Part shown: positions 1 to 64,000 of the stretch, in pieces
Numbering within the stretch: the first letter of the stretch is position 1
Layout of the letters: each line of letters opens with the position of its first letter
Notes under the pieces: generated by a model
Told to the model about the DNA's origin: nothing
Seen by the model: the letters and a program-made list of their open reading frames with translations, nothing else
Databases searched by the model: none
NCBI GenBank assembly: GCA_963726195.1
Contig: CAVSBO010000010.1
Coordinates: 32,001 to 96,000, forward strand
DNA from: Candidatus Thorarchaeota archaeon
GTDB taxonomy: Archaea > Asgardarchaeota > Thorarchaeia > Thorarchaeales > Thorarchaeaceae
Direction of reading: 5' to 3'
DNA length: 64,000 nucleotides
Translations under genes and position numbers: made by a program

Positions 1-1
1 T

Positions 2-361
2 GAGCTCAAGGATATCATAGAGAAATCCGATTTCATAACACTACATGTTCCAATGGTACCCGCGACAAAAGGTATGATTGGCGAGAAGGAACTTGGTCGT
101 ATGAAGAAGACCGCCTACATAATCAACACCTCTCGTGGTGGGATTGTCGATGAAGCGGCTCTTCTAAAGGCACTCGACGCAGGAACAATCGCAGGCGCAG
201 GTTTGGACGTGTATGTAGATGAGCCACCTAAGGACTGGAAGCTAGTGAAGCATCCAAAGGTCGTGGCAACGCCCCATATCGCATCATCTACGCTCGAGGC
301 TCAGAGCAGGATAGGAGAACTGACCGTCGACAAAGTCATTGCAGAGTTCGTCAAGAAATAG
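2..361 (+). CDS. D-isomer 2-hydroxyacid dehydrogenase (phosphoglycerate dehydrogenase-like), 5' truncated by window
   Basis: SDFITLHVP, INTSRGGIVDE, GLDVY..EP, TPHIAS motifs. Confidence 0.85.
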   Translation, partial: ELKDIIEKSDFITLHVPMVPATKGMIGEKELGRMKKTAYIINTSRGGIVDEAALLKALDAGTIAGAGLDVYVDEPPKDWKLVKHPKVVATPHIASSTLEAQSRIGELTVDKVIAEFVKK

Positions 362-426
362 GGCACGGCAGTAAACGAATCCGTCTAGTTCAATCGCTAC
401 ATCTTTAAGTGAAATCTATGGGAGAA

Positions 427-524
427 ACGTGGTCGAGTTGGCGGAGAAGCCAAGGATCTCGACCACGTCATTCCTTTGTGTTGGCGGATACGTCCGCATG
501 GGATGTGGCCCTAGGGGCTGAACC
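427..524 (+). ncRNA. Structured 5' leader of rpl15e (eL15 r-leader-like)
   Basis: 11-bp stem ACGTGGTCGAG/CTCGACCACGT with inner TTGGC/GCCAA; GCGGA-TACG-TCCGC hairpin; GGGATGTGG-[GCCC/GGGC]-CTGAACC motif just upstream of rpl15e. Confidence 0.6.
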
Positions 525-565
525 TCAAACAAAGAGACTTGATTTACGGCAAAGGAAGCAGTCAG

Positions 566-1147
566 ATGTCAGCATACAAGCACATGAATGAAGCTTGGAT
601 GGAAGAGGAGGAGCAACGCTCCGAGATCATCCGCGACAGGTTCATCGGCTGGAGAAAGCAGGATAGTATCGTAAGGCTGGAACATCCAACAAGACTCGGA
701 CGAGCCCGCTCATTGGGTTTCAAAGCCAAGCAAGGCTACGTTGTCGTAAGAGTCAGGACTGGCCGAGGCCCACGTGAGAGGATTCGACCGAAGGCCGGAC
801 GAAAGCCAAGGCGTATGGGTGTGACCAGATTCACGCCCCAGAAGTCTCGTCGCTGGATTGCTGAAGAGAGAGTAGCACGAAAGTTTCCCAACCTAGAGGT
901 GCTGAACTCTTACTGGGTAGGTCAGGACAACAAGTGGATATGGTATGAGTGCATCTTGGTCGACCCTAATCACCCCGTAATCTACAACGACCCGGCCATA
1001 AACTGGGTGTGTGACCCTGTCCAGAAAGGCAGAGTACACCGCGGGCTCACCTCAGCTGGCAAGAAGAGCAGGGGTTTGCGCAGAAAGGGTAAGGGTGCTG
1101 AGAAGATCAGGCCATCTCTCGCAGCCAGAGGCAATGTTGGTAAGTAG
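566..1147 (+). CDS. rpl15e: 50S ribosomal protein L15e
   Basis: PTRLGRARSLGFKAKQG, LEVLNSYWVGQD, GRVHRGLTSAG. Confidence 0.97.
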   Translation: MSAYKHMNEAWMEEEEQRSEIIRDRFIGWRKQDSIVRLEHPTRLGRARSLGFKAKQGYVVVRVRTGRGPRERIRPKAGRKPRRMGVTRFTPQKSRRWIAEERVARKFPNLEVLNSYWVGQDNKWIWYECILVDPNHPVIYNDPAINWVCDPVQKGRVHRGLTSAGKKSRGLRRKGKGAEKIRPSLAARGNVGK

Positions 1148-1224
1148 ACCTGATTACTCCGTTCAGGTTTTGAAAGGTCAGGGGCTTTAATACCAGTCAA
1201 TACCATAGATGTGCAGACGATAAC

Positions 1225-1275
1225 ACGAGCCTGTCTGATTGGACTGAACGAGCGATGGAGGCCATGAGAACATGA
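1225..1275 (+). pseudogene. tnpA: Collapsed IS607 tnpA remnant (TSLSDWTERAMEAMRT; ATG changed to ACG)
   Basis: Aligns with MKLSDWAERAMEAMRT of copy 2; its stop overlaps the tnpB ATG (ATGA). Confidence 0.65.
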
Positions 1276-2472
1276 AAATCATGCGGGCCTACAAAACAGA
1301 GTTGGACCCCAACAACGTTCAGCGCACAGTCCTGCTCAGACACGCCGGAACAGCAAGATTCGCATACAACTGGGGACTCGCACTGCGGAAGGAAGAGTAC
1401 GAAAGGATGGGAACATCATCGAATGCCATCGAGCTACATCGGCAGTTAAACGCATTGAAGAAGACGAAGTTCGCTTGGATGTACGAGGTTTCCAAATGCG
1501 CCCCGCAGGAAGCCCTCCGAGATCTCGACAGGGCGTACAAGAACTTCTTCGAGGGGCGGGCGGAATACCCAAAATTCAAGCGCAGAAGACTCGGCGCAGG
1601 TAGTTTCAGACTCACAGGATCCATCAGGGTGTTCTGCCACTCGGTGCAATTACCCCGACTCGGCGTGGTTCGACTCAAGGAAGAAGGCTACCTTCCGATT
1701 GGGGGAGTTCACGTCCTGTCGGCGACTGTTTCAGAAAAAGCAGGGAAATGGTTTGTGAGTCTTCAGGTGCAAGATGAGATTGAAGTACCAAATAACACCG
1801 GACCTGTGGCCGGGGTTGATCTTGGTATTTCGAAACTCGCTACAATCAGCGATGGATCCATCATCACGAATCCAAAACCTCTTTCACGCCTCGAGCGAAA
1901 GAACAAGCGAATCCAAAGGTCTCTTGTCAGGAAGGTGAAAGGCAGCAATAACCGAACCAAAACCGTGATACGACTAGCTCGGCACGAACTCAGAATTGCG
2001 AACATCCGCAAAGACGCCCAGCACAAAGCCACAACGATGATGGCGAGAACCAAGTCGGTCATCGGCGTGGAAAGCCTGAACGTGGCTGGACTGCTCAAGA
2101 ACCATCACTTGGCAAAGCAGCTCGCGGATGCAGGCATAGGAGAGTTACTCCGTCAGCTGGAATACAAGACCACATGGAATGGGGGTGCGGTCGTGGAAGC
2201 AGACCCGTTCTTTCCGTCGACAAAACGATGCTCCCAATGCGGAATAGTCAAGGATGAAATGCCGCTCTCTGAGAGAACATACAGGTGCGGGAGTTGCGGT
2301 TTCGAAGTCGACCGCGACTTGAACGCCGCCATGAATCTCAGCTTCAGTCGCCGCCAGTTGGGCGGAGACAGAAAACGCCTGCGAGAATGGAGAGGTTCAT
2401 GCCACAAGAGACAGGTGCTCCATGATGAAGCAGGAACCGAACACTGTTTGGGAGGACGTCCTGAATGGGTGA
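1272..2472 (+). CDS. tnpB: RNA-guided endonuclease TnpB (extra base near 2338 extends the ORF to 2549)
   Basis: N-terminal HTH_OrfB-like region, RuvC GVDLG / GVESL / DRDLNAA, CxxC..CxxC zinc finger. Confidence 0.93.
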
Positions 2473-2926
2473 GTTTCGGACAACGGTTGAGGCCCGAGCC
2501 TACTCACGCGCGACAGAGATTGTCGAAAGGGTCAATGCTGCAGTCCTGAACGTATTTCCCGAGGACCTTCGCAGCAGGGTGCAGATATCCAGTGCGACGA
2601 CGGAAGGGTACAATCAGATACCCATTGTTGTAATTGTTGCGACAATAGAGGACAAGGTATCGAGTGAGATTGCAGTAGATTACCTCCTGAGGGCATTATC
2701 TCCAAACGACAAAGAGATCCTCATCAACACGATAAAGCAGCGTCTGGACGAACGTTGCGTTCTTTTCATTAGACTTGATAAGCAGGCGGCATATCTTGGC
2801 CACCTGCAGTTAGCAACGGAGCCTGATGTCATTAGTATCCAAGTCCATATTCGCCAGTATCCTCGATGTAATCAGGAAAAAGCCATAACATTCATTGAAG
2901 AACGTCTAGTATCTGCGGAGGGGTGA
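2465..2926 (+). CDS. DUF54-family RNA-binding protein; N-terminus MGEFRTT derived from the IS end (original 5' exon-like fragment at 1134-1182)
   Basis: ARAYSRATE, GYNQIPI, LFIRLDKQAAYLG; conserved rpl15e-DUF54-rnp3-rnp2 context. Confidence 0.8.
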   Translation: MGEFRTTVEARAYSRATEIVERVNAAVLNVFPEDLRSRVQISSATTEGYNQIPIVVIVATIEDKVSSEIAVDYLLRALSPNDKEILINTIKQRLDERCVLFIRLDKQAAYLGHLQLATEPDVISIQVHIRQYPRCNQEKAITFIEERLVSAEG

Positions 2927-2929
2927 ATC

Positions 2930-3616
2930 GTGCCTCTGGACCTGAACGTAAGAGTACCCAAGTCTGACAGGCTTACAGATTTCACCCAAATGGCAATCAC
3001 AATAGGCCTGACCGGTTTTGCTGTTCCAATACCACTGAGAAACCCCATAACGAAGACGAACGATGGTATTGTACTGATGACTAGGACAGACCTCGTCGGA
3101 AAGGGAGTGGAATCCATCAAGAAACAGCTGTCACGCATCAGACGACAGACTGCAGTAATCGCAGTGCCTCTGAGCGATATCGAGATCTCAAACTGGGCAG
3201 CGGAGGATTCCAGAGTCGATCTTCTAACTGTCGCAGAACTGTCAAAAGAGAATACCATTCGAGAGAGCACAGCAAAGCTGGCTGCACACAATGGAATCGC
3301 TCTGGAGATTCCTATTGCTCCACTTCTCAGATTCTCCGGGCTCGACAGGTCAAAGGTGTTGAAGGTCTACAGAGAGTCTGTAACAACCGCAATAGGCGCA
3401 GGGATGAAAGTCGTCTTGTCGAGCTTTGCATCCGAACCAATCCTAATGAGAGCGCCATCGGCCATGTGGCACATTGGTATCATCCTTGGCATGGACAAGC
3501 GTCAATCAAGGGAGTGCGTATATCAAGTACCGGATCAAATCCTGAGCCGCTCGGAACAGAAAATGAGGTCTCAGTCATTTGCGCCCGGAATCGAAGTTGT
3601 TCGAGAGGAGGGGTAG
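2930..3616 (+). CDS. rnp3: RNase P protein subunit p30 (Rpp30)
   Basis: NWAAEDSRVDLL, AKLAAHNGIALEI, VVLSSFA..P..MRAP. Confidence 0.85.
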   Translation: MPLDLNVRVPKSDRLTDFTQMAITIGLTGFAVPIPLRNPITKTNDGIVLMTRTDLVGKGVESIKKQLSRIRRQTAVIAVPLSDIEISNWAAEDSRVDLLTVAELSKENTIRESTAKLAAHNGIALEIPIAPLLRFSGLDRSKVLKVYRESVTTAIGAGMKVVLSSFASEPILMRAPSAMWHIGIILGMDKRQSRECVYQVPDQILSRSEQKMRSQSFAPGIEVVREEG

Positions 3617-3618
3617 AA

Positions 3619-3927
3619 ATGCGCAAAATGAGAAGAAGGTATGTTCTGTTTCGCGTGCATAGGGAGGGCCCGCCGATTGACGTACATCAGCTTTCAGCAG
3701 CAATTCGAAAGAACTTACTTTCTCTCTTCGGAGAGGTTTCCGTCGCAGACTCTAGGCTGTTCATAGGTAAATATGACGAGAACGAAGGAACCGGGATAAT
3801 GCAATGTAACGCTGAATCGCTTGACAGGCTTATTGCGTCTGCGTCGCTGATAACTACCATTGACAAGACACAAGTGTCCTTTGAGCCAAAACGAGCCTCA
3901 GGGACGCTGAAAGGTTTGGAACGTTAG
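3619..3927 (+). CDS. rnp2: RNase P subunit Pop5/Rpp14
   Basis: RRRYVLF, LFGE, GIMQC, SGTLKGL. Confidence 0.88.
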   Translation: MRKMRRRYVLFRVHREGPPIDVHQLSAAIRKNLLSLFGEVSVADSRLFIGKYDENEGTGIMQCNAESLDRLIASASLITTIDKTQVSFEPKRASGTLKGLER

Positions 3928-3929
3928 AC

Positions 3930-4343
3930 TCAAACTACAACAAGAGGGACTTCGACCACTTTCGCATCATCAAGCATGAAAGCTCGGCTTTTCCAGCGGC
4001 CTGTTGTCTTAGATGCTATCACCCACACAACCGGGTTGAGATTCATGTTTTGAATATCCCTTTCTGACGGCTTGGGGGGCACAGGATGAGAATGAAATAT
4101 CCCAATCAAATCCTCGCCCAGTGCCTCAGCGTCCTGAAGCAGGCGATACTCGACCATAGGGTCAACTTCGAATGCTACGCTCGATTTCAAAGCATTATCA
4201 ACGGGCTCGACTCTCGTAACCGCGACGATGTCGTGTTCGAGATGACCAAAAAGCAAAGCCGCTGACTCAAGAGGTAGACAACTCTGTGCGTGGCGGAGAA
4301 GCCTGTCCATGTGGACTTTCGATATGCGAATGCCGTCCAACAC
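3930..4343 (-). CDS. JAMM/MPN+ (Mov34, M67) metalloprotease
   Basis: E..ALLFG ... HSHP...PS.RD JAMM motif. Confidence 0.88.
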   Translation of the reverse strand: MLDGIRISKVHMDRLLRHAQSCLPLESAALLFGHLEHDIVAVTRVEPVDNALKSSVAFEVDPMVEYRLLQDAEALGEDLIGIFHSHPVPPKPSERDIQNMNLNPVVWVIASKTTGRWKSRAFMLDDAKVVEVPLVVV

Positions 4344-4375
4344 GAGACCGGTCTCCGTTCTGAGGTCGTTGATAA

Positions 4376-5152
4376 TTAGAGTACTCTCAGCTTCTCCCCT
4401 AGTATTCGATCCTCTTCTCCAGCCATGATTGCATATAGCTCTATGTGGTCAAGCAGCTGTGCCGCGTTGCGTATCTTCTTCTCTAGGAGCTCTTGAATCT
4501 GGAAAATGCCTGAGGCGTTGCTCATCGAAATCTCTATTCTCACGGTCTTTTCTTCGCCTTTCTTGATGTCGACCTTGTTAATCGCCATTGCCGAGGCCGA
4601 ATGGATGTTTACTCTCCCTGCCTCAAATGGAATCCTCGCCCTGCCCTTTGTCATGTCGAGCGCATCGGCCACACCAACAATGCCTGCCTCGATAGTGCTC
4701 GGAGTGATTTGTTTGTCATGGCAGAAAATAGCATGGAGTACGTGCCCTCTGATGTGAGCCTGTTTGTGCCTGTCCTTGGGGTACACCTTCTCCAGAATCC
4801 TGCTTACAATCGGTGTTGCTAGAGTCACTGAGAATACATTGTGCCGCTCACGGTGCACGCTCATTCCTATGTCGTGCAGATAACAAGCAAGCATCACTAC
4901 AAGCTCAGAGTCATCGAATGTCCCGGTCTGTTCCTGCACAATGGTCGGTTGGACTCCCGAACTCAAAGCTCGCAGCAGATTAATCCCATTCATGGTTACA
5001 ATCAGAGAGTGCGTGTGTCCGTGATCAGAGAATCCGAGTCGGTCTATTGCCATCCTGTTGCAGTCCTCAAGCATGGTATCGACTTCATCATCATTCTCAA
5101 GTTCATCAAATGCCAACTCGCACATCTTGTTGCCGGCAAATAGCTCGCGCAC
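4376..5152 (-). CDS. HD-domain phosphohydrolase (COG3294-like); start uncertain
   Basis: DHGHTH, YLHDIGM, CHD, ADALDMTKGRAR. Confidence 0.85.
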   Translation of the reverse strand: MRELFAGNKMCELAFDELENDDEVDTMLEDCNRMAIDRLGFSDHGHTHSLIVTMNGINLLRALSSGVQPTIVQEQTGTFDDSELVVMLACYLHDIGMSVHRERHNVFSVTLATPIVSRILEKVYPKDRHKQAHIRGHVLHAIFCHDKQITPSTIEAGIVGVADALDMTKGRARIPFEAGRVNIHSASAMAINKVDIKKGEEKTVRIEISMSNASGIFQIQELLEKKIRNAAQLLDHIELYAIMAGEEDRILGEKLRVL

Positions 5153-5448
5153 TCTCTCTTTCAGAGTACTCTTCTGTTTCTGGAAATTGGGCGCTTTCTC
5201 GCCCTTCTCTCTCTGAACCTTTGACGCTTGCTCCGCCTTGTCTCCAGTTCGATGTCTATCTGAGTGTATCTGTATTCCCCCTTAGTTGGGATTGCGAGGA
5301 CAGCCAAAAGCCGTTTTGGTTGCTGCAAACGGACAATAGGGTCATCCTGCATCCCGTGAAAGCCTTTGCTGTCGAGGCCCTAAATCGCGCCGGGTTAGAA
5401 AATGGGTTTCAATCCGTTGGAAATTCGTTGATGGTCCCTAGAGTCCTC

Positions 5449-6795
5449 CTACGATGCAATAGCCCGTTTGCGAAGCCCAAGGGAAAGAAGACCCGCGCCA
5501 ATCACAGATGCTGCGCCGATGAACACCAGATTGGAAAGGGTCAAGCCCTGCCCTAGTAGCCAAGCACCTGTAAGTGATCCCACGGCAAACCCGGCCATCC
5601 CCAATGTCTGCAGGAACGACACTACTTCGTCAGACCCGGCAGCATGAGTGTGTTCGTGTCTGTGCCGGGCGATACCAAACGAAGAACCTGTGGCGCGGGT
5701 CAGATAGTAGTGTTGGTGCTCATGAACTCAGCTCAACGGTTGGAGTAAAATCAATGGCGGCGTCATTCCTCGATGGTTCAATAAACCCCTCAGACATTCC
5801 TGCAAAGAGCTAGTACTGACGTCAACACTATGAATGATGATGCGTTTGGGTATAAGGTCACTATTGCGCCCTTGACAATAAGACTGATGACTAGTGGACC
5901 ATAGTGACCGGATTGATCCACCAGCCTTCCAGCGTATACCTGTGTAGCACCCCATACCAAGTCACCGAGAAGGTAGCCGTATGCAATCTGATCGATAGGA
6001 ACTCCATTGTTTTCGATAAGAATAGACAGCCCCGGTGTATAGATGCCATGAGAGAAATCATAGATTATGTAGACGCATGCAAGAATCAACACGGGCCGTG
6101 ACGATAGAGTATGCATGATGAGACCAGGGTGCACATGCCCATGAGCCCTAGGAGGGATTAGTCCATCTCTTTCTGACATAGTGCTTCGTGAACCTATGGT
6201 GCCAAGCACTACAAGAGAAAGAAGGAATAGTGCTGCAGCAATAGCTCCTGATTGTATGCGTTTGATCTTGTGCAGTAATTAGCGCGATGGCATTCACGCT
6301 GGCTCCTGCAAGCCCTTGGCCTATGGCAGACCCAAGAAACAGGGCTGCAAGGAGTGTCCCAATGCTTTCACCGCGAGATGACTTGACGTCGGATGAGACA
6401 CGAATCACAAGGATAGCGAAGAGGCCTGACCCCGCACCGTCGGCGATTCGTGAGACGGCGAGAAGCGCACTATCGGAAGTGATAGCAGGTAATGAATGCA
6501 AACACGCCTAGGAGTCTTCCGGTCGTCGAGAAGTGTGCTTCGCTTGTTATGCATCGATTCTGGTGAAGACAAGTAGGCCAGCAATTTGGCCTAACGAAGA
6601 GAATGTACTTCCCAACGAGATCAGTGATTCAGAACCGCCTAGGTTCAGTATCTGGAATGGAAATAAAAAACGAAGAACCCCGCCCAGTAATCCAAACATG
6701 AAGAGGGCGCTGAAAGCGCTCAGAATGGCTGGTTCCCTCCTTAGGAGCCAACCCTTTTGCGGCGGATTCTCTCTGTTGGTCACAGAACAAGCCAA
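5449..6795 (-). pseudogene. MFS transporter broken by several frameshifts
   Basis: Successive hydrophobic fragments (RIADGAGSGLF, RGESIG, GRLVDQSG, GFAVGSLTGAWL) in different frames. Confidence 0.7.
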
Positions 6796-6798
6796 TCC

Positions 6799-7209
6799 CT
6801 ACAAGCGTGTCGGATTTGGACCAATCTTCCTTACTTCATCAGCAAACTTGTTTACCTCAGCCGCGAATTTGTCACCCTCTGCGGCGCTAACAAAGACCAT
6901 CTTCACCCGGCCTTCGTTCATGCCTAGCTGGCCGATGAGCTTCTTCGCAAACCGGACCCTTCTTTCTGCACCTAAGTTTCCCGTCTTGTACGCGCAGTCG
7001 CCAGGGTGACAGCCAACCACGAGAACGCCATCTGCGCCTTCTTGGAGAGCCTTCAGAATGAAGTTGATGTCCAGCCTTGCTGTGCAAGGCATGCGAATAA
7101 TGCGAGCACTCACGTCATACTGTATCTTCATTGTACCTGCGAGATCGGCCGCATTGTACATGCACTGAGTACAGCCGAACACGATGACGTTCATGTCCTT
7201 TGGAGGCAT
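6799..7209 (-). CDS. mvhD: MvhD/VhuD/FlpD-type [2Fe-2S] subunit (Cys form, no Sec)
   Basis: CTQC..AADLAG, IIRMPCTAR, GADGVLVVGCHPGDC. Confidence 0.93.
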   Translation of the reverse strand: MPPKDMNVIVFGCTQCMYNAADLAGTMKIQYDVSARIIRMPCTARLDINFILKALQEGADGVLVVGCHPGDCAYKTGNLGAERRVRFAKKLIGQLGMNEGRVKMVFVSAAEGDKFAAEVNKFADEVRKIGPNPTRL

Positions 7210-7564
7210 TCCATCGACCGTTCATTGTTAGTTGAACAAAGTTGGACACAGGAGTCTTCGTCCGCCCAGAAACGGCACTGGGCTCAAACTCCTTGAGGTC
7301 AAGTTCGTGTCGTTTCAACCTCAATGATTGAATTCTTCACTGAGGCTTATGTACTCCTTTAGTGTCATGTCCAAGTTTGTCCAGATTTTCGGCGCGCCGC
7401 GACCCTTCGGTAAGACGTTGGTCGGCTGGCTTGACGTGCCATTTAACCTTTCAGATACGCTCTGGAGACCATCCATAGGGGACTGCCTTTCTGAGATCGG
7501 GCTAGATGTGAGGAGGGCGAGAAGCATTCACTTGTTCAGGAGTCTGCTCAGACTCATACGGTAC

Positions 7565-8332
7565 CTAGACAGGCTTGAATGCCTCTACCTCTGCACTGTA
7601 CACGAGTGTCATGAATGGTCTCTTAGAAACGACCTTCACGTCTTGGAATCCCGCATCATGAATCTTGCCCACGTAAATCCGCTCGTCGAGAGCACCAGCT
7701 ACGCATCCGGCCCATGCATCGGGACTGTCTCTCACCGCTTTGGGCAGCTCCCCATCGGTTACTATGTCAGAAACCATTAACCGGCCGCCGGGCTTCAGTA
7801 CTCTGTATGCCTCTCTGAACACCTTGTCCTTGTCTGGTGCGAGGTTGATTACGCAGTTGCTTATGATGACATCAACAGACTGATCTTCCACAGGCAACTC
7901 CTCGATATCTCCGAGTCTGAATTCGACATTCTCGAGACCCATGTCCTTCGCGCCCTTCTCTGCCAACTCTATCATATCGGGTGTCATGTCTACGCCAATT
8001 GCCCTGCCGTCCGGCCCAACCTTCTTCGCGGCCAAGAATATGTCAATACCTCCCCCAGATCCAAGATCAAGAACAACCTCTCCCTCTTGCAGCCCCGCAA
8101 GAGCTGTTGGATTACCACATCCTGCACTTGCTGCAATGGCCCCATCTGGCAGCGTAGTTATTTGCTCCTTAACATAACCTATGGCTTCTGCGTACTCGGC
8201 ATTCGAGGCCGATTCGCAACATGAGCTGGAGCATGAGCAAGAGGCAGGTGCTTGCGCCCTTTGTGCAACCTCAGCGTAATGCTGTTTCACGTTCTTCTTG
8301 ATGGACTTGCTCTCCTTTCTCATTTCAGACAC
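7565..8332 (-). CDS. arsM: Arsenite methyltransferase
   Basis: N-terminal CC, GCGNP, LDLGSGGG, ISNCVINL, WAGCVAGA. Confidence 0.92.
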   Translation of the reverse strand: MSEMRKESKSIKKNVKQHYAEVAQRAQAPASCSCSSSCCESASNAEYAEAIGYVKEQITTLPDGAIAASAGCGNPTALAGLQEGEVVLDLGSGGGIDIFLAAKKVGPDGRAIGVDMTPDMIELAEKGAKDMGLENVEFRLGDIEELPVEDQSVDVIISNCVINLAPDKDKVFREAYRVLKPGGRLMVSDIVTDGELPKAVRDSPDAWAGCVAGALDERIYVGKIHDAGFQDVKVVSKRPFMTLVYSAEVEAFKPV

Positions 8333-8361
8333 ATCCTTCTATTGGCCACCTCGTGTGCCGT

Positions 8362-8409
8362 TATTGGACGCCCGATATGAAAAGATATAAACCTATTGGA
8401 CATCCAATA
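8362..8409. promoter_or_regulatory. Paired inverted-repeat operators and TATA box between arsM and padR
   Basis: Perfect TATTGGA-CA-TCCAATA (8394-8409), degenerate TATTGGA-CG-CCCGATA (8362-8377), TATAAA between them. Confidence 0.65.
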
Positions 8410-8415
8410 TGCACT

Positions 8416-8769
8416 ATGACGCGCAAGCCGGTGTTCGATGAATGCTGTCCGCCAGCCTGCTGTGACATGCGTGGTCTTCTTTCATTCCAAATACTTTGGG
8501 AACTCGGCAAGAAGCCAATGAACGGACAGGAACTGGCGAAAAGAATCGCAGTACGAAGAGGCAGCAAGCCGACACCCGGCACTATCTATCCTGCACTCAA
8601 GAATCTGTCTTCCCGTAAATTGGTTCAGAAAGCCTCAGAAGGGAGACAGGTCATTTACAGCCTGACAATCCTTGGCAGACAGGGCCTACTCGAAGCCTGT
8701 CATTACTTCTATCGGGCCTTTGGCGATATCTTCGAAGACTGCAAATGTGGTGGCTTCACCGGGCGATAG
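8416..8769 (+). CDS. PadR-family regulator with Cys-rich N-terminus
   Basis: ECCPPACCDMRG, P.PGTIYPALK.L, YSLT..G. Confidence 0.88.
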   Translation: MTRKPVFDECCPPACCDMRGLLSFQILWELGKKPMNGQELAKRIAVRRGSKPTPGTIYPALKNLSSRKLVQKASEGRQVIYSLTILGRQGLLEACHYFYRAFGDIFEDCKCGGFTGR

Positions 8770-8874
8770 AACAGGCCAAGGTTGAGGGTATTATTCCGAT
8801 GAGGTTCAGAAGAACGTCAAAGCGTGAACTTCAGGCTATTCTGAAATGCGACGGCTCATGCTGGCAACTACCGG

Positions 8875-9525
8875 TCAGCCCAGGTGATTCGTGAATACCT
8901 GATTGACTGCGTGGATGAACTTATTGAGTACAGCCCATGACTCCATTACACGGCCGGCAAGAACCCTGGTATAGTATGCTTTGCCCTTCATCGAGAATGA
9001 TATGGCACTTCGCGTTCAGAAGAGCACAGACATAGATCCACGTTCCGTCTTTGTAGGAGATGAGTATAGAGAATGCGATGTGTCGTATTATTCAGGGCAT
9101 CCTCGATTGAGTCATTTGAAGAATGCGTAAGGTTCAATCCAGCATACAATACCATCCTTGATTTCCTCTACTTCGTTGGTATCAGCAACGAATGTCTTAT
9201 CATAGACTGTGAGATTGTACGGACCGAGAGAGTCATTGACAAAAGATGCTGTAACCTGCCACCGGTCTGAGGATAGCGGAGCAAGTGTGGCTTCCATGGA
9301 TTACAGGTACATTATGTCGGTGCTGTTAGCAAAGATTTCTATCGATGTTATCTGCGAATCACTAGTCGGACTGTATGGACCAAGCCATCCTGTATAGACG
9401 AGCACCGCATAGGCGCTCACCACGATGGCAACAACGAAGATGGTGGCCTGCATTCCTTTGTTGTCCAACTCTCGTCTCCGTCCATCAATGGTATTGGTAC
9501 GAAGACTTTTGCTTCTTTTGCTCAA
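8875..9525 (-). pseudogene. Hypothetical membrane-anchored protein, frameshifted
   Basis: N-terminal TM helix, continued in other frames (9301-9525, 9112-9297 and downstream). Confidence 0.45.
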
Positions 9526-9558
9526 AGCACCTGAGAAGAGGACTCACGTCTGTTGAGA

Positions 9559-10112
9559 CTAGTGTTCGTGCTTGCCCATTCCCTCTTGTGCTTCGTCGTG
9601 CTCTCCGCCACCTTTGACGCTAGTGTACACGTGATGCGAGTACAAGACGAAACCGAGGTATGCTTGTACAAACTCTCTTGCTGCATCCACGTTGTCTACG
9701 GAATAACTCTTCTTCGCCATGGCATGTTTGAACCGCTCCTGTAGGGCCTCCTCCACAGTGTGTGCTAGGAAGGCTATCACTTCCTTTACATTACCCTGTT
9801 CAATCGCCTTCTCGGCCTTTGGCACTACAGGGCCCCAGTCGAGTCCAGCAGGCTTCAGTCCTGTATAGGGTGCGCCTTCTCCCTCTCTATGCAGACGGAC
9901 GACGGTATCATAGAACCAGTAGTCTGCGAGCCTGGGCGGCTTCCTTGCCGAGCTTCCGCACTCGGATTGTCCTTTCAAACGCCTTCTTGATCTCGCTTTC
10001 AGCCTCCTTCGGCGCCCAAGGGCAGAATCAGATTCACGTTGCCTTTCTCAAGAGCGGCCTTTGCAGCCTTAACCACAGGTCCATCCATAGTATCGCAGTG
10101 AGGCGGTATACC
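9559..10112 (-). CDS. DUF6448-family protein, frameshift near 9935
   Basis: PPHCDTMDGPVV.. in one frame, LADYWFYDTVVRLHREGEGAPYTGLKPAG in another; His-rich C-terminus. Confidence 0.75.
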
Positions 10113-10333
10113 ATTACCTCCGCCCGTACACGTTGCCGCGCCTATCTAATGAATCTTATCAAACCATTTCCCTCAGGGTTGTCTTTGGACAATAGCCTTC
10201 ACTATTACTCGGATAAGTGACGGCGAATACGTTCGTTACTCAATGGATGACACTGACGGTGCGCAGGTTTAGATGCTCACTGAGCCAGCGGGAATGCTGT
10301 TCGCTTCATGTCATGATTATGGAGGTGCATCTG

Positions 10334-11193
10334 ATGCAATGCAAGCTTCGGAAGCTCACCGTTGACTACGAGGAATATGGCGAAGGGAACCAGTCGTTGC
10401 CATACACGGATTTCCGCTTGATCGCCAAGTGATGATTGGCTGTTTAGAACCAGTGTTCACACAACGAAATGGCTGGAGGCGCATCTACCTCGACTTGCCA
10501 GGGATGGGCAAGACGGAAGGTCCGGATTGGATTGTGAGTTCGGACCAGATGCTCGACGTGGTTCTTGAATTCATTGATACGGTAATCCCCGGGCAGCGCT
10601 TTGTACTGGCCGGTGAATCTTATGGAGGATACCTAGCGAGGGCTGTGGCTTATCGCAGGCGCGGTTGGGTTGATGGGTTGCTCCTGATATGCCCCATGAC
10701 TATTCCAGAGAATCGGAAACGTGCAGTGCCACGCAGGACAGTTCTTGTGGAGGACCCTGCGCTGCTTTCCACTCTGAAACCGGAAGACCGATCTGACTTC
10801 GAATCGATTGCTGTTGTGCAGTCATCCAAGATATGGCAAAGGTTTCAGGATGAGATCCTCTCGGGCCTGAGGGCTGCGAACAAGCCGTTCATAGAGAGAC
10901 TGTGGACTCACGCCTACGGGTTCTCCTTCGATATCGACAAACCATTCGGCAACCTCGACTCGCCCACCCTCATCATTACGGGAAGGCAGGATTCGTCCGT
11001 GGGCTACCGTGATACATGGACTGTTTTGGAGAACTACCCGCGGGCAACCTTCGCAGTGCTGGACCAGGCTGGACATAACCTGCAGATAGAACAAGAAGGT
11101 CTGTTCAACGCCCTAGTCAACGAATGGCTCGACCGCATCCAAGAACATAGAGTTCGATCTGAATCAATGTCTGTCAGCTCTCGAACGGCCTAG
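10334..11193 (+). CDS. Alpha/beta hydrolase, frameshift near 10388
   Basis: HGF.LD, YLDLPGMG, GESYGG nucleophile, GRQD, AGHNL; SD GGAGGTG. Confidence 0.85.
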
Positions 11194-11239
11194 GTTAGTG
11201 GATTCGATGTCAAAGCGGAATATTAATAACGCTCTATAT

Positions 11240-11251
11240 TAACTATAGTTA
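11240..11251. promoter_or_regulatory. Perfect palindrome TAACTATAGTTA in the AT-rich fprA promoter
   Basis: 12-bp palindrome about 75 bp upstream of fprA. Confidence 0.45.
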
Positions 11252-11327
11252 TACATCATATCTACTCACAGTCTGAAGACTGTCTGGTTTGTCTTTGAGA
11301 AAGTAAAATGCAAACAGGGGATGAAAA

Positions 11328-12518
11328 TTGAAGCCGATTGAGATAGTCAAAGGAGTGTACTGGGTCGGTGCGATAGACCATGACATTCGCAACTTTCACG
11401 GATACAGCTACACTGTTCATCATGGAACCACGTATAATGCATACCTCGTTGTGGGCAAGAAGATAGCACTAGTTGATGCTGTGTATGGACCATTCGCCGA
11501 CGAGATGTTTGATAGGATATCGAAGGTAATCGATCCTCAGAAGATAGACTACATGATCTCAAACCATACGGAAACAGACCACTCGGGTGCTATACCAGAC
11601 GTGTTGAAGAGAGTGCCCGGTGCAACGCTTGTATGCACCGCCAAGGCAGTTGAAGAACTGAAGAAGCATTATCATGATGGCTGGAAAATCCAGACCGTGA
11701 AGACCGGCGACGAAATCAACCTTGGCGGGAAAACGCTGAGATTCTACGAGGCACCAATGCTTCATTGGCCAGAGAGCATGTTCACCTACTACGTCGAAGA
11801 ACAACTGCTGATGCCCAATGATGCGTTTGGTCAGCACTACGCAACCGAGGAGCGCTATGCTGACGAAGTGGACCAGTATGTGCTGTGGAAAGAAGCGGAG
11901 AAGTACTACGCCAACATCCTTTGGCCCTTAAGCGGCCAAGTTCGAAGGAAAATCGAGGAAGTACTCGAACTGAAACTTCCTATCAAGATTATAGCGCCAT
12001 CACACGGTCTCATCTGGCGCAAGGACCCACTCCAGATAGTCACAAGATACCTACAATGGGCCAAGGGGGAGAGGACAACAAACAAGGTCGTCATCACTTG
12101 GGATACAATGTGGCAGAGCACTACCAAGCTCGCTCGCGCCATAGCTGAGGGAGTAAAGGACGAAGGCCTGACTCCCCTGCTTCGACTCATCCCGCATAGT
12201 GATAGAAGTGACATCATGGCCGAGTTGTTGGAAGCAAAAGGTATCCTTGTGGGGAGCTCGACACTGCACAACGAGATTCTTCCAACTGTGGCGCCGATAT
12301 TGTCCGATCTTGGAATGCTGAAGCCAGAGGGCAAGAAGTGCGCTGCGTTTGGTTCCTATGGCTGGAGTGGAGGAGCGGTCCAGAAGATTCAGGAGGCAAT
12401 GCAGCATGGCAAGATGCAGGTCGTCATGGATCCCTTCACTGTCAAGTGGGTGCCCACAAAGGAAGAACTCGACAAAGCGTACGAATGGGGCAGGGAATTC
12501 GCCAAGAAAGTGAAGTGA
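11328..12518 (+). CDS. fprA: Flavodiiron protein (type A flavoprotein)
   Basis: GTTYNAYL, NHTETDHSG, MLHWPESM, DAFGQH, APSHG, FGSYGWSG. Confidence 0.95.
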   Translation: MKPIEIVKGVYWVGAIDHDIRNFHGYSYTVHHGTTYNAYLVVGKKIALVDAVYGPFADEMFDRISKVIDPQKIDYMISNHTETDHSGAIPDVLKRVPGATLVCTAKAVEELKKHYHDGWKIQTVKTGDEINLGGKTLRFYEAPMLHWPESMFTYYVEEQLLMPNDAFGQHYATEERYADEVDQYVLWKEAEKYYANILWPLSGQVRRKIEEVLELKLPIKIIAPSHGLIWRKDPLQIVTRYLQWAKGERTTNKVVITWDTMWQSTTKLARAIAEGVKDEGLTPLLRLIPHSDRSDIMAELLEAKGILVGSSTLHNEILPTVAPILSDLGMLKPEGKKCAAFGSYGWSGGAVQKIQEAMQHGKMQVVMDPFTVKWVPTKEELDKAYEWGREFAKKVK

Positions 12519-12590
12519 CCTCTCAATCCTGTCATCCTGCAGGTCTGTCTTCGAGATACTCTAGCAACCAAAACAAGGGCAGGCGAGGAC

Positions 12591-12959
12591 TTAGACGGTC
12601 TCCTCGTCCTCTGCCCTCCAGCTCGGAAATACTATGCAAAGGAAGACTAAGTCCCCACTGCCGTTATTCTCGATGTATTGTACTGAGCCGGGATGGATAT
12701 AGACCACGTCCCCTGCGCCCACCTCCTTGGTTTCTTCATCAATGTGCATGATACCGCGCCCTTTCAGCACATAGTATGCCTCTGATGATGTCTTGATTCT
12801 GTGAGGAAGCGATGCCTTTCGCGCCCTTACTGTGGCGTGAGCGAGACTGTATCCAATCTTCAAGTCGCCTTTGTTGTGCTGCGGGTTGAGCAGTTCACGA
12901 AGGTGCGTGTCGTCAATGGCGGTTATCTCAGGGCAATCAATTAGGTGTTTTACCAGCAT
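12591..12959 (-). CDS. Cupin-domain protein
   Basis: SLPH....SEAYYVLKGRG, GDVVYIHPG..Q.I.N. Confidence 0.88.
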   Translation of the reverse strand: MLVKHLIDCPEITAIDDTHLRELLNPQHNKGDLKIGYSLAHATVRARKASLPHRIKTSSEAYYVLKGRGIMHIDEETKEVGAGDVVYIHPGSVQYIENNGSGDLVFLCIVFPSWRAEDEETV

Positions 12960-13108
12960 CAGTTCGCGGACATGTATTGGAACTGCTTGTTACGTCATAA
13001 ATCTGCGTTGAGATAGTCGACAAGCATTCAGCAGATAGGACTTCCCTCTGAAGGGCATCGAAAGCAAGCGAATTGTTCTTCAGTGACCACAATGTGAGGT
13101 GGGTGGTT

Positions 13109-13558
13109 ATGGCGATGGGCGAGAAGATGAGTCTGAAGAATATGTTTCCTTACTGGGGAGAGGTATTTTGCACATTTGAGGAAGCAATCAGGCGGCTGGA
13201 CGAGAGCGTAGCAGACCACAGGTGTTCTGATAATACAAGATCCATTCGCGATATACTGGCTCATGTCATTGAGATCTTCAATCGTGACATCGTAGAGTTT
13301 GTATTGGGGGGCAAACACCAAAGCGATAGTCAGAGAAAACTGGACAGGATGCTAAAGACAATTCAGAGCCAGAAGCGCATCCTAGAAGACCTTCTAGTAC
13401 ATCGGACTGTCGACTTCATGTCCGAGACCAAGGAATTCATGGGCAACCCGCGCACTTATGGGGACGCTCTATGGAATGTGCTAATGGAGCAGCTACATCA
13501 CCGTGGGCAGGTCTTTTTACTGATGTCATCAGCGGGCGTTAAGCCTCCAGAGTTATAG
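13109..13558 (+). CDS. DinB-family protein
   Basis: RSIRDILAHV, EQLHHRGQ. Confidence 0.75.
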   Translation: MAMGEKMSLKNMFPYWGEVFCTFEEAIRRLDESVADHRCSDNTRSIRDILAHVIEIFNRDIVEFVLGGKHQSDSQRKLDRMLKTIQSQKRILEDLLVHRTVDFMSETKEFMGNPRTYGDALWNVLMEQLHHRGQVFLLMSSAGVKPPEL

Positions 13559-13711
13559 TACTGGCCGCCTGTTCGCATGAATCTCCCGAAAGCAGAGATA
13601 AGAGCGAATCAGAGTCTGCGCATGAAGCCGCATCGTGGGTCAGGGGTGATAAGTCTCTGCAGCCAGCCTGCGCCTCCAGGATTCAGACTTGACTGCAGTC
13701 TGTCTTCATAC

Positions 13712-14911
13712 TCAGAAATCGGGCGGGGTCATGGATCCCCACTTCGGAATCTTTTCCATTGCCGGGTCGTAGCCGTCTAAGACATGACGCCCAAGTATGA
13801 GCCTCTGAATCTCGCTGGTGCCCTCGTAAATCTGGTATAGCTTGGCATCGCGGAACAGTTTCTCCAGCGGGTATTGGTCGATGTAGCCATATCCGCCGTG
13901 CAGCTGGACAGCTTCGCTCGCAACCCACATCGCGGCGTCTGTAGCAAAGGCCTTCGCAACACTTGCCGCAATTGTTGAATCGCCAGTAGTATCAGCCTCC
14001 CATGCAGCCTTGAGGTACAACATCCTTGATGCCTCGATTCTCATGTACATTTCAGCCAACTTGAACTGCGTGACCTCAAACTTGCGGAGCTTTTCGCCGA
14101 ATGCCCCTCTCTTGTTAACGTATTCGCGGGCATATTCCATGGCGGCCCTCGCGAGACCAGTGGAGAAAGCTGCAATCGCCGGTCGTGTCATCGCGAAAGT
14201 TGACATAGCGATTATGAAGCCCTGACCTTCGGACCCAAGCAGGTTCTCTTCGGGGACGTTTACGTCCTTGAGCATGACAGACGATGTGGCTGATGCCCTG
14301 TGACCCATCTTCTCGACAGGGCGGCCAGTCTTCAAGCCGGGTGAATCTGCATCAACAATGAAAGCACATAGAGCCTTGTGTCGTTGACTGGGGTCTAGGC
14401 TTGCGAATATTGTGAAAGTGTCGGCGTAAGGTGCGTTTGTGATCCAGAACTTACTCCCATTCAGAACGTAGTGGTTGCCTTCCTTCTTTGCTTGAGCCTG
14501 GATGCCTGCCACGTCGCTGCCCATTCCGGGTTCTGAAGTTGCAAAGCTGATGAACTTCAGTTCCTTCGTCAGCGGTCTCAGGTACTTCTCCTTCTGTTCG
14601 CTCGTGCCTGCGACAAGAATCGGTTCAGCACCCAAGGAGTTGGCATAGATGCTGGTTGTCATCCCTGCACAGCCTGCAGCCATCTCTTCGACTAGTAAAC
14701 ACTGGTCAATAACACCCAGCCCGGCGCCACCGTACTCCTTTGGTATGCCGAGATTCATGAGACCGGATTCCCAGCACTTTCGGATGATTGGCAGTGCGAA
14801 CTCGCCGGTCTTGTCGTAGTAGTGGGCGTACGGAATCATATACTGTTGAGCAAACTCTCGTGCTTTCTTCTGAAGCGCAAGATGCTCAGCTGTGAGACTG
14901 AAGTCTATCAA
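13712..14911 (-). CDS. Acyl-CoA dehydrogenase
   Basis: TSEPGMGSD, LNGSKFWITNA, QLHGGYGY, YQIYEGTSEIQR. Confidence 0.95.
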   Translation of the reverse strand: MIDFSLTAEHLALQKKAREFAQQYMIPYAHYYDKTGEFALPIIRKCWESGLMNLGIPKEYGGAGLGVIDQCLLVEEMAAGCAGMTTSIYANSLGAEPILVAGTSEQKEKYLRPLTKELKFISFATSEPGMGSDVAGIQAQAKKEGNHYVLNGSKFWITNAPYADTFTIFASLDPSQRHKALCAFIVDADSPGLKTGRPVEKMGHRASATSSVMLKDVNVPEENLLGSEGQGFIIAMSTFAMTRPAIAAFSTGLARAAMEYAREYVNKRGAFGEKLRKFEVTQFKLAEMYMRIEASRMLYLKAAWEADTTGDSTIAASVAKAFATDAAMWVASEAVQLHGGYGYIDQYPLEKLFRDAKLYQIYEGTSEIQRLILGRHVLDGYDPAMEKIPKWGSMTPPDF

Positions 14912-14986
14912 ATCTGCTCCCTCGCTTGCTGTTCTACTTACCGTAGATATCGAGGTGCTATTAATAAATTATGAATTGACAAAGAA

Positions 14987-17251
14987 TCAGCTCTGAGCAG
15001 TCATCGCTCTGACTACCTCAGGCAGACTCCATTTCAACTCCAAATCGAGAGCACCGCTTTCGGGGCCCGGACAACGCCTTATGCAAGTCCTGCAGGCCAC
15101 ACATAGCCATAGATCTACCTCAACCTTACCGAACCCGGGAGAGATTTCTTTCAGTTCGATGCTACCAAGTGGTTTCGCAGTTGCGAGACTCCGGACAGCC
15201 CTGTAGAACATAGCCTTGTTAGCAGGCAGCAGCTTCAGGTCCTCTTCAGAGAACTCGAAGAACTTCGGAATGTCCATCATTGGCTTGAGCTTAATGGCGT
15301 GCTCAGGGCAGCTTATCTCACATGACTTGCAGCCTAGGCACTTGGCTTGGGCCCAGTCAATGGTTCCGAACCCGAGGAGCGGAGCATATCCCATCATATC
15401 GCGATACTCTTCCATCACGGATGGGACATCGATATCCGTCAACTCCTCTACTGTAACTCTTGGCCGTGTGCTTGGAATTCTCGCACGGGCACGGTAGGCG
15501 AGAAGTACTGCTGACTTGATCTTGCCTTCTACATCCTTCAGCACGGGCTCGGCAATCACGGTTCCGGAGACCTTGATTTTGGCCATCTTGTCACAAGACT
15601 TAGAGAAAACATCGAGAGAAGAGGCGAGCCGACCGATGTCATCGGGGCGAAAGTTATCCAAGATGCTCCGAAGGTCGCTCTGTGCGTTGGTAAGCTGAAG
15701 CGCCAAGCCGCTTACCGTCCTTACGGTAACCTCGGCCTCATTTGGGGTTCGAGGAATATCGTACTGGACATAACCGTGGGTTTCTCCTGCGATAGTGAGA
15801 AGCTCGTCTCGCTTCAGTCGCAACAGGTGTTGAAAGACACGGTTCTGGGGGATGTGCGTTTTCTCAGCCAAGTCATGGGCCGTCAATGCACCAAGCTCGC
15901 GGATGAGAACGAGAATCATGCCTCGCTCCAGCTCGTTGTCAAGATACGTCTCCATGAGCTTATCGTAGACCTCGGGGTCAAGCTTCTCGCCGTAGGCATT
16001 CCCCTGTGAAACAAGACGTGGACCCTTCTCCAGTGCAATCTTGAGCCTGAATCTCGTGAATGCCTCAAGGCCTGCAGACACGAGGAGTCGGAGATCCTCT
16101 GAGCTCGCAGTGGTTTGTGACTGAAGCACACTCTGCGTTGCGGCGTCCACGGCCTCCCGGACTGTATTCATGTCATCTGATATCATCGACTCGTCGTATT
16201 CGCCGAGTAACTGCAGTTTCTCTAAGACATGGCCCAAGCGCTCGAGAGAGTCACTGGCTGAGTCCTTTGCCGGTCCCTGTAACGATTTGACAAGCCCTCG
16301 AAGTTGTTGAATGATTCTTTTCAGCACTAGTGTTGTTGGAGGAGTGGCGGGCAAGACCCGGGAGAAAACCGGAGCATCACCGTCAAGGCCGGCTATTTCC
16401 ACTTCTCCTCTCTGAATCATGGAAATAATCACGGATTGGATTTTCTCAGAAGATACTTTCATTGAGTCTGAAATCTGAACGACTGTTTTCGACCCGGCGT
16501 TGCTTAGAATGAAGAGAATCATTCCGCGATATAGCTCGTTCGCGACGTTGCCAGTGAGGAGCTGGACCAGACGCTCATCGCTGATCCGTCCCTCTCTCTT
16601 CCCACGCTTTACCTGAGCAACAGCACGCAGAAATGGTCCGTATCTGGTCTTGGTGCCGAGTTTCTGAAGTGAATCAAGTTTAGCTTCGGGATCTGAACTA
16701 GAGTCCTGCAGAGCAAGTGACAGCGATTCAGCGAGCGATTTGATATCCGTGATAGCCCCTGCAGCGTTCGACTTGGCTTTCTCGTCATACTCCCCAAGGA
16801 CTGATTCTATCTTTGGGACGGTGTCATGAATTGGCTGTAGGGATTCTGTGATGTCTGCTATCTGACGACCGACGCTCTCAACTTCAGTCTTCTCCGCTTT
16901 CGCGAGCAGTGATTTTAGAGCATTGAGAAGGCCCACAATGCCCTTAGACTGAGTACTTGATGATGCCTTCTCAAGGTTCGAGACAGCGTCTCTGAGAATC
17001 GTCTTGTCACTTATCTGGTCGATTAGTCCCATTCGTTGAGCTATGTCCAAGAAGGCATCGAAATACGCGTCCGGGAATGCAAGTATTGCTTCTGTCAATG
17101 GTAGAAGTCCACGTTTCAGGTTCTCAATCTCTTCAGCGATTCGGATGCCGGATACTGCAGACTCCTCTCTGAGTCCGCCCAGTGTTAGGACCATGTCCAT
17201 CATTCGACGTCTCTTAGGCGCCATCTCTCCTACTTCTTCGACCGTGCTCAT
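14987..17251 (-). CDS. Large protein with two winged-helix repeats and C-terminal 4Fe-4S ferredoxin motifs
   Basis: EL.RGMIL..L...G..T...........I...I..M/L.R.E repeated twice; CLGCKSCEISCP and CVACRTCIRRCP. Confidence 0.7.
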   Translation of the reverse strand: MSTVEEVGEMAPKRRRMMDMVLTLGGLREESAVSGIRIAEEIENLKRGLLPLTEAILAFPDAYFDAFLDIAQRMGLIDQISDKTILRDAVSNLEKASSSTQSKGIVGLLNALKSLLAKAEKTEVESVGRQIADITESLQPIHDTVPKIESVLGEYDEKAKSNAAGAITDIKSLAESLSLALQDSSSDPEAKLDSLQKLGTKTRYGPFLRAVAQVKRGKREGRISDERLVQLLTGNVANELYRGMILFILSNAGSKTVVQISDSMKVSSEKIQSVIISMIQRGEVEIAGLDGDAPVFSRVLPATPPTTLVLKRIIQQLRGLVKSLQGPAKDSASDSLERLGHVLEKLQLLGEYDESMISDDMNTVREAVDAATQSVLQSQTTASSEDLRLLVSAGLEAFTRFRLKIALEKGPRLVSQGNAYGEKLDPEVYDKLMETYLDNELERGMILVLIRELGALTAHDLAEKTHIPQNRVFQHLLRLKRDELLTIAGETHGYVQYDIPRTPNEAEVTVRTVSGLALQLTNAQSDLRSILDNFRPDDIGRLASSLDVFSKSCDKMAKIKVSGTVIAEPVLKDVEGKIKSAVLLAYRARARIPSTRPRVTVEELTDIDVPSVMEEYRDMMGYAPLLGFGTIDWAQAKCLGCKSCEISCPEHAIKLKPMMDIPKFFEFSEEDLKLLPANKAMFYRAVRSLATAKPLGSIELKEISPGFGKVEVDLWLCVACRTCIRRCPGPESGALDLELKWSLPEVVRAMTAQS

Positions 17252-19426
17252 GGACTCGCCTCCATCCACTTGCCGGCGGTGCCCAGATGAACTGGTGTAG
17301 GACCGAGAGTCTGAGCTCGCTTGACCATTTCATTTACTGCACGCGTGAACCTCTCGGGTTCAGCACTGAACATCCTGAACATCTCGACTCGCTCACCCTG
17401 CCAACCGATGGCATCCAGTATCTCTCGCGCGACATCCACCTGAATCTGGGCAATCTCGTTTCCTGTGCCGCCAATATGACAACGGTCTTTCTCACAAGCT
17501 GCAATCATAACTGTGCTCGCACCGTGCTCGAATGCCTTGAGAATATCGATTATCGATACCCGCCCCGAGCAGGGAACAGGGATTAGGCGAGTGCTTGCTG
17601 GGTACTCCATCCTTCGTGTTCCGACTATGTCAATAGTAGATACGGCACACTCTTCGCAATAGAAACAGACAGTTATTGGATAGTCAGGTCCAGCTCCCTG
17701 TAGAGTTCCCTCGATTTCGGACCACAACTGGTCGTTTGAAAGGAAATTGAGCTGAGTTGCGGCAGACGGACACAGACTCTGACAGACGCCACAGGCATGG
17801 CAGTTAAGAGTGTCAATGGTGGCCTTGAACAATATCTTCTGAGCCTCGCTCTCGGTCTCAGCATCGGTTTGCTCAACCATAAGAGGTACGCCTCGAGGGC
17901 ATTGTTGAGCACACAGGCTACACCCAACACAATCGTCAGCCTTCAGAACTGCGCCGCGTGCAAGGGTTTCGATTTTACCATTCTGCAGCTCATTATGGAG
18001 CATTAGTGCGGCGGCCTGAGCATCAGTCACGGCCTCGAATACGAACTGAGGACGAGTAACTGCACCCACGGCGACAACTCCTCTCCGTCTGGTCTCATTC
18101 CGCCGGAGCTTACCGTAGAGCTCTTTCACATGACCGTCATATTCTACTGCATATCCAAGGGACTGCGATAACTCTGAGACTCCGTCTGCGGGCAGTATTG
18201 CTGAAGACAACACTAGCAAGTCAGGACTTGTCTCCGAAGTACCTGTTGAGAAGAGAGTCATAGAACCGTACCCAAGTTCTGCTTTCTCGTTCCCAAACCA
18301 TACTGACTCTGCCACGAATGTAGTCAACGCCCTTTTCACGAGATTCCTTGTAGACTATCTCGTTCTCGAATGGCACACGAATATCCATGTATATGATTCG
18401 GACCTTGGCGTCCGGGACCCTTTTCACTATCTCCAGCGCATTGTCAATAGCGAAAGTGCAACAGAGTTTGCTGCAGTCCCGTTTGTAATCTTCGGATCTG
18501 CTTCCTACGCATTGAACCATGACTACTTCTCTGATTGGCTGACCGTCGGAAGGCCTCGAGAGATTCTCTTCGCTAAGCATGCATGATAGCTCAAATTGCG
18601 TGACCACGTTGGGGTTCTTGCCGTATCTGAACTCATCCAGTGCGGTTGGTTTGAATTCCTGAAATCCCATGGCAAGCACGATGCCAGATGTCTTGAGCTT
18701 CTTCTCCTCGCCGCCCTTGGTTGGCGCGTAGTGCACTGTGAAATTTCCCATCTCGCCTTCTACGAACTTCACTCTCGTGTTTGTCATGACACTGATTCTC
18801 GAGGTACTCTCCAGCTCCTGCAGTCTGCCACTCAGGACCTCTTTCCCGGACCGTCCTGTCGGTGTGACCAAGGGCAGACTAATCACGTGTCCACCCAGCT
18901 GCTCGCTCAATTCAATCAATGCCACGTCGTATCCAAGTTTAGAAAGGCTCAGGGCTGATTCGATTCCAGCTATGCCGCCGCCAATGACAGTCACATGAGC
19001 AGGTACTTCCTTGTGCTCGAAAGTAAGCGGTACAGAGAGACCAGAAAGTGCTAGAACTCCACGAATCATGTCAGTGCTTTTCTTGCTAGCCTCGTCTTGG
19101 TCGCTATGCACCCAAGCAGAATGCTCTCGAATGTTGATATATTGTATCTGTGAGGGGTCCTTTCCTCTTGCTCTTAGATACTGTTCAATCCTAGGCCTAA
19201 TCTTCTGGCTCGTGCAGGCAGCAATGACCAGACGACCTCCGTACTCATCGACCAGACCTTCAATCTGAGCTAGGCCGTCTTCCTGGCAAACTAAGTCATG
19301 GATTGCGACAACGGCGGTCAGATCCATCTCCTGAATCTCTCTCTTCAGCAGGTCATAGTCAAGTCGCAGTGTTCTGCCACATGTGCATAGTAGTACTGCT
19401 GACTTGTCAGTCGTCATTGCTATCAC
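17248..19426 (-). CDS. HdrA/QmoB-like flavoprotein fused to ferredoxin and MvhD domains (frameshift near 18235)
   Basis: LCTCG, IAACTS, NIREH, GGGIAG, QCVGSR, CSKLCC; then CxxCxxCxxxCP x2 and VPCSGRV..ACEKDRCH. Confidence 0.85.
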
Positions 19427-20685
19427 GCCCTGCTTTGAAGAATCATAGATGCAACGGCCCTAGCCTGAGTGACACTCTCCGGAACCTCAGCAGGACCAGC
19501 CGCTGCGCCACAGACGTAAAGATGATCTCCGGCCACGACCTCGTTCTCAGAAAGCTGGTCAGCTGGCTTCACAAAGCCATCCGAGGAACTGAGTCCAAGC
19601 TTCTCGATGAGTCCTGTCATATCAGGCTGAGGCTCTAGAGCAGACGATAACACAATGAGATCCACTGAGAACCTGAGATACGTGTCAAGCAAAGAGTCGT
19701 AGACCGTGATATGCAGAGCACCATCCTTGGCTGGCTCCACTCGCGTGACGCGACCTCGTATGAACTCCACTCCAGCCTGACGCGAGTCACGATAGTAACG
19801 TTCGTGCCTGTCATAGGTCCGAATGTCCATATAGACCACTGAGACCCTCGTGCCCTCTCTCTCGTGCATGACTATGTTTGCATGCTTCAGTGCAAATACA
19901 CAGCAGATCTTCGAGCAATACGGATGGTAGCTCTCATCCCTGCTTCCAACGCATTGAACCATCAGGACATCCTTGATGGAAGCTCCATCTGAAGGCCGTA
20001 TCAGAGCGCCCCCGGATTTCCCGTTTGGGTCAAGCATCTGCGCGAGTTCCAATTGCGTGACAACATTGGGCATCTTTCCGTAACCGTACTCCACCATGTC
20101 GACCGGTTTCATCTCATGATAGCCAGTCGCGAGTACTATGTCTGAGATTCGAAGTGTTTCGTCAGAAGGTTGTGCTTGCAGGTTGATTGCCTTGGTGGGG
20201 CACTCTCTTTCAGCCTTCTCGGTGCCTTCATCCGACCTCTGAGGATCATAGACGACTGCTTGAGGCTGACACTGGGGGGACGCCAGATAGAATGCCTTCG
20301 AGAGGTCAACACAAAGCCCGCAGATTGTACACTTCTTCGGCTCAACGTATCTTGGGGCAGCAGCGATCTTGACCTTGAACTCACCCGGTCTGCCTGAGAT
20401 ATCAACGATCTCGCTGCCCGTCCGGACATCGATGTTGGGCTGATCAGTCATTGCACTCCTGTAGAAACACTTGCGAATTCCAGGTCTCCAACGGTTGCCC
20501 TCGAAGCAATAGAAGCAATCATCAGTTGGAAAGGCTTTGTAGAGATCCAGCGCATTGCCGCCCATGGTGAAGGACTTCTCTACGAGGACTGTCTTGATTC
20601 CGGCGTCAGCGAGCTCCGCGGCCACAGTCATTCCTGCGACGCCAGCTCCGATGATGAGCACGGGGTCAGACACTCTGCGGTTCAC
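19423..20685 (-). CDS. hdrA: HdrA/QmoA-like flavoprotein
   Basis: GAGVAG, KAFPTDDC, QCVGSRD, YCSKICC, YMDIRT. Confidence 0.87.
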   Translation of the reverse strand: MNRRVSDPVLIIGAGVAGMTVAAELADAGIKTVLVEKSFTMGGNALDLYKAFPTDDCFYCFEGNRWRPGIRKCFYRSAMTDQPNIDVRTGSEIVDISGRPGEFKVKIAAAPRYVEPKKCTICGLCVDLSKAFYLASPQCQPQAVVYDPQRSDEGTEKAERECPTKAINLQAQPSDETLRISDIVLATGYHEMKPVDMVEYGYGKMPNVVTQLELAQMLDPNGKSGGALIRPSDGASIKDVLMVQCVGSRDESYHPYCSKICCVFALKHANIVMHEREGTRVSVVYMDIRTYDRHERYYRDSRQAGVEFIRGRVTRVEPAKDGALHITVYDSLLDTYLRFSVDLIVLSSALEPQPDMTGLIEKLGLSSSDGFVKPADQLSENEVVAGDHLYVCGAAAGPAEVPESVTQARAVASMILQSRA

Positions 20686-20686
20686 C

Positions 20687-21574
20687 TCAGCTCTTCAGGT
20701 GCGAAAGTATTGAGTCCGCAGGCACACGATTCATTCGAAGCCCGATGGCATCCTCATTGATTCCTAGTGCTAGGGCCAGAATCTGTGGATAGAGCAACAC
20801 TGGTAAGTCATACACCTCCCCATAGGAGTCCTTCAACCCTATTTGTTGGAGGTCTAGCTGATTCCCGCAGGCCGGACATACTACTGTCGCGAATTCTGCT
20901 CCGGCCTCCTTCATGGAACGTATCTTGTCCCTCGCGAGTCGAATTGCCAGAGGCTCATTAACGGGCAGAACTGTAGCACCACAGCACTGCTTCCAAAGGG
21001 GATACTCGACCACCCTAGCACCAGTGGCCCGGACCAACGCCTCCAGCATCTCAGGCTTGAATTCTGTTACATCATTCGGGCGAAGAAGGTGGCAGCCATA
21101 GTGAATCGAGATGCCAACACCGTCAAGCGGTCTCGTAATCTTATGTTGAATCTCCTCAATCCCGATGTCGGTATAAAGTGCTTCGATTACATGGCGAACC
21201 TTGACCGTACCCTTGAATTCCAGACCCATTTTCTTGAGTTCTTTGTTTACGCGCAATTGGTCTTTTTCATCGTGCTTCAAGTGATGCTGCACGTCCTTCA
21301 AGGAGCCGAAGCATCCGTTGCATGGAGTAACTATGTCATGCCCGTTCTTCTCAGCTATCGCAAGAGTGCGTCCATTGACAACAAGCCAGCCGAAGTAATC
21401 GATTGATCGTAGATTAGGGCTACCACAACACGCGACGTCCGTCATGTACTCGAATTCCATACCGAGCGCTTCGCCAACCTTCATCATGGCTGCTTCATAG
21501 TTGGGGTAGTTGGCTGGGACACTGCAGCCCATGTAGAGGTTGTACGTTGGCATTTCAGGTACCACCTTCTGCAA
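20687..21574 (-). CDS. hdrB: Heterodisulfide reductase subunit B
   Basis: Two CCG domains: GC..ACCG..PCNGC; HYGCH..QCCG..CPAC. Confidence 0.92.
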   Translation of the reverse strand: MQKVVPEMPTYNLYMGCSVPANYPNYEAAMMKVGEALGMEFEYMTDVACCGSPNLRSIDYFGWLVVNGRTLAIAEKNGHDIVTPCNGCFGSLKDVQHHLKHDEKDQLRVNKELKKMGLEFKGTVKVRHVIEALYTDIGIEEIQHKITRPLDGVGISIHYGCHLLRPNDVTEFKPEMLEALVRATGARVVEYPLWKQCCGATVLPVNEPLAIRLARDKIRSMKEAGAEFATVVCPACGNQLDLQQIGLKDSYGEVYDLPVLLYPQILALALGINEDAIGLRMNRVPADSILSHLKS

Positions 21575-22097
21575 GTTTACCAGTCCGGGTCTCTTTCAGA
21601 ATCTGTCTGATTCCGTCGGTGGAGAGCCCTGGCACTGCAGCTTGAAGCCCTAAATCCTCGCGTTCCCAATCTGCAGTCACAACATAGAGCTGACCCTTGT
21701 CCATCAACTCCTTCGCAAGTGCAAGAATCTTCTCTGGCACCTTTCTTTCCTCTCCCGCTAGATTCTTGCAATCGAATAGTATGTCTGTGATGCGTACTTT
21801 CTGAGGACAACGTTCTTGGCACTGGAAACAGGTCAAACATTCCCAGATCTCTTTGCTAGACAAGACCTCACTGCGCATACCGAGGAGAATCATACGGATT
21901 AGTTGGTGAGGCTTGTACTTCCACTGATTCGCAATGGGACATGCCGCTGTGCATGTCGAGCATGCAAAACAGGCGGCGAGCTCTTCACCATTAGGCATGC
22001 TTCGTATTTCGTCCCGGAAGTTAGAATCGAGCTGGGACATATCAATCGGTTCGACAAGGGTCACCGGCGGACCAGCTATCTCTTTTGTCTCAGCCAT
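21555..22097 (-). CDS. hdrC: Heterodisulfide reductase subunit C
   Basis: CFACSTCTAACP, IWECLTCFQCQERCP. Confidence 0.92.
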   Translation of the reverse strand: MAETKEIAGPPVTLVEPIDMSQLDSNFRDEIRSMPNGEELAACFACSTCTAACPIANQWKYKPHQLIRMILLGMRSEVLSSKEIWECLTCFQCQERCPQKVRITDILFDCKNLAGEERKVPEKILALAKELMDKGQLYVVTADWEREDLGLQAAVPGLSTDGIRQILKETRTGKLAEGGT

Positions 22098-22258
22098 TGG
22101 AGAAGCACCACCGAAGGCAAATTCGCCTGCTTGGGTCGCTGCGAGTGCGGGATTCTAGCCCCCATTTAAGAGTTTCACAATCGACCGCAGAATTGCATCT
22201 CACATGACCGGATGGCCTGCAATCCGGAGACCGCGGCCAAGAAGAGTGGCCTGATGAC

Positions 22259-22465
22259 TCATACCGTAGGTAAGTCTGGTCTAGTGTAACCTTCTCTGTA
22301 CACGAGTCCCATAACAAGGAACATACCCATGAAAAGGCCTATCTCGTATAGCAGGATTATTACCGGGTTCTTGGTGCTTAGGGGATACAGAACGGTCGCT
22401 TGCAACGCAATTGCCACCGATACCAATCCCGCAAGAATCAGAATCCAGCGTCCTGTTGGTGGCAT
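22259..22465 (-). CDS. Small two-TM membrane protein
   Basis: Two hydrophobic helices; co-oriented in the operon. Confidence 0.55.
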   Translation of the reverse strand: MPPTGRWILILAGLVSVAIALQATVLYPLSTKNPVIILLYEIGLFMGMFLVMGLVYREGYTRPDLPTV

Positions 22466-22491
22466 AAGATACGAGAAGAAGAATGCCCTTC

Positions 22492-22791
22492 TTATGGATT
22501 TCGTGCGGCGACTATCATGGAATCAACTCTGAATTTCATGATGTCACAGAGACTCAGAGAGTCTTGGCGAAGCTGCGAGAGAGCCCGCAGCACATATCCC
22601 TTCAGACGATTGGGGTCTGCTTGTATCTTGTCCGTTGTAGACCCCCTATCCTCGGAGAGTAATCGGAGGACATTCGTGAGAGCTATCTGCATTTTCTCGT
22701 GTTTCCTATCGATTTCTTCGCGTGCAGTGATGATTTGAGCGGAGAGCTCGGTGAGTTGATTGACTAGCTTTTCTTGAGACATCTCATCCAT
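22492..22791 (-). CDS. Hypothetical helical protein coupled to GINS
   Basis: ATG overlaps the GINS stop; coiled-coil-like sequence. Confidence 0.6.
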   Translation of the reverse strand: MDEMSQEKLVNQLTELSAQIITAREEIDRKHEKMQIALTNVLRLLSEDRGSTTDKIQADPNRLKGYVLRALSQLRQDSLSLCDIMKFRVDSMIVAARNP

Positions 22792-23401
22792 GCGCCCTTG
22801 GCTTGTCTATTACCACTCTGGCAACCGTGCCATCACGAAGCCATCCACGTGCGTTCTCTATCGGAATCATGGCGTTATCGCCCACTTTGAACGGGCCATA
22901 GGTGGCTTCGTCCAACCCCACGAAGGCTTGCTCCACAGGACGTAGAAAGACAACACTGACGTATTCTACTTCTTCTGACTCCGATGATTTCGTTGCAGAT
23001 TCTTCCCCTTCCACGGGCACGTTGCCCGAGGAAGCACTTGATAGAACGGTCTTCACGAACTCAATGTGACCATCGACAGCCCGCACGAGCCTATTGTAGA
23101 ACTCTTCCTCTGCAAGTGTCATACTTCCAAGAGGGCGTCTTTGTGCGAGAGCGGCACTCAGTATTTTCTTTTCTCGAAGCCTTAGCAGATCATTCAACAT
23201 GAACTCCAAGTTCGTCGCCTCTTGGGTCAACAAGTCTGCCTTGAGGAAATCCTCGGCCGGCGTTTCCGCCAGAAGAAGCCGCACACTCGAGAGATACGAA
23301 GTCATTCTTGTGAGACGCAGATCATCTAGGTCCTTGAGCTCATCGCTATCGACCTCTGCTTGCCAGGAGTTCTTTATTTCGTTGTAGACTGTTTCACTCA
23401 A
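22784..23401 (-). CDS. gins: GINS complex subunit (Gins51 type)
   Basis: W..E.....L..L, R..KI, EE.FY, B domain FVGLD...YGPF..GD...IP..NA. Confidence 0.88.
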   Translation of the reverse strand: MSETVYNEIKNSWQAEVDSDELKDLDDLRLTRMTSYLSSVRLLLAETPAEDFLKADLLTQEATNLEFMLNDLLRLREKKILSAALAQRRPLGSMTLAEEEFYNRLVRAVDGHIEFVKTVLSSASSGNVPVEGEESATKSSESEEVEYVSVVFLRPVEQAFVGLDEATYGPFKVGDNAMIPIENARGWLRDGTVARVVIDKPRAHG

Positions 23402-24774
23402 TCGTAGCCACACCTTTGCAGAGAATGAAGACCGCCGCCGCCATTGGCAACTCTACTTGGTCATCGTCGTAGGGTCCATACTCATCATCACCTATTCTGA
23501 ATTTGGGAACTCCCACACCTCCGCCCGTAATCCTCACTTTCAACGATCCCGTCGTAAATGCCAGCGCGTCTTTGAACGGGTCGAATGCTTCGATAGTGTC
23601 ACGAGCGAGAGGTACTACGTTGAATCCGGTCTTGCCGTTTAGACTTCCTATCAAACGAATCACTCTGTGTATGTCATGGGTAACGGGTACGTCGATTTTG
23701 CCACCGTATAGTGCGACTGCTTGTGCAGCGATTTCTTGCCAATACTTGACGCCTAAACCCTTCACCGGGATACTAAGACTAGGTGGAACCCGTAGGAGAT
23801 TTTCAATCGCTGCGGTCTTGTACTTGCGCAATGGTTCAACCCATCGTTCCTTTCCACCATAGGAATCGACGTTTCTGATGAATTCTACCATCGCTGCCAT
23901 CATCTTTCGAGGCCAACCCGGAACGTTGCCTGTGAGGAGTGCCATGGATGTCTCCGTGATGAATTTCTGGCTGTTGAAACCTAGCCCGTTGATATACTGG
24001 ATAATCTCAATTCGCCCGTCCGCATCTAACTTGAAGACTCTCGGGTCCCTCACGCGCACGTGATACCCTCGATGACCGCTATAGTTGAGCTGAATCTGTT
24101 GGGGGTCAATTCCGAAGTCGCTGGTTAGAAACTCATCATACAGCTTCAGCGTGTATCTCTTCGCATCACCGAGACAACGATCGCAGAGCCATTTGCGGAC
24201 GGTAATGCTCTCACTTCCGCACTTTGTGCATTTTTCCTCGGGAGGAACACCCTTACCCATCTCATTGCACTCAGGATTGTTGCATCTCCATGCATCGTGG
24301 TCCTGCGAACACGGGCAATCAAGATGATCTGCATCAATGTCAAACACGAGCTCTGCGCCCTGCCAACCCTTTTCTTCCATGCTTCGAGATACCGGTATAT
24401 TGTAGAATGCTGCAGAATGGTATACACTATGTGGTGCAGAAACCACCAGGTCATTTCTGAGCGCGTCTGGTGATCGGTAACCCAGATGACGAGTCCAGCT
24501 AGTCATCTGGACCTCCGGAGAGCCACAGTTCGGACAGACCTTGAGCTTCTTGAAGGACCGCCCTGACTGACCACAACCCACGTTCGTTCTCAGTCCCAGA
24601 GGCATCGTGCGTTCTTCGTTCCGGACATCTCCAGATGAAGTCCCAGCTCTCCATCCCAAACTCGCGCATGTGAAGACGTTCGGGCACATCAACTCGATCG
24701 GCGTTTGCGCGGTAGTAGTCTTGGAACATCAGCTGCAGGAACTTGGACTTTGTTTCTTGCCCGCGTACGGCCAT
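23394..24774 (-). CDS. priS: DNA primase catalytic subunit with zinc-ribbon insertions (frameshift near 24580)
   Basis: REFG, GAELVFDIDADH, YSGHRGYH, IDVPVT.DIHRVIRL.GSLNGKTG. Confidence 0.92.
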
Positions 24775-24803
24775 GACAATGCAGCGACCGAGACCAACAG
24801 GAA

Positions 24804-25556
24804 CTATCTTCGCTCTACACGAGGGGCGAGAACGAAGCTAATTCTGCCACCCTCGGCAATCCCGAACTCCATCATCATGGGTTTGTTTGTGCTGAACTGA
24901 AGAACGACGCTGTCACTGGACATTGCTTTGGATATTTCCGAGAGGTAGTTCAGAGCGTACATGGACGTACTGTCCTTCTCAATCTTCAGTTCATAGAGAA
25001 GAGACTCGTCTCCCATCTTCAAGGAAACCTGTGCTTCGCCCGTATCGCCTTCTCCGGAAAATGATATCGTATCACCATGTGTGCTAATCTTCACGTGGCT
25101 CGAAACAACGCCTATGTCCTTCACAGCCTGCTTGAACGCTTCAGCGTACATCTCTGCTCGTGCATCAAAAGACAGTGCCGGCTTCTTCGTTCTGTCCTCA
25201 GGAGGACTAAGCATTTGAAGCTTGAACAAGCGTTCGGCCTGACCTAGCATCTTGATTTCGAAACGCTGCTCAGTCTCATTAAGATTGAACTCAAGCCTGT
25301 CATCACCAGCCATGCGCTTGCTGACCTTCGTGAGTTCATCAATTCCAAGACAGATGTCATGCTCGCCTTTGCAGCTATACTCTTGAAACAGCCCTGCAGG
25401 AAGAGTGAGATCAATCATGGCAGCTTTGGTTGAGTCAAGTTGACGCAGCATGAGGCCGGTCTCTGAAGCAACGAAATGAGCTTCAGTTAACAATGTAGCC
25501 AGTGCATCTACTATTTGTTTCCAAGTCTTCGTGCTATCAAGTGTCGCATGAAACAT
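24804..25556 (-). CDS. pcn: PCNA sliding clamp
   Basis: EAHF...GL.LRQLD...AMIDL, S.Y.L.YL, F.LAPRVE. Confidence 0.95.
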   Translation of the reverse strand: MFHATLDSTKTWKQIVDALATLLTEAHFVASETGLMLRQLDSTKAAMIDLTLPAGLFQEYSCKGEHDICLGIDELTKVSKRMAGDDRLEFNLNETEQRFEIKMLGQAERLFKLQMLSPPEDRTKKPALSFDARAEMYAEAFKQAVKDIGVVSSHVKISTHGDTISFSGEGDTGEAQVSLKMGDESLLYELKIEKDSTSMYALNYLSEISKAMSSDSVVLQFSTNKPMMMEFGIAEGGRISFVLAPRVERR

Positions 25557-25570
25557 CTCAGTACCTCCAT

Positions 25571-25942
25571 TTATCGGGCCATTGCACGGGTTATTCGTTC
25601 CTCCAGATCCAGCGCCTGTTTGTATTCCTTGATATCGAGAGGATTGATATTCAGAACCTGAGAGGCTGCAAACATTAGCTCTTTTCCCTTCGGCCCGTTC
25701 TTCTCCGTTAAGCCGCCTATCAGCATGTACTTCTGTGCGACTTCGAGTCTTCCTTCCACTAGTGCCCTAATTTGTCTTGCCTTCCCCACGTCGTCATAGA
25801 TGTCTTGCACAAGCGCCAAGCCGGGTGTCGACTCTACAACGATACACATTATCCTCACAGGGCCCTTCGTGTTGGCGGACAAGGTACGTACTGTGGCAAG
25901 CCTGGCAGATTGCGTACGGGGAATCCTTTGTTCCTCAGTCAA
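25571..25942 (-). CDS. OB-fold protein, RPA3/RPA14-like
   Basis: VRIMCIVV...G.ALVQD, LD.KEY C-terminal helix; next to PCNA. Confidence 0.6.
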   Translation of the reverse strand: MTEEQRIPRTQSARLATVRTLSANTKGPVRIMCIVVESTPGLALVQDIYDDVGKARQIRALVEGRLEVAQKYMLIGGLTEKNGPKGKELMFAASQVLNINPLDIKEYKQALDLEERITRAMAR

Positions 25943-26228
25943 GATGTCCGCACCAACAGATGTTGCTGAACAGAGTATGCTCTGTGCTCAAGTTCTTGAA
26001 ACTCGTGATATAAGAATGTATAAGTCTAGCGCCGTTCATTCTTAGCTAGAGAAACTTAGACATTCGTGATTGCGGGGGTCTTATGACTGTGGAACAGAGT
26101 GGAGAATCCACGTGGCATATTGGCATGCTGCTGGCCGAAGATCTATCAGGAACGTACAATCTCGAAAGGCTCTTTGGGTTTTGAGTCATTGTCCGATAGA
26201 TTTGTCCTGAATACGCATACAAGATGCT

Positions 26229-27710
26229 TTGGAGGGGATTCTCAGGTACTTCGATAATCTAAGGGACAGGCAGATACTCCTCCTCATTTTTCTGATTTCT
26301 TTGGTCGGGCGTTTGACTGTAATCTTGGTGCTAGGGCAGGAACAAAACCTGTACGAGAACGGAGCCATTGCCCTCAATCTGGTCTCAGGCAATGGCTTCT
26401 CGTTTGCTGCATTTCCGCCGGCTACACCAGTACAGGAAACCTGCGTGATGTCGCCATTTTACCCGTATTTTCTTGCTGTATCTTACCTTCTTTTCGGTGT
26501 CAATACGATGGCCCTCGCGTTCATACAGGTAATCCAAGCACTAGTCGGATCAGTCACTGTATATCCCCTCTATTACTTGGCGAGGGACTGCTACTCAAAG
26601 AGGACCGGACTGCTTTCGGTTCTAATCTTCGCTGTATTCCCGGATTTCCTGCATTGGTCCTATCTTATCCAACAGCTTACCTTCACAACATTCTCTGTAG
26701 TGAGTATCGTGTATCTGTTTAGCCTCTTCAACAGAGATCCAACACTCCGAAAATCGCTTGCACTTGGTCTGGTTGCTGCATTCGGACTCCTTGTCGACCC
26801 AGTTGTTGTATCGGTAGTAGGCCTGATGTTCATCTGGATCCTGTTTGCGCTCGTCAAACAGAGGCTTGGTCATGGCACGCCATCGACCAAGGATGTCAGG
26901 CTCAAGGCTCTTGGTCTCATTCTTGCGGTAGCAGTCTGTGGTCTTGCCATTGCACCTTGGGAGCTGCGATGCCTACAAGTCTATGATGGCCGTCTTGTGT
27001 TCATCAAGGCTAGCGGGTTCAACCTATGGCGTGGGAACAACCCGAACTACACCGATACTGGAATACCCTCATGGGTGACCACGGACCTTCTGTCGAAACT
27101 CAACACAACAAGGGAAGGGGACATAGATAGCGCGCTTGGGCAGTCTGCTTGCACGTACATGACAACACACATCCCCCAGACACTGGCAAATGCAGTAAGG
27201 AAGCTCATAGATCTATGGTGGTTTCCTAAGGCATTTCCCGAGGAATCGCCCTTGCTGAGACAGCTCCTTTACGCTCCGTTGCTGCTACTTGCTCTCTTTG
27301 CTCTTCTTATAGACCGCAAAGGGCTAGTCCAGGTTGTTCCTGTTCTTCTTCCTTTGATAGCGTTCTCGGCTCTGTACTCAGTGGTTTTCGTGTTGGCGCA
27401 CCACCGAATACCAATAGAACCGATTCTCTTCATTCTTTCTGCAAGAGGCCTAGAATATGCGGCGACTCGTCTGCTCAGAAGACCCGGATTTGGAAGAAGA
27501 AACGGCTCCGGGCAATGCATAACTGTGTATGCCCAACTTTGTCCAAGTTCGCTGTGGGTGTTGTCTAGCGCCCGCCATAGTAGCGCCAAGTCTGTTTACA
27601 CTTGGTGCATCTGTAGAATTCAGTCATGCCTTCATCACCGGCTCTTGTTTGAACCGTCCAATAGTATGCCTCGTCATTTCCGCAATTCGGACATGTGGCA
27701 GCAACCTTAG
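26229..27710 (+). CDS. GT-C (family 39/ArnT-like) membrane glycosyltransferase; 3' end uncertain
   Basis: Multi-TM, A.NL..G.G, P.YPYFLA, GFNLWRGNNP, H.IPIEP. Confidence 0.75.
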   Translation: MEGILRYFDNLRDRQILLLIFLISLVGRLTVILVLGQEQNLYENGAIALNLVSGNGFSFAAFPPATPVQETCVMSPFYPYFLAVSYLLFGVNTMALAFIQVIQALVGSVTVYPLYYLARDCYSKRTGLLSVLIFAVFPDFLHWSYLIQQLTFTTFSVVSIVYLFSLFNRDPTLRKSLALGLVAAFGLLVDPVVVSVVGLMFIWILFALVKQRLGHGTPSTKDVRLKALGLILAVAVCGLAIAPWELRCLQVYDGRLVFIKASGFNLWRGNNPNYTDTGIPSWVTTDLLSKLNTTREGDIDSALGQSACTYMTTHIPQTLANAVRKLIDLWWFPKAFPEESPLLRQLLYAPLLLLALFALLIDRKGLVQVVPVLLPLIAFSALYSVVFVLAHHRIPIEPILFILSARGLEYAATRLLRRPGFGRRNGSGQCITVYAQLCPSSLWVLSSARHSSAKSVYTWCICRIQSCLHHRLLFEPSNSMPRHFRNSDMWQQP

Positions 27711-27897
27711 GCATGGGGATGGATTCGTCATCTACAACCACGATTTTGTCATGAGGTGTCCTCCTCATGTTCTCTGACACTTTCATTTCGCCAGCAAGTT
27801 TCATAGTATGGCCGCAACTCCTGCACTTCATAATCTTCTTGCCGTTTTCATCAACAGCAGGGACCATCATGGAACCGCACTTATCACAGAACTGCAC
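27565..27897 (-). CDS. tfs: Transcription factor S (TFS/RpoM)
   Basis: FCDKCGS, CPNCG...QTRAGDE..T.FYRC. Confidence 0.95.
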   Translation of the reverse strand: MQFCDKCGSMMVPAVDENGKKIMKCRSCGHTMKLAGEMKVSENMRRTPHDKIVVVDDESIPMPKVAATCPNCGNDEAYYWTVQTRAGDEGMTEFYRCTKCKQTWRYYGGR

Positions 27898-27991
27898 AGG
27901 ATTTCACCACACATTCTCCTGCCTACGAGATAGCAGTCAATTAAGGCTTGCTGACCGGACACGAGCCATCGTGATTGATTTTCTGTTCAAA

Positions 27992-28420
27992 CTAACAGAC
28001 CGGCAACTGATTCGTGACCTGCTCAAGCAGATACTGGAAAGCCTGAACCGCTGACTCGTCTTCTCTTTTTGCACTCTTTGTGGTCTGGGCCAACAGATTC
28101 TTTCCAAGGGAGTCGACAATTGATTCGATTGTTGTCCTTCGGTTGAGCCAAAGCCAAGCCATGAGGGCTTCATAGGCGTCAGCTGCATCTCCCGGGTCGG
28201 TCCTGTGACCTACACTGGCGTATATCGGGCTGGTACGAATTGCACGCGCCAACACGCTATCCTTGACCTTTTCACCAGTAGGACAACCGATGACAATCGA
28301 TTTTGCAAGGGAATAGCAGAGATTCACAAGGCTATCGCCAAGCTTTGCTAGGCCGGCATCGTTCATGATGTCATGAAGCGTCGTATGGCTTGCTAGACAG
28401 TCCCAAGCCATCCAAACCAC
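27992..28420 (-). CDS. Archaeal RNase III-like family protein
   Basis: LAKLGDSLVNL.YSLA, KV.D..LA, ADAYEAL. Confidence 0.78.
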   Translation of the reverse strand: MVWMAWDCLASHTTLHDIMNDAGLAKLGDSLVNLCYSLAKSIVIGCPTGEKVKDSVLARAIRTSPIYASVGHRTDPGDAADAYEALMAWLWLNRRTTIESIVDSLGKNLLAQTTKSAKREDESAVQAFQYLLEQVTNQLPVC

Positions 28421-28443
28421 CCGACCACGTTCGTCTAATCAGA

Positions 28444-28740
28444 CTATTCGACCTCGTGCTGGGAGGCCATCTGGTGAAACCGCTTCCTGAACTCCTCAGT
28501 CCGTGCAAGCATCTTCTCTAGTCCTTCTCTCACGACAACGTTCGCTTGGCGCCTCTTAGTTCTTAGAGTAAACACCGGATTCGCAAGCAGCGGGTGTTCA
28601 ATGTTATAGCCAGCGAAATCCACCGATTCTTCTTCAAGAAGAGTCTTGCGTAGAAGATTGCAGAAAGAGTGATCTTCCCCGATAATTTCCGCTACAAGCA
28701 CGTACTTCGAGTTCTCAATAACCTTTAGCTCCAATTTCAT
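28444..28740 (-). CDS. rpoL: RNA polymerase subunit L (Rpo11)
   Basis: GEDHSFCNLL, AGYNIEHPL. Confidence 0.95.
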   Translation of the reverse strand: MKLELKVIENSKYVLVAEIIGEDHSFCNLLRKTLLEEESVDFAGYNIEHPLLANPVFTLRTKRRQANVVVREGLEKMLARTEEFRKRFHQMASQHEVE

Positions 28741-29534
28741 TGCCTCCTGCCTCGCGGACGCCTGTCATCTTCGCGAGTCGTGCGATGAATTGGCCGGGAA
28801 GGTGCTCCGCGGCTACGTTCCCTCGATTCACCACTTCTGGTAGGGCGTCTCTCGCGGAAAGTCTCGCGGTCACGTCGAGGACGTTCGCTATCATAGCGTT
28901 TCTCATCATAGGATCTCTTGCGCGGTGCAAGGTCGGGCCTAGGTTCCAAGCCAAATCTTTGACCGTAGTCGGCTGCTACCTCACGAGTTTCGCGATTCTC
29001 ACATCTCAGACAAACAAGATTATTCCCGGTTGTTAAGGAAAGCGAATTCCCACACTTCGAGCATTTTGCAAGCATGACACCAAGTTTGGGTCCTACCAGC
29101 GTGAGCTGCACTGGTATCGTGTGAGTGTTGGTCGCCATCGCTCGCAAGATATCTCCTGGCTTAATCACATCAAACATGGACTTGACATATCTTCTAGTGA
29201 CATTGCTGATGTGAATCTCGCCAAGGAAAGGACTTGGAACATCAACATCGTTGCGTTTGACCAGACTAACCTCGGCACGTTGTTCGTAGGCGTTCACAAC
29301 CTCGCCCATGAGGGTGTCACCCTTCATTGGAAGAGCAATTCTCACGCTGCCATCGCTCTCAAGGACCTTTATGCTGCGCTCCTTGAGATCGATATGCACG
29401 GCTCCTGAAGCAGCCGCATACACAAAGCCCTCCTGCTCGTATGTGCCAAAACCCGGGGAAAGCTCCTCAATAACACACAGTTGATCGCCCGGTACTACTA
29501 CATCGCCGCTCTTCACATCAGCCATTTCGGTCAC
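28737..29534 (-). CDS. csl4: Exosome subunit Csl4 with Arg-rich tail
   Basis: VVPGD.L...EE..PG.GTY, S1 domain, CSKCG..CLRC.NRETR. Confidence 0.92.
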   Translation of the reverse strand: MTEMADVKSGDVVVPGDQLCVIEELSPGFGTYEQEGFVYAAASGAVHIDLKERSIKVLESDGSVRIALPMKGDTLMGEVVNAYEQRAEVSLVKRNDVDVPSPFLGEIHISNVTRRYVKSMFDVIKPGDILRAMATNTHTIPVQLTLVGPKLGVMLAKCSKCGNSLSLTTGNNLVCLRCENRETREVAADYGQRFGLEPRPDLAPRKRSYDEKRYDSERPRRDRETFRERRPTRSGESRERSRGAPSRPIHRTTREDDRRPRGRRQ

Positions 29535-30229
29535 GCCCTTCTGGATACACGGTAAAGGTCAACCGCAATCAGGTGCATTTCCTTCTTATGAAAGTCATAA
29601 ATCCTTGGAATGGGGAACTGGAAGGTTTCTATTTGTGTCACTTCTCCATTTAGTTCCTCTATTGCGCGCTTGAGGAACTCTCGGTTTTTCTCTATCGCGA
29701 GATGCATACTGTATGTCACAGCAGCTATGGATACTGCCTTCCCAAGGAACTTCAGGTCCGCGCCTCTCTTCTTCACGCCGAAGGGCGGGTTGCTCACCAC
29801 AGTATCAATGGGTTCTGTTACTTCGATGGAAGCGACGTCCCCAAGAACCCAGTCTGTTGTGCCTTCTGTCCCAAGCAGAACGGAGTTCCTTTGTGAGACC
29901 TTTAAGGCTTTGGTTTGAATATCAATCCCAACAACGCGTTTTGCACCAAGTAATGCTGCGCCGATTCCGAATATGCCGTCTCCGCACCCGAGATCGAGCA
30001 CGGTCTTGCCTATGATGTCGCCGTGTTCCATCTCCGCAGCGAACAGGACTGACGCGGCAATCGAGGCGGAAGTGGGATAACTCTCGAGGCTGACTTCGCG
30101 TTCGTCCAAGCGCTCTATTGACTGCAAAGCAATCTCGAGATCCCTCAAACGCAAATACACATCACTCCGGTTGTCAGGCGTCCTCAACTCTTCGATGGGA
30201 GATAGCAGACATGCCTTCGAGCTCGCCAC
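29531..30229 (-). CDS. METTL5-like RNA methyltransferase
   Basis: LESYPT, DLGCGDG, SNPPFG, FHKK. Confidence 0.88.
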   Translation of the reverse strand: MASSKACLLSPIEELRTPDNRSDVYLRLRDLEIALQSIERLDEREVSLESYPTSASIAASVLFAAEMEHGDIIGKTVLDLGCGDGIFGIGAALLGAKRVVGIDIQTKALKVSQRNSVLLGTEGTTDWVLGDVASIEVTEPIDTVVSNPPFGVKKRGADLKFLGKAVSIAAVTYSMHLAIEKNREFLKRAIEELNGEVTQIETFQFPIPRIYDFHKKEMHLIAVDLYRVSRRA

Positions 30230-30347
30230 TTCAGAGAAATGCGTGAAGCGGCCGCCTTGGGTGCAGCCTGCATCGTGATGAAGCCCTATGATGATTTAAG
30301 TCCGCGTCTTCGGTACTGAGTTTGTGAAATGAATAACGCTGGACGTT

Positions 30348-30541
30348 CCCTCTGTTCATCTAAAGCTAGAGATGGAAGAGGACCAGAGCTTGAGCTGATT
30401 TAGAAATGCATTCTGCTCTTTCCCAACCACTCGAACCGGCGGCAGTGGCACAAAGCTGTACCTGGGAACAGCGCCAAGGAATTCCCACGTAATACCCAGT
30501 CTTTTATCTCGTCCAGACGCTCCACCGGTTCCATCGGAAAC
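30348..30541. other. Candidate replication origin (two opposed ORB-like boxes upstream of cdc6)
   Basis: GTTCCATCGGAAAC (30528-30541, +) and CTTTAGATGAACAGAGGG (30365-30348, -). Confidence 0.5.
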
Positions 30542-30583
30542 AGCGGAACGAGAGGTCAACTGTCGCGGAGGCAAGCACAAGAC

Positions 30584-31831
30584 TTGGAGAAACCCTTGGA
30601 CAAGCTCTTTGACAAATTCCTTCAAGGTCAGGGTATTTTCAGAAAGAGAAGTGCACTTAGACCCACATATGTTCCTGACGATATTCCCTATCGAGACGAA
30701 CAGATGAGGAGAATAGCTGCCATTCTCGGGCCAGCCCTGCGTGGAGCACCGCCATCCAACATTCTTTGCTACGGCAAGACAGGCACTGGTAAGACTGTAG
30801 TTGCCCGCTATGTTCTGTCATTGCTTGTGGACAAAGCGGATCAAAGTGGCGTCAGGCCTCCGCTCACCGCCTTTGTCAATTGCCGTATCGTAGGGACCAA
30901 CTATAGGGTGCTCAAGCGCCTCTGTGACCAGATAGATGCAACAATGCCTGATGGGTCGGAGGTCCCTTTCACAGGGCTACCAACGGATGAGATTAGGGAC
31001 CTGCTCAAGAGAAAGCTTGACTCTGAATCCAACATCCTCACTGTCGTGCTAGACGAAGTGGACAGCCTGTTGAGGCGGGATGTAACCCAAGGTAATGACA
31101 TTCTCTATGGTTTGACACGGATGAATGGCGAACTAGAGAACAGCAAGATATCGATAATCGGCATCAGCAACGATTTGAAGTTCAAGGAAATGCTCGACCC
31201 TCGGGTACTGAGCACTCTGGGAGAGGAAGAGGTCATATTCCCACCCTACAATGCTGTGGAGCTGAACGGAATCCTTCAGCAGAGGGTACAGATTGCTTTC
31301 AACGATGACGTCATTGAAGATGAAGGTGTGATAAACCTCGTAGGAGCACTGGCTGCACAGGAGCATGGCGATGCACGAAGGGCTCTGGATCTTCTCAGAA
31401 CAGCAGGCGAGCTTGCGGAACGTAACGGAGACGATAAGGTCACTCAGGAACACGTACGTGAGGCACAGAAGATCATTGAGCGCGATACCATAACTGAGAC
31501 TCTCAAGACGCTGCCCATGCAGTCAAAGGCTTTGTTGTTCTCAGTATATGTGCTAACAGACAGAGGACAACGTGACATCTACACCGGGGAGTGTTTCAAT
31601 GTCTACTCCGAGATTGCAAAGTTGCTTTCTCTTGATACGCTCACTCAGAGAAGAATCAGTGATCTCATCAGCGAACTCGACATGCTCGGGTTAATCAACA
31701 CGTCAGTGGTCTCGAAGGGTCGGTACGGTCGTACAAAGAAGATTCGCTTGGCGGTTGGCAAGAAGCACATTGCGAGCATTATGGAGTCAGATCCCAGATT
31801 AAGTAAGATAGCGCGGGATTTGGTAACGTAG
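30584..31831 (+). CDS. cdc6: Orc1/Cdc6 replication initiator
   Basis: YGKTGTGKT, LDEVD, FPPYNA, GDARRALDLL, GRYGRTK. Confidence 0.96.
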   Translation: MEKPLDKLFDKFLQGQGIFRKRSALRPTYVPDDIPYRDEQMRRIAAILGPALRGAPPSNILCYGKTGTGKTVVARYVLSLLVDKADQSGVRPPLTAFVNCRIVGTNYRVLKRLCDQIDATMPDGSEVPFTGLPTDEIRDLLKRKLDSESNILTVVLDEVDSLLRRDVTQGNDILYGLTRMNGELENSKISIIGISNDLKFKEMLDPRVLSTLGEEEVIFPPYNAVELNGILQQRVQIAFNDDVIEDEGVINLVGALAAQEHGDARRALDLLRTAGELAERNGDDKVTQEHVREAQKIIERDTITETLKTLPMQSKALLFSVYVLTDRGQRDIYTGECFNVYSEIAKLLSLDTLTQRRISDLISELDMLGLINTSVVSKGRYGRTKKIRLAVGKKHIASIMESDPRLSKIARDLVT

Positions 31832-31888
31832 CATAGCTGAATTCTACGAGCAGAATTGATCAGACATCGGTTGGATACTGCCCCGATT

Positions 31889-33574
31889 TCATTGACTGGC
31901 TCCGCTTTCCCCGCTAGGTGAAGCTGCGTAGTCATAGAAAAACCTCAACTCTGGTATGAGTGTTGCCAGATTCACAATCGAGACTATTCCCGGTGTCGGC
32001 TTGATTCCTTGCTTTCTCATGAAATCAGTTTGTCTCTGAAAGCACCCCGAATTGATGATTTGTATGCCGCGGTAGTTATCGCAGGCATTATGATGAGCAT
32101 GACCAAAATGCACGATATCTGGTGGCGTATCGATGACCATCCAGTCTCGAGCCAACGGAGTCAGCTCTGTCTTCCCACCATAGATAGGGGCAAGATGTCT
32201 CTTCCGAAGAAGGGCCTTCATCGCCAATTCGGGTTTCTCGTATGAAACGCCCGGTAGCTGGGTGGTCAAGTCATCCAGTGAATCGCCGTGAGTAACCAGT
32301 ATGTTTACGCCTTCGATACGTACTTGGCACGGGTCGCCCATCATGAACATCCTATCGCCAAATTCGTAGAGTTGACTTGCGAAGCCTTCAGGGATGGGTG
32401 GCCTAGGGAGCGCTTGTCGGCAAGCATCGTGGTTGCCCGGAATGCAGACTATCTTGATCCTTTCTGGAACACGGCGCAGCTTATCAGCGAGACGTGCATA
32501 CTGGTCATGTATGCTCTTGATGCCAAGATCCTCTTCTTGGCCGGGATAGACGCCCACTCCATCACACAAATCTCCGGCAATGAACAGATACTCAATCTTG
32601 TCAATCATTGCCTCATCAGCGTGTCCATTAACGCCGCTCCCAGCAATCCATTCGATGAATCTGTCAAACTCATCCTCAAGGAAGTGAAGGCTGCCATAAT
32701 GTAAGTCAGAAATGAAAACTGCGTACACATCTCTTCGAGCCCGCCTTCGGTCTAGAGTCTGTGGAATGTCAGGAAAGATAACCGTATTGGCAATCATTCT
32801 TCCATCTTGATCAACACGGCCGGATATGCACACGACCTCATCCAGAAGTATTGAATTGCCGCTCTCAAGCAGCTCGCGGCCCTCTGGACCCGTTCGCCCA
32901 GCGGGTATCACACACGTGACTGCTCCCTCTGCATCTTCAAGCTCGATTATTACATTGCCTGACCTTGACACGCTCTTGCTCTTCACCATGCCAATAATCA
33001 TATAGCTGGGAAGCGGTTCAGCCATTACGCCTGCCCCGTAAAGGCGCTTCAGATGTCGAGTGTCATCTTTCTTTTGTTTCAGCGACTCGATGGACACTGC
33101 GCCTCGCGTGTCAACACGGGCCATGTATATTTTCTTGATGCGTTGAAATCGATCTGTGAACAGAGCCAGAAAGTCGTCCACGGTCCCCGCAGAGCCCACT
33201 GCCGCTGGTGAGGGGTTCTTCAGTATCTCGACTGATTCGCCATTGCTTTCGTTTGGCTGAACGTATTCTTGCAGAGTTTCCGCCGCGGCAGACTCATTTG
33301 TCGCCTTTGGAATCTCAGCAGGCGTATCGCGAGCCGCCGGAGAAGCCACTTGGCCAACAATACAGGACTGAACCTGCTCGAGAGAGATTAGTACTCCCAC
33401 GTTCTCCTCGGAGCCCCACTTAGACACCAGTGATTCTACAACCTGAGCTGGCGACTCCTGATTCATTATGTATTCTAATGCATCTGGTGTGACCTGAAAC
33501 CCGGATCTTATGAGCCTCTGCAATATAGCCCGGCGGACTGATGAGGTCACTTTGCCACCAACTACAGTGAACAT
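31889..33574 (-). CDS. polB: DNA polymerase D small subunit DP1
   Basis: FISDLHYGS, AGDLCDGVGVYPGQ, PGNHD, RHLAP.YG, GH.H, NSGCFQ.QT.F. Confidence 0.94.
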   Translation of the reverse strand: MFTVVGGKVTSSVRRAILQRLIRSGFQVTPDALEYIMNQESPAQVVESLVSKWGSEENVGVLISLEQVQSCIVGQVASPAARDTPAEIPKATNESAAAETLQEYVQPNESNGESVEILKNPSPAAVGSAGTVDDFLALFTDRFQRIKKIYMARVDTRGAVSIESLKQKKDDTRHLKRLYGAGVMAEPLPSYMIIGMVKSKSVSRSGNVIIELEDAEGAVTCVIPAGRTGPEGRELLESGNSILLDEVVCISGRVDQDGRMIANTVIFPDIPQTLDRRRARRDVYAVFISDLHYGSLHFLEDEFDRFIEWIAGSGVNGHADEAMIDKIEYLFIAGDLCDGVGVYPGQEEDLGIKSIHDQYARLADKLRRVPERIKIVCIPGNHDACRQALPRPPIPEGFASQLYEFGDRMFMMGDPCQVRIEGVNILVTHGDSLDDLTTQLPGVSYEKPELAMKALLRKRHLAPIYGGKTELTPLARDWMVIDTPPDIVHFGHAHHNACDNYRGIQIINSGCFQRQTDFMRKQGIKPTPGIVSIVNLATLIPELRFFYDYAASPSGESGASQ

Positions 33575-33760
33575 GTAGAACCGTTTTAAGGATTGCAAAA
33601 GAGTTCTCTCTCGATGAAGGCTGGAACAATCAGCTGTATGAATTCATAGCTGATGCCATGGAATCTAGGCGGACAAGACCCGTGTTCTCTGCGGGAAGCG
33701 TAATAAGGTTGCAACCGATAGTCAGCGTCAATATCAGCAAATTTGTTGGGGATGTGATCA

Positions 33761-34741
33761 ATGCCGTATGTCATCAGGAAACTGCAGCAGACCGGGGGAA
33801 AAGAAGGCAGCTCCTTTCTTGTGATACTCCCTAAGGAATGGATACTGCGGCACAAACTGAACAAGGGCGACCCGGTTGTCGTTGCAGAGCGTGAGGATGG
33901 CTGTCTGATAATAGACCCCCGGTTTCCAAGAGCTGGGGAAACAAGGTCGACAACAATCAAGATTGAACACAACTTGCGTTGGGCTATCACGAGCACCTAT
34001 CTACTGGGGTTCGACGAGATTCGAGTGGTTAGTGAAAAGCCGATTACTAACAGCCAGAGAGAGGATTTGAAAAGAATCATCAAGCGCTTTGTGGGAATGG
34101 AGGTCACAGACGAAGACGACCAGCAAGTCATGATTCAGTGCCTTGTTGACCCTTTCACCCTTCCAGTCAACAAGGCGATGAAGAGAATGAATCTGATAGC
34201 CTCTAGGATGCTCAATGATGCAGTCGATGCATACTTTGGGGGACTAAAGGAACTCGCAGACGATGTTGTACAGCGAGACGAAGAAGTGGACCGATTGTTC
34301 TTCCTAATAGTGCGTGAATTGAGGTCCGCAATCCAGTACCCAAGCATATCGGAGAAGATGAGCATGCCGCCCGTTGAAGCCCTAGACTTTAGGCTGGCTG
34401 CCCAGTACATTGAGAGGACTGCAGACTTGGCAACGGATATCGCAGCGCGGACAAAGGGCGCACTTGACAAATCACTTGTTGGAAAAATCAGTTCCATAGC
34501 AGCTATGGCGAAGGAGATGCTTTCTGTCTCAGTGGCTAACCTGTTCAAGTTCGATCCGGAGAAAGTTGCTTGGGTCATAACAGCAGAAGGAAAACTAATC
34601 ACGGATACCGCGGCTCTCCGAGATGACATCATCGGGAGTCCAAACAAGAACCCTCAGGATCATTTGTATGTGGTGGACAGTCTGTTGAGAGTTGGAGAAA
34701 CTGCGAAGGATATTGCAGACTTGGCACTGCCACAGGGCTGA
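33761..34741 (+). CDS. phoU: AbrB-PhoU phosphate uptake regulator
   Basis: RKLQ..G..S..V.LPKEW, YLLGFDEI, RDEEVDRL.F, ER.AD. Confidence 0.88.
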   Translation: MPYVIRKLQQTGGKEGSSFLVILPKEWILRHKLNKGDPVVVAEREDGCLIIDPRFPRAGETRSTTIKIEHNLRWAITSTYLLGFDEIRVVSEKPITNSQREDLKRIIKRFVGMEVTDEDDQQVMIQCLVDPFTLPVNKAMKRMNLIASRMLNDAVDAYFGGLKELADDVVQRDEEVDRLFFLIVRELRSAIQYPSISEKMSMPPVEALDFRLAAQYIERTADLATDIAARTKGALDKSLVGKISSIAAMAKEMLSVSVANLFKFDPEKVAWVITAEGKLITDTAALRDDIIGSPNKNPQDHLYVVDSLLRVGETAKDIADLALPQG

Positions 34742-34753
34742 GGAGGTATTGCA

Positions 34754-36155
34754 TTGGAAAGGAAACTGTTCGGTACAAGCGGCATTCGCGGCAGCATAGC
34801 AGAGAAGGTGAGTGTTGATTTGGCCCTCGAATCTCGGGCGTGGGCTGGGGACTTTCCTGAACGGAAAGGGTACGGTGGCAGTCGGTACAGATGCCAGAAC
34901 CTCAAGACAGGTCCTCAGAAACGCCTTTGTTGCCGGCCTGGTATCAACAGGCACGAATGTCACGGATCTCTCCGTCGCTCCAATGCCAGCTGTGGCTGCT
35001 CAGAGCGCGTGGACAGACGTTTCTGCCTCAGTAATCATCACAGCCAGCCATAATCCAGCGACGGATAACGGTTTCAAGTTCTTCACCGGTGGACGGGAAT
35101 TCATTAGGTCTGAAGAAGAAGCACTGGAGAAGTGTATCTTCAACCGCGAATTCGGCATTGCCAGTTGGACTGCAATTGGAAAGGTCATGAAAACAGACAT
35201 CAAGCAAGCCTATCTCAAGAGAATCAGGAGCTTCCTCAGCAGTAGAGGAGGAAACACAGGCCAAACCAGAATCCTGGTCGACTTGGCTAACGGCGCCGCC
35301 ATAGGATACACACCAGAACTGCTGAGAGAACTAGGGTTCACCGTGACTACTATCAATTCGCATCCTGACGGGTATTTTCCAGGAAGGCTGCCAGAGCCGT
35401 CACCTAGCAATCTCATTGACACTATGAAAACCGCAGCGGGTTCCGACTTTGCTGCAACTTTCTGCCATGACGGAGACGGAGACCGCCTTGCGGTCATCGA
35501 TGAAAAAGGCAGGTTTGTGGATCAAAACAGGGTCATAGCTCTCTTTGCTAGGGATGAAGTGGAGAGGAAAAACGGCGGTTTGGTTGTGACGTCAATCGAT
35601 ACGTCGAGCGTGATAGATGAAATAGTCGGGAAAGCTGGAGGCGAAGTCACTAGGGTGCCCCTCGGCTCGCTTCAGGAGCAGTTGGCTGGAGACAGGCGAC
35701 AGTCGATTGTCTTCGCTTCAGAACCTTGGAAAGCGATTTTCACAGAGCTGGGCTACTGGATGGATGGCATTGCAGCTGCTGGCCGGTTCGCACAAATGGT
35801 CCGAGAGGTCGGTCAGGATAGTTGCATCAAACTCATGAGCTCGATTCCTGAATACCCCGTGTTGCGTGACCAAGTAGCCTGCCCCGATGATGTGAAACAG
35901 CAGTTCATGGGGAATGTTCGAACCATATTGCTCTCAGAGGTCACTGGGATTCAGAGAGTACTCGATGTCGACGGTATACGAATCGAATGTGTTGATGGCT
36001 CGTATTTGCTCGTGAGACCTTCGGGTACTGAACCAAAGGCTAGGGTCTACATAGGGGCAAGAACCCAGGCAGCTCTGGATAAGCTAGCAGGCATAGCAAT
36101 GAATGCGATACGCAGAGCTCTTGGGGAGAGCACCATGGCCAAGACTGCTAGCTAA
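34754..36155 (+). CDS. Phosphohexomutase (GlmM/PMM), frameshift near 34828
   Basis: LFGTSGIRG, ITASHNP, DGDGDR, RPSGTEP. Confidence 0.9.
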
Positions 36156-36281
36156 GCAACGGACTCACGCTGCTGGAACTTCGGAGAGAGTTGAGATGCG
36201 TAGTTAACGTTAAATCCGGTGCAATCAACAGCCCGACTGACGTGCTCTAGCCAGCTCTCTTGGCAGGCCCGTCTTATTCTA

Positions 36282-36381
36282 GCCGAGGTATCCAAGCGGT
36301 TACGGAGACGGTCTCGAAATCATAGCCAACAAGGCAACCGTTGGGGTCATCCCCGCGAGGGTTCGAATCCCTTCCTCGGCG
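36282..36381 (+). tRNA. tRNA-Ser(CGA) with 17-nt intron at 37/38 (36319-36335)
   Basis: GCCGAGG acceptor, ACGGT-CT-CGA-A..A-ACCGT, long variable arm, GGTTCGAATCC. Confidence 0.85.
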
Positions 36382-36472
36382 CCTGCAGTCAACCTTCAGT
36401 GCGTAATGGGCCGCATAAGATAGGAAGTCGCAGCCCTTCGAGAACCAGAGAAACATGCAACGAAGATGAAGA

Positions 36473-36560
36473 TGGTGCGGAGGGCGAGATTTGAACTCGC
36501 GAATCTCTACAGAACGAGGTCCTAAGCCTCGCGCCTTTGACCTAGCTTGGCAACCTCCGC
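36473..36560 (-). tRNA. tRNA-Leu(TAG), CCA encoded
   Basis: GCGGAGG..CGAGG-CT-TAG-GA-CCTCG..GTTCAAATC..CCGCACCA. Confidence 0.95.
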
Positions 36561-36704
36561 TCTACTCGGTCAGCGGTTAGCTACATGATATAACGATTTT
36601 GGGAAGCTGCCGAGATTACGCTTCGGACAGCGCCCAGATGCTAGCCCCTCTGACAGTCGACTTGACCGTTGATGAAAAACAAAAGTGTGTCTGGTATCTG
36701 CCTT

Positions 36705-36872
36705 CTAGGGGGCTTTAGCCGGCTTACCGCTTGAATCTGTCACGGTCTCCCAGATGTGACTGCATCGTGGACATCTCCACTTGCGTCTGTTGAACTTGCC
36801 AGCACCGAACACTTCTTTCCTTACGAGCGCAGCATCCTTGGATCCGCAGTGTGGGCATGTGACCTCAGACAT
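36705..36872 (-). CDS. Small zinc-ribbon protein, 55 aa (absent from the ORF track)
   Basis: MSEVTCPHCGSKDAALVRKEVFGAGKFNRRKWRCPRCSHIWETVTDSSGKPAKAP. Confidence 0.75.
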   Translation of the reverse strand: MSEVTCPHCGSKDAALVRKEVFGAGKFNRRKWRCPRCSHIWETVTDSSGKPAKAP

Positions 36873-36956
36873 AATAATATCCTCGCTGAGAAGCTGGTCG
36901 CATTCGGATATTTAGTTTGCTCCCAGCCTTGGCTTGGACTTGTGCTAGGGCATTGA

Positions 36957-37185
36957 GTCAACTACCCGCGACTAAAGTCGCAGGCTTGCCACTGCAATCC
37001 GTGGTAGGAACTCTACCTCATCATTTCGCGCGACGTTCGGGCGGTTGACTTTCGCCCTCCCGACCACAGCATTGCCACGGTCGGATACGATCCTTCACTT
37101 TTCAAGCTCTCATTTAAACTCGTATATCCCGCGGCGGCGTTTCCTCCCCCGACTAAAGTTGCGGGTCTCCTCGCCGCGTTTCTCT
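36957..37185 (-). mobile_element. IS200/IS605 mini-element (MITE/PATE) carrying a TnpB-type omegaRNA and no ORF
   Basis: Both ends carry CGAC-TAAA-GT(C/T)GC hairpins; right end CAAGCCTGCGACTTTAGTCGCGGGTAGTTGAC; TTCAT adjacent to the left end; internal TTTAAA. Confidence 0.75.
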
Positions 37186-37321
37186 ATGAAGGAAACGTGC
37201 AACACATGTCACAACCTTTTTATTAGCACCGTAAGATAACGGCGGGAACCGTGGCGCTACCACGGCGTGGGTCGAGATTCTTCGGACCAACTCAGGTATT
37301 TCACCAAGAGTGTGATGTGAC

Positions 37322-38005
37322 ATGTCCTCGCAGACCAAGGAAGTAGCTGCCACTACCGCAAGAGCAAGAGACAAGTGGAGAGAGAAAGCTTGGTATCAGG
37401 TTCTGGCACCAGAGTACTTTGGCAACAAGGAAATCGGCGTCACGCCCGGGGAGACTCCCGACTCGCTGGTTGGTCGCACCTTGGAACCCACACTCTACGA
37501 TATTACTGGTAACTTCGACCAGATTCACGTTAAGCTTCGGTTCAAGATAACAGGTGTTGTGGGGCAGCAGGCCAAGACTGTCTTCTTTGGCCATGAATGG
37601 AGCTCAGATTATTTGCGTGGGCTCGTTAGAAGAGGCACATCGAGAATAGATTGGATTGGGCCGATACTCACGAAAGACGACTACATGATGCGGATTTCCG
37701 TGATTGTTTTCACTATGACTCGCTCAAAGACCAGTCAGGAGCACTCTGTGAGAAAGGCTATCGAGAAGGTCATAGTCGGACACGCAAAGAGGCATACATT
37801 CGACGAGCTTGTCCAGAAGGTAATTCTTGGAGACCTTGCCAAGGAAGTCCAGGACGAAGTCAAGAAAATCACGCCCATCCGGGAGTGTGAAATTCGGAAG
37901 AGCAAGGTACTGAAGGCGCCTGAGGAAGTGAGAGCCAGAAGGGCAAGACTTCGCAGAGGCGGTCCGAAGGCCGAGGCTACAGAGACACCTGAGGCGTCAA
38001 GCTGA
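37322..38005 (+). CDS. rps3ae: 30S ribosomal protein S3Ae (eS1)
   Basis: RDKWREKAWY..AP, GRTLE.TL.D, DYLRGLVRRGTSRID, EIRKSKVL. Confidence 0.96.
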   Translation: MSSQTKEVAATTARARDKWREKAWYQVLAPEYFGNKEIGVTPGETPDSLVGRTLEPTLYDITGNFDQIHVKLRFKITGVVGQQAKTVFFGHEWSSDYLRGLVRRGTSRIDWIGPILTKDDYMMRISVIVFTMTRSKTSQEHSVRKAIEKVIVGHAKRHTFDELVQKVILGDLAKEVQDEVKKITPIRECEIRKSKVLKAPEEVRARRARLRRGGPKAEATETPEASS

Positions 38006-38102
38006 TTCCTTTGATGAACAGGATATCAATCAGGCCCTCTCGTTTCACGGGAATTGCATCGTTGTCGTAGTTACACTAACTTCGCAGTCTCATTCCTGAA
38101 TG

Positions 38103-38468
38103 CTAAGCATTCTCAACGCGACTCATGCTCTCAAGTCTGTGCAATGCCTGCAATAACAGAACCACCAGTCGTGCCAGCTTTGTGAGCGCTTCGATGTCGT
38201 TCTCGCTTTCAACCAGTTCGTTCACATCTTTCAGTTTTCGAAGCAAAGTCTCCCTGAGCTGTGAAATCACAGTATTGGGTGCCGGGGCCTCTACCTCTTG
38301 GCCTGAGCGCACAACCACTATCCGACGATCACACGTAGCACAGTAGGTATCGTTTCCCACCTTGAACAGAGGCGAACCGCATTGTGGACACGCCTGCGCG
38401 AGCATTGTAGCGCCCCGACGTAATAGCTCGGCCATCTTCTTGATTGATGCGTCAGTCTTGTCGGCCAT
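38103..38468 (-). CDS. UPF0148 / Sjogren autoantigen-1 family zinc finger
   Basis: MAELLRRGATML..ACPQCGSPLF....YCATC. Confidence 0.88.
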   Translation of the reverse strand: MADKTDASIKKMAELLRRGATMLAQACPQCGSPLFKVGNDTYCATCDRRIVVVRSGQEVEAPAPNTVISQLRETLLRKLKDVNELVESENDIEALTKLARLVVLLLQALHRLESMSRVENA

Positions 38469-38680
38469 TCACATCCAACTCCCACAAAGTGAGAAACGAT
38501 GTAATAAGTGATACCAATGCTGTGCCAAGAATACACCCGGTCTGTGACACTCAAGACGGAAATCGAGGACCACCCCAAACCATTAACCATGTCGCAATGT
38601 TGATATGGTTACGCCAAGTCTGAATCTCCGGTTGTTCACGCACTCCATTCGTGCGGCAAGACTATTCAGAGGTGAGCCAA

Positions 38681-38944
38681 TTGGACCCAGAGACACAGAG
38701 GAGCATAGACCAGTCGAAACATTTGCTTAGACAGATATCCGAGGATTCGTCGGTCCCCCGTAACATTCGTCGTGCGGCCAATGAGGCTATTGCAGTCCTT
38801 GAACGCAGTGCAGATTCGCCGGCAGTAAGGGCACAGAATGCAATCGCGACTCTTGATGAACCAAGTCAGGATCCGAATTGTCCCAACCACGCGCGAACGA
38901 AAATCTGGCATGTTTCTAGTCTCTTGGAGCCGATACGTGACTAG
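38681..38944 (+). CDS. UPF0147 family protein
   Basis: DSSVPRNIRRAA, DPN.P.HARTKIW...S.LE. Confidence 0.9.
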   Translation: MDPETQRSIDQSKHLLRQISEDSSVPRNIRRAANEAIAVLERSADSPAVRAQNAIATLDEPSQDPNCPNHARTKIWHVSSLLEPIRD

Positions 38945-39028
38945 CCTTCGTGAAACTGGCAGTGGAATACAGACAGTTGGTCCTCATGAATGGGGTTCTG
39001 ACGCCTAAGGTCCGGTCCAGGGTCGTCT

Positions 39029-40525
39029 ATGAGCAAGGTGAGGATAAGAGGAATCTATTCGCAGTCATTGACACAGATCATGCTGCAGAACCACTTTGAT
39101 GTGGTTCAGCCAAGCCCTGAGGTTGCACGAAGATTCGGCTTGCCCTATCGCGATGAGATTCCAGACATCGATATCTGGGATCGGAGTGATCTGCAGGGGA
39201 TTGTTGCAATAGCCTACGAATCAGTTTTGAATCGACTGACCGATGTTTTGCGTAGACGGCTTGGCAACGTGATAACTCGCACACCGCGCGTGGCCAAGGG
39301 TTCGATATACAAGGGCTCTGTGCTTGGAACAGACGAAAAGACCGGGCAGACCAAAGTGGACTTAGGAGACATATCGGGTCTGCTGCCGGAAAAGGGTCTC
39401 AAACAGGGTAGCCACATAATGGTCCAGGTGAGAGCCCACGACTACGGAAGGAAGTCTCCTGTGCTCTCTTCTAGTATAACTATCCCAGGAAGAGCTGCAG
39501 TGCTACTGCCCGAGCCAGTAGTCAGATTGAGTGCGAAGATTAAGGACAAGGAAACCCGCAGCCACTTGCTTAGCTTGGGCGAGAAGATTAGGCAGAACTC
39601 GGAGAACTGGGGCATTCTCTGGAGAACCTCAGCTGACAGACTAGAAGAAGATGAGCTACGCAATGAGGTGGATGACTTGCTTGACACCGCCCAGCAAGTT
39701 CAGTCCAAGTATGACGAGGCAAGTAAACCCGAACTTCTGTTCGAAGGGACGAGCAATGCGGACATTGAGTTTCCATCTGAGGTAAAAGAGGCATTGGATG
39801 TCACACGTGCAAAGATTACCCCAACGATAAAGCTGCATCACTTCTACAAGAGCGCCGGATATGCAGCCATCGTGGAACTCGCAGAGACAATCATCGAAGA
39901 ACGCCCGAATGAAAGATCGTACATCATGTCCAAGCTTGAGAAGATAATCAACAAGGACATGCCGAAAGTTGATGACCCGGTAAACATAGAGCATGTCAAG
40001 CTAGATGGAAGAAACATAGTCTTGTCCAAAGGCAGGGTCGTAGGCATCACTGCTCAGGAACTCCTCATCAGGAGACAGTTCAGGTACACGAGTAGGAAGC
40101 TGAAACTGGCCTCCGATTTCACAGAAGACAACGAGATGGAAGACGATGAAGGAGACTTTGCAATTACTCACGTTGTTCCCGGATCAACAACCCTCGTTAC
40201 CGAGTACTTCTCTCATGATGAGCATCTTAGGGGCACCTATGTGAACGTAAACACGGGTGTAGAGGTCTATCCCAGTTCTGGAAGCAATCCCGGTCGAATT
40301 AGATATGTCGACTTAGAGATAGACGTCGTTAGTCCCGTTCAGGGAGAAACTAGGATAATCGATCAGAATCTTCTCAAGCGTGCTGTCCAAAGAGGATTCA
40401 TAACGAAAGAACTCGCGGACATGGCACGACTAAAGGCCAAAGCGGCTTATTTCAGTCTGGCTGGCGAGGGTGCGGAATGGAAAATGCCCGATGAGGATTT
40501 GCCCGAGACTTCGTCCATCGAATAA
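39029..40525 (+). CDS. fau-1: FAU-1 ribonuclease (RNase E/G-like plus DUF402)
   Basis: VRIRGIYS..LT, WGILWRT, GTYVNVNT.VE.YP, YVDLEIDVV. Confidence 0.88.
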   Translation: MSKVRIRGIYSQSLTQIMLQNHFDVVQPSPEVARRFGLPYRDEIPDIDIWDRSDLQGIVAIAYESVLNRLTDVLRRRLGNVITRTPRVAKGSIYKGSVLGTDEKTGQTKVDLGDISGLLPEKGLKQGSHIMVQVRAHDYGRKSPVLSSSITIPGRAAVLLPEPVVRLSAKIKDKETRSHLLSLGEKIRQNSENWGILWRTSADRLEEDELRNEVDDLLDTAQQVQSKYDEASKPELLFEGTSNADIEFPSEVKEALDVTRAKITPTIKLHHFYKSAGYAAIVELAETIIEERPNERSYIMSKLEKIINKDMPKVDDPVNIEHVKLDGRNIVLSKGRVVGITAQELLIRRQFRYTSRKLKLASDFTEDNEMEDDEGDFAITHVVPGSTTLVTEYFSHDEHLRGTYVNVNTGVEVYPSSGSNPGRIRYVDLEIDVVSPVQGETRIIDQNLLKRAVQRGFITKELADMARLKAKAAYFSLAGEGAEWKMPDEDLPETSSIE

Positions 40526-40532
40526 CTGTTGA

Positions 40533-40775
40533 CTACTCCGTTGACTTAAGAGTCCTGAGAGACAAGTCCACTGCGCTCAAGAGATCCTCAATTGTGGTCC
40601 TCAGAGAATCCAGTCCTCGACTACACTCTATTCTGAAAACCAGTTTCCCGTTTACTTTCTCAGACTCGATTCTAAGGCCGGGCGGCAGTGGAACATTGTC
40701 TGGAAGTACAGAATCCAAGACTCGCTGGGAGTCTGTAATTGGCAAGAGATCCAGCTCGATTGTAACGACCATCAT
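40533..40775 (-). CDS. pcc1: KEOPS subunit Pcc1
   Basis: PDN...P, SLR.TI.DLL; context. Confidence 0.75.
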   Translation of the reverse strand: MMVVTIELDLLPITDSQRVLDSVLPDNVPLPPGLRIESEKVNGKLVFRIECSRGLDSLRTTIEDLLSAVDLSLRTLKSTE

Positions 40776-42115
40776 TATCTCATCTCTCCTGCGAGACCAC
40801 GTATTGCATCAAACAGGTCCTCTCGCTTCTCCTTAGTCATGTGAACCAATACTGATCTTGGGGATGCCGAAGAAGAGGAGAGCCCAGCCATTGTGAAGGA
40901 CTGCAAGATGTTGTGAAGCCTCATATCCTCGAAATCCCATGCCACACAGGCACAGTCTTCCCGTTCTAGTACCAAGAACTGCTCTCTGTCGGCATACCCG
41001 TTTTCGAATACTATGCGACACACATCGGGAAGGACTTCCCTCGGAGCTCCGGACATGGGTGCTACCGCTATTGAATCTGATTGGACAGCCACTTCTTGAT
41101 TGCTTTGAGCTGACAAGAACCGCTGTACTCCTGAGATAGTCTCTCGGCAATGGAGCCTGTAGGAATCAAGAAGCATTCTTAGCATTCTCGCGTGGTCCCC
41201 CATCCAGACTGCCATTGCTAAGCCAGTTTCGTGCCTGCACCATGCAACTTCCGACATGGACTTGATTGCGGAAAGAAAGCGTAGAGGACCACTCTCGGGT
41301 TCCAGATGGTTTTCAAAGTCCAGTCCTAGCAGCCGCCGTATTACAGAAATGTCAAGTTTCACAGCCAGTTTTTCAGTGAGCCTTCTCATTTCTTCGCCTG
41401 CTAGGGACGTTATCGGCATGCTGTGCCTTGATGGAGGTATGTCAGCCTCGCTGAGAACACGCTCGCATGATTCAATGCTTCCGCTCATGCCACGCAGATA
41501 AGGGCTGATGCTGTTTGATAGAGTTTCAATCAGAGGAAGGAAATTAGTACCGAAAACCCTGAAACCTCTTCTTTCTGCCAGAACATCAGCTTCCTGTGCG
41601 AACAGAATCATCTCCCTTGATAGTGAGTCTGATTCGGTCTGCAGTTGATCTTGGACAAGAAGCCCGGCAGTTGCTAGATACAGCTCCTCAGGACCAACTT
41701 CCAGCTTCTCTCTGGCAATGGCATACGCGCCAACAGAGACCTGTTCCCTCTTGCCAACAGAAAGCATTGACGAAGACCCTGTATTGATCGTGCTTCCAAT
41801 CAGAACAGGCAATGGCGAATCAGTATCATGGGCAAGGTCACCCGAAACGTCAACTCCGACAACCAAGACTGTGCGGCCTAGACTTGTACTCATGAACGAC
41901 GCGAGGGTTTCTGCGTTCATCATAGGCTCAACGAAGGTAACATGGAAGACCCCGCCAGCGTTTACGATTGACCGACACAGGAGCGTACTTGCCAGCACAG
42001 CCGGAGGAGTGGGTGAGCTTATGATTAGAACACGACTGCCTTTGCCCAGAGACACCTCTCTGCACTTGCCAGCCAGACCATCAAGCTCCGGAGTACTGAA
42101 GTCCCTCGCAGTCAT
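40775..42115 (-). CDS. RecJ/DHH-family protein, catalytic motifs degenerate
   Basis: FHVTF, G.L.QDQ, PYLRG.SG; rps15-DHH-pcc1 context; no DxDG or DHH. Confidence 0.65.
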   Translation of the reverse strand: MTARDFSTPELDGLAGKCREVSLGKGSRVLIISSPTPPAVLASTLLCRSIVNAGGVFHVTFVEPMMNAETLASFMSTSLGRTVLVVGVDVSGDLAHDTDSPLPVLIGSTINTGSSSMLSVGKREQVSVGAYAIAREKLEVGPEELYLATAGLLVQDQLQTESDSLSREMILFAQEADVLAERRGFRVFGTNFLPLIETLSNSISPYLRGMSGSIESCERVLSEADIPPSRHSMPITSLAGEEMRRLTEKLAVKLDISVIRRLLGLDFENHLEPESGPLRFLSAIKSMSEVAWCRHETGLAMAVWMGDHARMLRMLLDSYRLHCRETISGVQRFLSAQSNQEVAVQSDSIAVAPMSGAPREVLPDVCRIVFENGYADREQFLVLEREDCACVAWDFEDMRLHNILQSFTMAGLSSSSASPRSVLVHMTKEKREDLFDAIRGLAGEMR

Positions 42116-42149
42116 CTCAGCCTGAGGGGCACTGCCGCTTTTGATAAAA

Positions 42150-42605
42150 CTATCTCAACAATACTGCGGCCTGTTCAGGAGTGTACTTCCAGTCAGAGGA
42201 GAGAACTCTCGTTTTCTTGTAGTACCCTGACAGCCTGTGTATCTTGCTTTCGACAAGCTGAAGGCCTCGCCTTGAGACAAGATCCTTCTTGTTATCCTCC
42301 ATATGTTTGCGAATCGCTGTGGCCTTTGCAATCATGTTACGCAAGTCCTCAGGTATTTTCCTCTGAAGGTTGTTGTCTCTCAGAATCTCGGTTACTTTCT
42401 TTCCGGTGACCACCTTCACAAGCGGGACGCCATACTGATCGCGAAGAATCAAGCCAATCATTGATGGGCTGTTACCGCCCTTGGCCATCTCAACTATTGT
42501 CTTCTCCACCCACGAAGAATCCTTGTTCAGCCACTGGGGTGTTTGAAGAGTTGATGGCCGTTTGCTTCCCGACTGGCCTTTGCGTCTAGTGTGCATCCGC
42601 GCCAT
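42150..42605 (-). CDS. rps15: 30S ribosomal protein S15 (uS15)
   Basis: MARMHTRRKG.SGS, IGLILRDQYG, PEDL, ESKIHRL..YY. Confidence 0.97.
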   Translation of the reverse strand: MARMHTRRKGQSGSKRPSTLQTPQWLNKDSSWVEKTIVEMAKGGNSPSMIGLILRDQYGVPLVKVVTGKKVTEILRDNNLQRKIPEDLRNMIAKATAIRKHMEDNKKDLVSRRGLQLVESKIHRLSGYYKKTRVLSSDWKYTPEQAAVLLR

Positions 42606-42742
42606 GGACACAACCTCTTGGTCTAAGGAGCTCTCGGAAAACCCGCTCCTCACCACCGCCCCTTGGCTTCGAATATAAAGGTTGTCGTGTGAGTAGAAGG
42701 CAACAATGGCTAGACTCCGTTAGAGAGGAGTGATGCTTATTC

Positions 42743-43387
42743 CTAGTGATATCTGCCGCGCTCGCGGATAGCCTCCATTCTTGAGAACACAGGTTCTGCA
42801 TCGCTACCGAGAAGACTAACGTAACCTTCGAGTGTCGCTGACAACATGACCTCCTGCAAATCCCAGTGAGTCGTCTCGAGTGCACGATGAATGAGGTGCA
42901 GGTCTACCCCTTTCATCTCAATCGTGGCATTCCATTCCGCAAGCCCAAAGTCTACCATCCAAAGCCGAGACTTACTATCAATCAAAACATTGCTAGTCGT
43001 AGGGTCTCCGTGCACTACGTTTCCCCTATGCATGAGCGCAATCGACTGCCCGAACGAGTGACAAAGCTCTGCCAACTTTGAATGCGATAGTGTCGGTGCC
43101 ATTTGTTTCAGCTGCCTTCCTTCGATGTAGTCCATTGCTATCGTGCACGTCGCAAGGTTCGCCCAGTGTACAGCAGGAGTCGGAACTCCCAGTAAACGGG
43201 CATAGGTGAGCATCTTGCACTCTCTGCTGGTCCGGCTATGCCTCAACAGTTCATCGATTTCTTTCAAAAGATACGGTTTCTCAGGACGCCACTTGAGAAT
43301 CACAGGACGACCCCATTCTTCGGTCTTGAATATGGTTGACTCGGCACCCATTGCCCACGGTTCCATTTTCAACTGGATGCCCTCCAA
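42743..43387 (-). CDS. bud32: KEOPS kinase Bud32
   Basis: GAES, K.R..KPY, HGDPTTSN, VDFGL, RGRY. Confidence 0.92.
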   Translation of the reverse strand: MEGIQLKMEPWAMGAESTIFKTEEWGRPVILKWRPEKPYLLKEIDELLRHSRTSRECKMLTYARLLGVPTPAVHWANLATCTIAMDYIEGRQLKQMAPTLSHSKLAELCHSFGQSIALMHRGNVVHGDPTTSNVLIDSKSRLWMVDFGLAEWNATIEMKGVDLHLIHRALETTHWDLQEVMLSATLEGYVSLLGSDAEPVFSRMEAIRERGRYH

Positions 43388-44362
43388 GTTATGTCCTGCT
43401 CATCCGTGCGCCACTTGGGTCGCACATGTGAATCCGCAATCTCAAGTTGGTCCCCCGCGTTATGTTGCAGGATGCCGGTCCATGCTATCATCGCACCTTG
43501 GTCGCCTGCCAGCGGAGGAGAGACAGTGTGAAATGTTGCACCGTGCCTGTTGGCAACGCCTCTGAGTATCTCTCCAAGACGCTTGTTGCGAGCCACCCCG
43601 CCAGTGAGCAGCATCTCGGTCTTTTTTGTGTGCGCGATAGCGCGCTCGGTGACTTCAGCAAGCATGCCAAATGCTGTTTCTTGGACGCTATAGCACAAGT
43701 CTGACAGTGCTACCCCTTCCGAATAGAGTCTCCTCGCCGCAGTCAACATGCCAGAATAGCTGACATCCATTCCTTTGACGGAATAGGGCAAGCTGTGGTA
43801 ATTCTCACCCTTCCCGGCCTCCTTCTCGATCCCTGGGCCTGCTGGGAAACGCATGCCTGCGACGCGTCCTAGGACATCCAGCATGTTGCCGATGGCAATA
43901 TCCAAGGTTTCGCCGAAGGTTCTGAACCTGTTTCCTGCGAAAGCGATCACCTGAGTGTTGCCACCCGACACATACACCGTCACAGGATCTCTAAACCCAG
44001 ACTCAAGACAACCTATCTCAATATGTGCAACACAATGATTCACGCCTACGAGCGGGACTCCTAACTTAAGGGCTAAAGAACGTGCCATGGTGGCAGTTGC
44101 CCTGAGACAGGGTCCAAGCCCGGGGCCGCGCAAAAGCTATCAGGTTGATATCGTGAAAAGCAACACCAGCTTCTATCAATGCCTTCTTTATGATGTCGGG
44201 GCCCATGTCCGAGTGATGCCGGCTGGCTTCGCGCGGATGAATGCCACCTTCCTGCGGGGAAACCATGTCCCAACAGTTTGACAGAACCTTGCCTTCGCTA
44301 GAGACAATGCCAGCTCCGAACGAGTGTGCAGTCCCCTCAAGTCCAAGGCATATCATGGGCAT
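43369..44362 (-). CDS. kae1: tRNA t6A threonylcarbamoyltransferase Kae1 (frameshift near 44130)
   Basis: LGLEGTAH, GPGLGPCL, VNHCVAHIE, SGGNTQ, GGVARN, DQGAMIA. Confidence 0.93.
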
Positions 44363-44503
44363 TGTGATTCTCCTGAAGCAGTGATTTCTTACTGCTCTTA
44401 ACACTGACGAGATAGTGCAATCTCTGAGATTCTGCTTCTCAGATGTCATCTGCAACAAAGGGTTTATAATTGGTCGACAAGGTCGCCGGTCTGAGGTTAC
44501 CCT

Positions 44504-44734
44504 GTGTCCGCCGAAAAGATGCCAATCAAGGCGCTTGAGAATGTTCTCAACGAAGTTGTATCAATCAAGCTGAAAGACAATAGGATTTTCCGGGGAAAAC
44601 TTACGAGATGCGACATATACATGAACCTCACACTCGCGGATGCAGAGGAACTTGAGAATGACCAAACAAGGGCCAAATATGGTTCGGTACTGATTAGGGG
44701 AAACAACATCCTGTGGATTCAGATACCGGAATGA
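44504..44734 (+). CDS. Sm-like (LSm) protein
   Basis: G.L...D.YMNLTL.DAEE, IRGNNI. Confidence 0.92.
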   Translation: MSAEKMPIKALENVLNEVVSIKLKDNRIFRGKLTRCDIYMNLTLADAEELENDQTRAKYGSVLIRGNNILWIQIPE

Positions 44735-44796
44735 TATAGACAATGAATTTGAAGTGACTTTCCTCAGTAATCGTTTTCAATTTGCAAATAGCGGTG

Positions 44797-46817
44797 CTAC
44801 CTCTCGATTTGTCTCCTGTAACGTTCAACAGCTCCTACCAAGTCATCCTCGCTCTTCTTCCGGGCCTTCTCGCGCACTTCCTTGGTGAAGACTTGAAACA
44901 GCCTCTCGAATTTCCTTCTGCTTATGAACGCAAATTCATCGATTCTTTGCAGTTCAACATCATTGGCTTGAATTACAGGGACTTGCGCCTTCACGAGCTC
45001 CTCCTCAGAGAGATGCGAAAGCGGCGTATCTACAATTACGGCCTTGATTTCGCGGTCGATCAGCATGGCTGCTGTATGAGGACCGCCCCCGCTGGCATCT
45101 TCGAAAAGTACAATGTCGCCCGGCTTGAGACCCACTTTCCTCATGTAAGCCTCTATCCCCTCACGAGTGAAATGAGGAATTGTCTTTACGGCAATCGTAT
45201 CGCCACGCATCTCCAGACGTCGCACTCCCTTGAAAAGCTCGATGCGTTTGGTCAGATCTGACACTTGTCCTCGAAGTCTATCTGTCTCGGTCGATACGTG
45301 GCTTCAGCTCGGACTCCTTCTTAGCAATCTCACGGTCACGCTTCACTCGCCAATAGTTGTCACGACTAACGATGTCAAGACTGTGTTGTAGCTCGCTTTC
45401 TCTGAACGTAAGATACTCCACAAGTCGCTTGAGGTCAGTGTTCTGTTCCGTCAGCGTGCGGTTCTCGGCCTCCAGAGTCTCGTTCTTCTCCGCAAGAGCA
45501 TCGAAATGAGCCTGCGTTAGAACCTCCTCGCGGACAGGCTGTTCAGTCACCACCTCCACAACTTCCGGACCCTCTTGAACGAGAACTTGCCAACGCTTCG
45601 TTAACGGTCATTCCTCTTATCACAAGGGCCTTCAGATGGTTTCTGTCCACCACAAGTTGTTCTTCGCGTACCTTCTGGTCTATCTGTTCGAGTCTCGGCA
45701 GAACACTTCTGTAAGCATAGATAGCTGCCGTCAATGCATCTCGTTCGTGAGCGTTCTTAATCTGCGCCTCTTGAGAGAACTCTCTCGCCATCTCCTGCTT
45801 TTCCGCTACGGGTATCGGTCTTTCGGGAGTAAATATCGCCACATTGACAGTACTTGCTATCTTCTTCACTAGATGAGGCACTGGAGTAACGTCCGTTGCA
45901 ACTATCACTGGAACACCATGTTGATAGACGAGCCGGATGATGTCTGCTCTCGTAAGCCCTTTTCTGCTCGCAAGAAAACTCACTCTCCCATCAAGAGAGA
46001 CCAGACACAGTGCTGCTGTTATACCGGGGTCGATCCCCAATATGAAGTACTGTGGCGCAAGCTCAGTAGGAATGCCTTGTGGCTCAAGTGGGACAAACTC
46101 GACACGTTTTCGAACTGGAGAGACGAATACGTTGAAATCACTGCCACGTCTCGATTCGACTAGCCCCCTTATTGCAGGTAACGGGGCATAGGCAACAAGA
46201 CGTGAACTCTCATATCCAAAGTCCGAGTCCCTAATGTCAGAATCATATTCAATTCCCGCGGTCTTGAGCTGAGACTCTACAAAACGAGTAACCTGCTGAA
46301 TCTCGGAGTGCAACCTGCGACGATACCGATTCGCGCTTTGTCCCCCGCTACCAGTCTTCCTTCCTCGTGTCACTCGAACCTCGGTCTGTTCACCAAAACA
46401 CTCAAGGCGATAGCCAACACCGAGATACGCTAGCTGTGCTGCGATTTTCGCAGCAGCAAGCGGAGTCAAGTGCCCCCCGGATTGAAGCTTGTATTGTCGG
46501 GCAAGAATCTTGAGAGGAACTTGGTTCGGCGGTACGCCTGTCACCTGAACCAGCTTCGTCTCGGTCGGTATCCGACTCAGAAGGCCAAACATTGACTTGC
46601 TGTCTGGAACTATCTCAAGAATATTGTCTGTGGCGAAATACTTGGGACGTGTCTCGTAAACCAAGTCCAGCAGGTCTCTTCGGGATATTTCAGGATACTC
46701 ATTGAGAACTACTCCGTTGCGTACTATCGCACAAGAGTACCTTGGACTCGTCGTTGAGCGCGGGCTCTGAGAAGGGAGGATGTCGAAGCCAACAATGAAT
46801 ATGCTGTCATCGCCCAT
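44797..46817 (-). CDS. DUF460 family protein (RNase H-like plus coiled coil), two frameshifts
   Basis: GFDI, ATDNI.E, LVQVTG, GG.SANRYRR, GIDPG, HERDAL.AA. Confidence 0.82.
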
Positions 46818-46961
46818 CGGCTCAGTGCTCAGAGAAGAAACGTCAGCTTAGGCTATAAGGATTCAGATGGACTCGCCTTCGCACCACGTAAGCTGTTAAC
46901 AAACAACAAGTATAATAAAGCCATACTTGAGCGACAGCTTAACTCATGCGAGGTGTGACAA

Positions 46962-47243
46962 CTGTCAGAAACGCTGCAAGTCAATGAAGAAGATGCAGTA
47001 CTGCGTGTCGGCCGGGCTCTTTCGTCAAAGACACGCATAGAGATACTGAGACTTTTGTTCGATGGAGAAAAAGATGTGACTAGGGTGGCAAGGCACCTCG
47101 GCGGCACTGAGGCAAATGCCAGTGCTCAGATCAAGATACTTCTTGAGGCAGGTTTGCTCGAATGTCGCTTTGAACCCGGGCAGCATGGGCTCAAGAAAAT
47201 TTCCAAGACGAAAGTGAAGCGTATAGTAATCGACCTGAAGTAG
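46962..47243 (+). CDS. ArsR-like HTH regulator (probable CTG start)
   Basis: RALSSKTRIEILRLL, A.ASAQIK.L.EAGL, PG.HG.KK; SD GAGGTG. Confidence 0.8.
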   Translation: MSETLQVNEEDAVLRVGRALSSKTRIEILRLLFDGEKDVTRVARHLGGTEANASAQIKILLEAGLLECRFEPGQHGLKKISKTKVKRIVIDLK

Positions 47244-47269
47244 ACCCATCACTGACCGCAAGACACGGT

Positions 47270-47938
47270 CTAAGGTGAAGTCTCAGGTTGACTCAGCATT
47301 GTGCTCCAGCGGTGAATACGTTTCAGGATATTGTCGCGTTCCTCTGGTCGTATGCCTTTCTTTCCTCTCGCCCTGAGAAACTTGTCAACAACATCCATGT
47401 CACGTGCCACCTTTGGGTTCGGGTGGTCTTTGGTGATTAGATAATCTCTTGCGGCTTGGAGGTACTCTGCGATAACATCAGCCGGAGCTTCTCCGGTGCG
47501 GATTTCGTGCGCAATAGGATCCAGTACGCGAGCCACTGTCACACTTACTGCTTGAGTGTGCTCAGCCGGCTTTGCATTAAGGTTGTCAGACATGCTCGTC
47601 CTGTGAGTTGGGGGCGAAATGCCTGTGTCAACCTTAGGTGGTTCGCGTTCGGAGGCCTTCGAGACCGCCGCAGAGGACGAAGACCTGACAGTTGGTGTTG
47701 TTTTTTGGGGGCCCGTCGACGAAGTAGTTGGGCCTGCTAGATCGTGATTGCTAACCGGCGGCGATGCAGGTACGTCGGAGAAGAGTGGCAGGATTGGAGA
47801 AACCGAATCTGTTGCTCCTTCTTCCACGGGCAAACCCAGTCGGCGGCGCAACTCGCGTAGCTGATCGAAAATCTCCACTAACCCGGACTGTATCTGGCCG
47901 ATCAGCCGCCTAATCTCGTCCGCATTCTTTTCAGACAA
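47270..47938 (-). CDS. Hypothetical protein (coiled coil, S/T/P linker, helical domain)
   Basis: Long ORF downstream of herA. Confidence 0.6.
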   Translation of the reverse strand: MSEKNADEIRRLIGQIQSGLVEIFDQLRELRRRLGLPVEEGATDSVSPILPLFSDVPASPPVSNHDLAGPTTSSTGPQKTTPTVRSSSSAAVSKASEREPPKVDTGISPPTHRTSMSDNLNAKPAEHTQAVSVTVARVLDPIAHEIRTGEAPADVIAEYLQAARDYLITKDHPNPKVARDMDVVDKFLRARGKKGIRPEERDNILKRIHRWSTMLSQPETSP

Positions 47939-48001
47939 TGAGGACTTGCCCCCGTATGATATCGCAGTACCGCTCTTGGTGCTCCCTGCAATCATCGTTT
48001 A

Positions 48002-49531
48002 TCAGCGTTGTGATGAAATTCTGTCAGCTTTTCTCATGGCTTCTGATAGGCTCGTCACGGCGCCCGCGGGTTCAAAATGGCGGCGACGAATCTTCACAAA
48101 CGTCGGAAAGGATACGCACTCCCCCACGAAGAGAGCTTCCCCCACCTCAAGCGTCGTTACTGATTCAAGAGACGAATGATCGATACCCTCACTGGTTTTG
48201 CCGATGTGTTCAAGGTCATACGGATTCGTGCACCTGAAAATCGCTTGGTTGCTGCACTGACTAAGGACAGTTGTCGATAGCCTTACGGGCCTCTGGGAGA
48301 TTAAGCATAGAAGAGCGTAGAACTTCCTGCCCTCTCTGGCAATCGTCTCAATCTGAGCCTTTGCAAGAGTCAGCTCGTGACGACTCTCGGGGCAGAATTG
48401 ATGTGCTTCTTCAATGATGAATAGGAATGGAGGTATCTTCTCTTGCCTTCGTAAATGCAGCAGTTCGCCCGCAAGGTACGATGTCACGATTTGCTTCTTC
48501 TTGAGACTGACGAAGTCGCTGAGATCAATCAGCGTCAGCTTGCCGGGATTGACTATGCTCTTCACATCGGGCACAGCTTCCACGCCGAACAGTCCGGTTT
48601 CATCAAGATTGGTCAGCCACCCAACGATAGCATCTCTCGTGTTCTTGTTGATAGTATTATCTTCTCTTACAATCTCTGCGAGATCACCGAGACTGTATTT
48701 TCCCTGCTCGTTCTTTCGGACTTCAGATATCACGCGCCGTAGGTCACGCACTTGGATTCCGCTCATATCGGATACAAAAGAGCTCAACGCTTCTGCTGAC
48801 AGGGATGGTACAGGAATTTGAAAATAGGAAGACCGAATATGTTCGACATCGATTCGAGAACCTCGCAGCCCTAACGATTCAGCCGGCAGGTCCTTCAGAT
48901 ATGTGTATTCGCCATGAACGTCAAGAACAACTATGGCGAGTCGCCCCTGTTCCTTTGTCCGCGCGAGCATCTCCTCAAGCAGAACGGAAATGAAATAGGA
49001 CTTGCCGGCGCCGCTCATGGCAAGAACGGCAAGATGTTTTGACAGAAGCCGATCAATCGAAGGGCAGAAGCCAAGTTCGTGATGAGATAATGTGCCCAGT
49101 TTCAAACCGTTCTTTGGTTCCAGATTCAGAAATGAGGCCAGCATTCCTTCCTCTGGTCGCCTTACTAACGCGCCTGGTGAGACCGAGAAAGAAGGACGCA
49201 CCGCCTTGTCGTCAACCCAGCAGCCCAGTACACGAACCTGTGCAACAGTGTACTGCCACCTATCTGTTGGCAAAATAGAACGTAGAGACTCGCCCCTTGA
49301 CTGGTATTCTCTTACGGCTTCTGCATGCTGATAGTACCGATTGGCCCTTACAAGATTCTGAACTCGTCCAATAATCGTACCATTGTCAGTTGTTACTGAA
49401 ACGAACTCGCCGCGGCGGACAAGAACCTCGTTTGGTGCGCCCTCTACTACAAACTCGAACTCCACGACATTCGGTGTTGATTCCGTACAGATGATGGTCC
49501 CAAGCTTGGATTCAGGTGGGTATGTTGGCAT
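48002..49531 (-). CDS. herA: HerA helicase/ATPase
   Basis: HAS barrel, HLAVLAMSGAGKS, DVHGEY, EEAHQF, AREGRKF, SQRP. Confidence 0.93.
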   Translation of the reverse strand: MPTYPPESKLGTIICTESTPNVVEFEFVVEGAPNEVLVRRGEFVSVTTDNGTIIGRVQNLVRANRYYQHAEAVREYQSRGESLRSILPTDRWQYTVAQVRVLGCWVDDKAVRPSFSVSPGALVRRPEEGMLASFLNLEPKNGLKLGTLSHHELGFCPSIDRLLSKHLAVLAMSGAGKSYFISVLLEEMLARTKEQGRLAIVVLDVHGEYTYLKDLPAESLGLRGSRIDVEHIRSSYFQIPVPSLSAEALSSFVSDMSGIQVRDLRRVISEVRKNEQGKYSLGDLAEIVREDNTINKNTRDAIVGWLTNLDETGLFGVEAVPDVKSIVNPGKLTLIDLSDFVSLKKKQIVTSYLAGELLHLRRQEKIPPFLFIIEEAHQFCPESRHELTLAKAQIETIAREGRKFYALLCLISQRPVRLSTTVLSQCSNQAIFRCTNPYDLEHIGKTSEGIDHSSLESVTTLEVGEALFVGECVSFPTFVKIRRRHFEPAGAVTSLSEAMRKADRISSQR

Positions 49532-49535
49532 ATGT

Positions 49536-50723
49536 TCAGCCCCCAAATGGATTCCTAGAACGTCTCTTCTCAAGTGCCGTATAGGTCAGACCTGAAAGAG
49601 CCATGAGTCGGTCGATTATGATCTGAGATTCATTATGGCTGATTCTTGCTCTCGCGTCGGCCTCCACGATTGGTGTCGGAATGCCGTACTCCTTGTGCTG
49701 CCAAGAAATGGGCAGTATGGCGGACAAAGCCCTGTCGAGTAGCCGAACATCGTTGCTCCCATCTCCAACAAGGACTTCGATTCGGAGAGGCAAGTCATCC
49801 TGCGCGGTCTTGACGTATGTCACCCATATTCTTGAGGCCCACGAAGACAATTCATCGGGATACGCATTCGGAGTCTGTTGTATTTCTGAGGAGAAACGAA
49901 ACACAAAGGTTCTCTCGCCTTCATCCAGAAATGTATCCAGTATGTCGCAGTCTCTGGATATCTTTAGAAGCCAACGATAGTCAACACCCTGCATCATCTC
50001 AAAGACCGAAGGGTCCCTTATGATATGAGGTAGAATCTCACCCATTATGTTCACGACGCGGCTCGAACGGCTGTCTTTCACCACGCCTACCAAAGTTGTA
50101 CCCTTTTCCTTGGCTCTGTTGTACATTTGCCTGTAGAGTGCCATTACTTCTTGGAACTTGTCATTTGCCACAGAGGCGGCGGGAGGACGGTCGCGAGGAT
50201 GATAGAACAGGCTGCCGTCAATCAGGATTAGGTCTGTGGAGAATTCTTCGAGGACTGACAGGGTCACTCTCAGTTCCGCCGCAAGGCGCTCAAGGGATGC
50301 GAGCTGGTCTAGTTCCTGTCCCGAAAGACTGAGCATTACAGGTTTGATAACGGGGCTCGGAAAGGGATCTGGGAAGAAGTCAACGGTAGGGCCCTCTTTC
50401 GGCCCGAACTTGAATATCACTGCGATGGCACGTGTAAGTATCAGGTCCATTGATCTGAACTCTCTTCGTATGAGTCCTCCGTCGATGCCAGCCATCTTTA
50501 GGCCTGAGAGACTGGTCGGCTGCAGTCTCGTACAGAACTGCGCATCAACCACGTTTTCGGCTACCGAAGGGAAACGTCGCAAGTCTATGCTGCTCTTAAT
50601 CTGTCTGAGAACCTTGCCAAAGCGTTCGCGAGTGATCTCGGCCCGTTCAATTTCCTCCACTAGTGCGGACAGCATCTTGTCAAGATTCCGTTCCACTAGG
50701 TCCGTTGTCCGAAACTCACCCAT
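49536..50723 (-). CDS. nurA: NurA nuclease; N-terminus MGEFRTT derived from the IS end (original start TTG at 52019)
   Basis: GIDGG, LIDGSL, GVVKDS, YGIP.PIVEAD..ARI. Confidence 0.9.
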   Translation of the reverse strand: MGEFRTTDLVERNLDKMLSALVEEIERAEITRERFGKVLRQIKSSIDLRRFPSVAENVVDAQFCTRLQPTSLSGLKMAGIDGGLIRREFRSMDLILTRAIAVIFKFGPKEGPTVDFFPDPFPSPVIKPVMLSLSGQELDQLASLERLAAELRVTLSVLEEFSTDLILIDGSLFYHPRDRPPAASVANDKFQEVMALYRQMYNRAKEKGTTLVGVVKDSRSSRVVNIMGEILPHIIRDPSVFEMMQGVDYRWLLKISRDCDILDTFLDEGERTFVFRFSSEIQQTPNAYPDELSSWASRIWVTYVKTAQDDLPLRIEVLVGDGSNDVRLLDRALSAILPISWQHKEYGIPTPIVEADARARISHNESQIIIDRLMALSGLTYTALEKRRSRNPFGG

Positions 50724-51915
50724 TCAGGACGTCCTCCCTAACAGTGTTCGGTTCCTGCTTCATCATGGAGCACCTGCCTCTTGTGGCATGAACCTCTCCA
50801 TTCTCGCAGGCGTTTTGTGTCTCCGCCCAACTGGCGGCGACTAAAGCTAGATTCATGGCGGCGTTCAGGTCACGGTCGACTTCGAAACCGCAACGCCCGC
50901 ACCTGTGTGTTCTCTGGGAGAGCGGCATCTCATCCTTGACCGCTCCGCAGTCAGAGCATCGTCTTGTGGATGGAAAGAACGGGTCTGTTTCCACGACCGC
51001 ACCCCCATTCCACCTAGTCTTGTATTCCAGCTGACGGAGTAACTCTCCTATGCCTGCATCCGCGAGCTGCTTTGCTAAATGATGGTTCTTCAGCAGTCCA
51101 GCCACGTTCAGGCTTTCCACGCCGATGACCGACTTGGTTCTCGCCAGCATCGTTGTGGCTTTGTGCTGGGCGTCTTTGCGGATATTCGCAACTCTGAATT
51201 CGCACCGAGCCAGCCGCATCACGGTGTCGACTCGGTTGTTGCTTCCTTTCACCTTCCTAGCAAGAGACCTTTGGATTCGCTTCTTCTTTTGCTCGAAGCG
51301 CGAAAGAGGTCTTGGATTCGCGATTGCGGCTCCGTCACTGACAGTAGCAAGTTTCAAAATGCCAACATCGATTCCGGCCACAGGTCCAGTGTTATTCGGG
51401 ACTTCAATCTCCTCCTCCACCCGAAGACTCACAAACCATTTCCCTGCTTTTTCTGAAACAATCGCAGACAGGACATGAACTCCATCAATTGGAAGGTAGC
51501 CTTTTTCCTTAAGCCGAACCACACCGAGTCGGGGCAACTGCACCGAGTCGCAGAAAACCCTGATGTGTCCTGTGAGCTTGAAGCTGCCTACCCCGAGTCT
51601 TCTGCGCTTGAATCCGGGGTATTTCGCGCGCCCCTCGAAGAAGTTCTTGTACGCCCCGTCGAGATCTCGGAGGGCTTCCTGCGGAGCACACTTCGAAACC
51701 TCGTACATCCAAGGGAACTCCGTTTTGTTCAGAGCATTCAACTGCCTGTGCAGCTCGACGGCATTCGATGATGTTCCCATCTTCTCGTACTCTTCCTTCC
51801 GCCGCGCGAGTCCCCAATTGTATGCAAACCTCGCTGTTCCGGCGTGTCTGAGCAAGGCCGTGCACTGGATGTTGTTGGGGTCCAGCTCCGTTTTGTAGGC
51901 CTGCATGATTCTCAT
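50716..51915 (-). CDS. tnpB: RNA-guided endonuclease TnpB, intact
   Basis: RuvC GIDVG / GVESL / DRDLNAA; zinc finger; highly similar to copy 1. Confidence 0.95.
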   Translation of the reverse strand: MRIMQAYKTELDPNNIQCTALLRHAGTARFAYNWGLARRKEEYEKMGTSSNAVELHRQLNALNKTEFPWMYEVSKCAPQEALRDLDGAYKNFFEGRAKYPGFKRRRLGVGSFKLTGHIRVFCDSVQLPRLGVVRLKEKGYLPIDGVHVLSAIVSEKAGKWFVSLRVEEEIEVPNNTGPVAGIDVGILKLATVSDGAAIANPRPLSRFEQKKKRIQRSLARKVKGSNNRVDTVMRLARCEFRVANIRKDAQHKATTMLARTKSVIGVESLNVAGLLKNHHLAKQLADAGIGELLRQLEYKTRWNGGAVVETDPFFPSTRRCSDCGAVKDEMPLSQRTHRCGRCGFEVDRDLNAAMNLALVAASWAETQNACENGEVHATRGRCSMMKQEPNTVREDVLNG

Positions 51916-51962
51916 GTTCTCATGGCCTCCATCGCCCGTTCGGCCCAATCAGACAGCTTCAT
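51912..51962 (-). pseudogene. tnpA: Collapsed IS607 tnpA mini-ORF MKLSDWAERAMEAMRT
   Basis: MKLSDWA resembles the IS607 TnpA N-terminus, joined to a C-terminus-like ERAMEAM; ATGA overlap with tnpB. Confidence 0.7.
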
Positions 51963-52015
51963 GTTATCATGTGCCTGTATGTGGTACTGACTAGTATTAA
52001 GCCCCCTTGACTGTT

Positions 52016-53693
52016 TCAACCCTCCCTCTTGCGCTTGTATTCCAAGGCCGCCTTCAGAAAGGCTACGTATAGAGGATGTGCATTACCCGGTCTCGACTTG
52101 AACTCTGGATGATATTGGACTCCAATCCAGAACGGATGCCGCTTCAGTTCGACTGCATTTATTATCTTCCCGGTCCTATCGTAAGCTGAAATGACCATGC
52201 CTGCATCTTTCATCTTGTGCACATACCTATCAATAAGATGAAACCTATGCCTGAATCTTTCTCGCGTTTCAGTGACGCCATAGATGCTGTGTAGACGAGT
52301 CCCCTCGACAATTCTGATTTCTTGCCCCCCGAGCCTCATGGTACCGCCCTTTTCATCGGTCTGCTTCTGATCATCAAGTAAGTCTACAACTGGATAGAGA
52401 CTGTCAGGGTCAACTTCTGTCGTGTGTGCACCTTGCCAGCCCATTCGTCTTCTTGCGAAAGCTACAATTCCTAGCTGCAGCTCCATAGCAGATTCCGAGA
52501 AATGGAATACCGTCTTCAAAGGCCACCGTGGCTGCATTAATCATTCCTTCTACTCCGCGAGAACCAAACCCGGGTGTCAGAAGTATACCATCGACGTGAT
52601 TAAGGTCTTCTCGCAGACAGTCTTCACTGCATCTCACGTCGGTCTCAATCCATCTTATGTCGACTTTCGCCCCGCACTGTGCGCCAGCATGTAGAAGAGC
52701 CTCATTGATGCTCTTGTATGAGTCGCTCAAAGCAGTGTACTTTCCTGGCATGGCTACTACTACGTTGTCAGTACAACTATCGAAAGCATGGACTATCTGC
52801 TGCCACGAACTAGTTTCGGGCTCACGCGGTTCTAGCCCGAGCAACCTGACGAGGGTATTGCCCAGGCCTTGCTCTTCGAAGGACAAGGGCAATTGATAAA
52901 CTACCGGGATGTCTGGATTTGAAATGACTCGATCCTCGGGAACGTTACAGAATAATGCGATTTTTCCTCGTGCTGAGTCCTGTAGTTTCTGTTCAGCTCT
53001 GCATACTATAATGTCGGGTTGAAGACCTGATCCTTGAAGAGTGCGGACGCTGTGTTGTGTTGGCTTGGTCTTGAATTCACCAACAGCAGCAATGTAAGGT
53101 ACAAGAGTCACATGCACGAGAACAGCTCTTTCCGGTCCAACTTCGCGAATCAGCTGCCTTACCGCCTCTAGGAATGGCATCGCCTCGATGTCACCCACTG
53201 TACCTCCAACTTCCACGAGTAACACATCTGGTTCAGGCTCCTCGTTGGCAACGTCCCATATCCTGCTCTTGATGCAGTCTGTCACATGTGGGATGATCTG
53301 TACAGTGTGGCCCAAGAAACTCCCTTTTCTCTCTCCTAAGATTACCGAGACGTAGATTTGTCCCGATGTTATGTTATGAGACGGATGGATGTCCATGTCC
53401 GTGAATCGTTCATAGGTTCCGAAGTCTTGGTCGATTTCGGTAATCTTGAACTCGAAACCTTCAACAGGTTTGAATACCCAAGTCTTGTCGGTGACAAATA
53501 CCTCACCATGCTCAACAGGGTTGAGCGTCCCAGGGTCAACGTTGAGGTAAGGATCGATCTTGATTATTTGAATCGTGTACCCCCGAAACTGAAGTATCTT
53601 GGCGATTGATGCTGTGGTTACACCCTTTCCGATGCCGGACACAACACCTCCCGTTACAAATACAAATCTCGTGTTATGTTGTTTAGTGTTCAA
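52016..53693 (-). CDS. pyrG: CTP synthase (frameshift near 52485)
   Basis: [45 protein letters not shown]. Confidence 0.95.
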
Positions 53694-53805
53694 GTGTAAC
53701 TCCTCGACAAACCGTTTAAGCAGGGCCCATTTTACAGTTCGAGCAAGGCAATCATTTGAAGTAGTAAAAAGGTATTCGCTCAGTTGAGTGGACTAACTTG
53801 CTTAT

Positions 53806-54387
53806 CTAGGCCAAAGGGGGTATCAGGACGCCTGCACGCAGAGCTTCTCTGAACAGCAAGTAGAATGCCTCCATGATGTTAAGACCTTCCTTGGCTATGC
53901 TCTTGAACACTGGGACTGAGGATGGAAGTCGTAGAGCGGAACGTATCTTTTCTTCAGAGACTGCTTCGGGCAAATCCTGCTTGTTGAGACAGACAACTAC
54001 TGGCAGAGGACGCTCCTCTCCTGCAATCACAGTCATCAGCTCGTTCCAGCTGGAAACATCTTCATTCAATAGATGCTCTTGGGAATCTGCAACAAACACG
54101 ACTCCATCTGCTCCTACGAGTACGACCTCTCTCGTCGACCTGTAGAAGTCTTGCCCGGTGGCGGACCAGACATGTGCATTGACGGTCCAGTTGTTAGCTA
54201 ACGAAAACGGAATCGTGCCAAAGTCGCAGAACATCGTTCTTCCAACGGTGTTCTCTACTGACATAAGGCGGTCTGTGCATCCAAGCCTCGAAAAGAGCCA
54301 TCTTATTGCTGTGGTCTTCCCGCTCATCGCGGGACCAAAGAATACAAGTTTTACGCCCAGAGACCTGTTTCCATAGTCGACTATCAT
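53806..54387 (-). CDS. Small GTPase, MglA/Arf-like
   Basis: KLVFFGPAMSGKTT, RTMFCDF, SATGQ..Y, GADGVVFVADS, NKQD. Confidence 0.88.
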   Translation of the reverse strand: MIVDYGNRSLGVKLVFFGPAMSGKTTAIRWLFSRLGCTDRLMSVENTVGRTMFCDFGTIPFSLANNWTVNAHVWSATGQDFYRSTREVVLVGADGVVFVADSQEHLLNEDVSSWNELMTVIAGEERPLPVVVCLNKQDLPEAVSEEKIRSALRLPSSVPVFKSIAKEGLNIMEAFYLLFREALRAGVLIPPLA

Positions 54388-54407
54388 GCTTCTTCCAACC
54401 CCTGATT

Positions 54408-55329
54408 CTAAGTACCCCACATACTGTCAACGTAAGCGCCCAAGCCCGAAATTGCACCACTCTTTATGCAATCTGAAAAGTCTTCATGCCACTCGGCACT
54501 GATGAATAGCGCTAGGTCAGGTATCTCTCCCGTCTCCCAACCAATCGCCTCATAGAGATTCCTCTCAGTCAGTGTTGTGAGCGCCCCAAGATCCCTAGCC
54601 AATCGTATCCTTGAGAGAATCATGACTGCCCGGCGTGCGGCATGAACGTAGCTGTTAATCTCCTCCTCGAACACATCTCGAGTCAGCTTCACTGCTTCGT
54701 CGTCCAGTTTGAGAACTTCCTCTATAATCTGCTCAGAGACCCTGAGATCTCGCAACGATTTGCCCAGAAGACGTCTAATGCGCTCCAAGGATTGGCTCTT
54801 TCGGGTGAGTATCTTGGCAACGATTCGCTTCTCGACTTCCAGACTTAGTGTGTTGGGCTTGGCAAGCGAGAATGCCATGGAGGAAGGCGATGTGACTCTG
54901 AGTATACCGCAGTTGCCTGATGCGTGTTGGACTTTGGTTATCATTGCCGAGAGTGTATCCTCATTGACGTGAAGCCCCGGTATGCCTGTCCCCATCGGCA
55001 CAGCTACTATCCATCCTGTGAAGCGTGTGACTCGGTCCGAAAGGAGCCCGAAACTCAGCTGACAGGGAGCAAGCGACTGTCCGTACAACCTCATAATCAT
55101 GCTTTTCCTCATCCAAGACAGACTGGATCTCGCTCTCCGAGGTGAAGTCGCGCCAGAAAATCATCTTGTGGCGATGCGGGCATAGCAATGTGAGACTGTC
55201 AGCAAGCTCGTCCACAACCTCAACGTCCACCCCTGCCACAAGAATGGGAGTTCTGCTCAGCACGGAGTTAAGAAGCAGCGGAAAACCGTTGCCCATTAGT
55301 TCGATTATCTGCATGACTGGATAGGTCAT
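54408..55329 (-). CDS. Hypothetical protein, possibly DENN/folliculin-C-like (frameshift near 55055)
   Basis: LLNSVLSRTPILVAGVDVEVVDELADSLTLLCP pattern; coupled to the roadblock gene. Confidence 0.5.
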
Positions 55330-56270
55330 GTTTCCCGCCTCGCAACAACAAAACTCTCTGAGCGATCCGATAGCAGCAATTCCTTTAGATCCTCTGGAAT
55401 TGAGGGTCTCGTGACTGGAGCTGACTCCAACACTCTGCGAGTTTCCTCAATGTAGTGTTTCAGCAGCAACCTGATGAGCCCAAGTTTCTGGCTATCGCGA
55501 TCCACCCACAGGCTGAATACACCATTGGGAATAGAATAGATGAAGTGACGAATGCGACCGGTCTCACAAAGCACATTTTCCAAAGTGCTATTCCGGAGAG
55601 TTTTAACAACCCTCTCAGAAGCATCGTATAGGGCAAAGGACATTGCGGCTAGCCTGTCGTTTGTAAAACCATCGAGCGAAACTCGAACACCGCCGCTTAG
55701 AGCCAGAAAGACGGATTCGACATCGCTAACGCTGTCATAAACCTGCCTTAGGATTGTTCTCAGGGTAAGAGCTTGAGATTGATCCAGCGATATTATGGTC
55801 CGAGTTGTTGCATAGGAAGCTTTGCCTTTCTCTGCAACTGAAAAACCAGAGAGAACCCTTTCGGTTTCGTCGTCACTGTATGAGCGGAGCGGAGGCAGAT
55901 GCCTGTCTGCACGCTGCCTCAGAAGGAATGACACACGGGACAGGTTGTCCTTCATTTCGATGAACAGCGCTGCAAGATTGACTCTTGGTGCTGTTGTGAC
56001 TGCCAGAAAGTAATCAGGATCGTCAGGTAAAGATGCAAGGAATATCTTGGAAGTTTCTGATTCCATCAGGAGATACTTGAAGTCGCTGTGTATGAGTTTC
56101 GCTACACCAAATATGGCGCAAGTGGATGAAGCGACAGCGAAGACCTCTTCTTTGCTGAACCACACTCCTGCACTAGCCACTGGCAGTCCATCCTTTTGTA
56201 TGAGAACGACGTTCTCGACTCCTGCAATCATCTTGATGTTGTGCAGTGTTTCATTAAGGTCTTCGTCCAA
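55326..56270 (-). CDS. Tandem roadblock/LC7 (MglB-like) domain protein
   Basis: GVENVVLIQKDGLPVAS and VESVFLALSGGVRVS..LAAMS..KLGLIRL repeats. Confidence 0.85.
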   Translation of the reverse strand: MDEDLNETLHNIKMIAGVENVVLIQKDGLPVASAGVWFSKEEVFAVASSTCAIFGVAKLIHSDFKYLLMESETSKIFLASLPDDPDYFLAVTTAPRVNLAALFIEMKDNLSRVSFLLRQRADRHLPPLRSYSDDETERVLSGFSVAEKGKASYATTRTIISLDQSQALTLRTILRQVYDSVSDVESVFLALSGGVRVSLDGFTNDRLAAMSFALYDASERVVKTLRNSTLENVLCETGRIRHFIYSIPNGVFSLWVDRDSQKLGLIRLLLKHYIEETRRVLESAPVTRPSIPEDLKELLLSDRSESFVVARRET

Positions 56271-56428
56271 CGACTCAGCTCCCAGCGTATTTCAGTTCAA
56301 GGTGGATTTCCGGCGTACACTATATAATCTCCACACAGCATTTAGCTAAAATGCCAGCGGAAATCCAGCTCTTGCAGGACAGACCGGATGTGCGCGAATC
56401 CAGAATTCGAGAAGACTCGCCGCGATTC

Positions 56429-57745
56429 TCACATGTGGATTAGTGCCGCCTCGGGCACCTCTTGGAATATCTCGCGGGCCGCTCGACCTACTTCTACGCG
56501 ATGCTGACTTGTCGTGTACACTCGAATGACATCAAGGTATACTTTCATCATCTGTCCGATGTTGGAATACTCGGAGAGATTATGATACACCTTCTTGCCG
56601 TCGATCACCTCAAAGATGCCAATTTCCATCGGGCTTAGCTGTTGGGGATCATATGGAACTGAAGGCAGAGTCGGGACGTCAACTATCACATCGTCTTGAG
56701 GGACTCCTGCACTTGCTGCAATCTCCTCTTGGATGCTCTCCCTGACTTTTAGTTTGGCAAGAGTCTTGGAAACAAACCGATCTTGAGTATGCAGAACCTT
56801 TTCAAATGCGGATTTGTACAAGACGCGCGCATCCAGCAAATCAACCATCTTGAGTGCGTCCTTGGATTCGCTCGACTCGGATCCCTTTAGATTCCTTATC
56901 CCTGCAATCACCGAAAGGTCATCCAACTTCAGAAACTCATCGGTATTCGAGAAACTGGTAAAACCTAAGGTAGAATCAGCGGCGTTCATCAGCCTTACTA
57001 ACATGACTTCGACACTGCGGACAGTCTTATGGTAGTAGACGTTAAGGAACATCTCATACCTTGCCACCAGAAATGACTCCAATGCTCCACGTGCTGCAAT
57101 ATCAAAATGCATGGAGGATTCGCTAGAAACCTGCAGGCTGTTAATCAAACGGTAGACATCTACGAGACCGTAATTGACGCCACAGTAGAATGAGTCCCGT
57201 ACCAAGTAGTCCATTTTGTCTGCATCGACTTGCCCAGCTACAATTCCCGCAAGCACCGTGTCTGTTGCTTTGATACGACGACCGCGTACCAAGTTCGCCA
57301 CACGGTCCTTGGATATTCCTCCGTCCTCAAGGATATCACCAATTACGCTCTCGCGAATCACCCATTCAGTCACATCCTCATGGTTCAGACCTCTTCGCTC
57401 TAGCAGTATTTCTTCGAAGACATGGCTGAAAGGGCCGTGGCCAATATCATGAAGCAGTGCTGCAATCCGCACTTCCTGAAGCGAATCCTCAAGACCCAGC
57501 TGAGGAAGCAATCGCTCGCCCATTAGGCCTGCCAAGAACATCGTGCCCATACAATGGCCGAACCTGCTGTGCACGCCAGTGGGGTAGACATAGTGTCCTC
57601 CAGAAAGCTGTTTGATCCTTCTGAGTCTCTGGTAAGGTTCAGAGTCAACAATCTTGGCTTCGAGATCAGTGAGACCTATGAAACCGTGGATGGGATCATT
57701 AATCTCTGTCATGAATTCTAATTTGCTCAAGTCAATCACACTCAT
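56429..57745 (-). CDS. HD-domain dNTP triphosphohydrolase-like (SAMHD1-like)
   Basis: DPIHG, QRLRRIKQL, H.RF.H, LLHDIGHGPFSH, DADKMDYL.RD. Confidence 0.9.
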   Translation of the reverse strand: MSVIDLSKLEFMTEINDPIHGFIGLTDLEAKIVDSEPYQRLRRIKQLSGGHYVYPTGVHSRFGHCMGTMFLAGLMGERLLPQLGLEDSLQEVRIAALLHDIGHGPFSHVFEEILLERRGLNHEDVTEWVIRESVIGDILEDGGISKDRVANLVRGRRIKATDTVLAGIVAGQVDADKMDYLVRDSFYCGVNYGLVDVYRLINSLQVSSESSMHFDIAARGALESFLVARYEMFLNVYYHKTVRSVEVMLVRLMNAADSTLGFTSFSNTDEFLKLDDLSVIAGIRNLKGSESSESKDALKMVDLLDARVLYKSAFEKVLHTQDRFVSKTLAKLKVRESIQEEIAASAGVPQDDVIVDVPTLPSVPYDPQQLSPMEIGIFEVIDGKKVYHNLSEYSNIGQMMKVYLDVIRVYTTSQHRVEVGRAAREIFQEVPEAALIHM

Positions 57746-58488
57746 TCTGCATGCGGATTGAATGATCTAAGATCACGAACCAAGTCCTCGGGGGACTTGT
57801 GTTGAGACAGACATAACGGCAGATGAATGCTCTCCGCAATCATTACGGCGAGTGAATCCAAGTCCTTCACACCTTGGAGCACGACAACAGCTGGCTTGAC
57901 AGCAGCAGAGGTGCCCATCTGGCTCGCCTTTATTGCGACCATAGGTGAGCGCCCTGTCGATACGTTGGTGAGGATTGCTGCTCTCTGAGTTGTTCCTCCA
58001 TAGAGACGTAGCAGCTGCTGTGGAGTCAACGAAACTATCGCTTTCACGCTATCTAGGGCAGTGTAACCATATATGTCTCGGTCAAGCAAACTCGCATGTG
58101 TCAGTACCTCGCAGCCTAGATGATCTACCAACAGCCTCGCCGGAATTGGCATTCCAAACTCGCGACTATCCAATATGGCGTCCGATGCAATTTCCGGTGC
58201 CACGAGTTTCTCGAGCGCGACCGCTACCCGGCCTCCATTTGTTGCGTCTATCTCGATGAGGCCTTCGACAAACCGTCGTATGGTCTCGACGCGCGGAGAC
58301 TTTCTTCTGCCACTTTCATAATCACTTATGACGGACGGAGAGACCTCAAGATGCTTGGCAAGATACTTCTGGGAAATCTGAAAGCGTTCGCGCCATCTCT
58401 TCATGACTGCGCCCGGATCGCTCTCGGCAAGGCATATCTCACCTGCCATTGCCTCTGCGAGTCTTTGAAGGGCTTCAGTCTGATTCAT
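57742..58488 (-). CDS. XRE-type HTH regulator (COG1709-like)
   Basis: AGEI......G..MKRWR..F, SVISDYESGRRKSP, STGRSPMVA. Confidence 0.88.
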   Translation of the reverse strand: MNQTEALQRLAEAMAGEICLAESDPGAVMKRWRERFQISQKYLAKHLEVSPSVISDYESGRRKSPRVETIRRFVEGLIEIDATNGGRVAVALEKLVAPEIASDAILDSREFGMPIPARLLVDHLGCEVLTHASLLDRDIYGYTALDSVKAIVSLTPQQLLRLYGGTTQRAAILTNVSTGRSPMVAIKASQMGTSAAVKPAVVVLQGVKDLDSLAVMIAESIHLPLCLSQHKSPEDLVRDLRSFNPHAE

Positions 58489-58719
58489 ATGAAAACTGCT
58501 CGTAGGTCGACAGATAAGAATTGCGCGAAAGCCGATTGAGTCATCGACGACTGACGAGTTGTACTGTCTAGGACCAAGCCGAACCGCGCTACATGAAAAT
58601 GAACGCCCAGCATTCAAGCCGAGTGGTGAAAGCCCCAGACTTGGTGCCTAGCAAAGCACCAAGAAGCATGTGCTCAAAGTAATAAGCGGCAACTAAAGTG
58701 GTCTATTGCGGTTGGGCTG

Positions 58720-59490
58720 ATGTTCTATTCATTCATCGTTGGAACAGCGGGCTCCGGCAAGTCTCTACTGGCAGCCTCTCTGGAAAAGTGGCTTACTGCA
58801 TCGGACCTGAAAGTCGCGGTGGTCAATCTGGACCCTGGTGTCGAAGACCCGCCATATACATGCGATGTCGACATCCGTGAATATGTTGACTATGCCGAAG
58901 TCATGAAGGAATATAGCCTAGGGCCAAATGGTGCGCTTGTTGCGAGTCTGGATATGGCAGTAAGCTATGCCAACGAAATCAGAACTGAAATTGTTGATGC
59001 GGGAGCACAGTACGTATTGGTTGACTGCCCCGGCCAAATGGAGCTCTTTGCATACCGCAACTCTGGACCACTGATGGTGACAACCCTCAAGGGAGAAGAA
59101 CCTGCGCTCTCCATCTATCTTCTTGATTCTAATATTGCTCATACTCCTAACGGCTATCTTGCATCAATGTTGCTTGGTGTGTCGATTAGCATAAGATTCG
59201 GACTTCCGCAGCTCAATGTTCTCAGCAAACAAGACATACTAAAAGAAGACCAAATCCAAGAGATAGTCGACTGGTCGACCGACTCGTATCTGTTGGAGGA
59301 AGCTCTCGATAGTTCCGAAAGCGGTATGCTGCGCGAATACTCAGGATCGGTACTGAGAATGCTGGAGGACTTCGGAGGAGGGACGAGTGTAATACCAGTA
59401 TCAGCCAAACAGATGTCAGGATTGGAGGTACTCTATGGCGAGATGCAGAGAATCTTCGCGGGAGGAGAAGACTACGTTGCAGACTGGTAG
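58720..59490 (+). CDS. GPN-loop GTPase
   Basis: GTAGSGKS, NLDPG, LGPNGAL, DCPGQMELF. Confidence 0.93.
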   Translation: MFYSFIVGTAGSGKSLLAASLEKWLTASDLKVAVVNLDPGVEDPPYTCDVDIREYVDYAEVMKEYSLGPNGALVASLDMAVSYANEIRTEIVDAGAQYVLVDCPGQMELFAYRNSGPLMVTTLKGEEPALSIYLLDSNIAHTPNGYLASMLLGVSISIRFGLPQLNVLSKQDILKEDQIQEIVDWSTDSYLLEEALDSSESGMLREYSGSVLRMLEDFGGGTSVIPVSAKQMSGLEVLYGEMQRIFAGGEDYVADW

Positions 59491-59499
59491 GGATTCCTC

Positions 59500-60525
59500 T
59501 TGAAGGAATACTTCGCACTCGTTTCTGGAGAGAACATTGAGTTAGCACAAGCGGAAGTGACTGCCCTCATTCGTGCCTCCACAGTGGACCCAAACATCTC
59601 CTGGCTCGGGCGACTGGGCATGATGTTTTCGACTTCAGACCCGGTTCCTTTTCTTTTGGGCAGGGCAGCTCTGCTCAAGGAGGCAGGCGAGATTCTGATG
59701 AAATCAAAAAGCCTCAGCAACCTAGTCCGCGGCAAATTCCTAGATGCGACCTGGAAGTCGATAGAGCCAAGCAGCAGTTTCTGCATCAGGGTCTGCAACC
59801 TTGCCCATGAAAAACAGAAGGAATATCCAGAAACTGCGGTCCGTCAGCTCGGAGAGAGAATCCGGGGTGTCACTGGAGCGCATGTTTCCATGAAAGCTGC
59901 CGACGTGAGGATCCTACTCATAATAGCGGCTGAAGGGGTCTTCGTGTGCAAGTCCGTTGAATCAGAAACTAGGCACTCACTGAGAGGCAGAGGACCGGAC
60001 CGGATGCGTTTTTTTCATCCATCGATGATGAATGCATTCTTGGCAAGAGCCATGTGCAATCTTGCCGGCGTAATGCCAAGTGACATAGTCCTTGACCCAT
60101 TTTGTGGTGGAGGAGGAATACTCCATGAGATCCTGTCAATAGGAGCCAAGCCTGTCGGAATCGATCTTAACTGGCCGCTGTTGACCGGGGCAGGCAAGAA
60201 CCTAGCAGACTCTCAAGGCAGCGATTTCTGTCTTGTCCAAGGAGATGCAAGATTCATGCCCGTACGTAGATGCAACTGCATTGTGACAGACCCTCCGTAC
60301 GGCAGATCGAGTTCCACACGAGGAAGTCAATCCATCAAGCTGGTCAGATCCCTACTGGAGCAGGCAGGCAGCATTCTGCAACCGGGAGGGAGAATGTGCA
60401 TATGTGCTAGTAGCGAGATGAATATCTCACAGCTGATTGCTGTCTTTGGCATGATCCCCGTTTTCCATGTTCGGGTACCTGTTCATAGTGGTCTAACTCG
60501 GGAGATCTTTGTCCTTGCATTCTAA
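59500..60525 (+). CDS. THUMP-domain tRNA m2G10 methyltransferase (Trm11/TrmG10-like)
   Basis: FFHPSM, LDPFCG.GG, TDPPYGRSS, VHSGL.R. Confidence 0.88.
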   Translation: MKEYFALVSGENIELAQAEVTALIRASTVDPNISWLGRLGMMFSTSDPVPFLLGRAALLKEAGEILMKSKSLSNLVRGKFLDATWKSIEPSSSFCIRVCNLAHEKQKEYPETAVRQLGERIRGVTGAHVSMKAADVRILLIIAAEGVFVCKSVESETRHSLRGRGPDRMRFFHPSMMNAFLARAMCNLAGVMPSDIVLDPFCGGGGILHEILSIGAKPVGIDLNWPLLTGAGKNLADSQGSDFCLVQGDARFMPVRRCNCIVTDPPYGRSSSTRGSQSIKLVRSLLEQAGSILQPGGRMCICASSEMNISQLIAVFGMIPVFHVRVPVHSGLTREIFVLAF

Positions 60526-60595
60526 TACATACTTACATCTGCAGCACGGAAAGCCTAGCAATGTCGCCAGCGTTGAACAGAGAATTCTGCCGAAC

Positions 60596-61027
60596 TCAAT
60601 CTTGGCCTGGGATTATGTGACCGTTTTCAGTGCGAGGAGTAATCCATGTTATGAACCGGTTGAACTCAGTGCTGCTGTTGAATTGCATTGAGACTTCGAT
60701 GTATCCAAGCGACGGGGTTTCTTCCGAATCGTCAATTATCCGAACACGCCCAAGGAATGCAGCCTGCTTGTCAATGCATAGACGCGTTCCGGTTCCATCC
60801 CAGTTCGATTGGAGTCTTGTCCGTGCGGCATCAATTATCCGGAGTTCTTGAATTCGCTGCCCGAGCCGTTCAAGGGATTTCGCTTCACTGAAAGTAGTTT
60901 CGAGTTCTAGGTATCCCTCATGCTGGACGATCTTGCAATTGCCATCGCCCAGTACGCTCCTTATTGCCTGCTCAACTCTTCCTTGATCCTCTGTCGGATA
61001 GGCTCTTGCCCTTGCGACCCCCTGCAT
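60596..61027 (-). CDS. UPF0201/DUF54 family protein
   Basis: YPTED..RV, I.DAAR, KQAAF.G, W..P.T..G. Confidence 0.82.
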   Translation of the reverse strand: MQGVARARAYPTEDQGRVEQAIRSVLGDGNCKIVQHEGYLELETTFSEAKSLERLGQRIQELRIIDAARTRLQSNWDGTGTRLCIDKQAAFLGRVRIIDDSEETPSLGYIEVSMQFNSSTEFNRFITWITPRTENGHIIPGQD

Positions 61028-61568
61028 CTCTCTGAAACCTCGCGCAAATCGTTCTTGCGGCTTTACGCAAATCCTCGATAGAGCCTTCGTTAGTCAGCAT
61101 AATGTTGCTCAATGCGATTATTCCACCAAGGCCAACGGAAATCTCGCGAAGATCGCGTTCCCTGAATGTGGACCATTCTGGAGGGGCGTCATCGCGAGCA
61201 CGTTGCCGCAGCCGGGCGAATCTTGTTGACGGAGAAGAATGAATGCAGAGCACGGTGACCGGCTCGGCGTATTGTTCGAACACTTCAAGTTCGGCAATGC
61301 TCCTGCATCCTTCAATGACGACTGTTTCTGAGGTCATGGCCCTCAGCTCATCCAAACAACGGCGGGCAACAGCCGCAGGCCCCTCACGTTCTCGCAAATC
61401 CAGCATTACTGCTCCCGTGTTGGCAGGATTAGGGTCAAGACCCCTTTTCTTGAGTTCTTCGCGAACGATATCACCCATGGCGATTACGGGAAAGCCTGCT
61501 TCTCTCAGCACTTGAGCAACTTCGCTCTTTCCGGCCCCCGGCATTCCTGTGATTATGATAAGCCTCAT
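60972..61568 (-). CDS. UPF0200 nucleotide kinase (dephospho-CoA kinase-like)
   Basis: GMPGAGKS, MGDIVRE, EG.RS..E, RD.RE..VG.G. Confidence 0.85.
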   Translation of the reverse strand: MRLIIITGMPGAGKSEVAQVLREAGFPVIAMGDIVREELKKRGLDPNPANTGAVMLDLREREGPAAVARRCLDELRAMTSETVVIEGCRSIAELEVFEQYAEPVTVLCIHSSPSTRFARLRQRARDDAPPEWSTFRERDLREISVGLGGIIALSNIMLTNEGSIEDLRKAARTICARFQRDAGGRKGKSLSDRGSRKS

Positions 61569-61819
61569 GGATTTGTACCAGCCTCGCCTAACCAGACCAC
61601 GGTGCTCTCAGACCTCGTCGTCTTACAGTTCAACTCATGGGATTCGAAATTATACTGCATGTCTTCGGCCGCGGCATTCGCTCAAACTTCTTGATGCCGT
61701 AGCAGAGCCGCTTGAATCATCGATTTGGCTCCTCCTTTAAACGTCTTCGTTGCAGTCTCTGCTCCGCTAGAATAATAACGACGACGTACATTTGTCTTCA
61801 AGACGCCGAGGTGTGGCAA

Positions 61820-62392
61820 TTGTCGGAGAAATTCAGAGTCTTCCTGAGTGTTCACATAGTAGATGAGCCACTGCTTTCTCGAATCTCAAACATACAACGC
61901 AGACTGGACCAAGAAGCAGCGAAACTCAAGCTTGTAGAGAAGGACAGCATCCACTTCACACTTCGTTTCTTCGGCGATACTTCCCTTTCCAGAATCGAAG
62001 ATATGCGAAGGGTATTAGAGACCATGAGCTTTGACCCGTTCTCGATTTCAATCACAGGCGTAGGGGCCTTCCCGAGCTCTCGTCGTCCTAATGTAATATG
62101 GGTGGGAGTCAACCAGAATGCAGAACGGATGACCGAACTAAAGAATAGAATTGATTCCCTTCTTGTGAACCTAGGTTACCCTCCTGAGAAGAACTTCAAG
62201 GCCCATGCTACGATAGCGCGCGTACGATTCTTGCAGAATCGAGAGAGGATGCTCGCCAATCTCGAGTCACTCGCAAAAGAATCAGTTGGCACAATGACTG
62301 TGTCAGCCTTTCAAATGACCAAGAGCACGTTGAAGCCTTCGGGGCCTGTCTATGAGGCTCTCTGGGAGGTGTCAACTGGGAAATCGAAGTAG
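61820..62392 (+). CDS. thpR: RNA 2',3'-cyclic phosphodiesterase (2H family)
   Basis: HFTLRF, GAFP...PNVIW, HATIAR, S.L.P.GP.Y. Confidence 0.9.
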   Translation: MSEKFRVFLSVHIVDEPLLSRISNIQRRLDQEAAKLKLVEKDSIHFTLRFFGDTSLSRIEDMRRVLETMSFDPFSISITGVGAFPSSRRPNVIWVGVNQNAERMTELKNRIDSLLVNLGYPPEKNFKAHATIARVRFLQNRERMLANLESLAKESVGTMTVSAFQMTKSTLKPSGPVYEALWEVSTGKSK

Positions 62393-62430
62393 AATGATAT
62401 CGCAACCTAGGTGCATTAAATGGAGGTTCA

Positions 62431-62538
62431 TGGTGGGCCGGGCCGGATTTGAACCGGCGACCTCTTGCAGTTTGGGGCTCGGTTGATGAGACCGAGACCA
62501 CCCCAAGCAAGAATCATACCAAGCTAGACTACCGACCC
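62431..62538 (-). tRNA. tRNA-Pro(GGG) with 31-nt BHB intron (62470-62500), CCA encoded
   Basis: CTTGC-TT-GGG-G|T-GCAAG; TTGG/CCAA 4-bp helix flanked by 3-nt bulges. Confidence 0.92.
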
Positions 62539-62726
62539 GTGATTCTGGAGCGGCTGTGTCCAACGTGAAGATAAAGGTTACCTCCAGATATTGCTTTGTT
62601 TCCGTTTCGCTCAGGTGCATTTGATTTCCACCACATCAGTTAAGTCGTGTCGCGGAGAACAAGCATTCACCTGCACACTGCCTTTCGCTGGCAGGCGAGA
62701 ATGATGTCTGCTGGAGGCGACCGGTA

Positions 62727-63782
62727 TTGACGACTGAGATACTGTATCATGACGTATTCATGAAACATGAGATATCGCCGGGGCACCCTGAAAGCCCACA
62801 GCGTCTGAAAGTCGCTCTTGATCGTATAAGAACAGCAGGACTCCTACAGACCGGTAATGTCAAGCTTGTTACACCGAAACCACCAGACCTGAGTGAAGTC
62901 TACGCATTACATGACAAAGACTACATTGAAGACATCCATGTCAAGTGCGAGCGCGGAGGAGGAGTCTTCACCCTAGATACTGCCGCGAATTCATTCACCT
63001 ATGATGCCATGCTGCTGGCATCCGGTGGTGGAATCATGGCCGTTGACCATATTCTGGACAAGACCAGCGAGAATGCCTTTGTTCTGTGTAGACCTCCCGG
63101 ACACCATGCCGAACACGATAGAGCATTCGGATTCTGTTTTATCAACAACATCGCTATTGCTGCACAGCATCTCGTAAAGAGAAAGCATCTTGATAGAGTG
63201 ATGATAGTCGACTATGATGGTCACCATGGAAATGGAACACAGCATGCCTTCTATGATACCAACAAAGTGCTTTACATCTCTATGCATCAAGATGGTCGTA
63301 CTTTATTTCCCGGTTCAGGCTTTCCAGATGAAATCGGAAATGGAGAGGGTAGAGGATACACGGTGAATCTATCAATGTATCCGGGTGCCGGAGACCGCTC
63401 TTACGAAATCGCCTTCACTCACATGGTCGAGCCGCTGGCGGAGGCCTACGAACCCCAGTTCGTGCTAGTCTCTCTAGGTTTTGATTGCCACTTTGAGGAT
63501 CCTCTGACGAGCCTCGGTCTCACTACTTCGGGTATCTCGATGATGAATGCGCGCGTTCATGGAATAGCAAAGAAACACGCCCATGGCAGACTTGCCTTCT
63601 TCCTTGAGGGCGGGTATAACCTGAATATCGTGGGCAGCGGCTGTCAGAATCTGATTGAGGAGCTGTCAGGGCATCCTATAACGAAATTCGGAGACAGCCA
63701 CCAAGAGAGCGATATCTGCGTACGCTATACCGAGGAATTGGTGAAAGTCCTCGAACATAATCTCAAGGGAACCCTGTTCTAG
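62727..63782 (+). CDS. Histone deacetylase family protein
   Basis: HPESPQR, RPPGHHA, GFC..NN, D.D.HHGNGTQ, GFD.H, LEGGY. Confidence 0.93.
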   Translation: MTTEILYHDVFMKHEISPGHPESPQRLKVALDRIRTAGLLQTGNVKLVTPKPPDLSEVYALHDKDYIEDIHVKCERGGGVFTLDTAANSFTYDAMLLASGGGIMAVDHILDKTSENAFVLCRPPGHHAEHDRAFGFCFINNIAIAAQHLVKRKHLDRVMIVDYDGHHGNGTQHAFYDTNKVLYISMHQDGRTLFPGSGFPDEIGNGEGRGYTVNLSMYPGAGDRSYEIAFTHMVEPLAEAYEPQFVLVSLGFDCHFEDPLTSLGLTTSGISMMNARVHGIAKKHAHGRLAFFLEGGYNLNIVGSGCQNLIEELSGHPITKFGDSHQESDICVRYTEELVKVLEHNLKGTLF

Positions 63783-64000
63783 TGTTCTCTATCCTCAAAG
63801 TCTTCCAGCAGTGTCTGTGCTGAATCGGCGGCGTCTTGCTCTCCCGTTGTAATCGACAGTTCCCTGTTGCCCTCGTCGACCCCGAGACCGAGTTGCTGCT
63901 TTATTGATTCTGCAATGGAGGGCCCAATCGATGGTACTCTTGCTATCTGCTCGAGAGACGCCCGAGACAGGTCTGATAGTGTCTTGAAGCCATGGTTATG
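63779..64000 (-). CDS. C-terminus of a helix-hairpin-helix protein, probably Hel308 helicase (partial)
   Basis: GFKTLSDL...IARVPSIGPSIAESI; terminal PIP-like QTLLEDF. Confidence 0.6.
   Translation of the reverse strand, partial: HNHGFKTLSDLSRASLEQIARVPSIGPSIAESIKQQLGLGVDEGNRELSITTGEQDAADSAQTLLEDFEDREH

Follow-up and report, generated by a model that had tools for sequence, protein, structure and literature searches.

How can a conserved gene in a housekeeping operon persist when a TnpB element sits directly at its head? The window analysed here, a stretch of 64,000 nucleotides from a Candidatus Thorarchaeota contig, raises this question close to its first position. There, rpl15e (ribosomal protein L15e; Pfam PF00827, E 6.8e-76) extends over 539..1147, with ATG 566 as the likelier start. 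It is followed on the same (+) strand by a DUF54/COG1325 gene (present ORF 2465..2926, 153 aa; Pfam PF01877, matching from residue 8 at profile position 2) and by two RNase P genes, rnp3 (p30; 2930..3616; PF01876) and rnp2 (Pop5/Rpp14; 3619..3927; PF01900). A preliminary description of this DNA placed an in-frame insertion inside this operon, upstream of rnp3 and rnp2. This placement stands, with a tnpB element between rpl15e and DUF54 and everything on the + strand; the left border given with it, at 1182/1183, does not. The first seven codons of the present DUF54 ORF (MGEFRTT) belong to the element, and host sequence resumes at 2487 (VEARAY...). At the other end, a short ORF listed at 1134..1190 (+ strand; stop TAA 1188-1190) overlaps the rpl15e stop codon and runs into the left end of the element; codons 1 to 11 consist of host spacer, and element sequence makes up the rest. 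In two relatives, G002 and L063, the spacer between rpl15e and DUF54 can be aligned colinearly with bases 1146-1167.

Anatomy, borders and family of the element

We delimited the element by comparing copies. It is 1,319 bp long (1168..2486, + strand), lacks tnpA and terminal inverted repeats, and is one of seven copies in the genome. The right crossover GG forms its last two bases (2485..2486, +): the end sequence ...GTTTCGG[AG]CAACGG was found in the seven copies here and in 100 elsewhere with a search pattern that itself ended in CGG, and that GG is kept in 104 of the 107 right ends. The left crossover GG (1166..1167, +) marks the host/element junction. In an anchored alignment of nine left ends, GG precedes the element in 9/9 and GGG in 8/9, and the distance from the flanking GG to a TTTAATA-like box is a constant 17-19 nt. 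Empty sites in G006 (...GGATAGGGTCGTC...) and G394, set against the filled site of G395, place insertion at one shared GG without duplication. This agrees with the IS607 rule as summarized in PMC6188088 (a GG target with (G)GG preferred, and GG at both termini, without target duplication). Since the element starts right after the GG both in the left-end alignment and in the G006/G395 comparison, its left border is GG 1166-1167 and the element itself is 1168-2486. The border drawn earlier thus lay 15 nt too far right, and the codons V-L-K-G-Q (1168-1182), then read as host N-terminus, are the element's left end and align with the other eight copies examined. The peptide as first written is indeed what results when 1134-1182 is rejoined to 2487 onward, and ATG 1134 is likewise in frame with the corrected join of 1134-1167 to 2487 onward.

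Within the element, a TTTAATA box (1186..1192, +) is kept in all nine copies of the left-end alignment; it may act as an archaeal TATA box in a promoter belonging to the element, and it is the only TATA-like box in 1100-4000. A tnpA stub follows (1231..1275, +), made of LSDW... codons and a serine recombinase C-terminal tail. It has no start codon here; the stub in copy L002 reads MKLSDWA..., and the full-length relatives P0001, P0009 and P0022 begin MKL[SA]DWARK. The tnpB ORF (1272..2549, +; 425 aa) was identified by Pfam OrfB_IS605, Cas12f TNB and HTH_OrfB, by NCBIfam TnpB models and by alignment. One extra C near 2347, absent from the other copies, shifts the frame for its last ~65 residues, and TGA 2470-2472 would otherwise be the canonical stop; the shift lies after the last of the motifs named below, in the C-terminal tail. 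We note that single-base indel errors in the assembly are possible, as one base too many is present both in tnpB (1272..2549) and in pyrG (near 52478). Both copies in the window have the motifs GVDLGI (GIDVGI in a sister copy described below), VESLN, CxxC...CxxC and DRDLNAA, and those of the sister copy align with the same motifs of an AI-designed ISDra2 TnpB relative in the PDB. GVDLGI, VESLN and DRDLNAA presumably carry the three RuvC catalytic residues, by the numbering of ISDra2. The RuvC-type and zinc-finger motifs appear intact, as would fit an active TnpB nuclease rather than a nuclease-dead repressor of the TldR type. The right end would form a guide-RNA (omegaRNA) scaffold (2349..2486, +), to judge from a conserved structure of 41 pairs, 8 of them with compensatory changes (RNAalifold, 10 copies), and about 2487-2506 would be the template for the guide. 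A search of the scaffold region against Rfam returned no family for it.

We assign the element 1168-2486 to the IS607 family (serine-recombinase type, GG crossover), with tnpA lost and tnpB and the guide-RNA end kept. One copy, L007, has an internally deleted tnpA, a 74-aa in-frame remnant. It matches the tail of the model NF033518 with 24 bits (E 2.3e-5; the cut-off is 110 bits), and its identity to PF00239 proteins of ~188 aa, some of which bear the name IS607 family transposase, is 76-84%. We read this remnant and that of L002 (MKLSDWA plus tail) as showing ancestry rather than a present gene, and no intact tnpA was found in element copies. As far as PMC6188088 summarizes IS607, IS1535 and ISC1926, the element resembles them in a serine-recombinase TnpA (here only remnants) plus TnpB and in GG at both termini; it shares with IS607-family systems, on the same account, the (G)GG target without duplication and the absence of terminal inverted repeats. 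In 1160-2490 we found 11 inverted pairs, none joining the two termini, and the direct repeats in the element are not located at its ends. Unlike IS607-family systems, 0/7 copies in this genome have a working tnpA, so they would either be immobile or need a transposase acting in trans. In the ancestral TnpA, the N-terminal DNA-binding part was of the MKLSDWARK... type, whereas the genome's only IS607-type TnpA gene has a MerR-like N-terminus.

The NCBIfam guided_TnpB model scores 296 bits (cut-off 100), and IS607_TnpB (268 bits) and IS200_TnpB (309 bits) each fall below their own cut-off. TnpB here matches that of ISDra2, an IS200/IS605 element (PDB 8bf8, 8exa, 8h1j), at E 2e-58 with the RuvC catalytic-residue motifs kept, and, as in ISDra2 TnpB/omegaRNA, the structured RNA overlaps the tnpB 3' end and ends exactly at the element border. 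Unlike IS200/IS605 elements, which move by Y1 peel-and-paste beside a TAM, this family has a serine recombinase and a GG crossover. An IS200/IS605 identity with a TAM was considered and rejected: the tnpA remnant is of serine-recombinase type, a search of the genome (88.9% complete) for the Y1 domain PF01797 gave no match, and no common 4-5-nt motif lies 5' of the left GG among the left ends compared.

Loss of the native DUF54 start and an ATG in the right end

We compared the DUF54 N-terminus with those of 23 family relatives (L017 was left out) and 9 further loci. An ATG lies exactly six codons before [VI]E[AS]R in 15 of the 23 relatives; three have GTG or TTG at that place, four carry a 12-14-codon extension and one is ambiguous. 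Relatives in the genus have M-[SP]-[YF]-F-x-x directly before VEARAY, and in G002, L063, G001, G003 and four more loci the DNA reads ...TCAGGGAG-N6-ATG-(5 codons)-AGG|GTTGAGG or similar. In this genome, ...TTCA-GG passes into the element, and the right GG of the element passes into TTGAGG. Missing relative to the genus are 28 nt that hold the GGGAG ribosome-binding site, the ATG and six codons, and no remnant of the lost codons was found in 1000-2700. An ancestral N-terminus containing KGQ-VEARAY, as had been suggested, is absent from all the relatives and further loci compared, as is an ATG overlapping the rpl15e stop; the preliminary description had itself named orthologs without this N-terminus as a refutation. 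A relocated native N-terminus was also considered and rejected: TACTCCGTTCAGGTT is ~56% identical to the relatives' TACTTCGCCAGGGTT, against 75-82% for the colinear spacer (hand counts).

The only start that now gives a near-full DUF54 protein is ATG 2465, whose frame is open for 153 codons; no other in-frame start codon follows until a GTG some 38 codons downstream. From ATG 2465, the protein begins MGEFRTT in place of the native M-S-Y-F-A-R. The motif GGAGG (2451..2455, +) lies 9 nt before this ATG. It contributes to the last hairpin of the omegaRNA, in its 5' arm and its loop, and both GGAGG and ATG sit within this conserved guide-RNA hairpin. The hairpin and its bound TnpB would compete with ribosomes at ATG 2465. 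GGAGG is largely a by-product of the hairpin stem: it recurs in 13 of 107 copies, mostly intergenic ones, and no more than 45/107 copies have an ATG at the corresponding codon. No T5 run (five or more T) occurs in 1100-4000.

DUF54 shows continued purifying selection. The ORF is intact over 146 host codons, and the branch leading to this genome has 12 synonymous and 14 non-synonymous changes (omega 0.36, below neutrality at binomial p 0.0099; 0.21 and 0.29 on the other two branches); because this branch test includes time before the insertion, the gene could have died recently. DUF54 is kept in all 24 family relatives, and the same query did not find it in 4 of 16 genomes outside the family.

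Other copies in the genome and across Asgard archaea

A sister copy, 88% identical, lies between pyrG and nurA (50702..52019, - strand; left GG 52021-52020, right GG 50703-50702). Its site is between the end of pyrG, which holds the nurA ribosome-binding site, and the native nurA GTG (50696-50694), which is retained 5 nt past the right end of the copy. The preliminary description had both copies inserted in the same phase and orientation, one of them within nurA. Both right ends do stop after the first base of a codon, in the direction of the downstream gene; the sister copy, however, is not inside nurA. The proposed "two of two" copies in a rescuing phase become two of the seven in the genome, the other five being intergenic. 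The suggestion of selection or targeting was set against a survey of 107 right ends of the element family, found in 33 of 400 Asgard genomes. Among ORFs of at least 100 codons that span the right end, 6 are in frame 0, 5 in frame 1 (that of the ATG) and 1 in frame 2. This is no excess in the ATG frame (binomial p 0.37; 0.70 once the two copies behind the original suggestion are set aside), which gives targeting no support and leaves survivorship plausible.

Both GGAGG and ATG are present in 4 of the 107 copies, and three of these four form in-frame fusions with the opening codons of a conserved gene. Two of these genes are DUF54 and nurA of the present genome; the third, unrelated to them, is in G395, where a 345-bp derivative of the element family lies in the first codons with GGAGG and ATG in frame. 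No such fusion was identified among the other 103 copies, with L240 (a HEAT-repeat ORF in the ATG frame) left aside and the short ATG-frame ORFs of L246, L273, L290, L322 and L327, non-coding-looking by eye, not counted. The association of fusion with GGAGG plus ATG has a Fisher p of 2e-5, or 5e-4 when the two copies in the window are counted once, and is a post-hoc result on few, partly related copies. We mention as speculation, with the odds against it, that the right end may double as guide-RNA scaffold and portable start (GGAGG, 9-nt spacer, ATG, in frame across the GG). The (G)GG preference would make ribosome-binding sites natural landing spots, and GGAGG-plus-ATG variants could colonise the starts of needed genes in operons without splicing.

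History of the insertion and its meaning

We think it probable that a tnpA-less IS607 element inserted at the 5' end of DUF54, that the native start was lost and ATG 2465 took over, and that the in-frame phase reflects survivorship. We read this as an ordinary insertion, one survivor among mostly intergenic copies, and neither an intron nor a targeted event. The element would have integrated by GG crossover in the orientation of the rpl15e-DUF54-rnp3-rnp2 operon. DUF54 would now be translated only from ATG 2465 in the right end, behind GGAGG, on transcripts that read through from the operon promoter or from a promoter in the element's left end, with no T5 run on the way. Copies that wrecked needed genes would have been lost, and most copies would sit harmlessly between genes. 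Several sequences of events would fit both junctions: (i) the deletion first and then the insertion; (ii) insertion at a native CCAG-GG-TTGAGG, followed by a deletion flush with the left end; (iii) insertion at TCA-GG-GAG in the ribosome-binding site, followed by a deletion flush with the right end; and (iv) two nearby insertions at both GG sites, followed by recombination between the copies. A same-species empty site was found neither in a metagenome scan (73 loci, best 81% identity) nor in a genome-collection scan (39 loci), neither of which yielded a genome of this species.

The preliminary description implied one particular order, which we consider doubtful: the 28 nt were lost first, ATG 1134 served as the DUF54 start, and the element then landed at the GG in codon 12, where scarless excision would restore the gene. 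The join of 1134-1167 to 2487 onward is indeed open and in frame, a single frame of the three upstream combines a start with an uninterrupted reading, and ATG 1134 is peculiar to this genome, G002 reading AATATT at that place. The length of such an N-terminus is not odd either, given that the 12-14-codon extensions of 4/23 relatives begin a few bases past rpl15e, and scarless IS607 excision is described in the account of PMC6188088. However, 0/32 orthologous loci have an N-terminus of this kind, and upstream of ATG 1134 the sole motif resembling a ribosome-binding site is a GAGG at a distance of 2 nt. On its left the element is flanked by A-GG, against G-GG in 8/9 left ends, a preference that an ancestral CCAG-GG-TTGAGG would fit, and losing 28 nt with the binding site and start would be hard to survive unless a replacement was in place. 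That a precise excision would leave ATG 1134 in frame is what this order predicts; our preferred reading would give it by chance only about 1 time in 3.

Could the gene simply have been knocked out, DUF54 being a young pseudogene or dispensable and the in-frame ATG a coincidence? An in-frame ATG has a chance of 1 in 3 per copy, ATG and GGAGG are buried in structured RNA, no frame excess is seen family-wide, and the gene was missed in the 4/16 outside genomes. We nevertheless hold this to be improbable in view of the 146 intact host codons, an omega of 0.36 that is significantly below 1 on this branch, and retention in all 24 relatives. The two in-frame copies, moreover, differ by 12%, a divergence at odds with a very young age for both. 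Removal at the RNA level, by a self-splicing or endonuclease-spliced intron rejoining 1134-1167 to 2487 onward, would likewise yield an ORF in frame. It has a precedent in bacterial IStrons, described as TnpB elements fused to group I introns (10.1101/2023.11.20.567912). Here we give it hardly any credence: Rfam, including group I and II introns, gave 0 matches at E<=1 in 1000-4200 on both strands, conserved structure is confined to the guide-RNA region of the right end, and splicing would serve nothing in the other five, intergenic copies. The parallel with IStrons is one of outcome, as far as the accounts in 10.1101/2023.11.20.567912 and PMC13521648 go: they, too, let a TnpB element occupy a gene or gene start without killing it, and they, too, use one sequence for guide RNA and host mRNA, hence a conflict. 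In contrast to IStrons, the rescue that we propose, with no intron match, is translational, by a donated ribosome-binding site and ATG.

A literature search at the level of listings and abstracts returned no description of an IS607 or TnpB right end that donates the start of the next gene. The locus presents, at base resolution, a TnpB element heading a conserved gene in an Asgard housekeeping operon without visibly destroying it. For annotation, genes with element-borne starts receive wrong starts, and such an element is easily misfiled as IS200/IS605; IS607-type borders belong at the GG, not where similarity appears to fade. If ATG 2465 is used, one stretch of 40 bases would have to act both as guide-RNA scaffold for TnpB and as initiation site for the ribosome, which would be a counterpart, at the level of translation, to the intron-versus-guide-RNA conflict of IStrons.

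Borders and family of the element

The source genome is metagenome-assembled (19 contigs, 88.9% complete; the window is G000:C10:32001-96000 in our numbering) and belongs to Candidatus Thorarchaeota, an Asgard group. The ribosomal protein L15e gene (539-1147) is followed by a tnpB ORF (1272-2549; Pfam OrfB_IS605, Cas12f-like TNB and HTH_OrfB), a PF01877 ORF (DUF54, "RNA binding" in Pfam; 2465-2926), and the ORFs for RNase P p30 (2930-3616) and Pop5 (3619-3927). We found seven copies of the tnpB element in this genome. The closest to the one at DUF54 is 88% identical and lies in the same window, between pyrG and nurA (50702-52019, minus strand). All seven stop sharply on the right at ...GTTTCGGACAACGG (2486 here), with unrelated flanks beyond. 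Left-end similarity among copies continues through TTTTGAAAGGTCAGGGG as far as the GG at 1166-1167, further left than the border at 1182/1183 given in the preliminary description. All nine left ends examined (seven in the source genome, one in the genus relative G002 and one in the genome G395) have a GG 17-19 nt ahead of a conserved TTTAATA-like box.

The decisive check for border and family placement is a real empty site. In G395, a 345-bp derivative of the family sits between ...CCTGGATAG-GG and TCGTTATAG...; the same place is empty in two genomes closely related to G395, G006 and G394, which read ...CCTGGATAGGGTCGTCATAG.... The filled and empty sites thus define the element as the 1,319 bp at 1168-2486; the crossover GGs are 1166-1167 on the left and 2485-2486 on the right. 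The derivative (locus L333, G395:C151:1-1775, at about 275-620 on the minus strand) has the left end, a tnpA stub and the guide-RNA end, without tnpB. Its insertion point, ATAG-GG-TCGT, falls within the opening codons of a conserved gene that lies downstream of one resembling thiL, and its right end carries GGAGG and an ATG in frame with the conserved gene.

In L007, the most diverged copy, an ORF of 74 codons survives between left end and tnpB, with a match to the tail of NCBIfam transpos_IS607. Its product shares 76-84% identity with Resolvase-domain proteins of about 188 aa, some of them named IS607 family transposase (e.g., in Candidatus Freyarchaeum); relative to these, it carries an internal, in-frame deletion of the catalytic domain. 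In the two window copies, tnpA is reduced to a few codons from its start and a few from its end. Identity as a TnpB-only IS200/IS605 element was dropped, because the tnpA remnant is of the serine-recombinase type and no Y1 transposase was found in the source genome, at 88.9% completeness. According to Chen et al. (2018, PMC6188088), IS607 targets GG, with (G)GG preferred, and has GG at both termini without target duplication. The Thorarchaeota element likewise has GG at both ends; left flanks are G-GG in eight of nine cases and right ends finish CGG. The two termini, compared with each other, are not inverted repeats. The element is an IS607-family member without tnpA. Its TnpB matches ISDra2 TnpB (E 2e-58), has the motifs carrying the RuvC residues and, judged by these, looks active. 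The single IS607-type TnpA gene of the source genome, its only serine recombinase of this type (L203, G000:C3:853744-857118, ORF 1306-1932), has a different, MerR-like N-terminus and no adjoining tnpB; it could supply transposase in trans, though its subtype differs from the remnants in the seven copies.

Loss of the native DUF54 start

The preliminary description had DUF54 begin at ATG 1134, overlapping the end of rpl15e. Joining 1134-1182 to 2487 onward does yield the peptide written there. The join at the corrected border (1134-1167 to 2487 onward) is also open, five codons shorter, so that ATG 1134 is in frame with the DUF54 gene across a precise excision. As a native start, this N-terminus finds no support among orthologs from 23 family relatives (locus L017 left out) and further loci, and an ATG overlapping the rpl15e stop occurs in none of the 23. 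Fifteen have an ATG exactly six codons ahead of [VI]E[AS]R (M-x-[YFI]-[FIV]-x-x), three have GTG or TTG at that position, four have a 12-14-codon extension starting a few bases past the rpl15e stop, and one is unclear.

In the genus relatives, and likewise at five additional loci, the sequence is ...TCAGGGAG-N6-ATG TCN TAC TTY GCN NNG, then GTT GAG GCC..., or a close variant. The source-genome spacer is colinear with theirs up to ...TTCAGG, and the gene aligns from TTGAGG on. Between these points 28 nt are missing relative to the genus relatives, namely a GGGAG ribosome-binding site, the ATG and six codons, with no remnant elsewhere within 1000-2700. Both present junctions fall on GG-containing ancestral sites, TCA-GG-GAG and CCAG-GG-TTGAGG. 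The 28-nt deletion may have preceded insertion; the element may have inserted first, followed by a deletion flush with one of its ends; or two nearby insertions may have been followed by recombination between the copies. Each of these histories fits the junctions. Scans of metagenomes and of the genome collection turned up no element-free genome of the same species. That most copies lie between genes argues against a role for splicing, and no Rfam family matched within 1000-4200 at E<=1.

DUF54 is kept in 24 of 24 family relatives; L020 (in G006) and L023 (in G021) each have one in-frame TAG inside the DUF54 match. The host part of the gene (146 codons) is 81% identical to that of G002, with dN/dS 0.20. 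When changes were placed on branches using G002 and the locus L063 for comparison, the source-genome branch received 12 synonymous and 14 non-synonymous changes (omega 0.36), significantly below neutrality (binomial p 0.0099); omega was 0.21 and 0.29 on the two remaining branches. The branch omega argues against a long-dead gene and would remain compatible with recent loss.

A candidate replacement start in the right end

The Pfam match of the DUF54 ORF begins at residue 8 (profile position 2), the exact point where host sequence resumes. For the gene downstream of the element, a near-full protein is possible only from ATG 2465-2467, which lies within the right end, 22 nt from its border, and is preceded by GGAGG (2451-2455); translation from it would give MGEFRTT in place of the native M-S-Y-F-A-R. 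The next in-frame start, a GTG, would cost about 37 residues, the conserved first strand among them. Intact copies have the tnpB stop (TGA or TAA) 3 nt past this ATG (ATGGGTGA). The DUF54-side copy has an additional C near 2347 that puts the tail of tnpB out of frame, which is why the tnpB ORF continues to 2549. Likewise, pyrG (CTP synthase; 52016-53693, minus strand) is broken up into overlapping ORFs of 427 aa and 173 aa by one extra base near 52478 relative to G002. These extra bases are either real frameshifts or single-base assembly errors.

A right-end alignment of ten copies gave a conserved fold of 41 pairs, eight with compensatory changes, as would be expected of a guide-RNA scaffold. 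In the folded alignment, the last hairpin before the border holds GGAGG in its 5' arm and loop and the ATG in its 3' arm, so that folding and TnpB binding would both be in competition with translation from 2465. The plus strand of the element has no run of five T's, and its sole TATA-like box is the conserved left-end one, which would make read-through into DUF54 plausible, either from rpl15e or from a putative promoter in the element's left end.

At the second site, pyrG ends at, or a few bases ahead of, the nurA start in 15 of 15 family relatives, and the start aligns with the GTG in CTAGTG. The window reads ...AAGAGGGAG-GG, element, GG-ACCTAGTGG, so that the copy separates the pyrG end, where the purine-rich binding site of nurA lies, from nurA's own GTG, still intact at 50696-50694. 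pyrG gains a new stop, GGT TGA, from the left end, and the right-end ATG is again in frame (395 codons). Both window copies therefore part a gene from its ribosome-binding site and stand in the ATG frame, but neither lies in the middle of a gene.

Frame survey across the phylum

Selection or targeting had been proposed from two of two copies in rescue phase. The two in-frame fusions stand, but the real tally is two of seven, the other five being intergenic. One of these five is 22 nt from the start of a divergent gene (L003, G000:C3:802712-806967; left end upstream of an aldehyde-dehydrogenase-like start codon), into which an antisense frame is open from within the element. The right-end motif was present in 33 of 400 genomes of the phylum; a reversed control pattern matched once. 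We surveyed 107 copies (100 of the 101 places listed outside the source genome, L233-L332, plus the seven local ones) for ORFs crossing the right end that had at least 100 codons or were open to a nearby contig end. Frames 0, 1 (the ATG frame) and 2 held 6, 5 and 1, giving no ATG-frame excess (p 0.37; with the window pair left out, 0.70) in a set that is not fully independent, as three flank pairs are identical between genomes. Targeting finds no support in this survey. Most long ORFs crossing the right end carry their own start a few codons past the element.

The ATG position itself holds ATG in 45 copies, TTG in 32 and another codon in the rest, simply an overlap with the last tnpB codons. 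T directly follows the right GG in 67 of 107 (TT in 28), which hints either at the TAM of this TnpB or at target specificity that extends past (G)GG. GGAGG and ATG occur together in only four copies, three of which are in-frame start fusions (DUF54, nurA and the G395 gene), a post hoc association on few events (Fisher p 2e-5; 5e-4 counting the window pair once). At L281 and L286 (both in G151), the right end abuts a gene start, in neither case in the ATG frame: a PIN-domain gene begins with TTG at a distance of 4 nt, and a metallophosphoesterase gene with TTG/GTG at the border itself.

That insertion sequences alter the expression of neighbouring genes is common knowledge; an abstract-level literature search found no description of a TnpB or IS607 right end that supplies the following gene with its start. 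For the element here, border and family are corrected and the ATG 1134 N-terminus is refuted as ancestral; judged from sequence, donation of a start to DUF54 by its right end is plausible.

Follow-up and report, generated by a model that had tools for sequence, protein, structure and literature searches.

The element beside nurA in the Thorarchaeota genome studied here is a tnpA-deleted, non-autonomous IS607-family tnpB element, and its right end carries an SD and an ATG that read in frame into the adjoining gene. These signals probably rescue translation of that gene as an incidental effect, with host survival as the filter, and not as part of a strategy for colonising 5′ ends. In the window, i.e. 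the whole 64,000-nt stretch of DNA that was analysed, the last 22 nt of both copies encode the shared start MGEFRTT, in frame with nurA (ATG at 50723, minus strand) and with a DUF54 gene (ATG at 2465), and GGAGG precedes the ATG by 9 nt in both, as originally predicted. This GGAGG-9 nt-ATG-MGEFRTT end occurs twice in the window, where 0.01 occurrences would be expected by chance. Both junctions recur in contigs of other sequencing runs (L278, L279, L300 and L301). Those of three other runs start at the same right end and have the nurA or DUF54 junction at 98–99.9% identity, so that the junctions are not assembly artefacts. The original prediction that this end supplies an SD and a start to the next gene gains support from DUF54 and from ZPR1 in an unrelated archaeon, while its reconstruction of nurA proved wrong.

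Table 1 Features of the window discussed in the text (whole-window positions).
Feature	Positions	Strand	Remarks
Second element copy, 88% identical	1166–2486	+	tnpA-stub start mutated; SD 2451–2455, ATG 2465
DUF54/PF01877 gene, 153 aa from element ATG	2465–2926	+	native SD, ATG and first six codons absent
herA, same operon, downstream of nurA	48002–49531	-	
nurA, native 386-codon ORF from GTG 50696, intact	49536–50696	-	395 aa if begun at element ATG
Predicted omegaRNA scaffold and right end	50702–50850	-	core GG 50703–50702
Element SD (50737–50733) and ATG (50723–50721)	50721–50737	-	within last scaffold hairpin; duplex -13.9 kcal/mol
tnpB, 399 aa	50716–51915	-	RuvC acidic motifs and zinc finger kept; stop 14 nt short of right end
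tnpA stub, 16 codons	51912–51962	-	ATGA-coupled to tnpB
Element left end, 57 nt	51963–52019	-	gives pyrG an in-frame TGA at 52018–52016
Left junction, nurA copy	52020–52025	-	native nurA SD GGAGG 52025–52021 ending in (G)GG target; core GG 52021–52020
pyrG (CTP synthase), upstream of nurA	52016–53693	-	last codons cut by insertion

Anatomy and boundaries of the element

The assignment to IS607 holds, with full-length relatives carrying an IS607 transposase and insertion at (G)GG around a GG core without target duplication (G at -1 in 60 of 64 junctions). A 186-aa TnpA that scores above the NF033518 cut-off is encoded by full-length relatives sharing these ends, and one of them, L115, has a full TnpA that matches NF033518. 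The tnpA stub matches both ends of this protein, being the IS607 TnpA N- and C-termini fused via an internal deletion, and is followed by tnpB in the order typical of the family. No cognate full tnpA was found in the 89%-complete assembly, in which one IS607 TnpA, 35% identical, belongs to another element. The TnpB has Pfam OrfB domains, scores above the cut-off for NF040570 and reaches 260 bits, below the cut-off of 350, for NF038280 (IS607 TnpB). With its catalytic motifs retained and a tnpB dN/dS of 0.1–0.2, it is a candidate RNA-guided nuclease. The genome holds 7 related copies, and relatives in the genome collection come from Thorarchaeota and other Asgard archaea; a scan of viral sequences returned 3 distant TnpBs, none with this right end.

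Of the two core GG boundaries first proposed, the right one (50703–50702) stands, while the left one (52005–52004) was 16 nt off. The left core lies at 52021–52020, because the 16 nt upstream of the proposed boundary are common to 7/7 genome copies and to full-length tnpA–tnpB relatives. The register of this junction, which reads GAGGG, was set by three in-gene insertions (L159, L166 and L127) and the empty allele of ZPR1; exact empty alleles, available for ZPR1 and for in-gene mini-elements, give a (G)GG target with the core as its last two G, in agreement with the published IS607 preference (PMC6188088). Given this left core, the MKQSRDLVER once taken for the restored nurA start belongs to the element itself.

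The last 150 nt form a conserved scaffold that ends sharply at the GG (fold z = -2.25), with covariation at 3 stem positions and no Rfam match, and the tnpB ORF of the nurA copy extends across it. The predicted guide of this copy is the next 16–20 nt past the right end (pyrG tail and nurA start), a position inferred from PMC11061315 and 10.1101/2023.11.20.567912. The last scaffold stem nearly always has NTG at -22, with a frame open through to the junction; over 206 junctions this codon was TTG in 90, ATG in 81 and CTG in 14. Its first base pairs and covaries with the opposite arm (109/135 paired versus 64 shuffled). In some lineages the ATG is preceded by a strong SD, and in most ATG-type elements the tnpB stop lies at -14 or -22, on or just before the -22 codon. 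The ATG belongs to a guide-RNA stem and so need not have been selected as a start codon.

Effects on nurA, DUF54 and ZPR1

At nurA, the element was said to sit after codon 5 and to replace the N-terminus. Uninterrupted orthologues do not bear this out: they begin at a GTG overlapping or following the pyrG end, which corresponds to 50696 and is intact here, and the closest are 386 aa long (395 minus 9). The element instead occupies the last codons of pyrG and the end of the nurA SD, 5 nt ahead of the GTG. SD energies, calculated with a standard archaeal anti-SD that had to be assumed because the assembly has no identifiable 16S 3′ end, are -12.5 kcal/mol for the empty allele, -3.7 for the GTG after insertion and -13.9 for the element ATG. 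The proposed overlap of the ATG with the end of tnpB is found in this copy, where the tnpB stop falls 8 nt into the ATG frame, and the GTG is 19 nt from that stop, a spacing at which coupling is almost lost (PMC10666635). With the GTG left with a weak SD and the element ATG both strong and overlapping the tnpB stop, the likely effect would be to extend NurA by 9 residues and not to replace its N-terminus. Compared with the nearest orthologues, the empty site as reconstructed has 2 nt more. A frameshift is present in one of the filled nurA alleles (L279), and pyrG has a +1 frameshift near 52480 that is possibly an assembly error.

It is the DUF54 copy, and not the nurA copy, that fits N-terminal replacement when set against its orthologues. 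These, at 81–86% identity, begin MSYFAR/K/T-VEARAY after an SD, and a stretch of 27–28 nt with the SD, the ATG and six codons is missing between the upstream flank and the element. No other in-frame start occurs before about codon 32, and the ORF is intact in 3 samples; because the native SD and start are lost, the element ATG is the sole start that would yield the whole DUF54 domain. The tnpB stop lies elsewhere in this copy: its tnpB (1272–2549) is frameshifted past the last RuvC motif by a 1-nt insertion that takes it ~60 nt into DUF54, abolishing stop–start coupling. The simplest history would be insertion at codon 6/7, with the orphaned 5′ fragment lost afterwards; in two orthologues a 4-nt direct repeat bounds the missing stretch, and in these the codon 6/7 site fits the target consensus. 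Alternatively, the element may have entered at the SD, with a deletion on its right side coming later. An empty allele with an overlapping MLVSRP start was also considered and dropped, since the orthologues show MSYFAR and the 27–28 nt gap. The dN/dS of DUF54 against its orthologues (0.21–0.29) is the same as background and cannot date function after the insertion.

Removal of the element at the RNA level, by IStron-like or archaeal bulge-helix-bulge splicing that restores the host message, has a precedent in IS607-type IStrons (10.1101/2023.11.20.567912). It is very improbable here: the 57-nt left end holds no intron and has no Rfam intron match, which places the element outside the IStrons, and splicing could not rescue DUF54 because the start is missing from the DNA itself.

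ZPR1 provides a clean independent case of N-terminal replacement, as judged from its alleles. Orthologues and the empty allele read MQER and then EFTL across the insertion point, while the filled allele reads MGKFRTT-EFTL in 6 samples, and the tnpB stop directly abuts the element ATG. This recurrence of the same geometry speaks against the reading that the in-frame junctions are coincidental, i.e. that the element ATG is unused, nurA is made from its own GTG (either by way of the weak SD or from a transcript that omegaRNA processing has left short or leaderless) and DUF54 was recently disabled and is dispensable. The nurA start is indeed retained, the genome has a second DUF54 paralogue, both window copies would be in frame by chance with a probability of ~0.09, and a structured, protein-bound right end may block ribosomes. 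However, besides ZPR1, the sole out-of-frame 5′ junction is in a PIN-domain putative toxin gene, and DUF54 and ZPR1 are open in several strains with changes that are mostly synonymous or C-terminal, which makes coincidence rather improbable. Differences among filled alleles comprised 8 synonymous and 5 non-synonymous changes (p = 0.007 versus neutral, pooled); without nurA, the synonymous excess in the two genes lacking a native start (5/9, p = 0.06) is weak alone.

Distribution across the family and the origin of the proposed rescue

The junction survey covered 174 distinct junctions and later 36 more, and the family counts are given for 206 junctions. Most lay between genes and >90% away from gene starts. 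The idea of family-wide colonisation of 5′ ends accordingly fails: 5/7 genome copies and the great majority of the 206 junctions either lie between genes or lack an in-frame fusion, and none of the five genome copies outside the window is fused in frame (one is in a gene’s last codons and the other four are intergenic). About six junctions were at gene starts, and every one of these was on an ATG end (6/81 versus 0/125 on other ends, p = 0.003, a comparison confounded with host lineage), and none was among the 36 later sites. Those in frame were DUF54, nurA, ZPR1, the citramalate synthase gene cimA (probable) and an Mmp4-like gene (uncertain), the last two without an empty allele; left-flank matching for cimA and Jordarchaeia sites gave no match. 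The only one out of frame was at codon 16 of the PIN-domain gene. GG targets give ~30% in frame, in place of the 1/6 expected earlier from random phase, and against this null 5/6 start-proximal junctions in frame gives p = 0.011 (4/5 without the doubtful case, p = 0.03), in post hoc tests with n = 6 and classes assigned by hand after seeing the data. A count of long open frames past the junction, with 19 in frame and 11 and 8 in the other two frames, was discarded as evidence, because many represent native starts further downstream or hits in the middle of genes, and GG is unevenly spread over codon positions.

The sequence before the core has the consensus RRG-GG over 64 left junctions, and AGGAG and GAGGG have been published as IS607 TnpB motifs (PMC11061315). 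Such targets resemble the SD motifs in use in this genome, which are ~3-fold enriched before genes. Junctions are mostly between genes even though called genes contain 82% of this genome’s target motifs, a contrast that suggests strong host filtering.

This target preference would also suit a selected strategy, in which an SD-mimicking target leads to frequent RBS insertion and selection built, and keeps, an SD and ATG cassette coupled to the tnpB stop. Anti-SD pairing reaches -10 to -16 kcal/mol for many ATG ends, against a gene median of -5.3, and the position of the tnpB stop in ATG-type elements points the same way. However, such a strategy is unlikely given the scarcity of junctions at gene starts, the many ATG ends without an SD, the ACG in 1/7 genome copies, the start-codon base that follows its pairing partner, and the TTG ends without a strong SD that are equally common and successful. 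It is similarly doubtful that the omegaRNA right end was selected as a portable initiation cassette (SD, ATG and coupling to the tnpB stop) offsetting the SD-like target preference. If it had been, a single 40-nt stretch would serve at once as the site for the transposase, the scaffold of the guide RNA and a landing pad for ribosomes, and the element would be a counterpart of the IStron that does not splice.

The element inserts at purine-rich (G)GG sites that look like SDs, and under the incidental rescue that is preferred here, a copy hitting the SD or first codons of a needed gene would be in the matching frame in ~30% of cases. Transcription would read through the element into the host gene, and ribosomes ending tnpB, by termination–reinitiation (PMC10666635), or binding the element SD, may restart at the element ATG. 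The host product would gain a short foreign N-terminus and the insertion would survive, while unrescued insertions at such sites would be purged. At nurA the element would replace the displaced SD and its coupling, adding 9 residues, and at DUF54 it would replace the lost start. Rescue would then be a by-product of RNA structure and survivor bias, and not the main spreading route of the family.

The tnpB mRNA is cut and processed by TnpB itself (PMC10278001). This protein should also bind the SD/ATG hairpin, so that guide-RNA use and restart should compete. The guide matches the empty allele beside GAGGG, where the filled allele has AACGG; TnpB would therefore be expected to favour retention, as inferred from 10.1101/2023.11.20.567912.

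Relation to known systems

The element resembles IS607 TnpB elements (IS607, IS1535, ISC1926 and ISFba1; PMC6188088, PMC11061315) in the serine transposase of its full-length relatives, its (G)GG target without duplication, a tnpB that overlaps the right-end RNA scaffold and the SD-like target motif GAGGG, but differs in that tnpA is a 16-codon stub and the scaffold is without an Rfam match. A literature search of incomplete coverage returned no paper on IS607 ends giving an SD and ATG, or a start codon, to a flanking gene. IS607-type IStrons (CboIStron; 10.1101/2023.11.20.567912) are likewise IS607/TnpB elements that limit harm to the gene entered, with a right end whose two RNA functions are expected to conflict. 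In contrast to these, there is no group I intron here, and the proposed rescue would be translational and would work in one frame and near gene starts only.

Mobile elements that give a new N-terminus to a gene entered at its 5′ end include SXT/R391 in prfC and IMEVchUSA3 in dusA (10.1101/2021.06.18.448947), which are site-specific, carry a homologous 5′ end and promoter, and have been experimentally tested. The peptide described here is, by contrast, unrelated to the native N-termini, generic and used at different genes among many unrelated targets, and a scan that does not cover archaeal promoters gave no sigma70-type match; the element falls outside this group. Some IS elements insert between an SD and a start codon, the position of the present element at nurA. 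IS900 is an example; these SD/start-inserting elements belong to the IS110 family and exploit the host signal to express a gene of their own, and they are not known to give one back. For insertions of this kind, PMC2942039 cites Doran 1997 and Inglis 2003. Stops and starts also overlap or abut in the present element (-4 for the tnpA stub and tnpB; -8 or 0 for tnpB and the element ATG), as in archaeal termination–reinitiation coupling, which has been described for native gene pairs (PMC6728339, PMC10666635) and not, as here, for a transposon–host junction.

If restart at the element ATG is real, it would explain how RNA-guided transposons with SD-like motifs persist without splicing in conserved operons, including those of DNA repair and of ribosomal protein and RNase P genes. 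A conflict between ribosome and TnpB over one hairpin would then be expected, parallel to the splicing conflict of IStrons. For annotation, MG[EK]FRTT N-termini in archaeal proteins would be transposon-derived.

Protein-less elements and a possible transposase source

Mini-elements of 270–350 nt that encode no protein and consist of a left end joined to the omegaRNA scaffold are abundant in other Thorarchaeota genera (L120–L219), where they reach about 20 per genome and are mostly intergenic. The sole intact IS607 transposase found in the window genome belongs to a different element, the left end of which is similar to the mini-element type, and this enzyme might act in trans.

Unusual copies and a bacterial occurrence

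One open reading frame within the ZPR1 insertion joins an unrelated N-terminus to the C-terminus of tnpA, suggesting that this element is nested or chimeric. Two further copies (right junctions L106 and L114) are in-frame insertions midway along other tnpB genes. The element right end is also present in a bacterium, a Nitrospirota MAG (L391), whose citramalate synthase gene has AGC at the position of the ATG in its relatives; the start is therefore either GTG or the upstream ATG of the element.

Irregular reading frames and neighbouring features

The pyrG frameshift, seen relative to an orthologue, is likely an assembly indel, and single-base indels in the window genome are consequently unreliable. 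An apparent single-base deletion also occurs in one filled nurA allele, from another sequencing run. DUF54 orthologues from two related genomes (L043 and L046) each contain one in-frame TAG, possibly reflecting readthrough or pyrrolysine.

Coordinates of the individual features
Feature	Location	Detail
IS607 transposase	L401:1306-1929 (G000 C3)	
ZPR1 element ORF	L314:1515-1763	82 codons
pyrG frameshift	window 52410-52537	+1, near 52480
Filled nurA allele	L279:222	1-nt deletion (apparent), within TC repeat
Second DUF54/PF01877 paralogue	window 60686-61015	
eL15-Euryarchaeota leader	window 484-529	Rfam match, 5' of rpl15e; host an Asgard archaeon
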